A DNA stretch of 64,000 nt, taken from IMG/VR virus record IMGVR_UViG_3300011008_000999; one strand, written 5' to 3'. This stretch comes from a virus. Lineage: Duplodnaviria; Caudoviricetes. Position 1 is the first letter of the stretch. Each line of letters starts with the position of its first letter. The notes beneath the pieces were generated by a model that was not told the origin of the DNA, searched no databases, and saw nothing but the letters and a program-made list of their open reading frames with translations. The translations under genes and the position numbers were made by a program. This document shows, piece after piece, positions 1 through 64,000 of this stretch.

Positions 1-245
1 AACTTCATTCTACGTTTTCTAGTTAGATTAGTAGAGTCATATACTACATTTTCTCCAGCCATCATGTCTAATAATATTCTTTCATGCAGAATATCAAATA
101 CTCGTTGAGTATCATCTAGACTATGTAAATTAAGTTCATTTCTAATAGCATCAGACGAATGAATTATAAAACCTTGCTTTCTATACTCTTCTGCTTTTGT
201 GCTTTTACCAGAACCTGGCAAACCAACTAACATAATTAACATCAT
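1..245 (-). CDS. P-loop kinase (polynucleotide kinase/AAA_33-like), 5' part only; runs off window start
   Basis: Manual translation MMLIMLVGLPGSGKSTKAEEYRKQGFIIHSSDAIRNEL with Walker A GLPGSGKS. Confidence 0.75.
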   Translation of the reverse strand, partial: MMLIMLVGLPGSGKSTKAEEYRKQGFIIHSSDAIRNELNLHSLDDTQRVFDILHERILLDMMAGENVVYDSTNLTRKRRMK

Positions 246-1808
246 AAGTTAAGTACTTCCTTTATATCTTCTATTACGTCTCTAACTATTGCTGGAAGTT
301 CCATATAAATATTACTTCTAGCATTTTCGTTCTGTATATAAGCTTTAACAGTTACTCTAAGATTTTCACTTATTATCTTTGAAAAAGCTTCGAAATCAAA
401 TTGTCCATTTACTCGTAAGTTCTGAGATAATAAATAAGCGTCTCCAACTTTCATAACGAGATCATCACAAATAATCTCATCACACATTGCTTTATATACA
501 ATTTCATCATATTGATCACCAATATGAGACATAATAGTATGTTGAATACGTCCTCTAAGTAATATCATTTGATTCTGTGTATACATACTATTCACCTCTT
601 TTTAGATATAACTATTACATCTGATCTTTTAAAGCTTTAGCATCTTCTTCACTTAAATAACAAAAATCATCATCGATATATGCCATTTCTTCACCTGGTT
701 TATATATCAAAGAAGTCATTTCTGATCCGAATGGATATAATGCTGTATCAGGTGGAAGTTGACTTAATGCTTTTGCTAACTGGCCAACTGTACTTATATT
801 TTTAGCTAATAATTTAATATCGCTCATACTACTTATCCTCCTAAGCTAATCCATACTGTTCAAGATCATCATTAGTTATATCATCCATAGATAGCTTATA
901 CTCGTTTATCAGCTCTTCATAATGCTCCATTATATAGAGTATAATTTCTTTAGTAAGACCATTTCTAGAGTATTCACATACTACACTAGTATTAAACATG
1001 TTAGTTATTCCTGAATACTGAACTACTAAATAATCTTTAAACTGTTCTTTTGTAGGTTTATCTGAAGCATTATTGAAATCATCAGGATCAAATACTAATT
1101 TATAACCTTCATTGAGTGCTTCTATAATATGTTCCTCAATATATTTTCTAACTTGAAATTCTTCATTCGCTTCATGTACAGATAAGCCTCTATTTCGTCT
1201 ATTTTTATGAAATAACTCTTTATATCGATCAATTGCTTCTAACATATTCATAATTTTTACCTCAATGATTCTTTTCCCAACCTACATATACTATCCAATC
1301 ATTAGTAATATTAAGTACTACTAAATCTTTGACATCAAGATTTTTAAGTCGTATTTCAGGTACTCCACCTTGTACACTTATTAGGTCTAATTCATCATGT
1401 AGATCACAATAATCCTTGATTTTATCTACAAGATCGACAAATCTGATTGGTAAGTTCTGTACATTGAATCTATCTCTTAGAATTGTATAAGTGTCCTGAA
1501 TATCTTTTATTCTGACTTCTATTGGAAAGTCAATTACTTTCATTAAATCATGCACTCTCATGTTACCATTCATAATAATTACCTTCCTCAAAAGCTAAAA
1601 CTACTGAAACATTAGTAGTATATCTTGACCAAAAGAAGTCCATCTTATCTTCAAATTCTTCTTTATACTCAGTTTCAAACAGTTTTTTACCTTCTCTTTT
1701 AACAAATTCTAAACTAATATGTTGTTTGCTAGTACTATTTTCATCTAAGTACTCTTCCAAAATTCTTTTATCAATTAACCAAACTTGATACTTCATACTG
1801 CTACCTCC

Positions 1809-2258
1809 TTATGAAAGTCTTAATGAGAGGTACTTATATCCTTTTCCAAATTCTTTTTCTACTGCTTCTGGACATACTTCGAAGTCCTCCATAGTAGTAA
1901 GCTTAGTAGTATCGTTAAATAAAACCTGAATAAGACCGTCTTTATTATTACAGTAATAATTACCTTTTTCTTTGTATAGTTCAAAGAGTTTTACTACATT
2001 CTCATCAGAACATTTTACAGTTCGAACACCTATAGCAAGAAGATTATTAAGGAAGCCACCTATATAATCATCTTCAAACTCACGTTCAGGTCTATGCCAA
2101 CAATAAAAATCATTAAACAGAATATTTAGCATAGAATCATCGCTGTTTGGTACTAAAGTAACGGTTTTCTGTACTTGTGCAGATCCTTTAGGATCATACA
2201 CAAATACATGACATGATGAGCTATTAGTTTCAAACATTAAGTTTCTAATCTGGATCAT
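1809..2258 (-). CDS. FETNSSS-motif family protein 1
   Basis: N-terminus MIQIRNLMFETNSSSCH; start overlaps the radical SAM stop (ATGA). Confidence 0.75.
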   Translation of the reverse strand: MIQIRNLMFETNSSSCHVFVYDPKGSAQVQKTVTLVPNSDDSMLNILFNDFYCWHRPEREFEDDYIGGFLNNLLAIGVRTVKCSDENVVKLFELYKEKGNYYCNNKDGLIQVLFNDTTKLTTMEDFEVCPEAVEKEFGKGYKYLSLRLS

Positions 2259-3160
2259 ACAAAACCTCTCATCTTTCTTACAGCCTTAAACATATCATCA
2301 AAGGTATCTAATTTATCAAACATCTCTGTTTCCATAGACGAAATAGCAAATTTATTATGTACAGCGTCAAAAAAGTAGGTAAATTCACCTTCTTCGCCCA
2401 TGTGGTTAGTTTCCCACTGTTCAGGACTAACTATTTTCTGAACTTCAAGATCAAGTGTAGATAAGTTATCAAAACCAAATCCATTAAACTTATCTCTGTA
2501 ATCATAGAGGTGATTCTTAAGATATTCAATATTAGAATCAACTTCCTCTTTATGATCATTATAGTAATCTACACCACGACCTTTATGTTTGAATCCAAGA
2601 ATTAACATCTTCACATTGTGATTAGATAAGTTCTCGAGATCTACTTTAGAAAGGCATCCGTCTATTACATGAAGAACTGTATTTTCTAATCCATTATTCC
2701 AAAGAATAGGATCAGTAGAATCGGTAAGAGAAATACCAATTCCCCATACTAATTTTCTGCTCTGATAATCTCTAAGTTTGTCTACATTTACCTTAAGATG
2801 CTTTTGATTGATTGTAATATTAACAATTACTCCTTTATCCTTCATCTTAATAAGAAAGTCTTCAAGACCAGGATGAGTTATATCATTTGCATTAATTGCC
2901 ATTTCTGTTCCAGCATGAACAGTATCAAAAATAGGATTAGTAAGATCTGCATGCTTACCTTGTTCTGTACAACCTAAATAGCAATAAGGACAACCGCCGT
3001 TACATTTTTCTGTAATAGTAACATCCATACTTTCGGCAAATGCTGGAGTAAGATTATCGAGATCATTCATTCTAATCTTAGTTCCATCATCAAATAAACG
3101 TACAGTGTAATTTCCATTCTGATATTTTGCTAATAATTTCATTGTATACTTTCCTTTCAA
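2255..3160 (-). CDS. Radical SAM protein
   Basis: CxxxCxxC motif CNGGCPYC. Confidence 0.85.
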   Translation of the reverse strand: MKGKYTMKLLAKYQNGNYTVRLFDDGTKIRMNDLDNLTPAFAESMDVTITEKCNGGCPYCYLGCTEQGKHADLTNPIFDTVHAGTEMAINANDITHPGLEDFLIKMKDKGVIVNITINQKHLKVNVDKLRDYQSRKLVWGIGISLTDSTDPILWNNGLENTVLHVIDGCLSKVDLENLSNHNVKMLILGFKHKGRGVDYYNDHKEEVDSNIEYLKNHLYDYRDKFNGFGFDNLSTLDLEVQKIVSPEQWETNHMGEEGEFTYFFDAVHNKFAISSMETEMFDKLDTFDDMFKAVRKMRGFV

Positions 3161-3441
3161 AGTTTATATAAGTTTGATACATATAAATTACTCTAACATA
3201 ATCATAAGACTTCCATCTTCAGCAAGTTTCTGAGCAACTACTTCACACTCATATAACTCAGAAAAGCTACTTCTAGGTACATTATAGTATTCTCCGATAT
3301 TCGATTTACCAATTCTAGAAAGTACCTGCTGAATTTCTAACTGTCTAGACTGAGGTATGCTAGCACTCCAAGTAAAGAATACATTGTTGCTTTCAATTGT
3401 AGTAAACTGTAAATATTTTGAAAATTTCATAGTACGCCTCC

Positions 3442-3822
3442 TTAATCTCTACCACTGAAACTGAATGCTGTAATATCACCTTCAGTTACATCAGCATATT
3501 CATCCATTTCCTCTATAGTCTGATCAAAAGTAAAGTAATCACGGTTATTTGCATATTGTTTCAAACGATTAAGATCTAATGGTACATCATCGTCAATCAG
3601 TCCTTCTGTAGTCATTTCATCAATAAAATCTTTTCCAGTCTTAAATTTCTGCTCGCTTGAATGTTTTCCGCTATCATATCTATTCCAAAATACTACATCT
3701 TCTAAGTTATCAAACTCCTCTTCGCCCTTACAAAATCTATTAAACTCCGTAGATTTCATCATAACTAGAACATGTACGCTAGAACTATTGGTTTCAAACA
3801 TACTAGATCTAACTTGAATCAT
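3442..3822 (-). CDS. FETNSSS-motif family protein 2
   Basis: MIQVRSSMFETNSSSVH. Confidence 0.75.
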   Translation of the reverse strand: MIQVRSSMFETNSSSVHVLVMMKSTEFNRFCKGEEEFDNLEDVVFWNRYDSGKHSSEQKFKTGKDFIDEMTTEGLIDDDVPLDLNRLKQYANNRDYFTFDQTIEEMDEYADVTEGDITAFSFSGRD

Positions 3823-3836
3823 ATTTGTACCTCTCT

Positions 3837-4541
3837 TTATCTTTTTCTATTTTTCTTTTTATTATGACGGTTTTTCTTAGTAAGATAGAAATCATCATCT
3901 TCCCATGCAGCATCTTCAGCTCTTAAATCATCAAGAGTTTGAGGTTCATCATCATAACCATAATCTGATTCTATATCTTCATCATATTCTTTTTTATGCG
4001 CTAGATATTCACGTTCTGCTTCAATTTCCTCATCAGTAATAACCATCTTAGCGTAGCTTGTAGAATCCCAATCTATCTCATTACCGTCTTCATCTGTGCA
4101 AATGATAATATATTTAGGATCTTTAATCATAGTTTGAACAGTCTTAATCTGTTCTTTTGTGAGATACGGTGAATAATCCCACTCACCACCATGACCCATC
4201 CACTCGCTAAAACATTTAAAGTCACCAAAGCATTTAGCAAGTATAACCTCAGGTCTAAGTATCTTAACAAATCTATCTTCTGGATCAGCATCAACTGGTT
4301 TTCCATCTACATAGATTTCTTTTACACCAGAATATTTAAGTAATCCAAAGAACTGATCAGTTTGATGTTGCCACTCTGCCCAAGCATATACACCATTTAT
4401 GTTGTTATCTCCAGAAAAACCACCTGATTCAATATGTACTACTGGAGGTATTTCAAGTTCTTCAACCTGACAAATGTCAACTGCAAATGTCATAGTAGAA
4501 GAACTATTTGTTTCAAATATACTTGTTCTAATTTGAATCAT
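3837..4541 (-). CDS. FETNSSS-motif family protein 3, acidic then basic tail
   Basis: MIQIRTSIFETNSSSTM. Confidence 0.75.
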   Translation of the reverse strand: MIQIRTSIFETNSSSTMTFAVDICQVEELEIPPVVHIESGGFSGDNNINGVYAWAEWQHQTDQFFGLLKYSGVKEIYVDGKPVDADPEDRFVKILRPEVILAKCFGDFKCFSEWMGHGGEWDYSPYLTKEQIKTVQTMIKDPKYIIICTDEDGNEIDWDSTSYAKMVITDEEIEAEREYLAHKKEYDEDIESDYGYDDEPQTLDDLRAEDAAWEDDDFYLTKKNRHNKKKNRKR

Positions 4542-4559
4542 AGATATTCTCCTTATTAT

Positions 4560-4593
4560 ATTATAACACGATTAGTTCATAAAGTAAATAGTT
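4560..4593 (-). promoter_or_regulatory. sigmaA-type promoter, class 1 (AACTA-TTTACW-N17-TATAAT, TG extended -10)
   Basis: AACTATTTACTTTATGAACTAATCGTGTTATAAT; the motif recurs about 10 times upstream of genes. Confidence 0.75.
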
Positions 4594-4811
4594 AATGAGT
4601 ATCTACTGAAATAAATAAGTCAGTATCATTTAACTCCCAGCTAAATACTATAGCATCAGTTAAATTTAACTCTATTATCTTATCTACAAGATCTGAATAA
4701 GTTCCTTCATATAAAACGGTTTTCTCATCCCAACCATCTACAATAGTAACTTTTCCAATTTTGTTTTTAGTAGTAGCTAAAAACATTTTAAGTATCATGA
4801 TAATAATCTCC

Positions 4812-5879
4812 TTAAATAGCTTCTCCTATAGAATTAGTAATATCTATTTTCATCTGCTGACCAATTTCTAATGCACGACTCATAATAGCAATTAACTTAC
4901 TAGGCTGTTCAAAATCACATACATCAGACGTATCTCTAACTATAAATAGTCTAAGTAAGTTATCTTCAAACTCATTAATCATATCCGCAGATCTAAATTG
5001 TTTATACTGTAGTAATAGTGCAGCTATAGTATCAGGTTCCATATCTTTTAACTCAGCTGCAGTTATATTTTTGTTCTTTTCATCTGTATCTGTACTAACT
5101 CCAATTAATACTAAAGCTGACATAAGATGTTTAAACATATTTGTGCATCTTCTACAATATGATGTAAATTGTTCAGTTGTAAATTGAGTAGCATCAGCTC
5201 TACTTAAATTAAGGTTATCATATAACATTAATAAACTGGTTAAACAACCACTACCTTTTTCAAAGAAGAAATTTATATCTTTCGCATAGTTTACTTCTAT
5301 ATGATTATCAGCTGCAAGTACGTTAATACCTTTAATCATTATTTCACAATAATCTATTAGGCTTTTAAGATGATATATTCTAAGTCCTCTTTCTGTAATT
5401 TTTACATCTTCCCAATGTTCAACTTCTGTGGCTCCAGGTACTTTTTGTGTTAAAGCAAACTTTTTTAACCATAAATCTAATTCAGGTGTAAGAGTTCTAA
5501 TATTTTTAGTCAAATTTCGAAATGAGTCTAACTTTCTACTAGTCTCAGAGTCTTCAGTTCCAGGAATTATGAATTGTTTTCCTGCATTAGCTTTATTTGC
5601 TCTAAATTCTTCAGCATATTTAACAATAACATTTTCAAATGCATCTACAGCGCTCATTGCTACAGCCGTACCAGTAAATAAAATAGTTTGCTTAACTTCT
5701 ACTGCTTCTGAATCAACTTTATCATAATCACCTAAAGCTTCTATAGCTTGATTATAATACTGCTGAGCATCTCTAAAATCAGCCACTTTACTATCATCTG
5801 CACCCCATACCTGATATTTAGTTAAATATTTACGTAATAAATCTGCATGCACTTTACCAGGTTCAATTGTAGTTGCCAT
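4812..5879 (-). CDS. Hypothetical protein (355 aa)
   Basis: Long ORF with AGGAGG RBS; no recognised motif. Confidence 0.7.
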   Translation of the reverse strand: MATTIEPGKVHADLLRKYLTKYQVWGADDSKVADFRDAQQYYNQAIEALGDYDKVDSEAVEVKQTILFTGTAVAMSAVDAFENVIVKYAEEFRANKANAGKQFIIPGTEDSETSRKLDSFRNLTKNIRTLTPELDLWLKKFALTQKVPGATEVEHWEDVKITERGLRIYHLKSLIDYCEIMIKGINVLAADNHIEVNYAKDINFFFEKGSGCLTSLLMLYDNLNLSRADATQFTTEQFTSYCRRCTNMFKHLMSALVLIGVSTDTDEKNKNITAAELKDMEPDTIAALLLQYKQFRSADMINEFEDNLLRLFIVRDTSDVCDFEQPSKLIAIMSRALEIGQQMKIDITNSIGEAI

Positions 5880-5990
5880 AATAAAGATCCTCCTTTATAA
5901 TAAAAACTAAATAGCTTACCTGTTTCCAGATAAGCTATTTTTCACATTCATACTATTAATATTAAATAGTCCTTAATCAATATATTTAGT

Positions 5991-6596
5991 TTAAAGATTA
6001 TAGCCTGTATAATTTACTACTTTTCCATCTTCTATATCAAATATTCCAAGTTCATATACATTGTAACAATCTGTATTACCAATCTTATAGTTTCTATTTT
6101 TATGATGATGTCCATAGAATAGAATTTTAGGCTGTACTCTATTGATGTAATCAGTAATTCCTTTTAATCCACAATGTGCTACATCATGAATATCACCACA
6201 GTATCCCAGAGGTCCATCGTGACATACTAATATATCACATATAGGTATCTTAATACATTCTTCTATGGATTCATCTTGAGTAAATCCGTATACCTGTGAT
6301 GGTTTATATTTAGAAGAACCTTCGAATCCAGCTACAACTAAACCATTACTAAGCATAACACTAGATTGATGCAACATATAAATGTCCATTCCACTATAAG
6401 TATCTTCTACATCATGATTTCCATGTATAGCTATAATAGGTACTTTTACAAAATCATATAATAGTTGTACCTCTAATCTATACATATCACCTAAGATACA
6501 CACTAAATTTGCTTCAGCAATCTTATCCTTATGCTGTTCAAATAAAGGTCTAAATGCACCATGTGTATCTGCAATAACAGCTAATTTCATTAACAA
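5991..6596 (-). CDS. Calcineurin-like metallophosphoesterase
   Basis: DTH, GD, GNHD and GHHH motifs. Confidence 0.85.
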   Translation of the reverse strand: MLMKLAVIADTHGAFRPLFEQHKDKIAEANLVCILGDMYRLEVQLLYDFVKVPIIAIHGNHDVEDTYSGMDIYMLHQSSVMLSNGLVVAGFEGSSKYKPSQVYGFTQDESIEECIKIPICDILVCHDGPLGYCGDIHDVAHCGLKGITDYINRVQPKILFYGHHHKNRNYKIGNTDCYNVYELGIFDIEDGKVVNYTGYNL

Positions 6597-6817
6597 CCTT
6601 TCTGATCAATCTTATCAAATATATCAGTAAATGCTCTCATTTTAGTTCTAGCATTTGTAATAAGTTTTTGATAAGAAAATTCATCTATTTCCATGACTTT
6701 TAAGATCTCTAAAATATTAAGATCTTCGTAATAAGTCAATAGCAAGGCAAGTTTCTCTTGTTCTGTAAGATACTGCATGCCTTGCTCTAGTTTTATAGTG
6801 AGTTCTTGTTTATTCAC
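6590..6817 (-). CDS. Stand-alone sigma70 region-4 HTH protein (SigD/FliA-like C-terminus)
   Basis: LTEQEKLALLLTYYEDLNILEILKVMEI resembles region 4 of FliA/SigD. Confidence 0.5.
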   Translation of the reverse strand: MNKQELTIKLEQGMQYLTEQEKLALLLTYYEDLNILEILKVMEIDEFSYQKLITNARTKMRAFTDIFDKIDQKGC

Positions 6818-8554
6818 TACTAGTTACCTCATATTGATTTCTGGAAATCTTGCATTCTGACCAAAATAACCTACAATATCTGTATTCCAATATCTAATGA
6901 ATGCTTCAATTTCGGTTGTTCTAAAGAATAATCTTTCACCTTCCTGATCAGCAACTCTAATAGAATAATGATCATCCCAAATATCTAATATAATATATGG
7001 TTCAGTCATAAACTGATAAGTAGTTCCAGAATCTTCTTGTGTGCAAATTACTAATTTGCTATCATTATAAAGCTCCATCATTTCAGTTTCAGACATTTCA
7101 GAAAGTTCTGCATATTCTTTAACCAGACCTAAAATAGATTCTTTTACATCATATTCAAAGAATCTTTCAAGTTCTCTATTTCTAGGATTCATATCACATT
7201 CTCCTTATCGTACGCAGTATTTCCAGCCATAGGGGAAATTATAATCAACTCCACGACAAATGTCTTGAATTTTGATCTTTATAATATCACTTGCTCCACC
7301 ATAACCAGAGATACTAAGTTCTTTTTCCATTTCTCTACACTTCTGAGCAAATTTGACATATTTTGAATAGAATCTACCTTTATCGTCATCATACTTCATA
7401 TCCATAGAATCCATAGTATTCTGATTAGGAAACTTATTATAGTCTTCCATACATACGTCATACGCTGCTTTAAGAGTTCTATACCACTCATCAATATCCT
7501 CAAATTTCTCAGTGCTAGTAAATTTAAGAACTTCACTAGGTATCTCAGGATCGATGAAATTAGTCATTTCATACATAATAACTACCTCCTTAACCTGCAC
7601 CAACAATTGCTTCTATATAGATTGTATCTTCTATGAGTCTATAATCTACATCAAGAGCCTTTACTGCAATTCCATCAATAATTGCTTCTGAACAAGTTTC
7701 ATGATATGTATTTTCATATATCTTAAGATCCCATTCTTTATATACAATTCTCACAAAATCTGCATGAAACTCTTCTCTAAATTCTCCATTGGGACCGTTC
7801 CATTCTACTCTGCGACCATGAGAGTCCCACCAATAACTGAGTACTACATTTACGTCATGTGTTGTAAAGACAGTTTCTTCTACTTCATTTAGTTTTTCAG
7901 TCTTGAGTTCAATAGTTTCCATATTAGGACTCCTTTTCTGTCTCCTTAATAACCTGTCTTACATATACATTCAATTCGTCATAGTAATCTCCAGCTTCAT
8001 CATCAAGATCGCCTACATCTCCGCAGTAGTTCTCATCAAAAGGAACAAAACCTGACATAATATTCATTGTTATCGCCTGTGCAGAACAATCAAGAATTTG
8101 ATCTTTTGTCAGATATTTGCTCATATAGTCTCTAACTAGCTTTTCTGATGAAGTCATAGTTATACCTCCTAAATTTTTAGTATAAATGAATCACGCTTAA
8201 GTCCATCTCTATCTTCTACTTTTACTTTAATCTGTACTGACTCTACTTCAGTATCAGAATCAATTTCTCTTTTATATTGATTGATCCAGTACTTTGCCCA
8301 TCTAGTAAGTTCATCTTTCATACCAGATAGATCTGAACGCCATATTTCCTGACATAACCAATCTATCACAATATAATCATCTTGTACATGTGCCTCACAA
8401 CTTTTATTACGAAGAGGCTCTTCTGAATTATGATTAAAACTAAAAATATTGATTTTTTCTTCATTAAAACCAGGAACTGGTGCAGCAGAATGTTGTTTCC
8501 AACAAATTCCAAAGTGTTCTAACAGATATTCTAAAAGTGTCATTTAAGATCTCC

Positions 8555-9076
8555 TTATAATACAAATTTAATGATACAGCCTATAGAAATACTTAAGAAT
8601 ACACATACCCAAGTAAATACTATGCTTCCAATCTCACCACTCTTAAAATTAGCAAGATGTACTTTCTTAAATATAAAGAATGGAATACCCTTTGGATTAA
8701 ATAAGTCTAAGAATAAATGACTTAAACAACCAATAATAAATCCTATCATTGGTGGAAAGAAAAAGTAAGACAATACTAAGCCAATCAAATAGATCAAAGG
8801 ATCATGAAGAATACCTCTATGATTAGCTCCTGTCTTACCTAACTTCTCATTTATAAAACCAATAATAGTAGATATTGGTGCTGAAAGTCTACCCATATAA
8901 CTAGATGGATTATCTATATCTGGAAAAATACCACCAATGAGACCGCCAAGTATAAATAGCGTAGCGGTCTCTGGTGTATTAGTTACATGAGGAAGTATAG
9001 TTGTTACTCTATCTAAATTCATTGTAAGTGCTGTACCTACAGCTGCACCATATACAAAATGACAATTTCCGTTCAT
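8555..9076 (-). CDS. Membrane metal-dependent hydrolase (YdjM-like)
   Basis: N-terminal H, PDID, HRGILH and SHLFLD motifs with hydrophobic segments. Confidence 0.8.
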   Translation of the reverse strand: MNGNCHFVYGAAVGTALTMNLDRVTTILPHVTNTPETATLFILGGLIGGIFPDIDNPSSYMGRLSAPISTIIGFINEKLGKTGANHRGILHDPLIYLIGLVLSYFFFPPMIGFIIGCLSHLFLDLFNPKGIPFFIFKKVHLANFKSGEIGSIVFTWVCVFLSISIGCIIKFVL

Positions 9077-9100
9077 AAATTAAATACCTCTTTTTGTTTT

Positions 9101-9134
9101 ATTATAACAAGAAACCGTCAACTTGTAAATAGTT
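9101..9134 (-). promoter_or_regulatory. Class 1 promoter
   Basis: AACTA TTTACA-17 bp-TATAAT. Confidence 0.75.
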
Positions 9135-10819
9135 TCTTATTTATAAATTCTAATCTTTTGTAAGCAATCTACAGGAAACTCAAAATTATCTTCCTTTCGA
9201 ATATTGATCTCTCTGCAAAGATCATACAAAGTCTCATACTTATCTGCATTACTATCAAGATTGGCGATCATAAGATTAAATGTATTAGGACAGTGCTCTT
9301 CTAAGAACTTAGTTACAGACTCAAAGTTCTCTTTAGAATCACTTAATCCATACATAAGAATTTCATGTGTTTCATGTAAATCACCAGAAATAAATCCTGC
9401 GCATTCCATGTCATTTTCTGAAGTACCTCTATTATACTTTTCATAGTCTTTAGAGGCTTTATCAAAGAATGTTAAATGCTCTTCTAATTCTGCGTACTGC
9501 ATACTGATACCTCCTAATATTCCCATTCACTATCAATAATGAAATTCTGTACACGTTTAGCAAAAGCTAACGCAGATTTAAGAACTTCAATATATTCTTC
9601 AGTATCAGCAAAAGAGTCTGAACACATTCTCATACCATGCGATACTTCAGTTCTCTCAGGATCATATTTATATTTAACAGGTGTACCATCAAAAGATGGA
9701 TTACCAGCTCTGTAGAGTCTAACTTCTACTACATGCTTTTCAGCTGCATCAGAGCTTTTAACTTTAAGACCTTCCCAAGGAGTATCATTTACTCCAATAC
9801 CAGATTCTTTTACTAAAGTAAAATCACCTTCTGAAAAAATTACTTCTAACATATTTATACCTCCTATTCTACAAGCTTGTATACATAAGATTGTTCTAGT
9901 AAATCACCTATAGAGTAACCTCTTGAAAAATACGAATGTTTTTCTAAGAACTTACGATAAGCTTTTACAGTGTAAGCTTTTTTAGTTCTATATACAATCT
10001 CATATACTGAATAAATCTTTTTTCTTTTACCAATATCATGTATATTTATTGAATCGAATTCTGGTCCAATAAAATCAAAGTCAGCTATTTCTTCACAGCC
10101 AGTTGAAAATTGATTTTTGAATATTTGTTCTAATGCTTGATTATCTTCAAATGTTTCTTCAAGTAAATTATCAAAACAGTCATATTCATCTTCAGCATCA
10201 TATATCTCTGTGATTATATTTGTACCATTTTTAGACTTATATTCTACTATGGTATTATCTTCAACAAATTCTCTAAATTCAAAGATATACTTATGCTCAT
10301 TATATTCTTTAGCATTATAATCATCTATCTGTGAATTTAATGAATACTTAGTATTAAGCTGCACGATAAATACCTCCTTCTAAACAAAATGACCTGCTTC
10401 TTTCGAAACAAGTCATTTTTCACATTCTTACTTATCTAAAACTAATTTCATTCCTTTGCCCCAAGTCATAGTTTCTACTGGTGCATAGAGATCATTGAAT
10501 TTCTGACTTTTCTTAGGCTTGATATTGATCAGAGTAACTTTATTACCGTCCAAACTAATATCTCCTACTAATTGAAGTTCAGCTAATTCAGCTTCGACTT
10601 CCTCTTCTGTCATCTCTGATACATCAGCAATTTTAGGAATGTCTAATTCAAATTCATTGCTGTTAAAGTAACTTCCTAAGTAACTTAAAATCTTTTTCAT
10701 TTTGACTCCTTTGCTAGATATTTATATCTTACATTATTATAAATAAATAGCTCTTAGCCAAAATAAAAGGAGTACAGTTTTCACTATACTCCTTTGATTT
10801 TAAGTTGTAAAATTAGGAA

Positions 10820-11956
10820 TTACAGAATAGCATCAATTGCGTTCTGAACACAATCTACATACTCATTCATATCATTCTCTTCAAGTACCTCGATGAGATC
10901 TTCAAGGGTTTTCTTGAGTTCGGCCTTGGTAGCGATCTGTCTTACAGGTCTCTTACCACCGGAAGTAATATAAAGAGTGAAGGTGTAGAATGCATCTGTA
11001 GGCTCAACTTTAGAGATACCACAAAGTCTACGTCTACCATTATCCGTGCCGTCCTTATCTGCAGTATAGATAGATACATTCATTGCATCCTTTGCATTTG
11101 ATCTAGATACAACAAGCTTAGTACCTCTACCACCTCTTTCAAGGTTATCACAGAAATCTTCGATATTAGTATAGAGTGCTTCCCATTCCTTCTGGTATGC
11201 TTCAGGTGTAGAACTTGTAAGATGTGCTACAAGACCATCTACATAACCTTCGAATTCAGAGCCATCTGCATTCTGGATTGCCTTAAATACCTTAGAGTTA
11301 GATCTAACAAGAGAGATAACCTCGTCCTTAGGAACCTTAGGACATACCCAAGTATCTTCAGGAAGACCAACTTCCTCATTAATCTGCTTTCTAAGAGCGG
11401 CGTGAACATCCTTAAAGTCTGCTTTACTTACAATATTACCCGGTCTCTGAGGAAGAGTACTACGAAGATCATCGTCATTTCCATATCTCTTGGAAAGTTC
11501 TACTGCTTCCTTATACATAGCCATAAGATCAGCAACTAACATACCACTGAAATCAGGATGATATGCAGAGAAGAATCTGGTTGTAGGAATATCACCTACT
11601 GCAACAGTAGAAGCATTCTGTTCAAACTCATCAGGATGATTTGCTTTGTATTCTTTCCACTTCTTATCTGCAGCTTCGATCTGAGCTTTATACTTAACAC
11701 CCCACTCAGCATTGTGCTCATGCTCTGCCCAAGTGTCCTTGACCTCATAATCAGTCTTAGCAGTATGAGTTACATAAGTAGGATCATCAGTACCAATTAC
11801 GATTGCCTTAATATCAGCTGCTACGTCTCTTGCAACATTGTGAATGAAAAGAGGAGTAGCACTATAAGTACCATCGTCATTAGGCTTGAAATATCGCTCA
11901 TCGATATTTCCAGACAGCTGAAACTTCTTTGTTGACAACATTTCAAATAAATTCAT
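10820..11956 (-). CDS. Hypothetical protein, paralog of 27474-28226
   Basis: Shared blocks such as YFxxNxDGTYSxTPLxIxNxARD and WKEYKAxHPDEF. Confidence 0.75.
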   Translation of the reverse strand: MNLFEMLSTKKFQLSGNIDERYFKPNDDGTYSATPLFIHNVARDVAADIKAIVIGTDDPTYVTHTAKTDYEVKDTWAEHEHNAEWGVKYKAQIEAADKKWKEYKANHPDEFEQNASTVAVGDIPTTRFFSAYHPDFSGMLVADLMAMYKEAVELSKRYGNDDDLRSTLPQRPGNIVSKADFKDVHAALRKQINEEVGLPEDTWVCPKVPKDEVISLVRSNSKVFKAIQNADGSEFEGYVDGLVAHLTSSTPEAYQKEWEALYTNIEDFCDNLERGGRGTKLVVSRSNAKDAMNVSIYTADKDGTDNGRRRLCGISKVEPTDAFYTFTLYITSGGKRPVRQIATKAELKKTLEDLIEVLEENDMNEYVDCVQNAIDAIL

Positions 11957-12006
11957 GATAAATCTCCTTTCGAATTATAGGTTCATTTATTTGATTTGAT
12001 ATAATT

Positions 12007-12040
12007 ATTATATCACGATCTAACCTATTTGTAAATAGTT
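12007..12040 (-). promoter_or_regulatory. Class 1 promoter
   Basis: AACTATTTACA...TGATATAAT. Confidence 0.7.
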
Positions 12041-13067
12041 ATTTATTAACTATTTTGAAGTATTTCATAGCACCAATTAATTCTTTTTCTTCTTCGGATT
12101 TAGCCATTGTTTTTAACATATAAATTTCGTCATCAGTTAGTTGTTTTCTAGCAGAAATTTTTGCCACTATTACTGAAATTATTATATAGACTACAACTAT
12201 TATCATCATTAACATACAAGCACAAATCCAACCTCTATCAAATTCAGTCATTTTAATTTCCTTCCTAAATAACTTCTATCTATTATTGGACAGCTGTCAA
12301 CCATAATTCATTAATAGTATCAGCAGATACATTATTATACAAATAGAATCCGCATAAAATACCTAAACCAATTACAAGTACTGCAACAATACCAAATATA
12401 ACTTTCTTTTTCATTTTAACAATATTTCCTTCCACTTCCATACGGTATTGGTGATCTAGATCCTCTATAGGTAAAGGTACCATCATCATTAACGATAAAC
12501 TCTAACCAAACATTGGTTTTAGGATTACCCAAATTAAAAGAATCATCACCTGTAATTTCAATTCCTTCAAGTTGGTCAAATAAATCTTGTAGACTATCTT
12601 CATCATCAAAACTCATTTGACTAAATAGAAAATCTTTGCCTCTGACAATATTTCTACCAAGAGCGCGTATGATACTGTATTGGTCAAAGAAATTTCTTTT
12701 CTCAGAGGCATCAATCATTTCTTTATAGAATCGAATTTTCTTAAATTCATTATTCTTAATCAATTGACTCACCTTCTTTTTATATACTCATAATAAATCT
12801 TTTTAATCTCTTCCTGATCAGCTTTACTGATTTCAGTTTTGTATGTTTCTGCACTACCATCCTCAAAGCCTTCTTCTACAAAGAAATGGAATGAGTTATT
12901 ATCATCTTCCCAGACTTCAAAACCGAATAAAAGATAACCTTTGTCTCCATTATCTACAATATAGTCAGAAAACATATAACTGCCTTCTCCAGCATATTCT
13001 TTCAGATGTGCAAGATCTACATTTTGACATAAACCATATTGTGTTTGAACTACCATAACTATACTCC

Positions 13068-13547
13068 TTAATCTGCACTATATTCTCTATACCAATTTTC
13101 ATCATCAGAGTCTAAGTATTTATATTCTGGTGCAGGACCAATATTTGGTCTTCCATACTCACCATCTCTAAAATATTTTACTTCTGAGTCAGTTCCAAAT
13201 ATAGCAAACTTAAGTACTTCTTTGCTCCAACCATCAGGAACTCCCATATCTTCAGGATGATCCTTATACTTATCTACTGCTTCTTGAAAATATCTATCGT
13301 GACCACCATAAATAATCTCTTCTACACCTGAGATATAGAGGAAATTGACTAACTTATCTATATTCTCACGATCAGATTTCCAACCATGAATAATAGAATA
13401 TATAACTTTTTCTGATGGCTTCAAAGAAGTTTCATCATCTACATAAATGAATCTCTGTGGTACGTGAATACCCTGACTCTTAGGAATAATAAGTACATTA
13501 GCACTAGAGCTGTTTGTTTCAAACATTGAATGTCTAATCTGAATCAT
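13068..13547 (-). CDS. FETNSSS-motif family protein 4
   Basis: MIQIRHSMFETNSSSAN. Confidence 0.75.
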   Translation of the reverse strand: MIQIRHSMFETNSSSANVLIIPKSQGIHVPQRFIYVDDETSLKPSEKVIYSIIHGWKSDRENIDKLVNFLYISGVEEIIYGGHDRYFQEAVDKYKDHPEDMGVPDGWSKEVLKFAIFGTDSEVKYFRDGEYGRPNIGPAPEYKYLDSDDENWYREYSAD

Positions 13548-13559
13548 ATTATCATCTCC

Positions 13560-13982
13560 TTATCTATGAATATCTAAAACCGTAAAATCTTTTGGAATAT
13601 TTTTATATTCATCATAATCTGGCGTATCTAAATATATTGAACTTGAATCAAATAAAAATGCATCGAGGTCTTCTTGTTTCATATTATAGCCAAACATATA
13701 AGAATCATAATCAAATGTATCACCTACATCATTAATTATATTGATACCTTTATAGCTTAAATACTGAATAAATTCTGCTGCATGACCTTCATCTTCAGCT
13801 TTATTATACATAAAAGCTAATTTATCTTCTACAGAAGCATTTTTATCTAAACTATATGTATCAACCATTAATCTAGACATTTTTATTTCTTTAGGTATTT
13901 TTAATGACGGATTAGGTGGAATGCAAAATACATCTGCACTAGAACTATTAGTCTCAAACATCGACTGTCTAATTTGTATCAT
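13560..13982 (-). CDS. FETNSSS-motif family protein 5
   Basis: MIQIRQSMFETNSSSAD. Confidence 0.75.
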   Translation of the reverse strand: MIQIRQSMFETNSSSADVFCIPPNPSLKIPKEIKMSRLMVDTYSLDKNASVEDKLAFMYNKAEDEGHAAEFIQYLSYKGINIINDVGDTFDYDSYMFGYNMKQEDLDAFLFDSSSIYLDTPDYDEYKNIPKDFTVLDIHR

Positions 13983-13998
13983 AATATATTCCTCCTAT

Positions 13999-14466
13999 CT
14001 ACCAATTTCCATCTTCATCATCTTCTAAGTTAGTTTCACATTCCTCTTCAAATGTACACATAATAATCTCATACATATCAGTACCTTTGAAAGTATGTAT
14101 ATTCTGAAATGGTTCATTTGAAGGATTACACTCCTGAAGTAAACTTCCTGGAATATCTGCTTTATAGACACATGAGTTGATGTCTTTATAATATTCACAT
14201 CTATTATTCCAGTCATACTCAAAGTTATTTTGGTTTAATGAGTCTATATCAACTTTTAGAACTACTATATCTTCAGGACATTCATCTGCACACTCTGCAT
14301 AAGCTTCTGCAGCATCAGCATTTAGTGCTAGAAATATCTTACCTTTAAGAGCTTCTACACCTATTTCATCCTTAAAGGCATGTTCAGGCGGGTTAATTAA
14401 CAGTCCATTTTGTTTTATAGACTCTAAATTTTTTCTGTCAGTTGCATGATAGAGATATAAACTCAT
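13999..14466 (-). CDS. Putative ADP-ribosyltransferase-fold protein
   Basis: LYHAT...NLESIKQNGL start and IFLA...AEAYA, typical of H-Y type ART/Tpt1-like domains. Confidence 0.5.
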   Translation of the reverse strand: MSLYLYHATDRKNLESIKQNGLLINPPEHAFKDEIGVEALKGKIFLALNADAAEAYAECADECPEDIVVLKVDIDSLNQNNFEYDWNNRCEYYKDINSCVYKADIPGSLLQECNPSNEPFQNIHTFKGTDMYEIIMCTFEEECETNLEDDEDGNW

Positions 14467-15697
14467 GTTGTTACCTCCTCATCATTAGTCATTTTATGGC
14501 TTTTCTACTAAAATATCAAATCCTCTACCGTAATATCTATTACCTTCGTCACCATAAACATCGATTATCTTTATTTTAGTATCTTCTGCATATACAAAAA
14601 TTTGAATCACTTCATCATAATTTCTCTGGTCATATACAAGTTCGACATTAGTAATAGCATTATCACATTTATTAAGTTCTTCTAAGTAATACCAACCATT
14701 ACCACATCCGCCACAACCTTCATTAGTGCGAATTCTTAACTGTGTTCCATCATTTAAGATTATATATCCGTTTTGATCATCAATAATATGTACTTCATCG
14801 ATCTTTTTATATAATAATACTTTTTTGAGCTCTTCAATATCTTCGCCATCTATTATCATACCAATAGTCCTTTCATCTAGTATGTTTTAAGTAAAAATGG
14901 CCTACCTCAAAAGAGGTAAGCCATCATTGTTCACATTCATTCTATTAATAATAAATAGCTCTTTAAGTGGTTTTTAGCCTCAATGGCTATCTCTCCAAAT
15001 ATTGTGTTTTTCTCTAGCGACTTCACAATATTCAGTATAGTACTTGAAAGTAGCGTCCATTACTTCAGACACATACTCAGAGAAAAATTCATCTTTACTC
15101 ATGACATGCATACATGAAAAATCTGAACTAGCTCTCAATTTGATTGATTCAAATATCTCTTTTAACTTCTCTTCACTTTTCATATAACCTCCTTACTGAA
15201 CAAAATCCTTAATATCTGTAAAGACTAGAATCTTAATATCATCTTTATACTTAGAAGCATTCTCAAAGTCTTTTATATATGTATCGCATCTTTTAAGAAC
15301 TGCGTTCTTATCTATATCTTGAGGAATCCTAAGACAAGATTCCTTACAACCATCTGTCATAATTACGATAGATGCAAATCCATCTTTAACTGCTTCCTTA
15401 TACTTCTTCTCATAATCAGCAAGAACTAGAATCGCATAAAGCAAACAACCAAGATCATAAATACTATTAGGTCCATAGAATTCTTTTGCAATAGTATCAA
15501 GTTCTTTAGTATTAAAATCAAACTGATCAGGTCCGCCCCAACTATCCTGAGACCAGAAACCTTTATTTATTCCATTAAGGCAAATATTTCCTTGATAAAT
15601 GTCAAAACCTTCATGATCTTTAAACTTTTTAAGGTTCTTAAGTGAAATTCCTTTAATACTTGCCATGTTATAATACCTCCTTAAATATTATGGTTTT

Positions 15698-15731
15698 ATT
15701 ATAACATGAATTTGATAAAATGTAAATAGTT
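15698..15731 (-). promoter_or_regulatory. Class 1 promoter
   Basis: AACTATTTACA...TGTTATAAT. Confidence 0.75.
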
Positions 15732-16115
15732 TTTACCAGTCATCTCCAACTAAAATATCAAGACATTTGTCACCATCATGATCAAACCAATTATATCCAA
15801 GTACCTTAGCTTTTTCAGAATAACTATCTCCATCTAATGACGTGAGAATATTTTTATCCCACTTAAATACTCCACAAAATCCAATAATATCATTAGTTAT
15901 AACATCTACACTATGTACCTGTACAATATTAATAGTAGTATCTTTAAACATTTCATTAAAAGATATTGGATTGTCTACTATAGTAAAATTCTGGTATCTA
16001 GGTAATTTCTTTATAATTTCCTTCCACATAGTAAATCTCCTTAAAGAAAAACACTTACTTATTATCTAAGTAAGCGTTATATCATTACTAGTTCTTACAT
16101 ACAAATTAATGTTGT

Positions 16116-16664
16116 TTATGCTATTAAAGAAGAAATATGATAACCTCTAACAAAATCATATGTTTCTTCTACATTTAAAAGTGTTTTAGCTGTATCTTCA
16201 ACAAAGATTATTTCTCTGTTGTGTTTATCATGAATTTCTTTTAACTTTTCCAGTTTTTCCTTTGAATTTCTGACATGAATCACATTTTCTTCTTTTATAG
16301 TTGGAAAAAATTTTTTTATAGCTTCATTTTTTCCTTTTTCGACATTTTCCTGCGTTACAGTTAAAATATATACATCTTCTTCATATAATTCATTTAATAT
16401 ATACTGCATTGTTTTAGGAATTTTAACGTTTTCATAAATATTATGTAATTTTGAATATTCGTTTATATCATTATCTTTACAAGGAAGAAGTCTATCATTT
16501 GCATAATCAAAATGTGTTAATGTTCCATCAAAATCAAATACAATAGTTTTAAATTTCAGTAAAGATATAAGATCCAAAACATTTCTTATATATTCTTCTT
16601 TTAAGCTAGATATATCAATATCATTTAACATTCTTCCAGCGTTTATAATATTATCACCAAACAT
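16116..16664 (-). CDS. HAD-superfamily hydrolase
   Basis: FDFDGTL motif I and FVED motif IV. Confidence 0.7.
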   Translation of the reverse strand: MFGDNIINAGRMLNDIDISSLKEEYIRNVLDLISLLKFKTIVFDFDGTLTHFDYANDRLLPCKDNDINEYSKLHNIYENVKIPKTMQYILNELYEEDVYILTVTQENVEKGKNEAIKKFFPTIKEENVIHVRNSKEKLEKLKEIHDKHNREIIFVEDTAKTLLNVEETYDFVRGYHISSLIA

Positions 16665-16702
16665 ATATTAAAATTAAACTTACCTTTCTTGAATAATTAT
16701 TT

Positions 16703-16785
16703 CTCCCTCATAGAATATAATATGCAGCTTAGCGATGACGGCACTATTACTCAAAGACTTATAGCTTCCTTTGCTCCCTGCATAT
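16703..16785 (-). ncRNA. Structured RNA motif, copy B
   Basis: Homologous to 17529-17610 with compensatory changes in two stems. Confidence 0.6.
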
Positions 16786-17214
16786 TTAATTGTAGAGATA
16801 CTCGTATATCTCCAATGCTGACATTTCTTTTTCTTCACCAGCAATTCTAACTTTAATCTTTTCATCCTTGTCAAATTCTCTACCAGTGATCCAAACTTTT
16901 CCTGTCCAATCAGTAGGCTTGTAGTCTGCCATATCATTCAGACCTATTTTCTGCATCTTCTTATTTCGAGAATACATAACAGATCTACCTATTCTCAAAA
17001 TTTCTGCAGCTTCTTGAACTGAGTTAGCAACTGCAACTACACCATTCATTCCTTTAAAAGGATAAAATTCTGTCTGTTTTATATCAACTAACGCAACTGA
17101 TATTTTATTGTTATGTTCAATTTATTTTAGGCACTAGGCCTAAATACAATGGAATATGACATTCCTCAAAGTAACACTATTGTGCGAAATGAGTCCTCGT
17201 TTAGCTGTCTCCAT
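16786..17214 (-). CDS. FtsK-like ATPase fragment 2 with 12-aa intein C-tag, interrupted by a 24-nt stop-containing insert
   Basis: RBS AAGGAGGTG; METAKRGLISHN|SVTLRNVIFHCI[24 nt]EHNNKISVALVDIKQTEF aligns without gaps to the post-Walker-A region of the 42370 gene; in frame with ORF 16786-17049. Confidence 0.75.
17119..17145 (-). other. Candidate translational bypass (byp-like) element or micro-intron
   Basis: ATT TAG GCC TAG TGC CTA AAA TAA ATT: matched ATT codons, stop right after the first, hairpin TTTAGGC-CTAGT-GCCTAAA. Confidence 0.55.
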
Positions 17215-17521
17215 TGTAATCATCACCTCCTTTTATAAACTGTTTAGTTTGAGCTATATTTTTACATTGTTTACAACAATACATCTGATAACCTCTTGTA
17301 AAGTTAATGTACTTAGTAGGTTTATTACAAACTAAACATTTCCCTTCATTATTAGATTTTATATATGTATCATAATATTCTTTGCAAGTAATCTGTTCAT
17401 CAAATCTAATATGCGCAGACAGATAATTACCATTTTGAAAAGTCTGATTACATATTAGACATGTCATTGGATTATTTTTTATTTTAGGTACATATTCTTT
17501 TCCACAAATAAGACATTTCAT
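17201..17521 (-). CDS. Zinc-finger protein homologous to the N-terminal domain of the intron endonucleases; no nuclease domain
   Basis: CxxC...H...EYYDxYIK...CLVCNKPTKY...GY..YC..C as in 37323, 39323 and 41284. Confidence 0.7.
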   Translation of the reverse strand: MKCLICGKEYVPKIKNNPMTCLICNQTFQNGNYLSAHIRFDEQITCKEYYDTYIKSNNEGKCLVCNKPTKYINFTRGYQMYCCKQCKNIAQTKQFIKGGDDYNGDS

Positions 17522-17528
17522 GTTATTT

Positions 17529-17610
17529 CTCCTTAATAGAAATATAATAAAGCAGCTTGATGATTAAGGCATCATTATCTCTTTAGTTAGCTAGACCAAA
17601 GCTACCTGCT
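17529..17610 (-). ncRNA. Structured 5'-leader RNA motif, copy A (putative RBS-sequestering pseudoknot)
   Basis: GCAG/CUGC closing stem, two hairpins, loop CCUUAAU complementary to AUUAAGG overlapping the RBS of 17521. Confidence 0.6.
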
Positions 17611-19134
17611 GTATTATTAAATAGTCTTAGTACATAAGTCGTGTTTCTCCATGATTAGTAAGAACAAATAAAGTTTCTTCTGATTTCTTTATTACATAAT
17701 TCTTAAGTTCATAGTCATAAATCTGAATTTCAGTATCTGTAGGAATAGATTTAAGATATAACATATCCCATTTAATATTCATGACTTTTTCTAAGTCATC
17801 TTCAGATGCAAAATCTTTGAATCCTAAAGTTTTTCCTGAGCTATACATAAGGCCTATAAGATTTCCAGCTTTAGAAAGTTTATAGGCGTCTCTAATCAAT
17901 TTTTCTAACATAGTCATACCTCCTATTTAAGTCTTTTGACTTTTTATTATTAGCTAACCTCTCTGATCAAATTCCCAACCTTTTTTATCATCATACCAAA
18001 AAGTGAGGAAAGTACAACCATTAGATCCACCAGATGGATGAGTATATCTAAAACTTGCAGTTCCCCAATAATGAGGTATAGTTTCTTCTCCATCATCTGA
18101 TCTACAGTATACTTCAGAGTTAAAATTAGCAATATAGATTTCTTTAAACATAAGCTTTAAGAATCCAACCTGATCTGCTAAATCCTGAGATTCAAAATCA
18201 ATAATTATAGTACCTCTAGATTCTCTTACTTTCTTAGTAAATTTAAGATCAGTTAGATCAGTAAGTCTTCTAAGTTCTGAATATAACTCCTCCATAGGAA
18301 TATTTTCAGCCCATTCTAAAAGTTGTTCTTGTGTCATATCATAATCCTCCGCATTATGAGTCTTTTATCTTATCGAAATGAATTTCCCTATAATGATTAT
18401 TTATATCATTATATCGATTAATTGCTTCTTTAAGATTAAAATTAGTATTTTCAAAAGTTACACCTTTGCTGCTTCCTATATAATTTCCTCTTTCATTATA
18501 GAATCCAGATCCTATAACAAAATTCCACTCATTTATATGTTCATCAGCATCACTATTAAGCTTATCATATAATGTAAATCTACCATGAAGTCCTTCTTCA
18601 TCTAATTCAATATTAGCAAATCCATCAATTATATCTGGAATATTGTCTCTACCAGTAGTATAAGTATTAATAAAACACCAATACAGTAATTCTTTAGTAG
18701 ATCCAGTTTCAATACTCTTTGCTAATACTGGAACTAACATGTGCCACTTAACATTCCAAATTGAATTTGGATTAGTTAGTTTATCTTGCCACTCTTCATC
18801 TTCTTTTTCTTTCTTAAGTCTCTTTTCGCGCTGTTCGTCAGTTTCTCTTATAATTGCAAACTGTAACTGTTCTTTACTAGGTTTAACATCTTCATATTTC
18901 ATTAGTAACTTTAGTAAATAATCACTTATAGGTGCTGCTGCATGAATTTCAAATGGAAGATCAAATATATGAAACTTATCTGAATTATAATCAATATCAG
19001 CTTTATCTTGTCTATGCGACTCTAACCATTTTTTATCTTCATCAGAAAAGATATAACCAGTACGTCTTTCTAAATCAGATATAGTCTGATTTCCTAGATA
19101 TATTGCCATGGCTATGTACTCCTATTTTCTTAAC

Positions 19135-19491
19135 CTATATAAAATCTGACAAATATTGATCTTTCTTTACGATTATGGCATTAGGAAATATTGTACGTTC
19201 TAAGTTAAATACATATTGATTAGGAACAAATTTACCCATAGGTCGATTTTCTAATCTATCTCTCATCATTTCTATTGATTCTGCTAGATAAGCTTGATCT
19301 ATTAAAGATAAATCTATTCCCTCAATATTATTTATAAAGACTATTTTATATTTCTTAGCTGCATGCATTACATAGTCATAATAAGACTTATATGATGACT
19401 GTTGATAGTAATAGTAATCTGCATCAAAACAACTAGGATTAGCTCTACAGTATGTAGTTTTTCCTAAGCCACAAGAAGCGTATATAATCAT
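19135..19491 (-). CDS. Small P-loop NTPase
   Basis: ASCGLGKTT near the N-terminus. Confidence 0.6.
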   Translation of the reverse strand: MIIYASCGLGKTTYCRANPSCFDADYYYYQQSSYKSYYDYVMHAAKKYKIVFINNIEGIDLSLIDQAYLAESIEMMRDRLENRPMGKFVPNQYVFNLERTIFPNAIIVKKDQYLSDFI

Positions 19492-19708
19492 AATCGTTTT
19501 TCATCTAATAGTCTTTCGACTAACTGTCTATTAAGTTTCTGTTCATTTTCAAGTTCAGCCTGAAGTTCTTTGATTCGTTTTTCGAACTTCTTTCTTTCTC
19601 TTTCATCTAAACGAATTTCTCTATCTCTGTATTCTACTTTACATGCACTGCAATTACTTGAGCAATTGCTTCCTGATCCATCACAACTAGGCATAGTTAT
19701 GTACTCCT

Positions 19709-20390
19709 TTATTCACTCACTTTAAGTTTTAACATATACAAAATTACTGCTTTGAGAATATCGCAAGTATAGTTTTTATTGATTTCTTTGTTATTTTCTT
19801 TACATCCGCCACCACAAATATCTGAAATAGAACATCCTTGACATTTTTCAGGTAATGTAAAGTTATAACCTAACTTGTACTTATGCTGCGCTTTAAGTTC
19901 TCCAATAATATCATCAGTTTCAAATATATTGCAGATTTTTTCTTTATATACCGTAGTCTGACATGGATAAATGTCTCCATTTACAAAGACTGTAATAAGT
20001 TTTTCACCGGCAGTACAACCTTCATACATAGTATTTATCATGATATTACTGAACTTAAATCTATTGTAGTAATCATAATTATGTTTCTTGAGAATGTCAA
20101 GTACATTACACATTTTGTCTATAATGACATTCATATCCATTTCACCACAGAAGAAATGATCTAAATATACTCCCCAACCAAGATTTCTTTCTGCTATCCA
20201 TTCAGCAAGTTCTTCAATATCGTCAAAGCTATTCTTATCAATAACTGAAGAAATTTCAATAGGTTTATTGTATGCAATAACTCTATCAATATTCTTTTTT
20301 ACAATTTCTGCAGAACTTTCACCATTATGAAATGGTTTAGAATAAGAAAATCCATCTAATGAAATACTAAAACTAACATTCTTATCTTTA
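19709..20390 (-). pseudogene. C-terminal half of a radical SAM/SPASM protein lacking CxxxCxxC
   Basis: ISLDG, C-GEK...GDIYPC and CxxCxxxxxCxGGC SPASM motifs; 5' end replaced by a FETNSSS gene fragment. Confidence 0.7.
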
Positions 20391-20534
20391 GTATTCAGTA
20401 TCAGCACTCCATCCATATTCTCCGCCTGTAAGAAATACTTTGTGTGGTACACTGACTGGAACATCTTTTGGAATTACTAATACATGAACACTAGAACTAT
20501 TAGTTTCAAACTGTCCAAGTCTAACCTGAATCAT
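20388..20534 (-). pseudogene. FETNSSS-motif family protein 6, truncated (48 aa, not in ORF track)
   Basis: MIQVRLGQFETNSSSVHVLVIPKDVPVSVPHKVFLTGGEYGWSADTEY*. Confidence 0.7.
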
Positions 20535-21196
20535 TCATCTTCCTCCATAGTATCTACATAAATGCTACTAATTTTGCAAAAGTAGTTAAGATCCTTAATA
20601 AGATCCTGGATATTATCTACTATCTCTTCATAAGTTAAATCATAATCTTCAAAATACTGAAGGTTGTCTCGTTCTCTTTCAATATCATCAAGATTATTTT
20701 CTAAATCTGTTTTGTCATACTCCTCAGGAAAATGTTCATGGATTTCTTTCCAACATTTCTCAAGTATAGAAAGAACTTTCTCCATTTCAATTTCTTCAGC
20801 AGCATTTTTTAACGCTAAACCATTCTTTAATGAGTATCTATAATTCATCTATTTTTTATCTCCTAGTTTTATTGTCAACTATATCATCGAACCAATAGGC
20901 TCCAATCTCAAATCTTGCAGCAAAGATTCTATTAGCATTTGAAATGTCATCAAGTTTAATAGAAACAATGTTTAGTTCATCTGGATATGCATTATCACTA
21001 GTAAGTCTATATACGTCATTCATTAACTTACCGGACGTTACATATACATCATCTGATTTCAGATCACATCCATTCTCTTCAAACCATCCTTTAAGAGCTT
21101 CAAGATTATCATCATCAATATTAAAACCAACCATTGTAAAAGCAGATTCATTATAAAGTTCTTTGAGATCTGATTCTTTAGTTCGAATAATATTCA

Positions 21197-21616
21197 TTAG
21201 TATCTACCTCCATTAAAATTTGCCATTTCTTTCTTTAGATAGTAGTTACGATAATCTTCATCTATAACAGCTCCACCTAAGAAAAGTCTGTTATCTCTCA
21301 TTTCTACATGTTTAACGATACAATTACACATAATAACAAATTTATCATTATGAGATGCATAATATACTTCATCGCAGAATACTAATTTTACTTCAGAGTT
21401 TGGTTCAATATTTACTCTTGAAAGATCTACATCTGCATCTATTGTTATGCCTATTCCTAATTCTGAAATATCATGTACATGACCCTCAATTTCAAAGTTA
21501 GTATTTTCCATATATAATAAAATCGGTACATCAACAATAGACAGGCGAGAATACAATCGTCTGTCATTATACATGATTATCTTCCTCCCATTTATTTTTA
21601 GCTTTCCTGATCCCAA
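21197..21616 (-). CDS. PilZ-domain (c-di-GMP receptor) protein
   Basis: RxxxR (RLYSR) and DxSxxG (DISELG) motifs. Confidence 0.75.
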   Translation of the reverse strand: MGSGKLKINGRKIIMYNDRRLYSRLSIVDVPILLYMENTNFEIEGHVHDISELGIGITIDADVDLSRVNIEPNSEVKLVFCDEVYYASHNDKFVIMCNCIVKHVEMRDNRLFLGGAVIDEDYRNYYLKKEMANFNGGRY

Positions 21617-22916
21617 GGCATATAGTCTACTTTGCGAAGATCATCTCTAATTACAGAAGTTTCATTATCTTCCGCAATGAAAAATTCCTTATCTTTTATA
21701 CTAGGTCCAAGATAAGTAAAAAACTTATAAGGCTTAGCCATAGACTGAACAGTTTCTCCGCGCTTAATGTTAGACTCAGTGATCATAATTGCTCCTTTGT
21801 ATAGAATTAAATAATGTGTTAACTAAACAAGATGTTACTTGCATAATAAAAGACCTATCGTATGTATATACTATAGAATCTCCTATTTTTTCTATATTAC
21901 CTAAAACTGAAATACGGTCGTAACCCTCTTTTGAAAAATCATTACCTTGTATAGTTAAGGTTGCTAATTCAGATTGAAATCTTTTCAAATCTGCTTCTGG
22001 AAGACCATTTACTTCTACCTTAATACCAGTTTTCTCATCTATAAAGTATGCTTCACCATTTTGAATTTCAAGATACATAGTAGTAACTCTTTGATTCAGT
22101 ACCATTACTAGAAACATAGTAGTTACATATATAGCTTCACTATCATGTAGAAAATGGCCTTGTATACAAATAGTGCTAGGATAATGACCTTTATCTGTAC
22201 ACACTTTCATAGCATTAAGAACTATTTGATATTGTTCAGGTGTAAGTATTACAGGCAATCCAGTAAATATATCTGTAAGATAATGTGACATTTGTCCACT
22301 CTTAAGATCAAAAACCATTGATGTAGAGCAGACAATAAATATGTCCTGAACGATCATTAAAAAATCTCCTTAGTTCACCCAAATATTATCAAACAACTGA
22401 TCTCTATCTACAGTAGTATCAATTGTGAATGGTACAAATTCAGGTGTATGTTTATAATTGATTGGACTAATTCTCATATAGAGACTTTCATCCTTATATA
22501 TAAGCTCTTCATTCTTTGGAAATTGAATATGATTAAATGTTGAGTTAAGTTCATTAATATACTGAACTAACTGATTTTCAAGGAAGTTAATAAACTGCAC
22601 ATCATCAGCAAGACCATCATACCAATCATCTTCATTGAAGTTATCTCTAGAATCATTGATTTTTATACGAATTTCAAACTCACCATTGTCTTCATCAAGT
22701 GGTTGATCTATATACAAAATAATTTTAAGATCACCAAACTTATCTGAATGATAATTAAGCTTTTTATCTGCCTCTCCTGCAAGATCATACATAACACCAT
22801 TAAGATACTCGATATATTCTTCCCAGTTATCTACAGAACCAGTATCTACTGATAATACATTATCAAATTTGATTTCTGATAGTATCTCGTGCATTCTAAA
22901 CTCCTCCATTTATTTT

Positions 22917-22950
22917 ATTATAACACGATTAGATTAATTTGTAAATAGTT
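22917..22950 (-). promoter_or_regulatory. Class 1 promoter
   Basis: AACTATTTACA...TGTTATAAT. Confidence 0.7.
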
Positions 22951-23408
22951 TGTTATAAAGCCTCTTTACTGCGTCAATATCTACTCTACCAAAATCTAAA
23001 TCGCCGTATTCTTCATCTCCAATATTATTTGCAGCAGTAATAAGTTTCATACAAAGATCTCTACCACAGGCTTTCATAGTTCCATCTTCATTAAATACGT
23101 TACGATACGCTGATTCAAATAATGCAATGTTTAATTCGGTCTGATTCATTTTTCATCGTCCTTTCTATTATTAATTATTTCTATAATGAGTTCAATTAGT
23201 AGTTTAAATAAATATAGTCTTATTCCTATACTAAATAAGACTATTCTTATATTAAAGTTAAATAGCTCAAAATTCTTAAATTAAGACGTATCTATTATCA
23301 GCTATAAGCTGTCTTATAGCTGAGATTAAAAGTCATAAACTAATAATCCCAGCTACGCAGCATAACACAAAAACTTCGTACTAATTGTCAGTTAATACAG
23401 TTTAATCA

Positions 23409-23765
23409 TTACTGCACATAGATCGCGAATTGATGATCTGGTGCATCAGTAGTAATACATTGTACTATTTCAGGATCTATTTTTCTAATAGATTTAATAG
23501 TTGGTCCGTCTTTTGTTCCAACATGTCTACCTTTATACCAATCAAATTCTTGATATATACCTTCAGCATCAATTGTGTACATTTTATCATTTATGAATAC
23601 ATTCCACTGATGCACATTAGAACATTTAACTTTACCATTACTAAATGTAATTTCATACATATTGTAAGATACTTTAGCAGTAGTCTTTTCAATTACTTTA
23701 TGAAACTGTCCATCAGTTCCTAGTACTAAGTCACCTACTTCAACCTCTTCAATAGTTTTCTTCAT
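23409..23765 (-). CDS. Free-standing intein/Hint core (blocks N2, B, F; no block A, block G or exteins), class-3-like
   Basis: KTIEEVEVGDLVLGTDG, CSNVHQW (block B His + Trp), VQCITTDAPDHQF (block F Cys). Confidence 0.8.
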   Translation of the reverse strand: MKKTIEEVEVGDLVLGTDGQFHKVIEKTTAKVSYNMYEITFSNGKVKCSNVHQWNVFINDKMYTIDAEGIYQEFDWYKGRHVGTKDGPTIKSIRKIDPEIVQCITTDAPDHQFAIYVQ

Positions 23766-25066
23766 TGAATAATTTCCTTTCTATATAATTTTACTCAGCT
23801 ATTTCGCCAGTGATAAATACAAATTTATCTTCAGCAATATAAGCAGTTCCAATTGATTCTATATCATCGTCCTCTACTTCAAAGATAGATGGTTTATTAT
23901 TCTTAACCATTACATCAGCGATATCGTCCCAATCAAATATATCATATTTTGTACCAGGATTTAGGCTTTCATTTTCTTTGAGTCTAAGATTATATTCTGG
24001 ACGTCCAATGTTACAGAATGCTTTACAAACTGAATCATAGCTGTTATCTGCAACTTCAACTACACAAGTAATATATTTAGTGTCAATTATGAGCAACATA
24101 CTATCATCCTCCTTAATAATCAAGATACAATAATAAAGTATCACATTCTACAATATAATGTCCTAAGTAGTCAGGATCTTCTTTATTGATTTTGCTGTTA
24201 AGTTCAGCTTTAATATTATATAACCACTCTCTAATCCAAGTATCATTACGGTTTACAAGATCTGACTCTATTCTATTTTTGTTTTCTTGAACGACATTAT
24301 CATCATCTCCATCATTATCAAGAAAATCATACTTATCAAAATCTTCAGCTAACTTAATAAGTCTATCAGCAAATTCACTATTACTTGTAATTTCTGCCAT
24401 AATGATCCTCCTTATAATAGAATTTTGAAACCATGATAACCTCCTACATCTGATTAAACCAACTATCCTTTTTATACCACATATCTTCCTAATAATTGGC
24501 TTCTTTTCTAGATAGTTCTAATTCATTAGCAACTTCATCAAAGTCACCTGAATCTTCTGGAGAAGGTGTCATTCCAAGATAAAAAGCTTTCATAGTGGCA
24601 CTTAATCCAGCTTTCTTACATGTAGATTTTCCAACATTATCAACAAAGTCTTTTATATCTTTTTCTAAGTTACCCATGATATTTCTCCTTATCTACTTAG
24701 TTTATCTGATAATTCTCCAGTATCAAATCTATCATGAATGCTATAATGTCCTTCATCTCGCCCATCATAACAAGGATAGCAATATGATCCATTTTTCATA
24801 AATTCAAGAAGCTCAGCAGTGTATACAGGTCCATAATAAGGTGGATAAATAGGATTTGGTCTAATATACTTAACAAAAGTAATTTTCTTAGTTTCAGAAG
24901 TTCCTATACCATAGAAATATGCGTCAGCTTCAAATGTATCATCTTCAATAGGAAGTTCTTTATAGTCTCTTTCTTTCCAGTTGGTTTCTTCCCAGATTTT
25001 CTTTTCTCTATCTGACCAATAACCTTCAAATTCTGGTTTCCACATATCAGACTTCCTCCTTATATT

Positions 25067-25261
25067 TTATCTATTTCTACTTGCAGAATATCTACCACAT
25101 TCAAATTCTGTTCTGATATAATCGCTAGAATCTAAGACTATATCTTCACTATCATATTGTTCCTGTACAATATCAATTGCTTGATATTCATTTTCTGCTT
25201 CAGCTTCATCAATAAGAACTTCTCTTTCAAGAATTTCTCTAACAATTACTTTATATTTCAT
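25067..25261 (-). CDS. DpnD/PcfM-like small protein
   Basis: KYKVxVREIL..EV.I.EAE...A...V..QY..EDIVLD..DY pattern. Confidence 0.55.
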   Translation of the reverse strand: MKYKVIVREILEREVLIDEAEAENEYQAIDIVQEQYDSEDIVLDSSDYIRTEFECGRYSASRNR

Positions 25262-26634
25262 GATTATTTCTCCTTCTTATATTTTCCAGACATAAGATCT
25301 TTTTCAATTTTGTCTAATTTATTTGAGAATTGCTCATGTACATCAGGTGTATATTTAATAATCTGATCTATCATACTTTTAAGTTCTTCTTCAACTTCTT
25401 CTACTGTCCATACATGACCTGAAGTTCTACTAATAGAACTTTCGGTAGATCTTAAACCAAAATATCTTTTGATACCTTCAAGATCTATTGCGTCCATAGG
25501 AAAATGAGCACAACTAAATCCAACTAACCAATCATCTGATGAAAATCCAGGTTTAGAATGGCCTGTAAAATTTACTCCACCATGGCACTTAATAAAATTA
25601 AAAGTCTTCTCATCTTTTTCAAAGAATGGATGGTTTTCAGGTATTCCAACATAGCCACATCTATGTCCATCAGGCTCAAATGTAATAGCCCATTCATATC
25701 CTCTATAAGAACCATGTCTTTCTACCATAATGACACCTCCTTATAAATCTAATGAATGTACATATACACTATAATATGGAGTATTTTCAAGTTTAGTATC
25801 TACGATCCTACATACTCTACCGTCTACTCTAATAGTATCATTGCAATTACCATAAGCAACTAAAGTCTCATTAGGAAATGGACAATAATCTTCAAACTTA
25901 GAAGGTTTAGTGATAATAGGTCTTCCACCAGTATGTTTGCAAAGCTCATCAATTCTATTACCTAAAAGAACACATACATCATCACAAAGAGCTTTAAACT
26001 CTCTACGATTACATTCAAATTCTGCAGCATTTTCAGATAACCATCCAAAATCATACTGTTTTTCAGTTAATGTTTTTATACTATTAACGCAAGTATCAAA
26101 TTCTTCTTTTGTATCTACAAATGACTTAGAAGTTGCATTTAAGTAATGCTGAAATAATTCAAATGAAGTATCATCATAACTACTAAGTTTTGTAAGTAGA
26201 ACTGCTTTATCCATATGATCCTCCTTATATAAACAATATGTCTAGCCTATTTCTAGACTAGACATTTTTCACTTCCACTATTATTATTAAATAGTCATTG
26301 ATTGTACTTTCCTAATGGTCTACTAAATACACCATCAAGTTCAGGCAATCTAGTTATTTTAGGTAAGAATTTTTCACTAGTGACATAAAATTTAAGATTT
26401 GGAAAGGCATGCTCACATTTCTCGCAATAATCTGCATATTCATCATGTGTGTCTAACTCAATACCTTTCTCAAGTAAAGGACTTACATTGAGTTGTCCAT
26501 TCTCAAGCCATCTAACAATTTCACAATCATTAGTATCAGGATCAGTACAAACGATATATAATTTTTCATTCAGACGTCTCTGTCCATAAGGTTTTTCCAT
26601 TTCTCTGTCATATTCATGTCGCCAACTCATCATG

Positions 26635-27381
26635 TTATTCTTCTACCTCGTATCTACCATATCCAACTACATGCGCATATTTGTAATCATCACTAATTAC
26701 TATTCCGTAGTCTTTACCTTTTGCATGTACAATTTGTCCATCTCCAAGATAAATTGCTACGTGTGAAATATCAGAGACGCTCGATCCATAGAAGACTAAA
26801 TCACCTTTTTGCAGTTCTTCTTCAGTAATATGTTTAGAAGCAAAGTACTGACAATCAGCTGTTCTCGGAGTTTCAATTCCATATTCTCCAAAAAGTGTTT
26901 GAACGAATCCAGAACAGTCTGCACCATTAGTGAGTGATGTACCACCCCATACATAAGGATTACCTACAAATTCACATGCATAATCAGCAATTTCTTCTTG
27001 TATAGTAGTCTGTCTAGCAATAAGATCACATGAAGGTTTAAGTCTTACCTCTGATGTTCCATTGTGCATTACTTTCGAATAAGCGAATTCTTTGGATTCA
27101 ACTGCAATGACTTCACCTGCTTCTACATGCTGATTATTGACTACTTTTACTTCATCGAGCTTGGAGTAAGATGAAACAATTGGAGCATTGTCATAAGTAA
27201 TTGTAATTATTCCTTGATTACTCACAGACACCACACCATCTGCATCAGCTAATACTTCAGTCTCTTCTTCGCTACACTCAATCAGTATTAAATTTTCGTC
27301 CGTTGCTGCATAAGCAGTCACTGGCATTATCATAGTCGTAGCGAGTCCAATGAAAGCCAGTGTAGTAACTATCTTCTTCAA
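26635..27381 (-). CDS. Secreted NlpC/P60 peptidoglycan endopeptidase
   Basis: Signal peptide; GNPYVWGG, DCSGF, HVAIY and HA catalytic motifs. Confidence 0.9.
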   Translation of the reverse strand: MKKIVTTLAFIGLATTMIMPVTAYAATDENLILIECSEEETEVLADADGVVSVSNQGIITITYDNAPIVSSYSKLDEVKVVNNQHVEAGEVIAVESKEFAYSKVMHNGTSEVRLKPSCDLIARQTTIQEEIADYACEFVGNPYVWGGTSLTNGADCSGFVQTLFGEYGIETPRTADCQYFASKHITEEELQKGDLVFYGSSVSDISHVAIYLGDGQIVHAKGKDYGIVISDDYKYAHVVGYGRYEVEE

Positions 27382-27473
27382 TAGTCATAATTTCCTTTCA
27401 CTTTTATTTCTTAACCTACAATAAAAACCGTCCCCAGAAATAATCTAGGGACTGCATTATGTAAGATTAAGTC

Positions 27474-28226
27474 TTATCGTAAAGATTTTATATACTCTTC
27501 TGCATTAGAAGACGTAATATAGTTGATAAGTCCTTTGTAAAATCCTTCAAGTTCAGAGTCATCAGTAATGATTTCTCCACACTTTTTATTATCGATCTTA
27601 CAAATAACTTTCTCTACCTTTCCAACTTCAGGTACCTTTGGAATACCAAGTTCTGAATAGATCTTAGCTTTAACACCTTTATGTACATCAGCAAACTGCT
27701 CTTTTGAGTATAAAGACTCTTCCATAGGAAGTAAATTATACTTAGAACCACCAGACTTATAAAGTGCATATAATTGTCTAGCTGCATTATATACCTGAAT
27801 AGTGCTAATTAAGTTAGGCGTAATGAAAGGTGTATAGCTATCAAAATATCTAGCTTCACCTGGTCCACCAAGTTTAACTCTTTTACCTTTGCTAATAAAT
27901 TCATCAGGATGTTCAGCTTTGTATTCTTTCCATCTCTTACTGAATTCTTTCATTTCTTCAGCATACTTAACCTCTAACTTCTTGTAAGTCTCTTTCTCTG
28001 TCCAAACATCTTTTACTTCCTGGACATTCTCTGAATGATAGAGCTTTTCTTCGTCAAGCAAGAAGATTCTCTGTTTGAAGTAATCTTCTGCATCTCTTGC
28101 GATATTTCTAATCATAAGAGGTGTTAATGAGTAGGTACCGTCTCCATTATCCTGGAAGTAGTTAGGATTAATGAATTTTCCGGTGATTGTCATAGGCTGA
28201 TAAAGTTGTTCAATAATTTTGCCCAT
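27474..28226 (-). CDS. Hypothetical protein, paralog of 10820-11956
   Basis: Shared sequence blocks with 10820-11956. Confidence 0.7.
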   Translation of the reverse strand: MGKIIEQLYQPMTITGKFINPNYFQDNGDGTYSLTPLMIRNIARDAEDYFKQRIFLLDEEKLYHSENVQEVKDVWTEKETYKKLEVKYAEEMKEFSKRWKEYKAEHPDEFISKGKRVKLGGPGEARYFDSYTPFITPNLISTIQVYNAARQLYALYKSGGSKYNLLPMEESLYSKEQFADVHKGVKAKIYSELGIPKVPEVGKVEKVICKIDNKKCGEIITDDSELEGFYKGLINYITSSNAEEYIKSLR

Positions 28227-29995
28227 AGTTTTTCTCCTTTGAGATAATATATTTATAAAGCCTTATGGCTCTATAGTCACGCTTTAAGCATTAATAAAGA
28301 TCTAATGTCTTTGGAACTCTCTGATTACAGAATGCAAATGGCATAAATGCAATTTCCCAATTTCCAGCACCACTTGGAAGATGATCATTTTTGTTTAACT
28401 CATCAGCAATATTCTGTGGTGTTCCATAAATATAGTACTTCTGCTCTTCATTTAGAGATGGTGAGAATGTAAAGTCTCCTCCGCTTACAACACCTTTAAT
28501 AGTATCAGAAGTATCAACTATAATAAGTGTTCTACAACCATATTTATCAGCAAACCAGTCTAATGCACGACCTAGTTCCGATTCATCTCTAAATTCAAAA
28601 ATTTTAGTATTCTGAATTACTCCAATCATCTTATTTACCTCCTTAACCAAACAAAATGATTAGCCTACAACAAGTATACTAATCATTTTGCTCGTCCATT
28701 CTTATATATATAAATAGCTCTTTACTATTTCTCAACCTCATAATCCTGCTGAAGAATGGAAATAGATAATTCAACATCATTTAAGATAGATTGGTTTATA
28801 AGTAATAACTTTTGTTCAATTCTAGTCTTAATTGCATCTAATCCTACTGAGTCATCACGTACTTTTATTGGATTAAGTTCTACTACTTCAACTGAATCAT
28901 TTGCTAAAATTGGTTCACCACTAAGTTCACCTAAAGATTTTCTACCAACTCTCATTATTTCTACAAAATCTTTAGTTGAAATAATAATATTACTGTAAAT
29001 ATTAGCCTTAACTTCATAAGTACCAATTATATTACCTTCAGTATGTGCAACTTTAGCTGAATAGTAGTTAATTATAACTTTTATTGTAGTATTAGCTGCG
29101 TTAGTATCGAGGCTTACAGGAACAATCTGTAAATCAAATGGTGTACCATCATTCATGCCAGATATATCAGAAAATTCAATACTAGCTATTGTTTTCTCTT
29201 TTACTTTTGCTTTTACTTCATTATTATTTGACATAGCTTTACTCCTTCATAATTTGATCTATTAACTTATCTACATCTGGATCTTCAAATGTAATTTTAG
29301 TTGTTTTAACTTCAGGTAATTCATTAAACTTTCCAGTAGTAAAATCAAATATTGAAGCTAACATTTTACTATTATCTACACTATAAGCTCCAGGAAATTC
29401 ATCAAAATAATAAACAGTTGCACCTACTTGATTAACCTCTTCCACAAAATTATTTACAATATTTGTAAACCATCCTCTAAATTCAGAATCAGACTCAAAT
29501 AATGTAAGTACTTTATTTAAAGGCTGTTCATTATAATCAGAATCATATAATTCTACATTAAGAGTAACTGTATCAGAATAACTTGTTAGTCTTTTTAAGA
29601 ATAAAAACATCTCATAACCAGAATCTTTAATAGGAAATTGTCTATGCACATCATCGCTGATTAATTGTTTTAATATAGATTCCATATCATAATACTTATA
29701 ACCATTTCCTATTGCTTTGAGATTATGATGAAGTACTATTCGTTTCATATAGTCATGCATAGCAACCCTCCTTATACTCTATCAGCATCTTCTAACGATT
29801 TATATGCAGCAGATACTGAACCACTATTCACTCTAAAATAAAAAGTGCCATCAGGAAAATCGCACTGTATAAGCACATTACATTTATCCTGACATGCACC
29901 TAATACAATAGGTGTAAATTCTGGATAGACTTTTCTAAAAGATTTTTTACAATCTGCTACTAAATCTTCATCTAAGTATTCTATACCATACATAT

Positions 29996-30550
29996 TTATT
30001 TCTCCTCTAATTGTCCTAAGTTATAGTGTAACCTACAAAGTGAAGTATAACTTTCATTACCACCTAATTGTACCTGTTCACCAGTCTTAATTATATGACC
30101 GTCTATTACTCGTGCATTAAATCGAGCTTTCTTACCACACCAACAAATAGTAGTAATTTCCTGAATATCATCAGCCACTTCAATTAATCTTTTAGATCCT
30201 TCAAATAAATGACCTTGAAAATCAGTTTTAAGACCAAAAGCAATTATAGGAATATCGTCGTTATCAGCAATTCTAACAAACTCATCAACTTGTTTAGTAG
30301 TTAAGAATTGAGCTTCATCAATAAGAATACAATCACAATTCTTTATATTAGTTAAATAGTCTTCTACAAACATACATTCTGCTTCAAGACCTATTCTTGA
30401 TTTGATCTTACATACTCCGTCTCGATTTTCCATCTTTGGTTTAAGTACAATTGCTTTCTTACCTTTTTCTTCAAAGTTATATCTGATCATAAGCATATTA
30501 GCAGTTTTAGAACTACCCATAGCTCCGTATCTAAAGCTTATTTTAGCCAT
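29996..30550 (-). CDS. tdk: Thymidine kinase
   Basis: GAMGSSKT, IDEAQF, FGLKTDF, F.GS..L and the C-terminal Zn-site Cys residues. Confidence 0.93.
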   Translation of the reverse strand: MAKISFRYGAMGSSKTANMLMIRYNFEEKGKKAIVLKPKMENRDGVCKIKSRIGLEAECMFVEDYLTNIKNCDCILIDEAQFLTTKQVDEFVRIADNDDIPIIAFGLKTDFQGHLFEGSKRLIEVADDIQEITTICWCGKKARFNARVIDGHIIKTGEQVQLGGNESYTSLCRLHYNLGQLEEK

Positions 30551-30642
30551 TATTTTAATTTCCTTTCAATTATATATATTTTATTTATTATATACATAAA
30601 GTGTCCCAGATTGTCTCCTGGAATATCTGGTAGTTATTCTGG

Positions 30643-31842
30643 TTATACAGTTTTATTAAGTAACTCCTGTATTTCTTCAAATGAGATATTTCCACTATTA
30701 TCTCTATGAGGAATCTGAGCTATCTTACTACGTCCTTTGAATAAGTAAAGTCTATTATCTTTAATAGCTTCTTCACCATATTCTTCTTCAAAACGATTTA
30801 AAGCCATAGGTTCATAAACTCTACTAATATTTCCAAGTTTAACCTTATCTACATAAAGGTCGTTCTTATTAACAATCTTCTCTTCATTATCAAGATCTTC
30901 ATCATCTACATCATCGTCTTCATGTCTAGCAACTTTAGCATTATAAGTATAGAGTAAACTCATAGCATCAAAGTTCTCGTATTTAAGAAGATGCATAAGT
31001 GAGTAGTCGCCCATAATCTTATATAAATGTTTTTCTTCATCATGGTAAACAATACCATTCTTAAGCATAATTTCAGTAAAATTAGGAAGACTTCTAAGAG
31101 ATACTGTTCTATGAAGATTTACTGATCCATCTCCACCAGCATTATTGGTAGTATGGAATTTAGACACAAAAATATCATCTGGATCTAACTGAGTATCACA
31201 TAAGTATTCATCTACAATAACATCTCTAAGCTCAACAGGATCAGAATCTTTATTTGATACATGAAGCCTATCTTCATATACAATAAACTTCTTAACTACA
31301 TGAAGTTTAAATGTATTCTCATTATTACGACGATCTTCTAAAGGCGTATTATCTACAAATTCTTTAAGATCTTTGAGACATTTATGGTTATCTCTTACAT
31401 TGATTACTGTATTAAATGTAGGTAAGAAAATATCATTTCCACCATACTTAACTAGACCAGCATCTAAGATCTTAATATGTTTAGCATGAAGATACTCATA
31501 TACTTCAGGATTATATCTATAAAGATGTCTTTCTACTGCAGTATCGAATCCATCATGACAATCATCTTGGATTTCAATATTTTCACAATATTTATCAAGT
31601 TCTTCGCCGGTAAACTCATTAAGTTCTCTATAAAGACGTCTATCACCAACAATCTTAGCGCAGATCATATATTGAACAGCAGTCTCAATATGTTTAATAT
31701 TCTGTACATTAGTGCGTTTATGTTCTACAAATCGTCTAGCAATAAGTTGAATATTAGATACTTTAGCATAATCTGCATTGAATGACTGATCTGGATGATC
31801 TAGTCTAAGCTCTCTAGCTCTTGCTATAATATCACTCGGCAT
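30643..31842 (-). CDS. Hypothetical protein (399 aa)
   Basis: Long ORF with strong RBS. Confidence 0.7.
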   Translation of the reverse strand: MPSDIIARARELRLDHPDQSFNADYAKVSNIQLIARRFVEHKRTNVQNIKHIETAVQYMICAKIVGDRRLYRELNEFTGEELDKYCENIEIQDDCHDGFDTAVERHLYRYNPEVYEYLHAKHIKILDAGLVKYGGNDIFLPTFNTVINVRDNHKCLKDLKEFVDNTPLEDRRNNENTFKLHVVKKFIVYEDRLHVSNKDSDPVELRDVIVDEYLCDTQLDPDDIFVSKFHTTNNAGGDGSVNLHRTVSLRSLPNFTEIMLKNGIVYHDEEKHLYKIMGDYSLMHLLKYENFDAMSLLYTYNAKVARHEDDDVDDEDLDNEEKIVNKNDLYVDKVKLGNISRVYEPMALNRFEEEYGEEAIKDNRLYLFKGRSKIAQIPHRDNSGNISFEEIQELLNKTV

Positions 31843-32074
31843 GACTAGTTACCTCCTTATAAATCATGTTCTTTTGCAATATACTCTAAATTCTCAATAA
31901 GTTCATCTGTAGAAAATCCAGGTCTTAAAGTATTCCACATTTCAGCTGGACTTACAAGATCCTCCATTTTATCCGCTATATCATCTATAGCAGAACGATC
32001 ATAATTTCTAGACTCTCTCAAGTCTCTAATTTTTTTCAAGTATACTCATAGTTCCAACCTCCTATTTTAACTCC

Positions 32075-32941
32075 TTATACAGTTTTTTCTAAAAGTTCAA
32101 TTAACTTTTCAAAGGATAAATTATTATAATAACCGTCCCAATCACCTTTAACATGTGCTACTTCAGAACTACCTCTAAAAATATATATATTTCCTCTAGT
32201 TACTGGATCATGATCTTTATTCCATTCAGCGTTTAAGAAATGTTCACCTCTACCATAGTTAGAAAAAGGCTCTGTACATACCCAAGCTGAGTTATGTAAA
32301 CCAGAATATCTAGCAACTAAATCATATCCGTCAATCTTATAATCAGCAGCTAATTTAACATCTTTAATTTTATATTGATTAGTTACTTTATCTAAAAATA
32401 CATTACCTGCGCAGACTATTCAGAGAACAGATATATTTACACCAGGCATACCTAATGGTGCTTTACGTGAATATTCAAAATTTTTCCAACAATTACTATC
32501 AACACTAATTTTATATTGTGTTACACTATATAAAACAGTATCATCTTCGCAGATTAATTCTATTATAGTACGATTTTCATCAATCATATAAATAACACCT
32601 TGATCATATACTAATTTAGGATTTTTAATGCTTTTTATTTCAGGTGTTTCAAAAGTAACTTCTTTAAAAATATCCTTAAAATAATAAGCGCCAATTAACT
32701 CATGTACATAACTAGTTATTTGATGTTGAAGATTACTACAACCTAACATTTTAGCTGCAATATAATACTGCACTAATTTATGAACAGATTTAATTGATTT
32801 AACATTAGTACCTTTATTATTAGTCTTTCTATTTAATATTTTATCATAATATTTCTGTTCAACATCTTCATTATGTAATTTGTTATTCTTATTTGCTTAA
32901 CACCACTGGCGTAATTCTTCAGTAAAATTATTTTCATCCAT
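32075..32941 (-). pseudogene. Hypothetical gene with two in-frame stops (TAA 32899-32897, TGA 32422-32420)
   Basis: One frame from RBS+ATG 32941 stays open on both sides of each stop. Confidence 0.6.
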
Positions 32942-33741
32942 TTATATCACCTCTTTATATAAATGTATTGTCTACAACATCAGTTATATCATACTTTTCC
33001 ATTCTAGTAAGTAAGTCTTTTACAAACTCTTTTTCCTTTTCTTTTGTGTTAAGACCTCTAGCCCACCAATCATCATAATCATCATTCATAGCACGAAAGA
33101 TTTCAATAACATCTTCTGTTGATAGTTGATATTCCGACCTACCTTCATCTCTATACTTTTGAACACGTCTCTTACAATATTCAGCAATTCGTTCAGCTAA
33201 CCAATTCATATCTTCAGGCTTAGGTCCACAAGGTGGTTTATATCTTCCATAGTCCTCGCTCATAATAATTTCTCCTATTCTTCTATCTCGTCATAAGCCT
33301 TCATAATATTTTCTTTTGCAATAGTAAGATCTTCAATAGCTCTATCAATTTTCATTTCCATAAACTCTAAGCTGTTATAACCATCAAAGTCTTCCATTTC
33401 TTTCTTTATTTCTTTGATCTTATATTCAGCCTCACCACAGTATGTCTTAATACATTCAATTTTAGTCTTTAATGCCATAATAAACCTCCTTAATAATAAA
33501 AATACCTAACCTCGTATGAGATTAGGTATTGTTCGCATCCATTCGTTATTATAATTAAATAGTTCTTTATTATAGCTTATCCCATAAATGACCTACCCAT
33601 TTGCCGATTATAAATCCGGACAGTAATGAATATATTGTAGAAGGTTCTAATCCAGCTTCTATTAAGATCGCGTATAGTAAATTAAATAATATAGCCATTA
33701 CTACCATAAAAATTATGCATATCAATAGTTTTCTTAACATG

Positions 33742-34074
33742 TTAATCTCCTTCATAAGGTTCAGGATCTATCATCCAAGCAAGTACACGATCAGTTATGT
33801 CATTAGTAATCTTACCATCAGGCAGTCGCGTACATACCTCTTCTGAAGTAAATTTTTTACTATGAGAGTAATATTTTGCTCTAGCCGTGAAGTTAGGATT
33901 ACCTTTTATAGTGACTATTACTCGTATATACATATAGTCCCAATAATTATATCCTTCATCATCAACTTCATCTGGATCAAAATCTTCATCAGCAAGATCT
34001 TCTTGAATGAGATCATATAACTTTTTGTCATCAGTGTATTCAGGTAGTCTTTTAGTAACTGGAATCCAACTCAT
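33742..34074 (-). CDS. DUF551-like phage protein
   Basis: MSWIPVTKRLPE...VLAWM..PEPY. Confidence 0.6.
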   Translation of the reverse strand: MSWIPVTKRLPEYTDDKKLYDLIQEDLADEDFDPDEVDDEGYNYWDYMYIRVIVTIKGNPNFTARAKYYSHSKKFTSEEVCTRLPDGKITNDITDRVLAWMIDPEPYEGD

Positions 34075-34621
34075 ATTTAACTCTCCTTTAAATTAAGACG
34101 TCTTTCAAACTCATCTGCAATAAGTCCAATACTTCTTGCATGATACCAAGCAGTATGAATATCTCTAAGATTATTGATCAAAAGCTGGTCGTCCATCTCA
34201 GCAAATATCTTCTTAAGATCATAATAATGTATTGTATTATATTCAGCTTCAGCCGCTTTTATTCTATCTGCACCAATCTGTATTATAGACTTATTATTTG
34301 CTTCGGCTACATCTATTCTCTTTTCAAGCTGATCATATACCTGTTTCATTTCGGCATAGGTCTGTTTAAGTTCAGCATTTTCGTTTAGCAGTCTAGCATA
34401 AATTCCAAACTTTTCTTCAACAAGCTTTGCATTTTCTTCATTAAGGCTTTTATTTTCAGCTTCAAGCTGTTCGTTCTTAGATTCAAGCGCATGTATATAG
34501 TTAGCAACATCTTCCATGTTATTAAGTTCAGGTCTAGTCATAATATTCACCTCTCAATAAAAATAAAACAGCTACTACTCCCATAGCTGAGAATAGTAGC
34601 TTATGTTTAACTGTTAAGATA

Positions 34622-34655
34622 ATTATAACATGTATTTTGACATTTGTAAATAGTT
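34622..34655 (-). promoter_or_regulatory. Class 1 promoter
   Basis: AACTATTTACA...TGTTATAAT. Confidence 0.75.
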
Positions 34656-36225
34656 TTATGATCTTCTTTTACTTTCCTCTAAATGAGGTTTTTGTATCAA
34701 AACCATGAGCAGTAATCTTATCGTTGTTAGTTATTCCAATAGGATCAGTTCGCTCAGATTCTGTTTTAAGTAGTGAAAAGTGCTCTTCAATAGCTAAGAA
34801 CATCTGCATAGGATCGATAACTTTACTAATTCCAGTATCTATGAGAATAGGTGGCTGAAAAGTAGTATCAGTTTCTTTAGTCTTATAGTTATAGTGATGA
34901 TGTACACTATCACAAAGAGTACATTCAGAAATGTAGTCATTAGTATCAATCATATTCTTGATCTTATCTACATTCTCTAAAATCTTATCATGATCAGTTT
35001 TGTTATTTTTATCACGTAAGAAATAACTAATAAAAGAAATAAGCTCAAGCTTAAGAAGTTCTCTCTTTTTATTGAAATTCTTCCAAGTAGTAAGTAACTC
35101 TACCTCATAATTTCCATTAAAGTAATCTCTATTAGTAATAGTTACAAGCATTAACCAATAAGTAGCTCCACACTGAAGAACTACAAATCTATAGTTAGAG
35201 TTTTTATCATATCTAACCCAATCAAGCTTATTGCAAATATCAGCTTTAGGTACAATATAAGAATCTCTACGATCAAATACAAGTGTGTCTTCAGGATTAC
35301 TTAAGTAGTCATAAAAATCATGCTTTTTATCAATAATTCTCATAATATTCTCCTAATCTATAGGTTTCCATGCAGCCACATCTTCTCTCTTGTGGTCCAT
35401 GTAATAAATATCTTCAAAACAATAACCGCATTTGTAGAATGACGAATCTACCTTAAATGCTTTATATACACGACCGTCTCTAGTCATAATGTATACAAGC
35501 TTACCAAATTCTGGTTCTTCTTTTTCAATAGAAATATATTCACTCATTTATGTCCTCCAAGTACATTGGTACTATCATTTTATATGTAGTCTGCCAATAG
35601 TTAACTGATTCTTTCTTACCTTCAAAAGTTTTGTAATAAAGATCTCTATCACCATTTTGTTTGATTTCTTTTCGAATTCGTTCAAGAATAGTATTAAGTT
35701 TGAGTCGTTTTTCAGGAAATTCATCTATTCGATGTATATCTGTTAGACTTTCACATTTTTCTGGAATAAGAACGATCTGTGTTTTAAGTCCTTTTACATC
35801 AATGAAACCATACTGGTCATGATATGGATAACACATATGATTTGTTAGATCATATTCTTTTGCATACTTATCTATATATTCTTGTACAGTATTTACAAAT
35901 CTTGATGCTTTCATATAGTCTCCTTAATAAATAGGTTTGTATTTATCTTTTAACGACTGTTTATGTTCTTCTATTCGTTTATCAAGATCTCTCCAACTTT
36001 GTTCTTGTTCTTCAGCATCAATCATTAGTAGTAGACCAAATGCTATACCTATTGATATAATCATTAGAATGCCAGATACTATCATAATAATCATACCAAT
36101 TTCAGTTAGCTGATTATGAAATGCAGATGGAGTTAGTCCAAAGAATAATGCGGCAAATATTAAAATACAAATACTAGAAATTCTAAAAGCTTTTTTCATA
36201 TATACTACCTCCAAATTATATTTGT

Positions 36226-36259
36226 ATTATAACAAAGAAAAAAGTACTTGTAAATAGTT
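36226..36259 (-). promoter_or_regulatory. Class 1 promoter
   Basis: AACTATTTACA...TGTTATAAT. Confidence 0.75.
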
Positions 36260-36596
36260 TTAAATAAAAAAGAGTTACTCATTATTCATGAATAACTCTC
36301 TAACTTCTTTATATCACATGATATAGACTAGTTATTTTTGCAAATGGTTCAAATTTGATATTTTTATTAATAATTATATTAGCATATTAGAGTATCATTT
36401 TTTGCAAATATAACTTAATCAAAAATGAATTATATAGTAAAGAAATTTGTCATTCTTGTAGGTTTACATTCAGACGCATTTCTATATCTATCACATGCAT
36501 TACAATATCCAAGTCTATATAAAGCAAATAAAGACATACAAAATATTGATATTTGTAATGCAATAATTATAACTTTTTTCATAACTTTTTCCTCTT

Positions 36597-36632
36597 AAAA
36601 AGAGAGCGCTAGCCATATTTCAGACTAGCGCT
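36597..36632 (-). terminator. Intrinsic terminator after the FtsK C-half
   Basis: AGCGCTAG/CTAGCGCT stem followed by a T-rich tail. Confidence 0.7.
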
Positions 36633-36642
36633 GTTAATCTTA

Positions 36643-39600
36643 CTATTGTGTAGGATTCTTAGGTTTAATATTAAGCTTAATTGTAGGCTTAGGTGTCATA
36701 GGCTGATCTGCAGTCGTCTTATCTATATTAAGCTTAATCTGTGGCTTTTGACCTGGAATCTGATTTAATGCGGCTCCAATTCTTTCTCTATTAGATGGTT
36801 GTCCAAAATTAGGTTGTGAAGGACCACCAAAATTAGGTTGAGCAGGACCTGATGAAGTGAAATTAGGCTGTGCCTGACCAGTAGGTTGAGTAGGTTGTGT
36901 AGTATTGACCGATGTATTAGAAGGTCCAAACATTGCTTCTAATCCACTAAGTCCTAAATCAGGTGAATCTGCTTCTACAGGTTTACTTTCTGTAGGCTTA
37001 GCATCATTAGATTTCTTACCACCAAACTTAAATGTTACTGGTTCTTCTTCATCTTTCTTAGGTGGAGCTTCTGTCTTAGGTGCTTCTTCTGTTTTAGAGT
37101 GATCTTTGAAGAGCTCATCTTCATCAAGATCCTCATCCTCTTCAAACTCATCCTCTTCTTCGATCTCGTCTTCCTCTTCTTCAGGTTCCTCGCCAATCTT
37201 ATGCTGAAGTACCCAACCAGTATTTAACTCATCGAAGTTTTTACCTTGTCTCTTACATAACTCTACAAACACAGGATTATTGTAAGAAAGCTTCTGATCT
37301 TCATCGAACTCCCAGTCCATTTTTAGGTTGTTGTATAATTTGTAAAATTTTGTATAAATTGCTGGACTTCGTTTTTACTCCATAACACTATGTAGTTTAG
37401 CTTATTCTTTTTAGCACATTTACACTTTTGTACATCTTTATTAGTCCATACATATAACGCAACTTTATATTGTGGTCTAGTTTTTGCTTTATTTGTCCAA
37501 ATTTGTACTGTTTCTAAATCTTTTTTATTACGTTTATTAAAGAAATGTCCATTATGGTGCCAATAACCATTAATTTCAATAAACATATCATACGCAGGTA
37601 AATAAAAGTCACAATGAAATGGATAACGTACTTCTTTATACTGTGCTATATATTCAATCTTATTTTGTATAAAGAACTGTTCTAAAGTATCTTCTAGTTT
37701 AGAATAATTACCATTCTTTTTCATTGTATGTACAGCTTTCTTCCATAAAGTTGGATTTTGTACTGCACATTTATTACCATATTTAGTTATGTTAGTTTGA
37801 TTAGTTTTGGCTTTTATTTCTTGATTTTGTTGTGGATTTTCACATCCATACTTTTTAAGATTAGTATGTTTAATTTGTTCTTTTACATGCTCACTTTGAA
37901 ATGCATATTCTGTACCATATTTATTTAGACATGTTTCTTTAATCTTATCTTTTCCATAAGTAGAAGCATATACATTAGTGGCGCCATATTTATCTAGACA
38001 AGTTTGCTCATATTTTTGTCTAGTTTCAATATCTTTTTGAGCACATGAATTTCCACAATATGTACCATAACCAAGAACATTTCCAAAGAACTTAGTAGGC
38101 TTACCACACACTTTACATATACCATCTAAGCCTGATTTTACATATTTATCATAGTATTCTTTATCAGACATCTTATGTTTACGTAAATGAGATGTGATAC
38201 CTTTATTTTTAACATCTTGACCACAAATTTTACAAATCATAATTAACCTCGCTTTTACTTTCATAAAAGATTAGACTATATCATTACTCCTTTCGGAGAA
38301 CCTACTACTTCGCTTTAATAGATTTACACTAAGCTAATCTCACTTAGATACTAACCATAACTGGCGCTACTCTACTCACTTCGTATACTATTAAATAGTA
38401 TCTTATTTTCATCTGTATTTCAAGACCTATAGCTTTCGATAGTCGTTGAACCCATCTCTATTCGAGACTTGGCTGCTGATTTTCCATTCTTAAAACCCTT
38501 AGGACTCGCCATAACGTCCTTAGGTCATCTGTTTAATTTTTTCTACTTTCGTAGCGTTCACACCTGTGCATATTTCATCACTATGTTGTAGCTTAAACAG
38601 CTTTAGGTACGTATCATTATTTGATACTGTTCCAGCAATTCAATAGGTTTAAGGAGAACCACTGGGATTGTTAATTCTCCGGCTGTGTATAATATGTCTG
38701 AGTTTCGATAATCTCATTACCAGAACCAATAAAACCACGACCTTTAATCTGTGGTTTAGCTAACTGAGAAATATCCTTTTCGAACATAAGCTGAGAGGCA
38801 CCATCATCAAATCCACCAAGAAGAACTGACATCTGAATATTGTTCTTCAAGTCAGTAGAAATAGTAGAACCAGAAGCTCTCTGACATGCAAGTGCAAGGT
38901 GAACTGCTGCTGCACGACCAAGACGTGCAATAGATCCAAGCGCCTGTTTAACTATATCAACTGATTTATAGTCATCAGATGTCATAAGCTCATTCAACTC
39001 ATCTGCAAGGAAGAGCAATACTTTAGGTGTATAGATACCCTTTGTCATTCTGATAGTGTTCTTATCAATATATGAATTGTAGCCTTTTACTTCAGGTAAC
39101 TGAGGATTTCTTCCTTCCCACTTGCCTTCCATTATACCATCGTAAATTTTTTGAATAGTAGTAATAATAGGCTGACGTCCATCAGGATAAATAGCTTTCA
39201 TTTTGCTATAATTTCTATCAGATTCATCCAGGTCTACCATAAGCTCGAAGATTTCATCAAACTGAACCTTCTTACCCATAACTTCAAAATAATTTACTTC
39301 TTTATCTTTAATTTTATAAACATTATTGCGTAGATAACCAAGTATCAAACTCAGATTTAGTATAAAATACAAATAATTGTACTTTATTATGTTTAGCTAC
39401 TTTTAACTTATGTGTATCTCTAACTGTCCAAGTATGAATAGCATTTTCAAAATACTTAGATGTTTTAGATTTTTCTATCCACTCTGCTAACTTTTTACTA
39501 TCAGTTTTCTTATTATACGGATGTAATCCATGTGTCCAATGAAAGTTAAGTTCAATATAAATATCTTTAGATGGAATGTATAAATCGCATACAAAAGGAT

Positions 39601-42370
39601 ATTTAGTTGACTTATATCCATGTTTAGCATCTGGATAAATACTTAAAAGTTGCTTATAACATAAATCTTCTGTCTTTGATACCTTAAATGAATGATTCTT
39701 CTTTTTAGTCAGATAACTTTTATGTTTAATTTCAGCTTTTTCTTTATCTGACTTCGACATATATGCATCTCTATGCTTTTGACCAATAATCTTCATTTCT
39801 TCTTCAGTTTTACTATCAAATGTAGCTTGTCTTTTTGCGTAAATTGCTTTCTTTTCTTCATCAGATTTAGCATAATATTTGTCTGAAATTTTTTGCTTTA
39901 CTGATTCTGCAGCAAATGGACTTGTTGTTCCATATACCTTAAGACAAGTTTCTTTATACTTCTTACTATTATTATATGTTTCATCTCCATACTTTTCTTG
40001 ACAAGTAGATTTTCTTTTAAGAATAGATTTTTGTTTTTCATCATTTGTTCTATTTAATAAAGACTCACTCGTCTTATTTGGATTATTGTATGTAGGAGTT
40101 CCATACCTAATAGTTTTAGTAGTTTTAACTGAATCAGAATGTATAGTAGATTTATTTAAGCATGATCTAGAACAATACTTATTATAACCTTTGAAAATAT
40201 CTTTAAAGCTTGTAGGTTTACCACATACTGTACATATGCCTTTTCCAAAGTACATATCATAATATGTTTGTTGACTAACATTATGTTGTTCTAAATGTTT
40301 CTTAAACAACCTATTTGAAATTGGTTGATTACATATTCTACACATTGTTTCATTCATTCTAATCTCTCCTTAGACTATATCTTTACCTTCAACTTAATGG
40401 TCAGGTAGTCACCGCTTCGCTTTCGCTACTCCTTTTCAGGATAGTCGTTGAACTTTCCTCTATTCGAGACTTAGCTGCTGATTGCTCATTATTTCAGTGT
40501 TTAGGATTTAACCATGCACCATCTTAATGTTTCTTTCTACTTTCGTCGCATTCACACTTACGTATATTTCATCGTTATGTTGTAGCACATTAAGCATTAG
40601 AGTTGTCGTCCCAGCAATTCAATGACCATATTCTTGCGCATATTTCTATACGCCCAGGCCAATAATTTTATAAAATCAACCTGCATCTGTTCCATGAACT
40701 TAAATCGGTCCATCATAATCTGTTGGAAATTTGCTACAGCGTCTGCGGCCGTAGGTACATCCAAAGCTACTCCTTTTACGCCCTTTCGGATAACTTCATA
40801 TTTTTCAATACAAACCTGACTATATCTCGTATCTAAAATGATTATCTAAACTGATTATACCATTGATTATCTCCAAATTTTTCTATACAGTAATCCAAAT
40901 ATTTCTGAATATCAGATCTTACCCAAAGAACTACATTATGCGCATCCATACGTTGCTGTTTTGCTTTATCTTTTAATGTAAGATCTTCATCTAGAAACTG
41001 ATCACCTTTAATTTCAATAATTTCATCTTCAATAATAAAATCTGGAAAATAATAGCATTCTTTACCTTCATCATTAGTATATTTGAATCTGAGTGGTTCT
41101 CTTTCGATATGGATTTTATGGTCTATACAATAGATATATACTGCTAATTCCCAAGAACTATCAAAATTTAGAGAATCATACTTATAATGTTTCATAGTTT
41201 TTACATGAATCTCATGATTTTGTTGTGGATTTTCACATCCAAATCTTTGTAAATTAGTTTCTTTTATCTTTTGTTTACCATATTCAGAACCCCCATACAT
41301 TTTCTGTACCATAGCGTTCTTGCATAGTCTGTTTAGATTTTTCTTTTACAGTTTCACCTTGTAAAGAACATGTATTACCATATCTAGACATATTTGTGGA
41401 TTGTGTTTTTAATTTGATTTCTGGTCTTTGCTGTGCATTTTCTACACCATATTTCTTTAAGTTAGCCTCTTTAATCTTTTGCTTTACTGCATCAGCAGCA
41501 TAAGGATTGCTAACTCCATATTTTGATTGTATTGTTTGTTTAACTTTATCTTGTGTTTCTTTAGTAGAAAAAGATGTAGGATAACCATATTTCTTTATAT
41601 TAGTATCTAATCTTTTGATTTGAACATTTTTATCATTATTCATACAGTTCTTATCACAATGTTGTCTATAACCAGATTTCATACTAATAAATTCTGTTGG
41701 TTTACCACAAGTAAGACAAACTCCTTCTTTATCAGATTTTATGTACAGATCATAATACTCTTTATTAGTCAAATTATGATGTTTTACATGCCATGACATT
41801 GATTTATCAGATTCAAATTCTTCTCCACATATTTTACATATAATCATTTCAAATACTCCTATCACTTTCAACTGTAACTCATCTTCAGTCGTACTCTCCT
41901 CACGGAGATAGTCGATACACCTTCAATTAAGCTTGGCACGGTATTACCTGCTATCTTACGAAAGACCGTAGGATCTCTTAGTCAGCTGCTTCGTCTATGG
42001 CCTAAGGCTATATATCTTGTTGTAACACTTCATATAGCAGTCTTATTCAACTGATACCGTTAGCAATATAGAATAAGATCTATATCACACCCTTGAGTAA
42101 TGAGGTTCAATAGGAATGCGCAAAGCTACTTACGCCACGTAAAAGGTTAAATTCTACTCTTTTACAGTCCACACCTACAAGTTGGAATCGATCTGAGTAT
42201 CTAGATACATGGCCTACGATACTCTGTTCACAAACAGATTTACCTGAATTGTGGAATACCGTTCCATCAGGCATTAAGTACATAGGGTCATCTTCTAGTG
42301 AGAATCCAAAGTAAGTGTCGGTTTTCTTTAGTGGTCGTACTTCAAAATCGACCTGTTTAACCACACTCAT
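36643..42370 (-). CDS. FtsK/SpoIIIE ATPase C-half with 41-aa intein C-tag; exons 42370-42132, 40786-40679, 39328-38674, 37317-36643 (558 aa spliced)
   Basis: ...DGTVFHN|SGKS; Walker B LFLADE; IARLGRAAAVHLALACQR; exon joins keep frame (LRGV-KGVKG, QMQV-NNVY, QPEN-DWEF). Confidence 0.88.
37318..38673 (-). mobile_element. Group I intron 3
   Basis: 5' exon GGAGAAU pairs with IGS GUUCUCC; UCCCAGU pairs with 3' exon (G)ACUGGGA (P10); P7 GACUA/UAGUC; terminal G. Confidence 0.88.
37323..38264 (-). CDS. Intron 3 homing endonuclease (Zn finger + KYG repeats + PD-(D/E)XK/Vsr-like domain)
   Basis: CKICG, KYG repeats, CDFYLP..IEING.WHH; lies after the S element. Confidence 0.8.
   Translation of the reverse strand: MKVKARLIMICKICGQDVKNKGITSHLRKHKMSDKEYYDKYVKSGLDGICKVCGKPTKFFGNVLGYGTYCGNSCAQKDIETRQKYEQTCLDKYGATNVYASTYGKDKIKETCLNKYGTEYAFQSEHVKEQIKHTNLKKYGCENPQQNQEIKAKTNQTNITKYGNKCAVQNPTLWKKAVHTMKKNGNYSKLEDTLEQFFIQNKIEYIAQYKEVRYPFHCDFYLPAYDMFIEINGYWHHNGHFFNKRNKKDLETVQIWTNKAKTRPQYKVALYVWTNKDVQKCKCAKKNKLNYIVLWSKNEVQQFIQNFTNYTTT
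39323..40357 (-). CDS. Intron 2 homing endonuclease
   Basis: Zn fingers, KYG repeats, CDLYIP..IELN.HWTH; its stop codon lies in exon 3. Confidence 0.8.
   Translation of the reverse strand: MNETMCRICNQPISNRLFKKHLEQHNVSQQTYYDMYFGKGICTVCGKPTSFKDIFKGYNKYCSRSCLNKSTIHSDSVKTTKTIRYGTPTYNNPNKTSESLLNRTNDEKQKSILKRKSTCQEKYGDETYNNSKKYKETCLKVYGTTSPFAAESVKQKISDKYYAKSDEEKKAIYAKRQATFDSKTEEEMKIIGQKHRDAYMSKSDKEKAEIKHKSYLTKKKNHSFKVSKTEDLCYKQLLSIYPDAKHGYKSTKYPFVCDLYIPSKDIYIELNFHWTHGLHPYNKKTDSKKLAEWIEKSKTSKYFENAIHTWTVRDTHKLKVAKHNKVQLFVFYTKSEFDTWLSTQ
39329..40678 (-). mobile_element. Group I intron 2
   Basis: Exon CAGGU pairs with IGS GCCUG; UUAUUG pairs with 3' exon CAAUAA; AAGAUAUAGUC S element; core similar to intron 3. 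Confidence 0.88.
40787..42131 (-). mobile_element. Group I intron 1
   Basis: Exon GCGU pairs with IGS GCGC; CUUU pairs with 3' exon AAAG; R element UCGACUA before and S element GAGAUAUAGUC after the ORF. Confidence 0.85.
40842..41871 (-). CDS. Intron 1 homing endonuclease, split into two ORFs by one extra G in a G-run near 41290
   Basis: Zn finger and KYG repeats in 41284-41871; YFPDF..IEIKG PD-(D/E)XK motif in 40842-41312. Confidence 0.75.
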
Positions 42371-42531
42371 ATAATAATTTTCCTCCTTTGCTAATAATAG
42401 CATTAAGCTTATATTATTAAATAGCTTCTTAGCAACAATCCCAGTTATATAGAATATCTGAGAAGTCATGTTGTTTAAGTTTAGCTCCGTTAATAAAAAA
42501 GTTTGCTACACTACAATCTCCCCATAACATA

Positions 42532-42623
42532 ATAGAATAACCTCTGCCTACGCAGAGAAAACTTATTACTGTAGTCATGAATCTAATTACATATAGAATA
42601 ACCTCTGCCTACGCAGAGAAAAC
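42532..42623 (-). CRISPR. CRISPR mini-array, 2 repeats and 1 spacer, type I-E-like; no cas genes in window
   Basis: Identical repeats GTTTTCTCTGCGTAGGCAGAGGTTATTCT(AT) at 42593-42623 and 42532-42562, 61-bp period, internal palindrome CTCTGC-GTAG-GCAGAG. Confidence 0.75.
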
Positions 42624-42924
42624 ATTGCCAGTAATTATCTAATGTAAGTATTCCTACGACTATTTGAACTCCTATAAACAAAAATGGAATTATAGGATGC
42701 CATTTGTGAATTTTAATTTTATCTTTATATATATAAATGAATGATCTCACACAAATTACAATATATAAATATACAGTTGGCATATCTTTATTAAGATAAT
42801 AGCACAAACCATTAAAGAAATTGAATAGAAAAGTCACTAAAAATATATTTTTTGTTTTTTCTGTTGTCGCTATATAATATTGAATTATACATACGATTAT
42901 TTGTGTTAAGATCAATTTTATCAT
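42583..42924 (-). pseudogene. YgjV-like membrane protein, 3' end apparently replaced by the CRISPR mini-array
   Basis: Multiple hydrophobic segments; reading frame runs through a repeat and stops in the spacer. Confidence 0.45.
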
Positions 42925-42947
42925 AATAATTTCCCTACCAAAATTTG

Positions 42948-43574
42948 TTATCGGTTATCACAGCTAACTAATAACAAGAATAAGTCTTTGTCTAAAGTAT
43001 CTGAACATAATATTTGATATGCGTTATATTTTGATTTTGCTGATCTATAAGGTCGATCTTCAGTCATAGCGTCATATCGATCACATAAAGATACTAGTCT
43101 AGTGGCAGTATCAATATCACGAAGATTGTCTGGATAACCAGTTCCATCACAACTTTCATGATGATGTAATACAATATCTTTAACTAAATCTGAGAAATGA
43201 ATTGGACATGCTGGTGTAGAAGATGCTTCTAACTCTAATAATTTATTATATCCTAGTTTTGGATGTTCCATAAGAATGCGAACTTCTTCTATAGTGAGCT
43301 CGTCCTTCTTATGAAGTACTTCTTTTGGAATATCCAACTTTCCGATATCATGTAATAATGCACCACGAATACAATCCATTTTATCATAGATTAAATCGGT
43401 TCTCATATCTTTACCAATTTGAGAATAACAAATTTCTGCTGTTAAATGCGCTACATTAAGTGAATGTCTAAATACTTCTGGTAATGTTTCAGACATTTGA
43501 TGCATAACTCTTGCTATTCCAGGTTCAACTAAGATTCTAGCCACTAGAAGATTAAGCGGATCTTGGTTATTCAT
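42948..43574 (-). CDS. HD-GYP cyclic-dinucleotide phosphodiesterase
   Basis: HS..VA, HDIGK, HHE..DGTGYP and D.YDAM..RPYR motifs. Confidence 0.9.
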   Translation of the reverse strand: MNNQDPLNLLVARILVEPGIARVMHQMSETLPEVFRHSLNVAHLTAEICYSQIGKDMRTDLIYDKMDCIRGALLHDIGKLDIPKEVLHKKDELTIEEVRILMEHPKLGYNKLLELEASSTPACPIHFSDLVKDIVLHHHESCDGTGYPDNLRDIDTATRLVSLCDRYDAMTEDRPYRSAKSKYNAYQILCSDTLDKDLFLLLVSCDNR

Positions 43575-43590
43575 GGTAATCTCCTAAAAT

Positions 43591-43629
43591 AAAAAATGGG
43601 TGCAAGCCCATGCAGACCTGCACCCATTT
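43591..43629 (-). terminator. Intrinsic terminator
   Basis: AAATGGGTGCA/TGCACCCATTT stem with T-tail. Confidence 0.7.
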
Positions 43630-43651
43630 GAATCATTGAGTTATTTATTTA

Positions 43652-44089
43652 TTACTCAGCCTTAGGAGCTTCTGCCTTGGGAACTACCTTTGTCTCCGGA
43701 GCAGGCTTAACAGCCTTCTTCTCAACCTTTGCAGCAGGATTAACTGCCTTCTTTGCAGCAGCTTCCTTTGCCTTAGCAGCGTCAGCCTTTGCCTTCTCAG
43801 CTGCCTTCTTTGCAGCTTCCTTTGCCTTAAGTGCAGCAGCCTTCTCAGCTTCCTTAACCTTAACTGTAGCAGCCTTTACTGCAGCCTTAGCAGCAACTGC
43901 CTTAGTCTTTGCTTTAGCGGCAACATCAGCAGCCTTAGTAGCTTCCTTATCGGCTACCTTTGCAGCAGCTTCTGCCTTCTTAAGAGCTTCCTGAGCCTTT
44001 ACAACTGCCTTGTCAACCACCTTTGCGGCCTTTTTAGCAACTGGCTTCTTCGCCTCAACCTTCGTAGTTACGTTTTCTGTCTTTGCCAT
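43652..44089 (-). CDS. Lys/Ala-rich histone H1-like protein
   Basis: Low-complexity AKKAA repeats; likely start MAKTENV after RBS GAAAGGAAG. Confidence 0.7.
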   Translation of the reverse strand: MAKTENVTTKVEAKKPVAKKAAKVVDKAVVKAQEALKKAEAAAKVADKEATKAADVAAKAKTKAVAAKAAVKAATVKVKEAEKAAALKAKEAAKKAAEKAKADAAKAKEAAAKKAVNPAAKVEKKAVKPAPETKVVPKAEAPKAE

Positions 44090-44631
44090 AATTTTCTTCC
44101 TTTCAATATTAAAAGTTTTTGTGTTATTTATGCTAACCTCATAGAGGATTAACAATCTACTATAAATCTTTTTAGTGACCAATCGCCACTATGATAAGTT
44201 AAAAGGCCAATTGGAATTTTCAAAGTTCCGACAATACTTGCAATTACTAACAATACTCGTGTATTTATTACACATGAACTTTTTTCTTTTTTAGCCTTTA
44301 ACTTATCTGTCCTGACATATACATCAGTAATATTAAATAGCTTTTCGTTAAGATTAGCAATATCAGGTATATTTTCTATTTTGAAATATCCTTTTTGCAA
44401 GTTATACGTTGCAATTGCTCGGCTATAATCTAAATCAAATGTTTGACATACTAATTTACATGCGTCTTCTAACTCTGATCGTAATCCATCTTTCATCTTT
44501 AATCGAAGAATAACGTTAGCAATATAATTGGTGCAAGTGATACCCACACAATAATTGTTTCAGTCATTCTATACTCCTCTATTTACTCATTAAATAGCCA
44601 ATCATGACTATTTAATGAGCATTCTATATTT

Positions 44632-45135
44632 TTAATCGATCATCCATGCAAGATCAATAAGTCTCTTATAAGAACTATAATCATAAACTTCTTCAACTGG
44701 TTTATGTCTCACTTTTCTTGCAGTTAATTTCTTACAGTATTTCTGTATATTAGTGCTGTTTGCTCTTCTGAGTCTCTTAGGAATCTCAACGTATTCACCG
44801 CCATAATGTCTTTTTCTATCATGAGCAGGAATAACTTTTCTTTCAGTAACGAAAGGCATACGATAGGTTTTTTCAGAAATTTCACCATTATCATCTATAT
44901 ATTTGATGGTAATATATCTATACTCTTTCTTTTCCTCGACCTGTTCAGGAATATGATCAATTGCTATATGTCCTACATATTTTCTATCCTTGACTCAGTA
45001 ACCTCTAGCATAAGCATACTCACCATTTGCTGCCTTCTTAAATCTATCCTTCTTCTTCAATGCAGTTTCTTTTCTTCTAAGACTTGCAATAAGTTTTGAT
45101 TTCTTTACACCAGGGATAGCTTTTACTTTTGACAT
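44632..45135 (-). pseudogene. Basic hypothetical gene with one in-frame TGA (44997-44995)
   Basis: MSKVKAIPG...RGY*VKDRK continues in frame into ORF 44632-44859. Confidence 0.6.
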
Positions 45136-45273
45136 AAATCGCACCTCTTATTTAATTATGTATTTTAATATGTCCATATTTAATTGTAAATAGTTTTTCT
45201 AAAAAATTTTAGAAACTTTTTAAGATTTAGCCACTTTAAGCCACTTATTATTTTAATTCATTTATGACTTAAC

Positions 45274-46146
45274 TTATTCTACTACATGAACTGTCTGATT
45301 ATAAGAACCACCATCAGTTGAAGTCCACTTAATTGTATAATCACCAGGCGCAGTAATATCTTTAGTAAGAACACCTGAGATTTCACCAGTACCATAGTAA
45401 TGTACATACTGCTTAGCCATATCTAATACTTCTGCAGAATGATTAGACATAGACCACTCAAACCACTCACCATTAATAATAGCTGCAGTAGTTTCCTCAG
45501 TAATAGTTACAGTAAATACGGCATAATTAAGAGGTACATAAGTTCCATCATCCATTAATCTAACCCAAGCACATGTGTAGACACCAGGTGTATTAAAGTC
45601 TACATTATCTATTACTGGGAAAGTATTAGGATATGCTGAAGTTCCTTTAGTAATTTCAGAAATTGCAGTATTGTAATCAACTCCTTTGGGAAGAACTACA
45701 CTATGGCATTTAGAAACAGCTAATCCTGAATAAGGATCTGGTTCTGCAATAGAGATTTCAATTGAATCTGATACCTCATCTATAGAAGCTATAATTGTAG
45801 CAGTTCCATAGTTTACTATTTCAATCATACCTGTTTCATTTACAGTAATAACTGATTCATCGCTAGTAGTCCAGATAACTTCCTTATTAGTAGTATCTTC
45901 TGGTAAAATAGTTACGTCTAACTGCAAGATATCACCTTTACGTAATTTATCTATTTCACCAATTTTGATTGATTCTGCAGTAATAACTACTTCTTCAGGT
46001 TCTTCTTCAATTATTTCTTCAATAGGTTCTTCCTCAACAATAACCTTGTCAGGAATTGGATCAGTGATTTTATGCTCAACATTAGAACAACCAGCTAAAC
46101 ATAAAACACATGATAGAACTGCGATAGATGCAAATGTCTTTTTCAT
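45274..46146 (-). CDS. Lipoprotein with bacterial Ig-like (Big_2) domain
   Basis: Lipobox LAGC; P.DTTNKEVIWTTSDESVITVNETG. Confidence 0.8.
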   Translation of the reverse strand: MKKTFASIAVLSCVLCLAGCSNVEHKITDPIPDKVIVEEEPIEEIIEEEPEEVVITAESIKIGEIDKLRKGDILQLDVTILPEDTTNKEVIWTTSDESVITVNETGMIEIVNYGTATIIASIDEVSDSIEISIAEPDPYSGLAVSKCHSVVLPKGVDYNTAISEITKGTSAYPNTFPVIDNVDFNTPGVYTCAWVRLMDDGTYVPLNYAVFTVTITEETTAAIINGEWFEWSMSNHSAEVLDMAKQYVHYYGTGEISGVLTKDITAPGDYTIKWTSTDGGSYNQTVHVVE

Positions 46147-46187
46147 AGTCTTTCTTAAATTCCTTTCTGTTTATACTCCCTAATTTT

Positions 46188-47288
46188 TTATGGCTTAAAA
46201 TATTTGGTATTTTCTGAGTTAGAGTCTGGTGTGATTTTCAATAAATAATTTGCATCTTTAGGAATTTCATACCAACCTTCACCTGAAGTCCAAATAGTGC
46301 CAGCTTTTACATTTATCATTTCTGGTGAAATATCACGTAATGTGTACTGTAAATTCAAATATCCTTTAATTCCTGCACCATCGTCTTTAATATTACAGAA
46401 AGTAATCGGAATTTGAATATCAGTAATTCTATTTCCATTCATAGTAAAGCTACTTGGGAAAAATACTGAATATCTATATACCGCCCATTGACAATCAACT
46501 TCATGCTGTAAATAAACTTTCTCATTTCGATGCGCTATATCTTTACTATTATTATAGTCTTTGATTACATTATCAGCTAAATAACCAGTTTCTACCTCAG
46601 TTATACTTATACATATAGGTTCGTAATCATCAACTGCTGGATTATAGACCATAGTACTAACCCATTCACCAAGTCTTGCAGGTGATTCTAGACTACCTTC
46701 TACTATTACACTTTGATCTTCTAATGGTAATGGAGCTTCACACTCTTCATTAACCATAAATGAAAGATTCTGCAATGCATCTTCTATAGAAAGTGGTTCC
46801 TTTGAAGTATTTACAATACTCATACCTATAGTATACTTATCTATTTCAGTATAAAATACTCGCATATAAGTATTAGGATCATCTGCTAAAGAGGCATTAG
46901 AAATAGTCCAGCTATCACTAACTCGACTACAATCATGTGCAATACTAAAATTGTCATCATTTAATTCGAACACTGAAACAGTTTTATTTACATTACCTTC
47001 AGTATCTTTTCGCTTAAATTCACCAATATAGTATTTATTATCTTGAATTAGTAAGACTGACGGATCAGTAGATTCAAAATCACTAGTCAAGTTGAGCGCC
47101 AATAAAATATTATCAGTGAATTGATTATACTCAAGATCATATTCATGACAATCAAATCTTGCTACTTGAATTTGAGGTTGTTCTTCTATAAGTTCAGTAG
47201 ATTCTTTAGAACAGGCACATAAGCCTAATACTAAAGATAAACAACCTAAAATTGCTATCCACTTTTTCATAATACATTTTCCTTTCAA
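46188..47288 (-). CDS. Lipoprotein, unknown function
   Basis: Signal peptide with lipobox LCAC. Confidence 0.65.
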   Translation of the reverse strand: MKGKCIMKKWIAILGCLSLVLGLCACSKESTELIEEQPQIQVARFDCHEYDLEYNQFTDNILLALNLTSDFESTDPSVLLIQDNKYYIGEFKRKDTEGNVNKTVSVFELNDDNFSIAHDCSRVSDSWTISNASLADDPNTYMRVFYTEIDKYTIGMSIVNTSKEPLSIEDALQNLSFMVNEECEAPLPLEDQSVIVEGSLESPARLGEWVSTMVYNPAVDDYEPICISITEVETGYLADNVIKDYNNSKDIAHRNEKVYLQHEVDCQWAVYRYSVFFPSSFTMNGNRITDIQIPITFCNIKDDGAGIKGYLNLQYTLRDISPEMINVKAGTIWTSGEGWYEIPKDANYLLKITPDSNSENTKYFKP

Positions 47289-47573
47289 AATAAAAAACAG
47301 GAAAAGTATTACTTATCTTCTCCTGTTAAGAAATAATTTGGATAATTCTGTTTAGTTTCGTTAATATACTCTTTAATCTTTTCTACACAAAGTTGAATAT
47401 CTTTATCAACTTCCATTCCACCCTCGTATAAGATTAGTTCGGCACCAGCATAAACTAGACTATAGAATGTATCTGGATCTTCTGCTACTGGAATTCCTTG
47501 TCGTTTTAACTCAGTAGCTAACATATTTGCAATGGTTGTACACTGCAAAGTGTTTGAAATACTTGCCATCTTT

Positions 47574-48068
47574 TTAATCCTCCATAACTTTTTCCATGAC
47601 ATAATGTGATCTAAATTCATCGTTCATGTGCATATAAATATTTACAGGAAGTTCAAGATGTTCGCCAGTATCTCTATCAACTAATGCAAGAATATGTCCA
47701 CCATTAACAGTATATGATGTACCGTCTATAGAAATTTCAAACATTTCATCTTCACCAGTATGTAATTCTTTTACCTTACGTGGTTGTCCATTCTTACCTA
47801 TTACTACGTCACCTAATTTGACGTCTTTAGCAAGTTTAATTCGTGAACCTACTGGATAGTTTTCATCATTTGAAAATTCTTCAATAGTGAAATTTCTTTT
47901 TACTCGTTTTCCATCAATAAGGTCAACAAGATGATGCTTCCTATATATATTTTTAATTAAATAGTCTTTTACCGTGATTACTTTTTTAATACCAAATCTA
48001 AAAAGTGATAAGGTATAATTTTCATCTGCGACAATAAAACTATCATCATCTAATGAGATCTTATACAT
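47574..48068 (-). CDS. Free-standing intein middle piece (blocks N2+B) preceded by a degenerate internal duplicate
   Basis: IKLAKDVKLGDVVIGKNGQPRKVKELHTGEDEMFEI...YTVNGGHILAL resembles the VMA-type intein N-region after block A; lacks Cys1, block F and block G. Confidence 0.82.
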   Translation of the reverse strand: MYKISLDDDSFIVADENYTLSLFRFGIKKVITVKDYLIKNIYRKHHLVDLIDGKRVKRNFTIEEFSNDENYPVGSRIKLAKDVKLGDVVIGKNGQPRKVKELHTGEDEMFEISIDGTSYTVNGGHILALVDRDTGEHLELPVNIYMHMNDEFRSHYVMEKVMED

Positions 48069-48070
48069 TT

Positions 48071-49433
48071 TTAACGTCCTTTCACTGGAAACCTAAAATC
48101 TATACTATAATATCCTTTAAGTTTATTTCTAGCATATCTACTACATCTAATTTTTCTTATTGCTTTAGATTCTATTTGACGAACTCTTTCTCTAGTTACA
48201 CCATAATGTGCAGCTACTTGCTCAAGAGTTCTAGGAATTCCATCAGTCAATCCAAATCTAAGTTTAATTATTTTCTTTTCTCTATCATTAACAAGAACTG
48301 TGTCTACTACATCTCTTACAAGTTCTTTTAACTCACTTTTCAGCAATTCTTCTTCTGGTGTAGGCTCTTGTGATGGAATAAAGTCACATAAAAGCGAATC
48401 TTCTTTATCTTCACCAGTACCAACTGGAGTATATAATGAAACTATATTACCTTCATAAGTAGACTCATATAATCTAAGAGTTGGAATATCCATAGATGTA
48501 ATAGATGTACTAGCAAAAAGTTTATTTTCGTTAATGTAATCTACTAATTCTTGTTCAGTACATGCTCTATCAAGTTTTCTCTCTAGATCTAATTTTGACT
48601 GTCTATTCTTAACTGCTTGCTCTACTGCGTGTATTGGTAGTCTAATAGTTCTACTATCATTTCCTAAACCTCTAAGAATAGATTGTTTAATCCACCATGT
48701 TGCATAAGTGGATAGTTTAAATCCAAGACTAGGATCAAATCTTTCAACTGCTGTGATAAGTCCCATATTACCATACTAGACTAAATCCATAAATGATAGT
48801 GCAGGTGTTACATAATGTTTAGCAATAGATACAACTAATCGTAGATTTCCATTGATAATTTTATTCTTAACTTCAAGTTTTCCTGTATTTACAAATTCTA
48901 TAGCTAATGCATATTCTTCTTCAGGTGTAAGCATTGGATATTTGCCTATATCTGAAAGATATTGTTTTACACCATCAACTGCACAATAGTCAGGTATTGT
49001 ATCTAGATCTATATCTTCTACATTTTCTACTTCGTATTCATCTGTATGTTCTTCGTCAGGATCAGATTCTACAATTTCTTCAATGGTAAATCCTAACTGT
49101 TCTATATATCTAATAAATAATTGTAATCGCTTAGCTTTAACTGCTTTTGCTATAGCCGCAATGTCAATATATTTATTCTCGCTTGCGTTATTACATAATT
49201 TTTTAATAACTTTAATATCTGCTTCATCAAAGTTATATTTCGATATTTCATTGTTTTCAGTAATTACAATGCCTTTTTCTGTAAAGTAATGGACAGCATT
49301 AATGTGCTGCCCATCAGTTCTAAAATGTGAATTTTTTGTCTACTTCGGCTATAAGAACTGAATAATCTAATGAATTATCCTTAACTAAATTTTTTTCAAT
49401 TGATTGACATTTTTTAATTAAGTCTTTATTCAT
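48071..49433 (-). pseudogene. Second RpoD-like sigma70, disrupted by an extra A (A6 run 49332-49337) and an in-frame TAG (48778-48776)
   Basis: Regions 1.2 (DGVKQYL), 2.1-2.2 (NLRLVVSIAK...DLV*YGNMGL), 2.3-2.4 and 4 all present. Confidence 0.8.
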
Positions 49434-49448
49434 TATTAGCTCTCTCCT

Positions 49449-50705
49449 TTATTCTTCGAACAGACAGCTTATTCGCTCAGTCAGACGGATTTTTCTCTTA
49501 GCCTTATATTCGATCTGACGAATACGTTCTCTAGTAACACCATAGATTTGTCCAACCTGTTCAAGTGTCATAGCTTCACGTCCGCCAAATCCGTATCTTA
49601 ATTTTAATATATTTGCTTCTCGTTCAGTTAAGAAATTTTTGAATACATAGTTAAATTTATCAGCTAGATCATTTCTTTCTACATTTTCAGTTACACTAAG
49701 ATCTTCACTAGGAAGAAAATCTTCTAAACATGACTGTTCGCCATGATCTTCTTCACCTATAAGTGTATTTAACGAAACGGCATTAGTCATATTATAATAA
49801 CCTAGATATTCCTTAACTTTTTCTGCTGTAATAGTCTTATTATTAGAATTAGTTTTAACTACCCAACCGTTTTTATTACAGAGATCCGCAATTTCTTTAT
49901 AATCAGGTATTGTTTCATTATTACCTGCACTTTGAAGTTCTCTAATTGCTCTATGAATATATCTTAACTGCTCTACAGCATGTACTGGAATTCTAATTGT
50001 TCTGCCTTCATCTGCAAGAGCTCTAGTAATAGCTTGTTTAATCCACCAAGTAGCGTAAGTAGAAAACTTAAAACCACGAGCTGGATCAAATTTTTCTACA
50101 GCTTTTATTAGACCAATATTACCATTCTGAATAATATCATCAAATGTAAATGATCCATTTCTTGCAAATACATATCTTTTAGCTATACTAACTACTAACT
50201 TAAGATTATACTCTACTAATGCATTTCTAGCATCTATATCACCACTTTGTGCTTTGAGCGCTAAATCTTTTTCTTCTTCAGAAGTAAGTAGTTTATTATC
50301 ATGTATTTCAACAATATCTTTAAGATACTGCTTAACAGCATCTACAGATACATAATTTTCACCAGAAGATTCTATATGATCTAATTCTTCATCAGTAGGT
50401 TCATTTTCTACATCATTTATTCTTTCAGCATAAGATTCAATAGCATCTTCTTCTATTGCATCCATAAGTTCTTCATCAAGTTCTTCAGGAAGCTCAGTAG
50501 ATTCTGGTTCCTCTTCTTTTAATTTAGGCATTACAATAGTGATCTTATGTTTCTTAAGATAGTCTAATGCATTTGGAATAGTGGTACTGTAGCTAAATAG
50601 ATCTTTATTTTTCGCTATCTCGTTTATTATATCACCATAAAGAAGAGTATGATTCTTAGCCTGCTTTATTAACTTGTCACACTTATTTTTAAGCTTTGAA
50701 TTCAT
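49449..50705 (-). CDS. RpoD/SigA-like sigma70 factor
   Basis: [50 protein letters not shown]. Confidence 0.93.
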
Positions 50706-50740
50706 ACTATCACTCTCCTTTCTATTTATACCATTTTATA

Positions 50741-51613
50741 TTATTTATCATTATAACCTGTTTCTTCATCATCGTAAATAGTTTTTTCATTAAACAATGA
50801 CATATCATCTGAATCAATCAATTTACCTATTACAATGAGACGTCCATTAGTAACATGATAAGCACAAGTAGATAAGGTAACTAATTTATCACCATATTTG
50901 ACATCACCAATACCATCTGTCTTATATAATGATTTGCTTGCTATCCATTTAACATATTCATCAAATTCTTCTTCAGTACAATCTACTACTTCCCAATAAG
51001 GAAATGCACCTTCATTGACATGTGTTAAACATACACCAATAATCTCGTAGGTACCAGTTCTATAGATAGTATCAAAAGTAAAAGTCTTATGATTTTTGTA
51101 AAAATCTTGTTTCTGGAATAATGTCAAATGATTAAACATTGTTCCGGCTCTCATGTGATGTCCATAAATAACTATATTGTCAGAAGGTCTTTCAATATTT
51201 GATGCTGAATTACAGAAAGGCACACCTGCATATTCATATTTCTTATAGAAGTTTCTATGTAAATAGTATTCTTCATCTCCAGGTGTTTGCATTACTGGAT
51301 AATCAATATTAGTACCTTCTACAGTTAACCATCCTACAAAATCATCATTTTGTTCTATTAACTTACTAAAATCTGGTTTAGTACGAACAGCTAACTCATG
51401 TCCATTATTTCCATATCCTAAATCTGTTTTATCTCTAGGAGTATCATCATCAATTGGCACTTCTACAATAAGATCCTTAAGATCCTGTAACTCACTTGAT
51501 GCTTCATGAGTATCATGTAAATAAAGATATATATAAGTACCAACAGTTGAAATTATAAATAGTCCAATAAATAGAAATACATAAGGGACTATATCTCTAA
51601 TTTTGTTTTTCAT
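50741..51613 (-). CDS. srtB: Class B sortase
   Basis: N-terminal TM, IDYPVMQ, IYGHHM, TLSTC and GR motifs. Confidence 0.88.
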   Translation of the reverse strand: MKNKIRDIVPYVFLFIGLFIISTVGTYIYLYLHDTHEASSELQDLKDLIVEVPIDDDTPRDKTDLGYGNNGHELAVRTKPDFSKLIEQNDDFVGWLTVEGTNIDYPVMQTPGDEEYYLHRNFYKKYEYAGVPFCNSASNIERPSDNIVIYGHHMRAGTMFNHLTLFQKQDFYKNHKTFTFDTIYRTGTYEIIGVCLTHVNEGAFPYWEVVDCTEEEFDEYVKWIASKSLYKTDGIGDVKYGDKLVTLSTCAYHVTNGRLIVIGKLIDSDDMSLFNEKTIYDDEETGYNDK

Positions 51614-51628
51614 AATCTCCTCGACCTC

Positions 51629-52408
51629 TTATTTAATTATACTTAGAATGTTCTCATCTAAGTACTGCTTACAACCTTCTTTAAGTTCTTCAGGAACTCC
51701 ATAGAAAGCTTCTGCAATAGCACCAGTAATAGCACCAATAGTGTCACTATCACCACCCATAGAAATTGCAATTCTAATTGCATCTTCAAAATTTTTACTT
51801 TCTAAAAATGATTCAATAGCAACAGGAATAGTTCCCTGGCACGAAACATCAAACTTATATTTAGGTCTTACAAAACCACATCTATGTAACTTATATTTTA
51901 AGGTACCTTCAATATATCGTTTGATTTCTCTTTTTCTATGACCAGTTCTAGCTAAATATACTGCACCTGCTGCAGCTTTTGCACCTCTGATTCCTTCAGG
52001 GTGATTATGTGATGGATTAGCTGAATATTCTGCCATCTTTTCTACTTCTTCAATAGAATCAAACATCCATCCAATAGATGATACTCGCATTGCAGATCCA
52101 TTTCCCCAGCTATTATAAGGTTGAGGATCTTCGCTAAATATCCATTCACAGAATCTTCCACCATATCCAGCACCAGGATATTGTTTACCCCATTTCTGCA
52201 TGGATTCTGTAAAACATTTTTCTATATCCGCTTGTTCAGTTAAATTCTTATTTTTGATTTCTACACAAGCTTCATAGATTGCAAGTGTCATTACAGTATC
52301 ATCTGTAAATCTGTCTTCATAATTGAAGAACTCAAAGTCCTTTCCTTTATAGTCGTAACTTTCAAATCTACTTCCGGCAATATCACCAATAGCTGCACCA
52401 AATAACAT
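51629..52408 (-). CDS. ADP-ribosylglycohydrolase (DraG/ARH family)
   Basis: GDIAG, TDDT, GNGSAMR and GGDSDT motifs. Confidence 0.92.
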   Translation of the reverse strand: MLFGAAIGDIAGSRFESYDYKGKDFEFFNYEDRFTDDTVMTLAIYEACVEIKNKNLTEQADIEKCFTESMQKWGKQYPGAGYGGRFCEWIFSEDPQPYNSWGNGSAMRVSSIGWMFDSIEEVEKMAEYSANPSHNHPEGIRGAKAAAGAVYLARTGHRKREIKRYIEGTLKYKLHRCGFVRPKYKFDVSCQGTIPVAIESFLESKNFEDAIRIAISMGGDSDTIGAITGAIAEAFYGVPEELKEGCKQYLDENILSIIK

Positions 52409-52414
52409 ACTTTT

Positions 52415-54268
52415 TTAACTCCTTATGAAATATTGATCTAATCCATTAATAAAATGAAGTACATTATTAAATAAAGGCAATCCATTTACTACTGTAAATT
52501 CTGGTATTGAAATGATTAGATTATCTTCTGCTCTAGTCATTGCTACATACCAACATCTAAGTTCTTCTTCCTCATCATCTATATCATACTCAACACAGTC
52601 AAGTAAAATAGTGGTAGGCCATTCAAGACCTTTAGCACTATGGATTGTTGTAATTACTACTCCGCCTTCATCATCTTTGTCTTTGACTGAATCTAACGCA
52701 ATATCATCAAGGAAGTCTCTTACATTCTTATAACTAGCTGACATGCTCTTAAGAATTTCATATATTTCCTGATCTCTTTTGATCTTTTCAAGTGCATCGA
52801 ATTTAGCACTGCTAGACATCTTAGTAGAATTTTCTATCTTAGCAGTTCTTAATCCAAAGTAGTAATCAGAAATTTTATCAAGTAACTTAGGAACATCATC
52901 AGTCATAGTTTTATAATCTTCGACTTTAGATACAAGTTCATTAAGATCATTACTGAACTTTCTTGTCTTAAACTTATCCCAGAATCTTTCTTCACTACAT
53001 ACATCTGAAATATCTGTAGCAGCTTTAGCTCCTATTCCAGGAATCATTTTAAGTACATTGAACCAACTAAACTTATCTACTTTCTTATTAGTAAGTGATA
53101 AGAATGATAACATATCATCAACTACAGCATATTCAGTAAACTTAAGACCACCACGCTTGATAAATGGAATACCTGCTTTTGCAAGTTCATTTTCAAGTTT
53201 GAATGATGACATAGATTTACGTTCAATAATAGCAATATCACTTAAATCTTGTCTATGATTCATATTAAGATCTTTAATCTTTTCAATGATCCATTCAGCC
53301 TGCGCTCTATCATCATGATGATACTTAATAGAAGGCTTATTACCATGTTTGTCATTTGCCTTCATATTAGTATATGTCCAAGATCTTACATAATTATTCA
53401 TCATTGCATTAACTGCATCAAGAATTTCTTGTGTAGATCTAAAGTTTGTACTAAGTGTAAATGTATCGCAATCAGGAAATGAATCTATAAAATTTTGAAT
53501 GTTCTGTACTCGAGCACCTCTAAATTTATAGATAGACTGTGAAAAATCACCTACAACTACAATATTTGAATTATATTTACTTAACTTCAGAAGCATTCTT
53601 AACTGAAGATCATTAGTGTCCTGAAACTCATCTACCATAAAGAACTCATAAGTCTTTGCAATCTTTTCACAAATTTCGTCATTATTAAGTAGATCGTTCA
53701 TATAAACTAACATATCATCAAAGCTAAGTTTCTGCTGTTCCATACCAGCTTTCTTAACTTCTGAATATAACTGTCTAATCTCATTAGCATATTCTGAATA
53801 CTTTGTATTATAGATACACTGTTCCACTGTTGCATCAGTATTAGTGATTCTTGAAAAGATCGAACCTAATTTAGTTGCACTAGGGAAATTTTTAAGTGAT
53901 TCATAATATTCATTAGTACTCTTAACATACTCAATAAATGTATTGTACTTAGAACCAGTAAGTATCTCAAATCCAGGCATAATACCAATAGAACGACCAT
54001 ATCTTCTAAGCATAAGACCACAGAATTTATGATATGTAGAAGCATAAACCTCTTTACACTTTTCATTTACTTTAGCTGCACGATATTTCATTTCTTCAGC
54101 CGCAGCATTAGTAAATGTGAGCATAACAATTTTGCTTGGTTCAGTAATATTAGCAAGTATTTGGATTCTACCTATAAGAGTAGAAGTCTTTCCACTACCT
54201 GCACCAGATAATACTGCTGCTGGACCATAGATATGATTTACTACTGCCATTTGCTCTTCATTTAACAA
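52415..54268 (-). CDS. UvrD/PcrA-family SF1 helicase
   Basis: GAGSGKT, DEFQD, QSIY.FRGA, TIHSAKGLEW, YVAMTRA. Confidence 0.93.
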   Translation of the reverse strand: MLNEEQMAVVNHIYGPAAVLSGAGSGKTSTLIGRIQILANITEPSKIVMLTFTNAAAEEMKYRAAKVNEKCKEVYASTYHKFCGLMLRRYGRSIGIMPGFEILTGSKYNTFIEYVKSTNEYYESLKNFPSATKLGSIFSRITNTDATVEQCIYNTKYSEYANEIRQLYSEVKKAGMEQQKLSFDDMLVYMNDLLNNDEICEKIAKTYEFFMVDEFQDTNDLQLRMLLKLSKYNSNIVVVGDFSQSIYKFRGARVQNIQNFIDSFPDCDTFTLSTNFRSTQEILDAVNAMMNNYVRSWTYTNMKANDKHGNKPSIKYHHDDRAQAEWIIEKIKDLNMNHRQDLSDIAIIERKSMSSFKLENELAKAGIPFIKRGGLKFTEYAVVDDMLSFLSLTNKKVDKFSWFNVLKMIPGIGAKAATDISDVCSEERFWDKFKTRKFSNDLNELVSKVEDYKTMTDDVPKLLDKISDYYFGLRTAKIENSTKMSSSAKFDALEKIKRDQEIYEILKSMSASYKNVRDFLDDIALDSVKDKDDEGGVVITTIHSAKGLEWPTTILLDCVEYDIDDEEEELRCWYVAMTRAEDNLIISIPEFTVVNGLPLFNNVLHFINGLDQYFIRS

Positions 54269-54280
54269 ACCACTGTCCTC

Positions 54281-54781
54281 CTAAAACAAATCTTCAAAGC
54301 TGAGTCCATTCTCTTCAAAAGCTTGTCTAACTTTATTCTCTGATCTACGGATAATCCAACGAACTCCTTCTCTTGATAACTTAAATTCTTTTGAAAGAGT
54401 TTCTAATGTCTTACGGTATGTAAAAATTCCATAATAACTAGTAAGTAGATCAAATTCTCTATCAGTAAGAAATTCTTTAATATAGTCAATTAACTTATCT
54501 GGATCATAAGTTCTTATAACTCCGAAAGTGACTTCATCAAACTCAACTTTATTATCATCATGTGTTGTTGAAATATTTTTTAACTTTCTATTTAATGACT
54601 CATATAAGTTCTTTTTAAGGTTCTTGTTTTTACAATGTTCTTTGTTACTTAAGTAGTTAAGCATCGCCATTTGACCATCAGAAAGTAACTCATCCTCATC
54701 ATGCTCTTCATTGGCATATTTCTTTACCAAATTCATAAGGCTCGGCATGAACTCCTCTATAAACTTTTCGTCGAACGTCAT
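54281..54781 (-). CDS. Small sigma70-like protein
   Basis: Region 2-like DELLSDG and region 4 HTH LTDRE...TLE.LSKEFKLSREGVR. Confidence 0.65.
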   Translation of the reverse strand: MTFDEKFIEEFMPSLMNLVKKYANEEHDEDELLSDGQMAMLNYLSNKEHCKNKNLKKNLYESLNRKLKNISTTHDDNKVEFDEVTFGVIRTYDPDKLIDYIKEFLTDREFDLLTSYYGIFTYRKTLETLSKEFKLSREGVRWIIRRSENKVRQAFEENGLSFEDLF

Positions 54782-54804
54782 TATACTAATTTCCTTTCTA
54801 TTAT

Positions 54805-54838
54805 ATTATAACACAGATTTCTCTTAATGTAAATAGTT
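54805..54838 (-). promoter_or_regulatory. Class 1 promoter
   Basis: AACTATTTACA...TGTTATAAT. Confidence 0.75.
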
Positions 54839-54916
54839 TTATATTACAAAAGGACTGGCGTCCCTGTAAGTGATGGACGCCAGTAAGGAAAAGAGAAAAG
54901 TGAAAAAGATAATTTA

Positions 54917-55930
54917 TTATGAAAGTCTGTTTCCAGACATTTCAACAAGTTTATCATATACAAAATTCATAGACTGAATAATCTGTGGATGAGGTGCACC
55001 AGTAGTACCATGCTTTCTAAGATTAAGTATATGCTGCCACTCGATTTCATTTGCAGTTATAATAATCTCAGTCTTTACACTTGTAGGAAGTACATCTCTT
55101 GCAAGCTGAGGTTTAACACCAAGCATAAGAAGTTTGAAATAATCATACTCAGCTTTCTCACATGCATCTTTCCAGGTTGCATATTCTTCAGTACCATCTA
55201 CAAAATCTGCAGGACAAATTACAGTAATCTCATTACCAAACTTATCCTTAGAATAGTTACAATATCTAGTACTTTCCTGAGCAAAAGATGCAAGTCTATG
55301 ACGTACAAACTCATGTGTAATACCTCTATCACATATTACCTTAACAGTATGTACATAATGTCTTGAGATAAGTTTATTAGCACTTTCAGTATCTGCACCA
55401 AACATAGCTTTAGCTACTTCAATAAACTTTTCTCTAGTAAGAACCATTACCTTATTCTGATCTTCTGTGTAGTCTTTAACTTCTCCAATATCATCAAAAA
55501 CTTCAGGATATTCTGCTGCAAGTTTCTTATGAATGAATTTAGATAAATAGCTACAACTACGCATGAATGATTCATTATAGATAGCTATAAAAGCTCTAAA
55601 AGAACCAGAAATAATAAAATGTGCACCACAGTCTGTAATATTGATGAAATTCTTAAGAGGGAAATTAGTTCCGTCTATATCAATATCATTATTAACTACT
55701 GCCTGTACAAAAGGTACTGCAACATCATTAGCAACCATAAGAATAATATGTGAGTGCTCAAGCATTGCAGTATGTCCAGAATTTTTAAGTCCTTTTACAA
55801 ATTTTACTGCACTATCATCAGTAATGTTGTTCTCAGACTTATAGCAAGTACGACCTGCCATTTCCATAAACTGATAAGGTGACATACCTGTAGGATCAAG
55901 ATATGTCGTTGAGGGTTCAATAATTCTCAT
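54917..55930 (-). CDS. thyX: Flavin-dependent thymidylate synthase
   Basis: GH.AMLEH and RGITHEFVRHR..SFAQESTRY. Confidence 0.92.
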   Translation of the reverse strand: MRIIEPSTTYLDPTGMSPYQFMEMAGRTCYKSENNITDDSAVKFVKGLKNSGHTAMLEHSHIILMVANDVAVPFVQAVVNNDIDIDGTNFPLKNFINITDCGAHFIISGSFRAFIAIYNESFMRSCSYLSKFIHKKLAAEYPEVFDDIGEVKDYTEDQNKVMVLTREKFIEVAKAMFGADTESANKLISRHYVHTVKVICDRGITHEFVRHRLASFAQESTRYCNYSKDKFGNEITVICPADFVDGTEEYATWKDACEKAEYDYFKLLMLGVKPQLARDVLPTSVKTEIIITANEIEWQHILNLRKHGTTGAPHPQIIQSMNFVYDKLVEMSGNRLS

Positions 55931-55960
55931 TTTGTAATTTCCTTTCTTATATTTATATAA

Positions 55961-56332
55961 TTATGATAGAGCTTTCTTTACTGCTTCTACAACTCTATCT
56001 GCTTGAAATGGTTTAACAATAAAATCTTTTGCTCCAGCTTGTATACAATCTATTACCATAGCTTGTTGTCCCATAGCAGAGCACATTATACACTTAGCTG
56101 AACTATCAAAAGCTTTTATGTTTTTTAGTGCTGTGATGCCATCTACATCTGGCATAGTGATGTCAAGAGTAACTAAATCTGGTTTAAGTTCTTGATATTT
56201 ATCAAATGCTTCATTACCGTCTTTGGCTTCTCCAATAACGTCAAATCCATTTTTAGTTAAAATATCCTTGAGCATCATTCGCATAAATGCTGCATCATCT
56301 ACGATTAGTATTTTAGACATAATTAACCTCAT
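55961..56332 (-). CDS. cheY: Chemotaxis response regulator CheY (Firmicutes type)
   Basis: VDDAAFMRMM, LDITMP, MCSAMGQQ, FIVKPF. Confidence 0.9.
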   Translation of the reverse strand: MRLIMSKILIVDDAAFMRMMLKDILTKNGFDVIGEAKDGNEAFDKYQELKPDLVTLDITMPDVDGITALKNIKAFDSSAKCIMCSAMGQQAMVIDCIQAGAKDFIVKPFQADRVVEAVKKALS

Positions 56333-56778
56333 TATTTATTTGTTGTTTCTATATCAACAGCTTCTTCATTTTTAATTAAAAACTTTGGAATCCTATTTGG
56401 ATTTTTCTCATAAAATTCTTTTCTTACTTGATTACAATTAGCATATCCTTTACTATTAAATATATCATCAATATATTGTACAACTTCTTCAAAGGATAGC
56501 TTTTCAAAATACTCAGTATTAGGTATACGATTTCTATTGAAATGAGTATGACATGTAGTCTCAATAGAATATAAATAGGTCATAGGGCTAATAGCCACTC
56601 TAAGGATCTTATTACCTCCGTTATTACTACCGGATAGTGATCTAAACCTTTGAGCAGGATTAGTCGTACGACCTATTTTAATATTTCCTTGTGGATAATT
56701 CTGAAGTACATATATGTACAATTGATTCTCATCTGCAATAGTTTCTCGTATATCTGAAAGATTCATATATACATTCAT
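56332..56778 (-). CDS. GIY-YIG (T5orf172-like) protein
   Basis: YIYV..KIGRT.NP..R...E..H..F...R...EYF. Confidence 0.75.
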   Translation of the reverse strand: MNVYMNLSDIRETIADENQLYIYVLQNYPQGNIKIGRTTNPAQRFRSLSGSNNGGNKILRVAISPMTYLYSIETTCHTHFNRNRIPNTEYFEKLSFEEVVQYIDDIFNSKGYANCNQVRKEFYEKNPNRIPKFLIKNEEAVDIETTNK

Positions 56779-56789
56779 TCTATTCTCCT

Positions 56790-57581
56790 TTAATGTACTA
56801 ATGTATCATACATCATGATAGGAGTATTTTCTTCCATACATCCAGTACCACCACAAATAAGTATACTGGTACTTGGAACTGTTTCATACAACTCGTCATT
56901 CTTATTTTGATCATTAAGATACCAGCCAATTGGGCTGACTTTTTGAGTATTTGGATTAATCGTAAGTCCCATAGGAACAATATTCCAGAACTTATCATCA
57001 TTAGGTGTAAATGAAGCTCTATTAGGAATAGGTTGTCTCTTTTTACACTCTACCATAATAACACCCTGGTCAATAAAGGTTTTAATGTAGTAATAAGAAT
57101 AGTGAATTGATTTATCTGACATTTCAGTAACAAATTCTTTCTTATCTACTTCCTTACCAGATCTATCATAGTTGATATAGATGTATCTACTATCATAAAA
57201 GATAATTGACGTACCTAAACGTTTTTCAGCAATTTCGTATACCCAATCATCAAAAGGTGCGCGTCTTAAGAATATTAACTTTACAATTATTCCAAATAGT
57301 AAGATTACTAGTGAAATTACTATTAGACCCATACAGAAATACATTCTGTATATTTTATTTGCAGTTAGCTTCATGAAAATCGGATTTCCAGTTTTAACTG
57401 CTACAATTGCTGCGACTATAGCAAGAACAGCAAAGACTAATCCAAAAATAGCTAAGAATCTACATATCTTAAATGTTTTATACGCAAACTGATGTTTAGG
57501 CTGTATACCTTTTAAGACTTGGACGTCATCATGAGAATCAGCAATACTATCATGTACTGCTTTTGCTTCTTGTTGAGCCAT
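56790..57581 (-). CDS. FtsK/SpoIIIE ATPase N-half (2 TM helices) ending in a 16-aa intein N-tag
   Basis: Ends ILICGGTG|CMEENTPIMMYDTLVH*: half Walker A followed by intein block A (56790-56840). Confidence 0.85.
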   Translation of the reverse strand: MAQQEAKAVHDSIADSHDDVQVLKGIQPKHQFAYKTFKICRFLAIFGLVFAVLAIVAAIVAVKTGNPIFMKLTANKIYRMYFCMGLIVISLVILLFGIIVKLIFLRRAPFDDWVYEIAEKRLGTSIIFYDSRYIYINYDRSGKEVDKKEFVTEMSDKSIHYSYYYIKTFIDQGVIMVECKKRQPIPNRASFTPNDDKFWNIVPMGLTINPNTQKVSPIGWYLNDQNKNDELYETVPSTSILICGGTGCMEENTPIMMYDTLVH

Positions 57582-58425
57582 TTTTATTTTTCACTTCCTT
57601 TCATTCAAAATTTTAATACACTTCATCGACGATGTGAAATACTTCACCATCTATCGTTTTAATACTAACTCGAACTGTAGTTTTTGTTGATTCTTCAAAA
57701 GACTTAACAAATCGATTGAGTACATTTCCATATACTGTACCAAATTTCTTTGGATCTGTAGTAGGATAACATTTACCTTTCAGTCTGTTACAATACTGAT
57801 CAAATCTTTTATACCAATCAGTAGGTAGTTTTTCTACCTCTACTACATCATCTTCAAGATCATCAATACATTCTTTGGCATCAGATTCATCAGCAGCAGA
57901 CATAATGTAGTTACCACTTCTATCTCTAATTATACATCCATCTTCAGTTATCTGGATCTCATAACCATTGTACTGCATTTGTCTACTCCTTTCTATAGTT
58001 CGCCTTCATATAGTCCTGCTTCTTTCAATTTGTTTAACATTTCCCATTGTGCATGTGTCAAAGGTTTATCATTTGGTTTAATAATATTATCACTCCAAAT
58101 AGATACACATCCAGACATATTACATAGCCATGTAACGAAGTCGAAGTAGTAGTCCTCTGGACACATATCAGCTAACTCCGACCTCGAAACATGTAATTGA
58201 TCACAACATATAGCAATCAGTTTTTCCTGATGTGATGGTACGGCATATTCCACTGTGCCATCTGGGAACATAACTACTTCCAAATAGTGCACATAGTGTT
58301 GCTTATGCTGTTCAATATCAAATTTAGAATATAAATCGTACATACTCTACCTTTCAATAAAAATGGAGCAATTGGAATTTTTATTTTTACAATTGCTCCT
58401 TTTTATTAGTATAATTAAATAGTTC

Positions 58426-60924
58426 TTAATTTTTTGGCTTAATATTGAGCTTAATCGTAGGTTTTTGTACAGTGGCATCTTCATCAGGAATTGCTTCGAT
58501 CTGAAGTTCTACAACATTACTTGCCTTTTCAGTAGCATTAGTAATTGCATTACTAAATGCGTCTGTAACTACCTGCTGGAATTTTTCTTCCTGAGTAATA
58601 TGAGTAGGAGGAACGATCTCAGTAGGGAATACTAAGTCTTCCTTATCAATAAGGAACTTCTTAGATTCATCTCCATTGAAGTTAGCAATATGCTGTTTTA
58701 CCGAGTTATTAAAGATACTCTGTACATCTCTAATTTTACATATCCAATTACCAAGATATGTCCATACTTCATTTCTTGCCTCATCAGTTGTATTAAATCC
58801 TTTGTTAAATACAAGAGAATCAAAAATCTGAAGAAGCTGTGAATTATCGTAAGTAGGGAACTCATATACCATAGTAAAGAGATTCTTCATAGCATCAATT
58901 CCAGGAGATGCATAATCACCAAGAACAATAGTAACATCAGTATTTTCCTGAATTGCTGTATTGATTGCTGAAAGTGCTTCACCAGAGAAGTTATCAGTAT
59001 TTTCAAATAACATATTATAGTTCTTAATATATAATACACCACCTGATGCATAAGAGATAATTGCTTGAGCTCTCTTAGCAGTATGTCCTACAAATGAACC
59101 TTTAAGAAGTTCTGCAGGAATTTCAAGGTATTTGTTTTCTGAGATGTAACCTAACTGATACAAATAACCAGTTAAGATTCTAGTAAGTGTGGACTTACCA
59201 CATCCTTCATCGCCAATAAACAATACTTTCTGATGTACTGTTTGATTATAGAACTCTTTCTGACTTCTAAGAATATCAATCTCTTTCTTAAATGAATCTA
59301 ATCCAACAAGATTTGCAAGATCTCCATCAGGATTCTCAGAACCTTCTTTCATGTGAGGTTTAAGTTCAGAAAGTCTAATAATTTGTTCGTCTAACTGATC
59401 TGCTGCTGAAGCGTTCTTTAATTCATGCTGAAGTACTTTCTTACGAGCATCTGCATAAAGCTGTACATCTTCAGCTATAATCAGATGATTGTTAGAATTA
59501 GTTTTAGTACATCTATCTGCATAGTTATCCATAATAGCATCTACTGCATTACGAACTGTACGAGCATTACCGAATGCTTTAGATTTCTTTTCAAGAGTAA
59601 ATGCAGATCTAAGAATAGGTTTTGCTTCATCACTTAACTGATAAGGGCCACCAGGATAACTTTTAATGAAGTAATTGAAAATATCGATCATTTCATCTTC
59701 ATTATAATCGTTAAAGTAGATAGTATGCTTTACACGAGAAGTAAAACCTTCATTAGTAGCAAACAATCTAGTCATCTGCTCTTCATAACCAGCTAAGATA
59801 CATACGAAATCTTTACGATGATCTTCCATTGCTTTAAGAAGAACACCAATTACTTCAAAACCTTTCTTTTCCATAAGATATGCTTCATCGATGAAGAGTA
59901 CTCCGCCGTAAGCATATTCTATAATTGCCATAGCTCTACTAGTATCACCTGCACAGAGGTAATCACCAGAGATTTCTATGTATTGATTGTTCTTAATATA
60001 ACCTAAATCATAAAGGATCTTAGTAACGATACGAGCAACGGTTGTTTTACCAGTACCAGCAGAACCAAGGAATGCTAAGTGACAACCATTATTTGACTCT
60101 TTTCCGTAGAACTTAATTCTATTCTTAAACTTCTCAATCTGATCTTTAACTGATTCAAGACCAATCATATCGTGAAGTTCTTTATCAGAATCTTTTGCAC
60201 CTTCGCAAATCTTAGTATCAATATCTGCAGGAAGAAAAGGACTTCTCTTCTTTGTAGGATTATTTGTATCTACAATAGTCTGAGTTCCATTATCTTCAAC
60301 TGAATCACCAAGATCAAGGAAAGGACACTCACAAGGAAGATCAAACATTACTGATGTATAAGGTGTAGTATGACCAGCTTGTCTAAGATACTCATCTGCA
60401 CACTGAAGAATAAGGTCTGTTCTAATATTAGGCTTTGTAAAGTAGACCATTGCAATAGTCTTCATCTTATCAGAAGCTCTATATGTCATAGGAACTGTTT
60501 GCATGAATCCAGAAAGATTCTTTTCCATTTTCTTAAGAGTAGACTTCTGTCCACTATATGTAAGAAACTTGAACAAAATTCCTAAAGCTATACATATTAC
60601 TAATGTAATAACTGCTGGAAGTATAGCACCTTTAGCACAATCAGCAAATTCCTTAATTCCAAGGTGGAAAAGGTTTTTAACAGTGAATATGATCCATGCT
60701 ACAAATGCAAATACGACAGAAACTCCTAAATTTACTGGAAGACCTCTAAGAGCTCCGCCAATAAATTTTTCTTTATTATAACAACCTGTCATAAAAGGAG
60801 TGTCATAATCTGGAATTATTTTTAGGTTTTTGTAGAAAGCGGTTAACTGCTTTTCGTATCTTTCAACGACTTTAGATTGTTCGTCTAAGGCAGTACACCA
60901 ATCCTTTAAACTTCTTATTTCCAT
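58426..60924 (-). CDS. Membrane-anchored tandem AAA+ ATPase, CbbX/SpoVK/EccA-like
   Basis: Two TM segments; GSAGTGKT, LFIDEAY, ILAGY, FGNARTVRN; second degenerate AAA domain. Confidence 0.85.
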   Translation of the reverse strand: MEIRSLKDWCTALDEQSKVVERYEKQLTAFYKNLKIIPDYDTPFMTGCYNKEKFIGGALRGLPVNLGVSVVFAFVAWIIFTVKNLFHLGIKEFADCAKGAILPAVITLVICIALGILFKFLTYSGQKSTLKKMEKNLSGFMQTVPMTYRASDKMKTIAMVYFTKPNIRTDLILQCADEYLRQAGHTTPYTSVMFDLPCECPFLDLGDSVEDNGTQTIVDTNNPTKKRSPFLPADIDTKICEGAKDSDKELHDMIGLESVKDQIEKFKNRIKFYGKESNNGCHLAFLGSAGTGKTTVARIVTKILYDLGYIKNNQYIEISGDYLCAGDTSRAMAIIEYAYGGVLFIDEAYLMEKKGFEVIGVLLKAMEDHRKDFVCILAGYEEQMTRLFATNEGFTSRVKHTIYFNDYNEDEMIDIFNYFIKSYPGGPYQLSDEAKPILRSAFTLEKKSKAFGNARTVRNAVDAIMDNYADRCTKTNSNNHLIIAEDVQLYADARKKVLQHELKNASAADQLDEQIIRLSELKPHMKEGSENPDGDLANLVGLDSFKKEIDILRSQKEFYNQTVHQKVLFIGDEGCGKSTLTRILTGYLYQLGYISENKYLEIPAELLKGSFVGHTAKRAQAIISYASGGVLYIKNYNMLFENTDNFSGEALSAINTAIQENTDVTIVLGDYASPGIDAMKNLFTMVYEFPTYDNSQLLQIFDSLVFNKGFNTTDEARNEVWTYLGNWICKIRDVQSIFNNSVKQHIANFNGDESKKFLIDKEDLVFPTEIVPPTHITQEEKFQQVVTDAFSNAITNATEKASNVVELQIEAIPDEDATVQKPTIKLNIKPKN

Positions 60925-60936
60925 AATTTGCCTCCA

Positions 60937-61527
60937 TTAAGTCTCGTATCTACCAGTATCTGTTGATATACAAAAACAAGGTAATTCACCAACGAGTTCT
61001 ATTTTATTTATAATCATTCCATTACAATAAAGTTCAGCATTATACTTACCCATAAGATAATCTATACCTTTACAAGTAAACCAATATGTATTTTCATCTA
61101 CTTTCTGCGGTTCGCTTTTAACAACAACCTGCTGTAAATATACTCGCTTAACTGTATCAAAATGAAAATCATAAATTTCTGTTTCATCATTTGTTATAAT
61201 AGGATCAACCTGTACATCAATAGGTTCATTATAACAAAACTTTTCAACTATTGCTTTTTCTTCTAGAGTAAGTTCTTCTTCACTAGTTATTTCATAACTT
61301 TCTTCAAGTGGTACAAATGTACAAAACTTATCAAGTTCATCTTTTGCTTCTCTAGGAAGTTTACTTACGTCTATAAGTAATACATGATTATAAGCACATG
61401 TAAATTCTTCATTTCTATTATATGTAATCTTGCAGCAAAGTTCAGGATGCGTTCTATGTATCTGAGTTACTCTACTGCCGTCTTTCATGATGTCACCAAC
61501 TTTGACATCTTGCCATTTCTTTATCAT
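60937..61527 (-). CDS. Free-standing intein/Hint core with internal insertion; no block A or block G
   Basis: KKWQDVKVGD, FTCAYNHVL (block B), INKIELVGELPCFCISTDTGRYET (block F). Confidence 0.75.
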   Translation of the reverse strand: MIKKWQDVKVGDIMKDGSRVTQIHRTHPELCCKITYNRNEEFTCAYNHVLLIDVSKLPREAKDELDKFCTFVPLEESYEITSEEELTLEEKAIVEKFCYNEPIDVQVDPIITNDETEIYDFHFDTVKRVYLQQVVVKSEPQKVDENTYWFTCKGIDYLMGKYNAELYCNGMIINKIELVGELPCFCISTDTGRYET

Positions 61528-63008
61528 AAATTCCCTCCAGTTATTGGCAAACTACCAAAGGAATCATATTTTTCAATGTACCTTGTTAGTTTTGTATATT
61601 GTTTATTTATTTCATTATATAAATAGTCTAAGAATATTTTTCTTGCTTTTTCATCGTCGCGCCCATATAAAAGAACATATTTACCATTAATTACTGTACC
61701 AATACTACTTTTAGGAATGACTTTACAGTGTTTTTCACCTCTAGTATATAGTCTGATATAATTACCTGCACCATACATAAACTGTCCGTAGTTAAATACA
61801 CCATTATCTTCAATTTTGTCTTCATACTGTTCTTTTACCACTTCAATAGTTTGTTTATCGAAATCGAAGTAATAATGGTAAATATCTTTCATCTTAGCAC
61901 CTCTTAGTGATGTTCCTTAAACCACTGAGCATCAGCTTTTAGATCTTCAGGTAATGCGTTTATATTATAATAAAGAACAAACGTATCACCATTATACATT
62001 GCTTTGAAATGAGTACTTTCATCAGTTCCCCAATAGATATGATTTTTCATAATCTCTTCAACTGTCATATCAAAGAAAAGATTTTCAAATTCGTATCTAG
62101 CATAATTAGCAATATCTATAAGTCTAGTCTTATATCCAGCTCCGCAATAGAAGAACCAATAATTTTCCATGTCTCCGCCACAAGGCTTAACATAATTCTT
62201 CTTAATACATTCTATTTCATTTTCCTTAAAAGTAATTTCTTCTCCATTATTTAAGTTAGATCCACTGTATGGTTCAGAAACTTGATCTTGAATAATTTCG
62301 ACTATGTAACCTGTGGTAAGATTTATTCTATCACCAGCTTCAATCATTATTTCATTATTCATAGTCAGCTCCTTTAACTAAATCTCTCTTCTGCACCAAA
62401 TCTATTTGCCAGTGCCGCGAACTCATGTAACTTTTCAAGATTACTGCTTTGAATAACTACTCTTATAATTTTCATTGTTGGATAATCTGGATCTATACCG
62501 TCATTAACATAACTAAGTATATTAAAATCTGTATTTTCTCCCAACGTATCTAATGCTTTTTCCCAAGCAGATCTAGTATGTGAACCTACACGATATCCAT
62601 CATGATTATCTATACATATACTAGTTGATTTAGGATAATGGCTATATAGTAAAAATAAATCACGTAATGCAAATCTAGATACTTTATTTTCAGGATCAAA
62701 CGCATCAGGATCATTTATCCATGTATGATAAAAATCATCTACTTCTACAAGATCATCTCTTTTAAGCTCATTAATGGTATATTCGTAAGATAACCAAAAT
62801 GGTTGTAACTCAATTGGTTGTGCTTGTGCTTTTACTAATTCTAGTTTAGTTTTATCGCCATTTACATATTTAGCAATTTTATCACTAGTACCAGTTATAT
62901 TAGCACCGTCATCTAAATAAGCAGTCCATAGTGTTTTTTCTTTAATTTCTTCTAATGAAATCATGATTAGCTCCTCTCCATTACAAAAGAGCTATCTTAT
63001 TATTTTTT

Positions 63009-63042
63009 ATTATAACAAGATAGCTTCATTATGTAAATAGTT
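63009..63042 (-). promoter_or_regulatory. Class 1 promoter
   Basis: AACTATTTACA...TGTTATAAT. Confidence 0.75.
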
Positions 63043-64000
63043 TTTCAAATATTTTTAATCATTCTTTATAAATTCAAAAATGAATTCATTAGGCCAATCA
63101 AATGTTACATTAATCTGTTCATCATCCCAATTAGATCCTTCATATCCATCCAATCCACTATCTTGATAATTAGAAAAATCTTGTTCTTCAAATCCAGGAC
63201 CAAGTCCATCTGATGTTTGACCTGATACAAAATTACTAATTGATTTAAGTTCTGCTGCAGATAAAGCTTTATTTGTTAAAAGTTCTACATATCCAGAACT
63301 TTCATCTTTAAGACGCCATTCAATTTTTTCTACTGCATTTCTTATATCTTCTGCGATACGATTATCATCTTTAAGATATTTAGTCATATCATCTGCTGTA
63401 AGATACGCTTGTGCATCTGATAAATCTTTTACACATGCGGTTAGTTTGAAATATGTTCTATAGATATACATAATTCTCACTCTCCTTCTTCATAGGTCCA
63501 TAATACATAAAAGACTTTTTCATCCTTGCTCCTTACAATATTTTTCTTTATGCGCTCGTACTACAGAATCTTTAGCAAAACCAAGAATATCATGATTACA
63601 GCGTTCTATTCTATATGTACCTGGTTCTGAATTTAATTCTTTAACAACAATAGCATTTCCCATTTTTTGTGGATCACATCCAAATCCACCAGTACATAAT
63701 ACAATCTGATACTTTTCATCTTTATATTCTTCTTTGAAAAATTCTGGTTTTATAATTACAAATCGTCCTTGTAAATCTGTACTATAAACGTCCTCATCTG
63801 TACAATCTTGTTTTGTATACATAAGCATTTCCCTCCTATTTTAGTCGGTCGGGATTGTACTTATCATTAAGCCAATTTTCAAGAATTACATTAAAATCTT
63901 CTCTATTAACTATATCAAACCAATCTCTTGGACATAAGGCTTGATAACCTTTTGTCTTATTGAGAATAGTTGTCCACATCCATCCTTGTCCAGCGTCAAG

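Follow-up and report, generated by a model that had tools for sequence, protein, structure and literature searches.

On comparative sequence evidence, an uncatalogued folded RNA leader is real and widespread and heads homing-endonuclease genes in many uncultured phages. At least 76 distinct cores or sequences of the family were collected by viral and metagenome searches. Two copies lie in the stretch of 64,000 nt that was analyzed (the window), which belongs to IMG/VR virus record IMGVR_UViG_3300011008_000999. The source virus is a jumbo phage; its genome is a complete record of 331,944 nt with terminal repeats, a G+C content of 32.7%, 40 tRNA calls and one tmRNA.

The minus strand carries almost all genes of the window, and both leader copies are located on it (core A, 17609-17552; core B, 16781-16724), as in the original prediction of two look-alike copies. 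A search of the whole genome (332 kb) with the family model detected these two copies only; the next match reached 17.3 bits. The features of the region are as follows.

17519-17609, minus strand: leader copy A, intact (91.4 bits), a predicted three-way junction plus P4 hairpin ending at the ATG of an endonuclease remnant
17606-17609, minus strand: copy A, 5' strand of P1, GCAG, aligned as pairing with CUGC at 17555-17552
17605-17602, minus strand: copy A, J1/2, GUAG
17581-17601, minus strand: copy A, P2 hairpin CUUUGG/CUAAAG with a 9-nt loop and the self-complementary hexamer UAGCUA at 17593-17588
17575-17580, minus strand: copy A, conserved junction J2/3, AGAUAA
17558-17574, minus strand: copy A, P3 UGAUG/CAUCA with the putative anti-RBS loop L3, CCUUAAU, at 17569-17563
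17557-17556, minus strand: copy A, J3/1, AG
17524-17544, minus strand: copy A, P4 hairpin UAUUUCU/AGAAAUA; its loop L4, AUUAAGG (17537-17531), is the partner of L3
16701-16781, minus strand: leader copy B (57.8 bits), an orphan without start codon and with a P4 of 4 bp
16764-16759, minus strand: copy B, L2 hexamer CUAUAA with a C.A mismatch
16741-16735 and 16711-16705, minus strand: copy B, L3 CCGUCAU and L4 AUGAGGG
16672-16696, minus strand: deletion scar behind copy B, where by synteny the related phage G001 has a gene for a 605-aa endonuclease-like protein
17201-17521, minus strand: 106-aa Zn-finger ORF, by comparison with G001 an in-frame internal deletion of a 368-aa homing endonuclease
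16786-17214, minus strand: conserved phage gene of about 134 aa (ATG at 17214) with a weak FtsK-like match, not part of the RNA element
17119-17142, minus strand: stop-containing 24-nt insert ATT|TAG...ATT with a small hairpin, a candidate for ribosomal bypass

Single-sequence folding of the two copies was similar to that of shuffled sequences (z = -1.1 and -0.45). The evidence for the fold is comparative, because single-sequence folding was no better than chance. In a 57-row alignment of related sequences, pre-selected by a descriptor that demanded pairing in P1 to P3, 98.5% of the cells pair and 14 of 18 pairs have changed on both sides, with a covariation score of 0.746 as compared to 0.224 for shuffled alignments and at most 0.16 with partners slid. 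Covariation among phage and metagenome homologs, for which the original prediction had proposed a search, is thus present. The rows were not pre-selected for the L2 palindrome, the L3-L4 contact or P4, and RNAalifold recovers the same three-way junction unaided.

Searches with short patterns gave a similar picture. A first pattern at the DNA level, derived from the copies in the window, retrieved mainly chance matches in coding regions. With a sequence-only pattern on the junction bases, 22 of 24 viral matches were family members, and metagenomes yielded further members. A second pattern, which demanded none of P1, P3, J3/1 or the SD contact, retrieved 16 further sequences in which the junction is complete; all 16 have GG before UAG, and J3/1 AG as well as a perfect L3 contact were each found in 15. 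The J3/1 and GG bases are no artefact of the first search, since a second, independent pattern recovers them. A pattern for B-type copies (GAGC..GAGTAA) revealed no new member in 80 loci scanned, among the matches listed. In bacteria, the motif was found in two genome bins only, one Clostridiales and one Lachnospiraceae; when 151 genomes from the same class as the Lachnospiraceae bin were searched with the model, with 27 candidates scored per genome, the seed genome alone was detected. Comparison by blastn with 50,697 cultured-phage records gave nothing significant. The Rfam search that had been proposed was run and returned no family match: the window at gathering thresholds, and the region and the members at E up to 10, produced chance matches only. 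In a literature search with thin coverage of subscription papers, neither the motif nor kissing-loop leaders of homing-endonuclease genes nor palindromic phage RNA dimers were found described.

The predicted fold runs in the order P1 (4 bp, often extended), GUAG, P2 (6 bp, C-G base), AGAUAA, P3 (4-6 bp, up to 12), AG, P1', an AU-rich linker and P4, with about 13 nearly invariant junction bases. The covarying stems quoted in the original prediction exist, except that P2 of copy B has 6 bp and the seventh quoted pair (A/G) is mismatched. P2 contains 17 G.U as compared to 5 C.A across the family; the sense strand is favored because G.U outnumber C.A. Deviating members occur. Three copies with a P3 of 10-12 bp lie in one 9.7-kb contig, L371 (3367-3464, 4953-5060 and 6737-6841), and one of them combines the palindrome GUCGAC with a GGAG junction. 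In L314 (1501-1587) and L110 (7099-7191 and 7637-7725) P2 is shortened and the palindromic loop is deleted, and two of these three copies have no gene behind them.

Full Watson-Crick complementarity between L3 (6-7 nt) and the downstream segment of the same member was found in 46 of 60 cases, as compared to 143 of 3456 pairings with foreign tails. A P4 of at least 4 bp (4-9 bp) encloses the L3 target in 54 of 57 members (null mean 15.9, maximum 28). The SD starts in the P4 loop and continues into the 3' stem, and P4 sequesters the spacer together with the 3' portion of the SD; in copy A, the SD AAGGAG extends across the loop and the 3' stem. Where a gene follows, the start codon almost always lies 7-12 nt beyond the end of the L3 target. 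Member L149 has no SD and pairs through UUAGGG/CCCUAA 8 nt before its ATG; hence, the L3 contact follows the site of initiation rather than the SD letters. Loss of the L3 contact in gene-less copies is a partly circular test, the gene having been defined by its SD.

The original prediction had further claimed covariation of the loop with the SD region and a three-way junction plus pseudoknot controlling translation. The loop pairs with the SD region in both copies, with a G.G mismatch in CCGUCAU/AUGAGGG of copy B, and a comparison of A with B leaves one true compensatory change only (A-U to C-G); the intact copy B of the relative has a perfect contact, CCUUCAU/AUGAAGG. The junction and the loop-to-RBS pairing stand, and the contact is a kissing loop rather than a pseudoknot, since the SD-side strand sits in the P4 loop. 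Translational control remains likely from the sequence comparison. P4, the self-complementary L2, the association with endonucleases and a resemblance to the RNA int-alpA had been overlooked.

L2 contains a perfect self-complementary hexamer in 52 of 59 cores (shuffled loops 7.3, maximum 18 in 5000) and in 20 of 27 distinct loops (null 2.9). The hexamers are UAAUUA (17), UCAUGA (14), UAGCUA (8), UCGCGA (7), UGAUCA (5) and UUGCAA (1); GUCGAC of L371, a member found by the model alone, is a seventh palindrome. Self-complementarity has been kept through double changes, and the two central, adjacent bases are complementary (AU 37, GC 19). Within a single strand, neighboring bases are unable to pair; the L2 partner would therefore have to be another copy of the RNA. 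Among orphan copies, 5 of 10 have lost the palindrome, as compared to 4 of 52 with a gene (P = 0.004, uncorrected for kinship). Hexamer duplexes have energies of -5 to -8 kcal/mol for five of the palindromes, and the commonest, UAAUUA, has -0.4 kcal/mol; hence, a UAAUUA dimer would need an extended duplex. Such an extended duplex is favored by a median of 10.5 kcal/mol, as compared to 4.6 kcal/mol for shuffled loops. The two copies of the intact relative have different palindromes (UAGCUA and UCAUGA) and therefore would not pair with each other; some other contigs carry two copies with like palindromes.

From these data, we consider it quite likely that leader RNAs form homodimers through L2. 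The layout of L2, two bases, the hexamer and one base, was found in 45 of 53 loops. The loop of the HIV-1 dimerization initiation site (DIS) has 9 nt in a 2+6+1 layout, which corresponds to that of the leader. In HIV-1, a purine-flanked palindrome starts a kissing complex that is then converted to an extended duplex (PMC2275147), and both RNAs have a hairpin exposing a 6-nt palindrome that changes yet stays self-complementary. The DIS palindromes are GC-rich and serve genome packaging, whereas those of the leader are mostly of the type U-N4-A, often AU-rich, and located in an mRNA leader. The likeness is an analogy, not homology, and the leader dimer is putative.

The genes behind the leader point to its context. 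Pfam analysis of 39 downstream ORFs detected HNH_3 (8), DUF7487 (7), GIY-YIG (5), NUMOD4 (3), NUMOD1 (3) and single matches to PDDEXK_5 and Vsr/DUF559. DUF7487 corresponds to a homing endonuclease in PHROG, several other ORFs are called homing or HNH endonucleases by PHROGs, and a few (L065, L107, L169) have no nuclease match. Near-identical leaders precede different nucleases in L047/L055, L043/L060, L045/L063/L089 and L124/L152. In the same sets the upstream tRNA or flank is near-identical too, and the ORF seems to have been swapped right at the start codon. No link was found between the L2 hexamer and the nuclease family, some family labels having been assigned by eye. Upstream of the leader, a tRNA end was found in at least 17 of 62 members, otherwise a promoter or stop codon; the leader sits 0-15 nt after tRNA CCA ends or stop codons. 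In L047, a ROOL RNA (RF03087, 298 bits; 10510-11086, minus strand) lies in a tRNA cluster shared with two leader copies.

The original prediction that the two copies flank a unit of a Zn-finger gene and an 'FtsK2' gene did not hold: each copy is the leader of its own homing-endonuclease gene, and an unrelated host gene, whose FtsK-like match is weak (PHROG 1358, E = 6.5e-8; Pfam at or below cut-off), lies between them. The idea that the copies are the ends of a mobile unit was ruled out by synteny with G001. The 106-aa ORF behind copy A consists of residues 1-9 joined to 272-368 of the 368-aa endonuclease of G001 (97% identity); residues 10-271, including the PD-(D/E)XK-like nuclease motif, are lost. 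The 605-aa endonuclease-like gene that follows copy B in G001 is absent entirely from the window. Its deletion explains the lack of a good start codon after copy B, which had been described correctly. Copy B itself has decayed, with C.A in the palindrome, G.G in the kiss, P4 down to 4 bp and no ATG. As judged from sequence comparison, both window cassettes are relics, with a nuclease-dead gene behind A and none left behind B.

The 605-aa gene itself (L340, 3060-4877, minus strand) encodes a Zn-finger, DUF7487 repeats and a nuclease-like segment, and it ends in a methyltransferase-like domain (DPCSGWG and CPPY motifs; weak TIGR01177 match). In the window, a gene for a HAD-like hydrolase (16116-16664, minus strand; weak 5'-3' deoxyribonucleotidase PHROG match) lies 37 nt past P4 of copy B. 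Several window ORFs (13068-13547, 13560-13982 and 20388-20534, minus strand) share the start peptide MIQ(I/V)R..FETNSSS.

The middle gene is broken by small inserts in the window and in L001, L004, L005, L068, L085, L092, L093, L095, L096, L110 and L171. Inserts in this FtsK-like gene have 5 to about 33 nt and occupy three fixed codons (after SVTL/R, HCI and VDI). TAG opens nearly all of them, and in most the last codon is identical or similar to the codon before the stop (ATT..ATT, CTT..CTT, ATT..ATA). Hairpins are frequent in the inserts, many of which shift the frame; homologues of 131 aa without interruption exist as well. By sequence, this looks like short ribosomal bypassing of the T4 gene 60 type (bioRxiv 10.1101/2022.08.31.505936), with splicing as another possible explanation. 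A recoded TAG was rejected: TAG ends 23 long ORFs, no tRNA with a CTA anticodon is called, and many inserts shift the frame. Additionally, an insert of about 420 nt follows the KQTE codons in L001 (2927-3344), L095, L096, L122, L133 and L171; it is absent in the window and, by eye, looks like a group I intron.

The closest known RNA is int-alpA (Rfam RF02996), of type sRNA and without assigned function, which is attributed to Weinberg et al. 2017 (PMC5737381), the name being absent from the main text. Both RNAs have a three-way junction, UA after P1, GA-N-AA between P2 and P3, a U-rich linker and a pyrimidine-rich L3 that can pair with the SD region downstream, and 3 of 12 parsed int-alpA members have L2 palindromes of the leader type (UGAUCA twice, UAGCUA once). 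They differ in the linkers (G-UA-G and A-GAUAA in the leader, UA-G and GAAAA in int-alpA), in P2 (6 bp with a 9-nt loop as compared to 2-4 bp in most int-alpA seen), in the base of P2 (G opposite A as compared to G-C), in J3/1 (AG as compared to CU), in P1 (a 4-bp core with variable extension as compared to 8 bp) and in the SD target (one, inside the P4 loop, as compared to two). Furthermore, the palindrome is near-universal in the leader only, and the leader is set before homing endonucleases of AT-rich phages. RF02996 (cut-off 35.8 bits) was not detected at E up to 10 in G000, G001, G002 and G005, genomes that hold the leader family or are close to it, and was absent from short-window scans of leader members; of 19 int-alpA loci, the leader model scored a single one, at 13 bits (E about 1). 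The leader probably works as int-alpA probably does and may share ancestry with it, and it is not a member of RF02996.

Other RNAs share single traits with the leader. The class II cobalamin riboswitch hides the RBS by an L5-L13 kissing loop; we take this to be the same device, in an RNA with the B12 box and T-loop that the leader lacks. Theta ribozymes lie just 3' of phage tRNAs, a position presumably like that of many leaders, which are without the HDV nested double pseudoknot. Flavivirus xrRNA1 is a three-way junction with L3 paired downstream; junction and L3 contact are alike, and the leader has no 5' threading strand. No Rfam match to the cobalamin riboswitch, theta ribozyme or xrRNA1 was found.

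It is fairly probable that the leader is a portable cis-acting mRNA brake that damps translation of free-standing homing-endonuclease genes. P4 and the L3-L4 contact would form a double lock blocking 30S binding, and only a trickle of the toxic nuclease would be made even within strongly transcribed operons, where the cassette often follows a tRNA directly. With less assurance, L2 may pair two transcripts by a kiss and then an extended duplex, and the dimer may stabilize the locked fold as the transcript concentration rises. A stronger version, in which dimers via L2 set whether the L3-L4 lock on the RBS holds, so that the nuclease doses itself by transcript count and different palindromes act as orthogonal channels for the separate cassettes of a genome, is a tentative idea and somewhat doubtful. 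Some observations speak against a brake: no clear unlocking route is seen and upstream contexts vary, the approximately 13 near-invariant junction bases exceed the needs of simple RBS masking, the UAAUUA duplex is weak, and a few downstream ORFs have no nuclease match. RBS-hiding structures are known for T4 I-TevI, I-TevII, I-TevIII and segB and for Aeh1 mobE (PMC2988022). These T-even masks likewise hide the SD of a homing-endonuclease gene by RNA structure, but each is a single hairpin specific to its gene and is opened by a late promoter embedded in it (PMC2988022), whereas the leader is one conserved four-helix fold with a tertiary contact, common to unrelated nuclease families and without a proven internal promoter.

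A temporal switch as in T4, where the fold silences read-through and a short mRNA open to translation starts at a promoter within the leader, could use AGAUAA and the next U, which read as a -10-like GATAAT; a promoter-like match was found there in 38 of 71 members and the extended TG-A-GATAAT in 30 of 62, and T4 provides the precedent (PMC2988022). However, the -10 match is circular with the search pattern, and no -35 was detected (best 1-2 of 6 in 58 of 62, for promoters other than phage-specific ones). Moreover, the TG is absent in both window copies, B-type copies have AGTAA, 10 members lack the -7 T at a position that covaries as an RNA pair, and int-alpA has GAAAA in place of GATAAT; such a switch is quite unlikely. 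More unlikely still is a self-cleaving or processing ribozyme, possibly dimeric, that cuts the nuclease mRNA free of the tRNA or gene upstream, with SD pairing being secondary. The compact invariant junction core would suit it, as would the spacing of 0-15 nt behind tRNA CCA ends or stop codons, but Rfam searches (E up to 10) gave no match beyond chance, including to hammerhead, twister, twister-sister, pistol, hatchet and HDV/theta, and to our knowledge the topology is not that of HDV, twister, pistol or hammerhead. Furthermore, the L3 contact tracks the start codon, and the structural relative int-alpA has different junction bases.

The conserved, pocket-like junction could also belong to a switch gated by a ligand or protein (a riboswitch, or a site for the nuclease or a phage factor), and P2 with the hexamer forms a near-palindrome in DNA, so that the palindrome might be a DNA operator or a mutational artefact. 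The downstream genes share no metabolism, being nucleases of unrelated folds, and a metabolite riboswitch is unlikely because of this gene context. The same hexamer occurs with several nuclease families and the reverse (some family labels by eye), which argues against an operator, and the axes of hexamer and P2 do not coincide, as would be unexpected for a dimeric DNA binder or template-switch correction; this group of explanations is less probable again. The least probable reading is a roadblock of the xrRNA type, with junction and L3 contact shielding the mRNA from 5'-3' decay by RNase J after tRNA 3' processing and thus stabilizing rather than repressing it. The gross topology is that of flavivirus xrRNA1, the leader lies at the 5' end of the cistron, and the two bacterial-genome matches are Clostridiales and Lachnospiraceae bins. 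However, the partner strand always overlaps the initiation region and is located in a hairpin loop 8-27 nt away, and no conserved 5' threading strand was found. An antisense RNA was rejected: there is no clear excess of antisense promoters (one bin with 7 as compared to a null maximum of 6), and G.U pairs favor the sense strand.

The translational brake, which we prefer, has precedent; the DIS-like loop is the surprising part. Detailed knowledge of how homing-endonuclease toxicity is controlled comes mainly from the gene-specific T4 hairpins. The leader would add one portable four-helix RNA of 90 nt that is reused by HNH, GIY-YIG, PD-(D/E)XK and Vsr-like nucleases, which appear swappable behind it. 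The covarying palindrome is strong comparative evidence for dimerization of a phage mRNA leader. The natural variants provide ready-made compensatory and orthogonal pairs, so that both claims can be tested with short RNAs, and int-alpA-like orphan RNAs would gain a concrete, testable function.

Follow-up and report, generated by a model that had tools for sequence, protein, structure and literature searches.

A putative 24-nt translational bypass in a split-intein ATPase gene of a rumen jumbo phage, and a family of shorter and longer coding gaps in its relatives

Published natural bypassing is, to our knowledge, limited to the T4 gene 60 family, the yeast mitochondrial byps and one Streptomyces phage. 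In the T4 gene 60/MobA cassette, take-off and landing codons match with wobble variation and UAG directly follows the take-off codon. [quoted passage not shown] The coding gaps described here share these traits, and the features listed for gene 60 homologs match them (Manning and Atkins, bioRxiv 10.1101/2022.08.31.505936). Nevertheless, the two are not homologous. The present family lies in an FtsK-like ATPase with split inteins instead of a topoisomerase, takes off from Ile, Leu, Arg, Val or Asn codons instead of Gly or Asp, and comprises 35 distinct inserts (a count that includes related alleles and overstates their independence) of 5-38 nt at six sites in two intein-tail genes, with at most three per gene, as against gaps of 20-50 nt at one site in gene 60. 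It lacks a landing mini-Shine–Dalgarno, carries a long upstream 16S-complementary site and shows a Bacillota-type host signal. Membership of the MobA/gene 60 cassette itself was rejected, the host gene being an FtsK-like piece and not a type II topoisomerase.

The Magnusiomyces mitochondrial byps are similar in their many inserts, several per gene, with hairpin and matched landing (bioRxiv 10.1101/2022.08.31.505936, PMC5009743), but they are 27-55 nt long and are present in the majority of genes, with an unused sense codon at the A site, whereas the phage family is found in two genes, uses UAG and would be read by bacterial ribosomes. The terminase gene of Streptomyces phage phiHau3, which also encodes a P-loop ATPase, likewise contains a short coding gap (PMC10732093); there, a rare UUA codon is the trigger and a developmental sensor was proposed, in contrast to the stop codon and endonuclease context seen here. 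In fractured genes that combine split inteins with Vsr-like endonucleases (PMC2677866), the endonuclease gene similarly overlaps the intein-C/extein start and supplies start signals, but no coding gaps were described there, and the intein C-piece of our gene has only 12 residues. Synthetic E. coli stop-hops, with matched codons around a stop and nine bases giving one residue, resemble our CTT-TAG-CTT/CTC and ATT-TAG-ATC alleles, and a 2016 review knew of no natural in-frame stop-hop (both PMC5009743); unlike these constructs, the phage family sits in selected natural genes. Literature searches found no report of this insert family. Comparison of the sequences suggests, with a probability of roughly 0.78, that its members are programmed translational bypass elements spread with homing-endonuclease cassettes.

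The 24-nt insert and its gene

The window, a stretch of 64,000 nt, belongs to a jumbo phage (~332 kb) from the rumen, the record of which (G000) is complete with 331,944 bases and terminal repeats; the runs sharing sequence with this phage were cattle and sheep gut samples. A host among the Bacillota is suggested by the strongest ribosome-binding sites in the genome, which are complementary to a 16S end of Bacillota type. The gene (17214-16786, minus strand) joins a 12-residue intein C-tail to an FtsK-like ATPase piece. It begins with ATG at 17214, its frame after the gap stays open until TAA at 16788-16786, and deletion of 17142-17119 gives a product of 134 residues. Its parts, and a Hint-like core elsewhere in the window, are as follows.

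17179-17214, minus strand: intein C-terminal tail of 12 codons ending in His-Asn, with the Ser of the GK|S junction in Walker A coming next (GGGK-SVTLR in L016-L019, which are fused orthologs with no intein)
17143-17145, minus strand: take-off codon ATT (Ile24), a position used by 15 distinct inserts of relatives
17119-17142, minus strand: coding gap of 24 nt, read from the sequence as TAG, hairpin, TAG, A-rich spacer with TAA, and landing triplet
17126-17144, minus strand: take-off stem-loop with a 7-bp stem and 5-nt loop, the 5′ arm containing the take-off codon and first stop
17119-17121, minus strand: landing triplet ATT (ATC in close relatives), the first match to Ile-tRNA(GAU) past take-off, from the alignment of relatives
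16786-17118, minus strand: downstream frame, an ATPase piece of FtsK/SpoIIIE type from the stretch that separates Walker A from Walker B (sub-threshold Pfam match to PF01580, E 0.001)
60937-61527, minus strand: free-standing Hint-like core without both end blocks, from its translation (no Pfam Hint match)

In the fused, intein-less L016-L019 the Walker A GGGK continues directly into residue 13 of the window gene, so that the intein C-tail comprises residues 1-12 and everything beyond them belongs to the ATPase piece that follows Walker A. The N-piece of the ATPase (G000:4979-6298) ends in GGGK plus 15 residues, and the Hint-like core is the presumed partner of the 12-residue tail. The next ATPase piece (G000:97066) starts without an intein tail, the remaining pieces are present and open, and the piece carrying the gap is a single copy in the complete genome. 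No relative of the gene was found among GenBank phages. Multi-piece split inteins occur in two FtsK-like paralogs of this phage, with free-standing Hint cores and short intein tails at window positions 23409-23765, 60937-61527, 42107-42469 and 56790-57581.

The original prediction described a 24-nt insert consisting of ATT, an immediate TAG, a hairpin over that stop, two more stops and a matching ATT, and we confirmed this arrangement at 17145-17119. The stops lie at 17142-17140 (TAG), 17136-17134 (TAG) and 17124-17122 (TAA), and reading resumes with GAA at 17118. On its own, the hairpin (17144-17126, -7.7 kcal/mol, z -2.3) is modest, as equally stable folds occur in 5% of random 36-nt windows of the genome. 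The 26-position alignment to a paralog, offered as support for the joined frame, was indeed gapless but weak (6/26 identities, tblastn E 0.37), and firm proof comes instead from the orthologs L006 and L007, which lack the insert, are 95% identical, read straight across the junction and encode the joined form exactly. The same 24 nt also occur in an independently assembled relative, L012, in which the final triplet is ATC and the synonymous sites on the flanks have diverged, which shows that the insert is not an assembly error. No second copy was found in the genome, so the insert is not a dispersed repeat element. Searching viral contigs for the hairpin as a DNA pattern returned three unrelated chance matches only, and the window gave no Rfam match and no tRNA. 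A group I intron was rejected for the insert on account of its length of 24 nt, the missing terminal G in every register and the Rfam result. None of four rumen metatranscriptome assemblies spans 17119-17145; the nearest contig ends at 17113, six bases short, and no joints were found.

If the gap is bypassed, the host ribosome would translate 24 codons and stall with peptidyl-tRNA-Ile on ATT, probably owing to UAG in the A site inside the stem-loop. A fraction of ribosomes would then let go of ATT, move 24 nt along the mRNA and pair again with the first triplet that matches, and translation would resume at GAA to give the 134-residue intein-tail/ATPase piece needed for trans-splicing. The sequence, the intact orthologs, the insert family and selection on the flanks are observed, and the hop itself and its efficiency are inferred; bypass jointly accounts for the phase of the stops, the matching at the tRNA level, the free length and the selection.

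Amber readthrough or suppression, with extra residues tolerated in the product, is highly improbable. Public gene callers translate several alleles with TAG=Q, and 11/35 inserts are of triplet length with TAG stops only. Nevertheless, the window insert contains a TAA in frame as well, 14 of the 35 inserts are not a multiple of three in length, and the phage genome uses code 11, where TAG is the ordinary stop of 23/250 long ORFs and no CUA-anticodon (amber suppressor) tRNA was found among 41 genes called, 2 of them undetermined. A TAG=Gln genetic code was rejected on the last two grounds. A contribution of readthrough to the product is conceivable for the 6- and 9-nt alleles only. Public TAG=Gln calls on the short contigs L036, L037, L124 and L125 apparently arise from the gaps alone, and are thus a source of false alternative-code calls. 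The phage has 40 tRNA calls plus a tmRNA (G000:C1:144222-171079), with tRNAs for the take-off codons, namely Ile(GAT), Leu(AAG), Arg(ACG), Val(TAC) and Asn(GTT), and with the unusual Tyr(ATA) and Thr(AGT).

Coding gaps across relatives and their alternatives

Inserts were located by hop-aware alignment of the sampled loci, most of which carry one. Seeming hops in L016-L019, in L034 and towards the 3′ end of L035 were excluded as alignment artefacts. Insert length was set by the protein alignment, so that the last triplet was not picked for matching. The window insert is one of a family that contains much shorter versions. Four sites occur in the window-gene family, all in roughly the first 40 codons: after Leu, after Arg and after two Ile codons, the first of which is the window site. 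L041 and L095 have three inserts each. An in-frame stop occupies +1 in 33/35 inserts, while the two stop-less ones have hairpins of 9-11 bp. The landing triplet is read by the take-off tRNA in 23/35 (identical to the take-off codon in only 14) and differs by one mismatch in 12/35, and an earlier cognate triplet lies within the insert in only one of the 35. For 17 hand-picked structural types, which are not fully independent of one another, the chance of every one matching with at most one mismatch, given gap composition, has a log10 P of about -12. Where take-off and landing differ, the changes fall mainly on the third codon position (18, compared with 6 on the first and 3 on the second) and are mostly T/C. 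The landings follow the take-off codon, with CTY after Leu, CGT, AGT or CAC after Arg, GTA or GTT after Val and AAC after Asn.

A stem-loop holding the take-off codon is seen in long gaps and absent in most gaps of 5-10 nt. In the long inserts of site C the stem is constant, with a loop of 5 nt, GAAA or 3 nt and a variable spacer; this invariant stem is conservation, not covariation or compensatory change. The hairpins of site A show an A-U to G-C exchange between alleles. The matched codons, the stop and the hairpin of the T4 gene 60 layout are thus present, but its mini-Shine–Dalgarno, expected 5-7 nt ahead of the landing site, is absent in 8/9 long gaps, the window insert included. Insert types are scattered over the gene tree and do not follow it; the deep nodes of this tree are weakly supported, and thus no order of events was drawn. 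Group I-like introns of 328-428 nt occupy at least two sites of the same short gene, alongside coding gaps, in L002, L009, L021, L026 and L029-L031.

The same genome has a second gap, ATT-TAG-ATC (G000:C1:84881-84889; L042:682-690), after codon 15 of the intein-tail gene G000:84839. This gene follows a full endonuclease gene and lies outside the window, ~5.7 kb ahead of its first position. The same ATT-TAG-ATC occurs in L099 and an ATT-TAG-GTC version in G002, and relatives of this second gene have 6-, 9- and 16-nt versions. In L125 a 12-nt gap separates the Asn of the intein from the Cys of the extein. When four related genomes were compared over their whole length and a de novo scan was added, clean gaps appeared in only the two intein-tail genes, within a small set where genes lacking an intact homolog could be missed.

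This range of forms bears on the micro-intron of the original prediction. The insert could be cut from the mRNA by nuclease and ligase, or RNA polymerase could skip between short repeats, and we consider either unlikely. The phage encodes a T4 Rnl1-type RNA ligase (G000:C1:194462-195094, a domain in a 502-residue frame), the gene family has the long group I-like introns (328-428 nt), and the same UAG word after U opens nearly all inserts. However, inserts of 5-6 nt are too short for structure, there is no common 3′ end and no terminal G, and at all six sites the insert begins on a codon boundary, which RNA removal does not require. The in-frame stop at +1 in 33/35 also argues against excision, as does the end matching, which consists of tRNA-read triplets (ATT/ATC/GTC) instead of perfect repeats, so that the micro-intron is disfavoured. 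The genome was searched for RtcB, release factor and Pth, and none was found; the lack of RtcB also speaks against excision.

The identity of the landings is likewise relevant to termination at UAG followed by downstream re-initiation, with the pieces assembling non-covalently. ATT can serve as a rare start codon, and the ATPase is already split elsewhere without an intein (G000:97066), so that non-covalent assembly seems tolerated. We nevertheless regard this course as very unlikely, given that landings track the take-off codon and are mostly non-start codons, that no Shine–Dalgarno precedes the landing triplets, that three-insert alleles would yield peptides of 7 and 13 residues, and that the L125 gap separates intein Asn and extein Cys, which need covalent joining.

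Some observations count against bypass as well: the mini-Shine–Dalgarno missing from 8/9 long gaps, the 12/35 landings that are near-cognate only, and a loose link to endonucleases. Synthetic stop-hops have low efficiency, and at such efficiency the three hops within 21 codons of some alleles would cost much yield. A nascent-peptide signal at fixed distance is argued against by take-off at four positions of one peptide.

Among 20 insert-bearing alleles, pN/pS is 0.11 upstream of the gap, 0.13 from there to the first downstream Met, which is 23 codons past the landing, and 0.19 beyond; values for the first two stretches span 0.10-0.13, and pS around the gap is near saturation (~0.85). Since the stretch from the gap to this Met has no start of its own and is conserved, it is translated together with the 5′ part. 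Both flanks of the gap are under purifying selection. In insert-bearing alleles the first 41 codons have a nominally higher pS (0.84-0.90) than the codons downstream (0.73), which would fit a recoded gene start carried in by endonuclease cassettes.

These values contradict the inactivating insertion of the original prediction, in which 3-bp target duplications would mark a dead gene, and which we hold to be quite improbable. The two ATT copies are identical here, intact alleles exist, and the upstream endonuclease gene is a remnant. Against this stand the pN/pS of ~0.1 with saturated synonymous sites, including 23 codons reachable only through the hop, the presence of the other open ATPase pieces together with the single copy of the gapped piece in a complete genome, and the repeated gain of inserts at six sites, with most sampled loci having one. 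Bypass, which the original prediction had favoured over both micro-intron and inactivating insertion, is thus supported comparatively.

With such a natural allele series of 5-38 nt on one peptide background, and with intact controls, the minimal signals for bypass can be tested directly in a Gram-positive host. Because genes of this kind are missed or mis-coded by gene callers (several as TAG=Gln), they bias annotation and genetic-code calls.

Endonuclease context and the upstream 16S-complementary site

Two further features precede or overlap the start of the gene.

17201-17521, minus strand: zinc-finger remnant of a free-standing homing-endonuclease-type gene, its end overlapping the Shine–Dalgarno and start of the ATPase piece (match to the genome's endonuclease family, E 3e-18)
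17222-17233, minus strand: extended Shine–Dalgarno, a candidate signal that can pair through 12 contiguous bases with the 3′ end of Bacillota-type 16S rRNA and is spaced 7 nt from the ATG (-19.6 kcal/mol, among the genome's strongest)

Longer versions of the endonuclease lie upstream in L001, L002, L012 and L026, and endonuclease genes adjoin most insert alleles. The exceptions are L013/L014, one intact lineage with the endonuclease and no insert, and L021 and L041, which have an insert and no endonuclease. The bypass insert of T4 gives protection from nicking by MobA and is retained after the endonuclease is lost (bioRxiv 10.1101/2022.08.31.505936). A cassette-immunity origin as in T4 MobA would be the simplest account by analogy, in which inserts arise and spread with free-standing endonuclease cassettes, breaking the DNA target while leaving the protein unchanged.

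The 16S-tail duplex at the start reaches -15.8 to -22.6 kcal/mol in 23/23 distinct insert-bearing alleles, compared with only -9.4 to -12.2 kcal/mol in four intact intein-tail lineages. Only 2.5% of the genome's genes reach -15.8 kcal/mol, and in four complete genomes the gap-bearing genes are within the top four 16S sites. Across the 23 alleles the pairing ends are kept while the middles vary. The second gene has its site within the coding frame, where it is read as Lys-Gly-Gly-Asp and precedes the closest ATG by 21 nt; this motif occurs in 6/9 insert-bearing and 2/52 intact proteins.

The long site may be a co-inherited part of the endonuclease cassette or a real helper. Endonuclease cassettes supply start signals in fractured genes (PMC2677866), and ribosome loading alters recoding, with an effect on gene 60 predicted (PMC6815119). 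Speculatively, a site ~55-130 nt upstream could assist bypass by ribosome loading, by spacing or by offsetting hop losses. As a candidate signal it has not been described for gene 60, and our literature searches found nothing on an upstream 16S-complementary site as a bypass signal. It is possible, though doubtful, that Bacillota phages have an independent bypass system in which 12-15 bases of 16S-tail pairing ~55-130 nt upstream make the next 40 codons hop-permissive with almost no local signal; just as tentatively, this pairing would be the start site in one gene and lie inside the reading frame in the other. If so, natural stop-hops of 5-6 nt and up to three hops per gene would be tolerated, and endonuclease cassettes could add gaps freely.

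The endonuclease remnant and the ATPase piece are flanked by a related pair of intergenic elements (window 16700-16785 and 17530-17620, minus strand; 78% over 55 nt). No Rfam match was found for the pair, and its folding z-scores were not significant. Both have a closing GCAG/CTGC helix with inner hairpins, and the downstream member is also present in L002.

Follow-up and report, generated by a model that had tools for sequence, protein, structure and literature searches.

An extein-free core encoded by a jumbo phage as the probable middle piece of a natural three-piece class 3 split intein

A 118-aa protein encoded in a jumbo phage genome is, on comparative sequence evidence, very probably the central part of a class 3 intein that is naturally split into three pieces. 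Its gene is located at positions 23409..23765 (minus strand) of the window, the 64,000-nt stretch of phage DNA analysed here, and its product (IntM, hereafter the core) most likely uses very short tags to link two far-apart fragments of a DNA-motor-like ATPase. We favour this reading because the pieces tile onto an unsplit homologue, because all four layouts of the intein exist among relatives, and because the WCT triad of class 3 inteins is completed across the pieces. In addition, the core, the N-tag and the C-extein are under purifying selection, and the genome holds a single N-tag and a single C-tag of this kind.

The window belongs to a phage record (G000) of 331,944 nt that is complete, has direct terminal repeats and carries 40 tRNA genes. 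The sequencing runs holding most of the G000 sequence are cattle and sheep gut metagenomes. Window positions equal 79126 minus the genome position, and the genes described within the window are on its minus strand. The core gene starts with ATG, extends from the N2 motif to just past block F and is preceded by the ribosome-binding site AAAGGA (23775..23780, minus strand). In the frame spanning 23409-23780, a stop is located just upstream, five codons 5' of the ATG, so that no block A could be translated ahead of the core. At the other end, the frame closes five residues past Phe113 of block F, with no His-Asn following. In all 21 full-length metagenome loci the core is without extein, its frame being closed at most 20 codons upstream and ending after block F, and most of these loci have purine tracts like the ribosome-binding site of the core. 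Since 68 homologues could be found at 59-92% identity, the core frame is neither a chance frame nor an assembly error. The start residue is identical in 63 of the 64 aligned core sequences, and a block G tail was found in none of the 64.

The core gene of G000 is followed by a non-coding gap of ~260 nt (window 23150-23408) with two apparent hairpins. This gap is missing from three related genomes (G001-G003), in which the next gene is close behind. A promoter and terminator scan around the core gave results at chance level only. Contigs of three bovine-gut RNA libraries match the region with ~98-99% identity, some of them on the core gene; their cover of the region is even, and DNA carry-over is a possible source.

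The AlphaFold model of the core has a pLDDT of 89, and all 12 Foldseek matches at E ≤ 1e-3 are Hint folds, placing the core in the Hint beta-fold. The top seven are class 3 DnaB inteins (6BS8, 6RIX, 6RIY; E 5e-7 to 6e-6), led by M. smegmatis DnaBi1 (6BS8; E 5e-7, TM about 0.69). These best structural matches, which include M. chimaera DnaB1 (6RIX), are contiguous mini-inteins residing in DnaB and show ~25% identity to the core. BIL and Hedgehog Hint domains, which also represent the Hint fold outside the classical cis intein, appear as weaker matches. They carry their own N-terminal Cys and act in cis, and they are not known as three-part ligases. Similarity to PF05203 (E 7e-5) is below the family cut-off, and no match was obtained in an NCBIfam search of the core or in a TIGR01445 search of the genome.

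The core-family profile spans residues 16-134 of the 145-aa MchDnaB1 intein, indicating that both ends, block A and block G, are missing from the core. Cys103 aligns with the block F Cys of MchDnaB1, and the block B His-x-Trp aligns as well. His52 (B10) and Trp54 (B12), encoded at 23604..23612, and Cys103 (block F position 4; 23457..23459), all on the minus strand, are invariant in 64/64 aligned cores. Trp54 and Cys103 occupy the positions of class 3 Trp (B12, N3:12) and Cys (F4, C2:4), the W and C of WCT, and Cys103 is the presumed initiating nucleophile. Cys48 (block B position 6; window 23622-23624), a further conserved Cys close to the active site, is likewise present in all 64. There is no internal LAGLIDADG endonuclease domain in the 118-aa core, the unsplit homologue being a mini-intein of ~145 aa. 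By alignment and model, the core is predicted to be a Hint domain that lacks exteins and has its nearest counterparts among class 3 DnaB inteins. The original prediction had described it as an extein-free class 3-like core lacking both junction blocks and carrying the Trp and Cys of the WCT signature, with a predicted Hint fold as a check; each of these points agrees with our results.

A search for longer homologues of the core gave a single protein. In one longer homologue, P0069, the core runs into Thr-His-Asn/Cys (the slash marks the junction) and then into 120 more residues. The extension matches a G000 gene outside the window, at genome 84773-85234 (plus strand; L035:1174-1635), preceded by an endonuclease gene. 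Its product consists of a basic 32-aa leader ending in block G (Phe-Thr-His-Asn/Cys), Cys+1 and the C-terminal extein; we refer to it as the C-tag gene. A profile search gave the unsplit homologues P0078, P0081 and P0131. In these proteins Pro-Leu forms the start of the intein and directly follows an Asn of the host, an ATPase of the FtsK/SpoIIIE family that matches PF01580 (E 7e-18). Only one G000 gene ends in a Pro-initiated tail. This N-tag gene, also outside the window (genome 97066-97461, plus strand; L036:1267-1662) and followed by an endonuclease gene, encodes an FtsK-like Walker B fragment ending in a 12-aa tag that starts with Pro and is preceded by Gln-Asn-Asn. The N-tag and C-tag genes are 42 kb and 29 kb distant from the core, respectively. 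The suggestion that very short tags would suffice for a core reaching from the N2 motif to just past block F is thus supported by the 12-aa N-tag and the block G C-tag found in the genome. A genome search for tag genes had been proposed, and it did disclose an N-tag and a His-Asn C-tag, but the N-tag of this core follows Gln-Asn-Asn and not Gly-Lys.

Aligned with unsplit P0078, N-tag, core and C-tag tile along the intein with a gap or overlap of at most a few residues. As in split inteins, the pieces are encoded apart, add up to a complete intein and sit within a single host protein. Position 1 is Pro, and not Cys or Ser, in all five genomes with three separate genes and in the unsplit homologues. 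Thr at G5 (C1:5), the terminal Asn and the +1 nucleophile reside on the C-tag gene and not on the core, so WCT is complete only across pieces, with W54 and C103 in the core and the canonical Thr in the C-tag. The C-tag reads Thr-His-Asn/Cys in 4/4 aligned tags and Thr-Ser-Asn/Cys in genome G006. As judged from its residues, the three-gene element has the sequence features of class 3 inteins. A genome scan of G000 revealed a single such N-tag and a single coding-strand C-tag.

The original prediction had offered another partner for the core, a 12-aa tag at 17214 with Ser at G5. The tag exists as described (17140..17214, minus strand), with His-Asn/Ser at Walker A of the same host ATPase. Splicing of this tag by the 23409 core, alone or shared with a second extein-free core of 196 aa (60937..61527, minus strand), could be considered because the tag lies only 6 kb from the 23409 core, interrupts the same ATPase, and both cores have a block F Cys. 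Fused homologues, however, speak against the pairing, and we regard it as very improbable. Where the 23409 core is still fused to its C-end (P0069, P0070, P0074, P0078, P0119 and L105), it runs into Thr-His-Asn/Cys, not His-Asn/Ser, and then into the C-terminal FtsK-like part, while P0081 and P0089 start with a homologue of the 60937 core and lead into His-Asn/Ser-Val at Walker A, which corresponds to the 17214 tag. Furthermore, a dedicated Thr-bearing C-tag is present in all five genomes examined. Judging by these fusions, the 17214 tag belongs with the 60937 core at the Walker A site. The Gly-Lys N-tag also belongs to that system, being preceded by Gly-Gly-Gly-Lys where the gene at genome 4979-6301 (L037) ends. 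Together they make up a second apparent three-piece intein, comprised of a 15-aa Ala-initiated N-tag, the 196-aa core, in which the block F Cys is present and the block B Trp absent, and the 12-aa C-tag with Ser at G5.

The FtsK-like ATPase of G000 is encoded in four fragments, with two three-piece inteins, one cis intein and one intein-free split. The extein of the 17214 tag continues in an FtsK-like fragment (16786..17139, minus strand) that ends without an intein. This intein-free split (window 16786 / L036:1267) lies in an inserted domain that is continuous in P0078 and is not Hint-like; a Hint remnant at this position was rejected (hhalign probability 0.2%). The cis mini-intein (L037:710-1999) is located five residues before the split Walker A intein, and its end reads Gln/Thr in G000 and G001 and Asn/Thr in G002, G003, G004 and G006.

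Four layouts exist at the insertion site of the core. The intein is unsplit in P0078, P0081, P0131 and genome G004; the N-piece and core are joined in P0073, P0083, P0089 and P0121; the core and C-piece are joined in P0069, P0070, P0074, P0076, P0119 and L105, the last with an N-tag gene 1.1 kb upstream; and the core stands alone in the doubly split form, with three separate genes in five complete genomes (G000, G001, G002, G003 and G006). The order of the three genes is core, C, N over 12-59 kb in G000-G002 (12-42 kb between pieces in G000), core, N, C in G003, and N, core, C within 5 kb in G006, where an 8-aa C-tag is placed directly behind an endonuclease gene. Neighbours of the core are unrelated between phages. 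A tree of 57 rows mixes the layouts; several independent origins of the three-piece state were considered and not retained, as a single origin for the six tested three-piece rows was not rejected (p-AU 0.154) and the distant core-only proteins lie on short contigs.

These data also bear on the idea that the pieces are joined at the RNA level by cis- or trans-splicing introns and that the intein is made as one chain. Relatives G001, G003 and G004 do have intron-like interruptions in these genes, but every piece comes with a ribosome-binding site, a start and a stop of its own, and the neighbours of the core differ from phage to phage. The gene order in G003 is beyond any cis-splicing, G000 would need a 290-kb intron, and Rfam gave no match in the window or in the tag loci. 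We therefore hold RNA joining to be exceedingly unlikely. In G001 and G003 one such interruption lies ahead of the N-tag, and relatives have interruptions of this kind within a few codons of intein junctions (L004/L042 in G004, L056 in G001, L079/L123 in G003, and L069).

Comparison of the core between phages gives dN/dS of 0.04-0.12, with synonymous sites near saturation. Purifying selection also acts on the N-tag (pS 0.67-0.93, pN 0.05-0.11) and on the C-extein behind an in-frame stop (pS 0.44, pN 0.06, in both phages with a 6-nt insert). It might be argued from this stop, present in the C-extein gene of three genomes, that the core is a decaying remnant or is kept for an unrelated job. Such a view is very unlikely to be correct: catalytic residues are invariant in spite of the near-saturated synonymous sites, selection also maintains the tags and the extein downstream of the stop, and G002, G006 and L093 have no stop in the C-extein.

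In the mechanism that we propose for the three-piece intein, the core would bind both tags as the missing beta-strands of its Hint fold. Cys103 would attack the Asn-Pro bond ahead of the N-tag, holding the N-extein as a thioester, in keeping with class 3 chemistry (PMC7891396), and Cys+1 of the C-piece would then take over the N-extein. Cyclisation of the terminal Asn would release the C-tag, and an S-N shift would give the joined ATPase. The core would thus supply the first nucleophile and end chemically unchanged.

A model of the three-chain complex scored 0.66, compared with 0.00 for the best among three controls other than the 17214 tag; the mark used for such models is reached by 58 of 80 solved complexes and by 2 of 110 mismatched pairs. 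Between runs, 73% or more of the contacts recur, with a partner pLDDT of only 49-50. In the model, tag residues 24-35 pair with core residues 111-117 and touch core residues 52-55 and 103-106. The model lends weak support to association of the pieces, as split halves can pass by likeness to solved inteins. A three-body reaction with tags of only 8-12 structural residues may be inefficient at phage expression levels. In G000, G001 and G003 the ATPase product would also require putative recoding past the TAG of the C-extein.

Fragments of the ATPase may also assemble without ligation, because the host is split once without an intein, after the fragment at 16786. Combined with such assembly, the core could be a trans-acting, tag-removing protease of BIL-like type, cleaving both the N-tag and the C-tag. 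The host tolerates the intein-free split, and class 3 active sites can cleave instead of splice, as in engineered gp41-1 WCT (PMC7664689). Nevertheless, we consider a protease unlikely, since the tags keep Cys+1, the G5 Thr and His-Asn invariant (Thr-Ser-Asn in G006), and Cys+1 is required for ligation and not for cleavage. Moreover, the ATPase core is conserved around the junction, and homologues run through this part without a break.

Returning to the three-piece intein, a core that carries the first nucleophile and comes out of the reaction unchanged makes turnover conceivable. It is possible, though doubtful, that the core releases its spent tags and acts repeatedly as a tag-directed protein ligase enzyme, and that, with an orthogonal 60937 core, the four-fragment ATPase is built by two separately expressed switch-like ligases. 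Given the tightly inserted strands, single use of the core is more likely than turnover.

In G000, G001 and G003, the fifth C-extein residue is followed by an in-frame TAG. In G000 the extein is interrupted by ATT-TAG-ATC after residue 5, six bases more than in G002 and L093. The 17214 gene contains a 24-nt insert (ATT-TAG-hairpin-ATT) ahead of the fragment that continues the extein, and relatives have inserts of 6, 10, 16, 18 and 29 nt at these or nearby codons. The pattern is always a codon, TAG, and a matching or near-matching codon, and longer inserts fold into hairpins. Such hop-like inserts (6-29 nt, some not multiples of three) were observed in C-tag genes of four phages, and their presence varies between phages; sites are at window 17116-17142, L035:1282-1290, and in L039, L041, L059, L062 and L069. 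A genome-wide scan with this pattern, designed after both tag-gene cases had been seen, gave three TAG matches in 332 kb, two of which are these tag genes, and one on the reverse strand.

By analogy with T4 gene 60 (bioRxiv 10.1101/2022.08.31.505936), ribosome hopping is our best guess for these inserts; removal at the RNA level is a possible alternative. Among the RNA-library contigs, no listed piece spans the 24-nt insert. Amber suppression was rejected, as no suppressor is present among the 40 tRNAs (two anticodons are unassigned) and suppression cannot account for the 10-, 16- and 29-nt inserts in G003. Perhaps hop-like inserts guard against adjacent endonucleases.

In G000, each tag has an endonuclease gene as its immediate neighbour, that of the C-tag (PHROG 3339/559) lying ahead of it and that of the N-tag (DUF7487, REase-like) behind it. 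The one before the C-tag is present in G006 and absent in G001 and G002. Endonuclease genes beside both tags fit the fractured-gene route (PMC2677866), by which we infer that the three-piece intein arose: free-standing homing-endonuclease genes would have invaded a cis intein near each of its ends, and rearrangement would then have scattered the pieces. In G001, the frame of the endonuclease that follows the N-tag gene carries at its end a second, diverged N-tag copy (L125, G001 178325-178375), so that the C-extein might become spliced to the nuclease itself, or the nuclease might be a competitor for the core.

Other elements of the window deserve mention. A paralogous FtsK-like gene has a three-piece Cys1 (class 1) intein (window 56790-57581, 47574-48068 and 42107-42469) with a 16-aa N-tag, a middle piece free of extein, and a third piece holding blocks F and G, by which Walker A is completed. 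This gene is interrupted by a cluster of zinc-finger endonuclease-like genes (window 37323-41871), and a truncated gene of the same kind is found directly before the 17214 tag (window 17201-17521); neither location has an Rfam intron match. A near-identical N-terminal peptide ending in FETNSSS starts several genes (window 1809-4571, 13068-13994 and 20388-20534), forming a repeated N-terminal motif family.

Engineered three-piece split inteins were derived from Ssp and Rma DnaB, Npu DnaE and gp41-1 (Sun, Yang and Liu 2004, cited in PMC2677866; bioRxiv 10.1101/2023.01.30.526203). There, too, the N-, M- and C-pieces must meet and the middle piece has no extein, but those inteins are class 1, whereas the present one is natural, class 3, and cut at both extreme ends. 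According to a 2023 preprint, natural inteins are encoded by one or two genes, and more than two fragments had not been shown in nature (bioRxiv 10.1101/2023.01.30.526203). In the literature on split inteins, with subscription journals mostly outside its coverage, we found no natural three-piece case. Described natural split inteins have two pieces with an extein on each, in contrast to the three genes in five genomes reported here. Split class 3 inteins are rare, with 0 among 1701 class 3 inteins in NCBI nr, and AceL NrdHF was the first naturally split one (PMC7891396). The present intein shares with it a predicted class 3 chemistry in trans and metagenomic origin; AceL NrdHF has two pieces, each with an extein, whereas here the block F Cys belongs to a third chain that has no extein.

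Short IntN pieces reported from nature range from 15 to 37 aa (PolB16 with 15 aa, VidaL, AceL/GOS TerL; PMC13014065). These atypically split inteins are also cut right after block A (S1-type site), but the N-tag described here has 12 aa and a second cut falls just before block G. A split intein with free-standing endonuclease genes beside the cut is likewise seen in fractured genes (Dassa et al. 2009, PMC2677866). In them, two adjacent halves flank one endonuclease gene; here an endonuclease gene is at the split, but adjacent halves flanking it were not found, and three pieces are 12-42 kb apart in an order that varies between phages.

At 12 aa, the N-tag is shorter than any reported in nature (minimum 15 aa), and the C-tag of one relative has 8 aa. 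As both tags can be synthesised, the extein-free core is a lead for protein ligation and labelling, and it puts the question of multi-turnover inteins within reach. For annotation, such cores fall below the Pfam cut-off and are missed by NCBIfam, so that fragmented phage ATPases are overlooked. A conserved natural three-piece family in which intermediate layouts are preserved would open the route to a double split to study.
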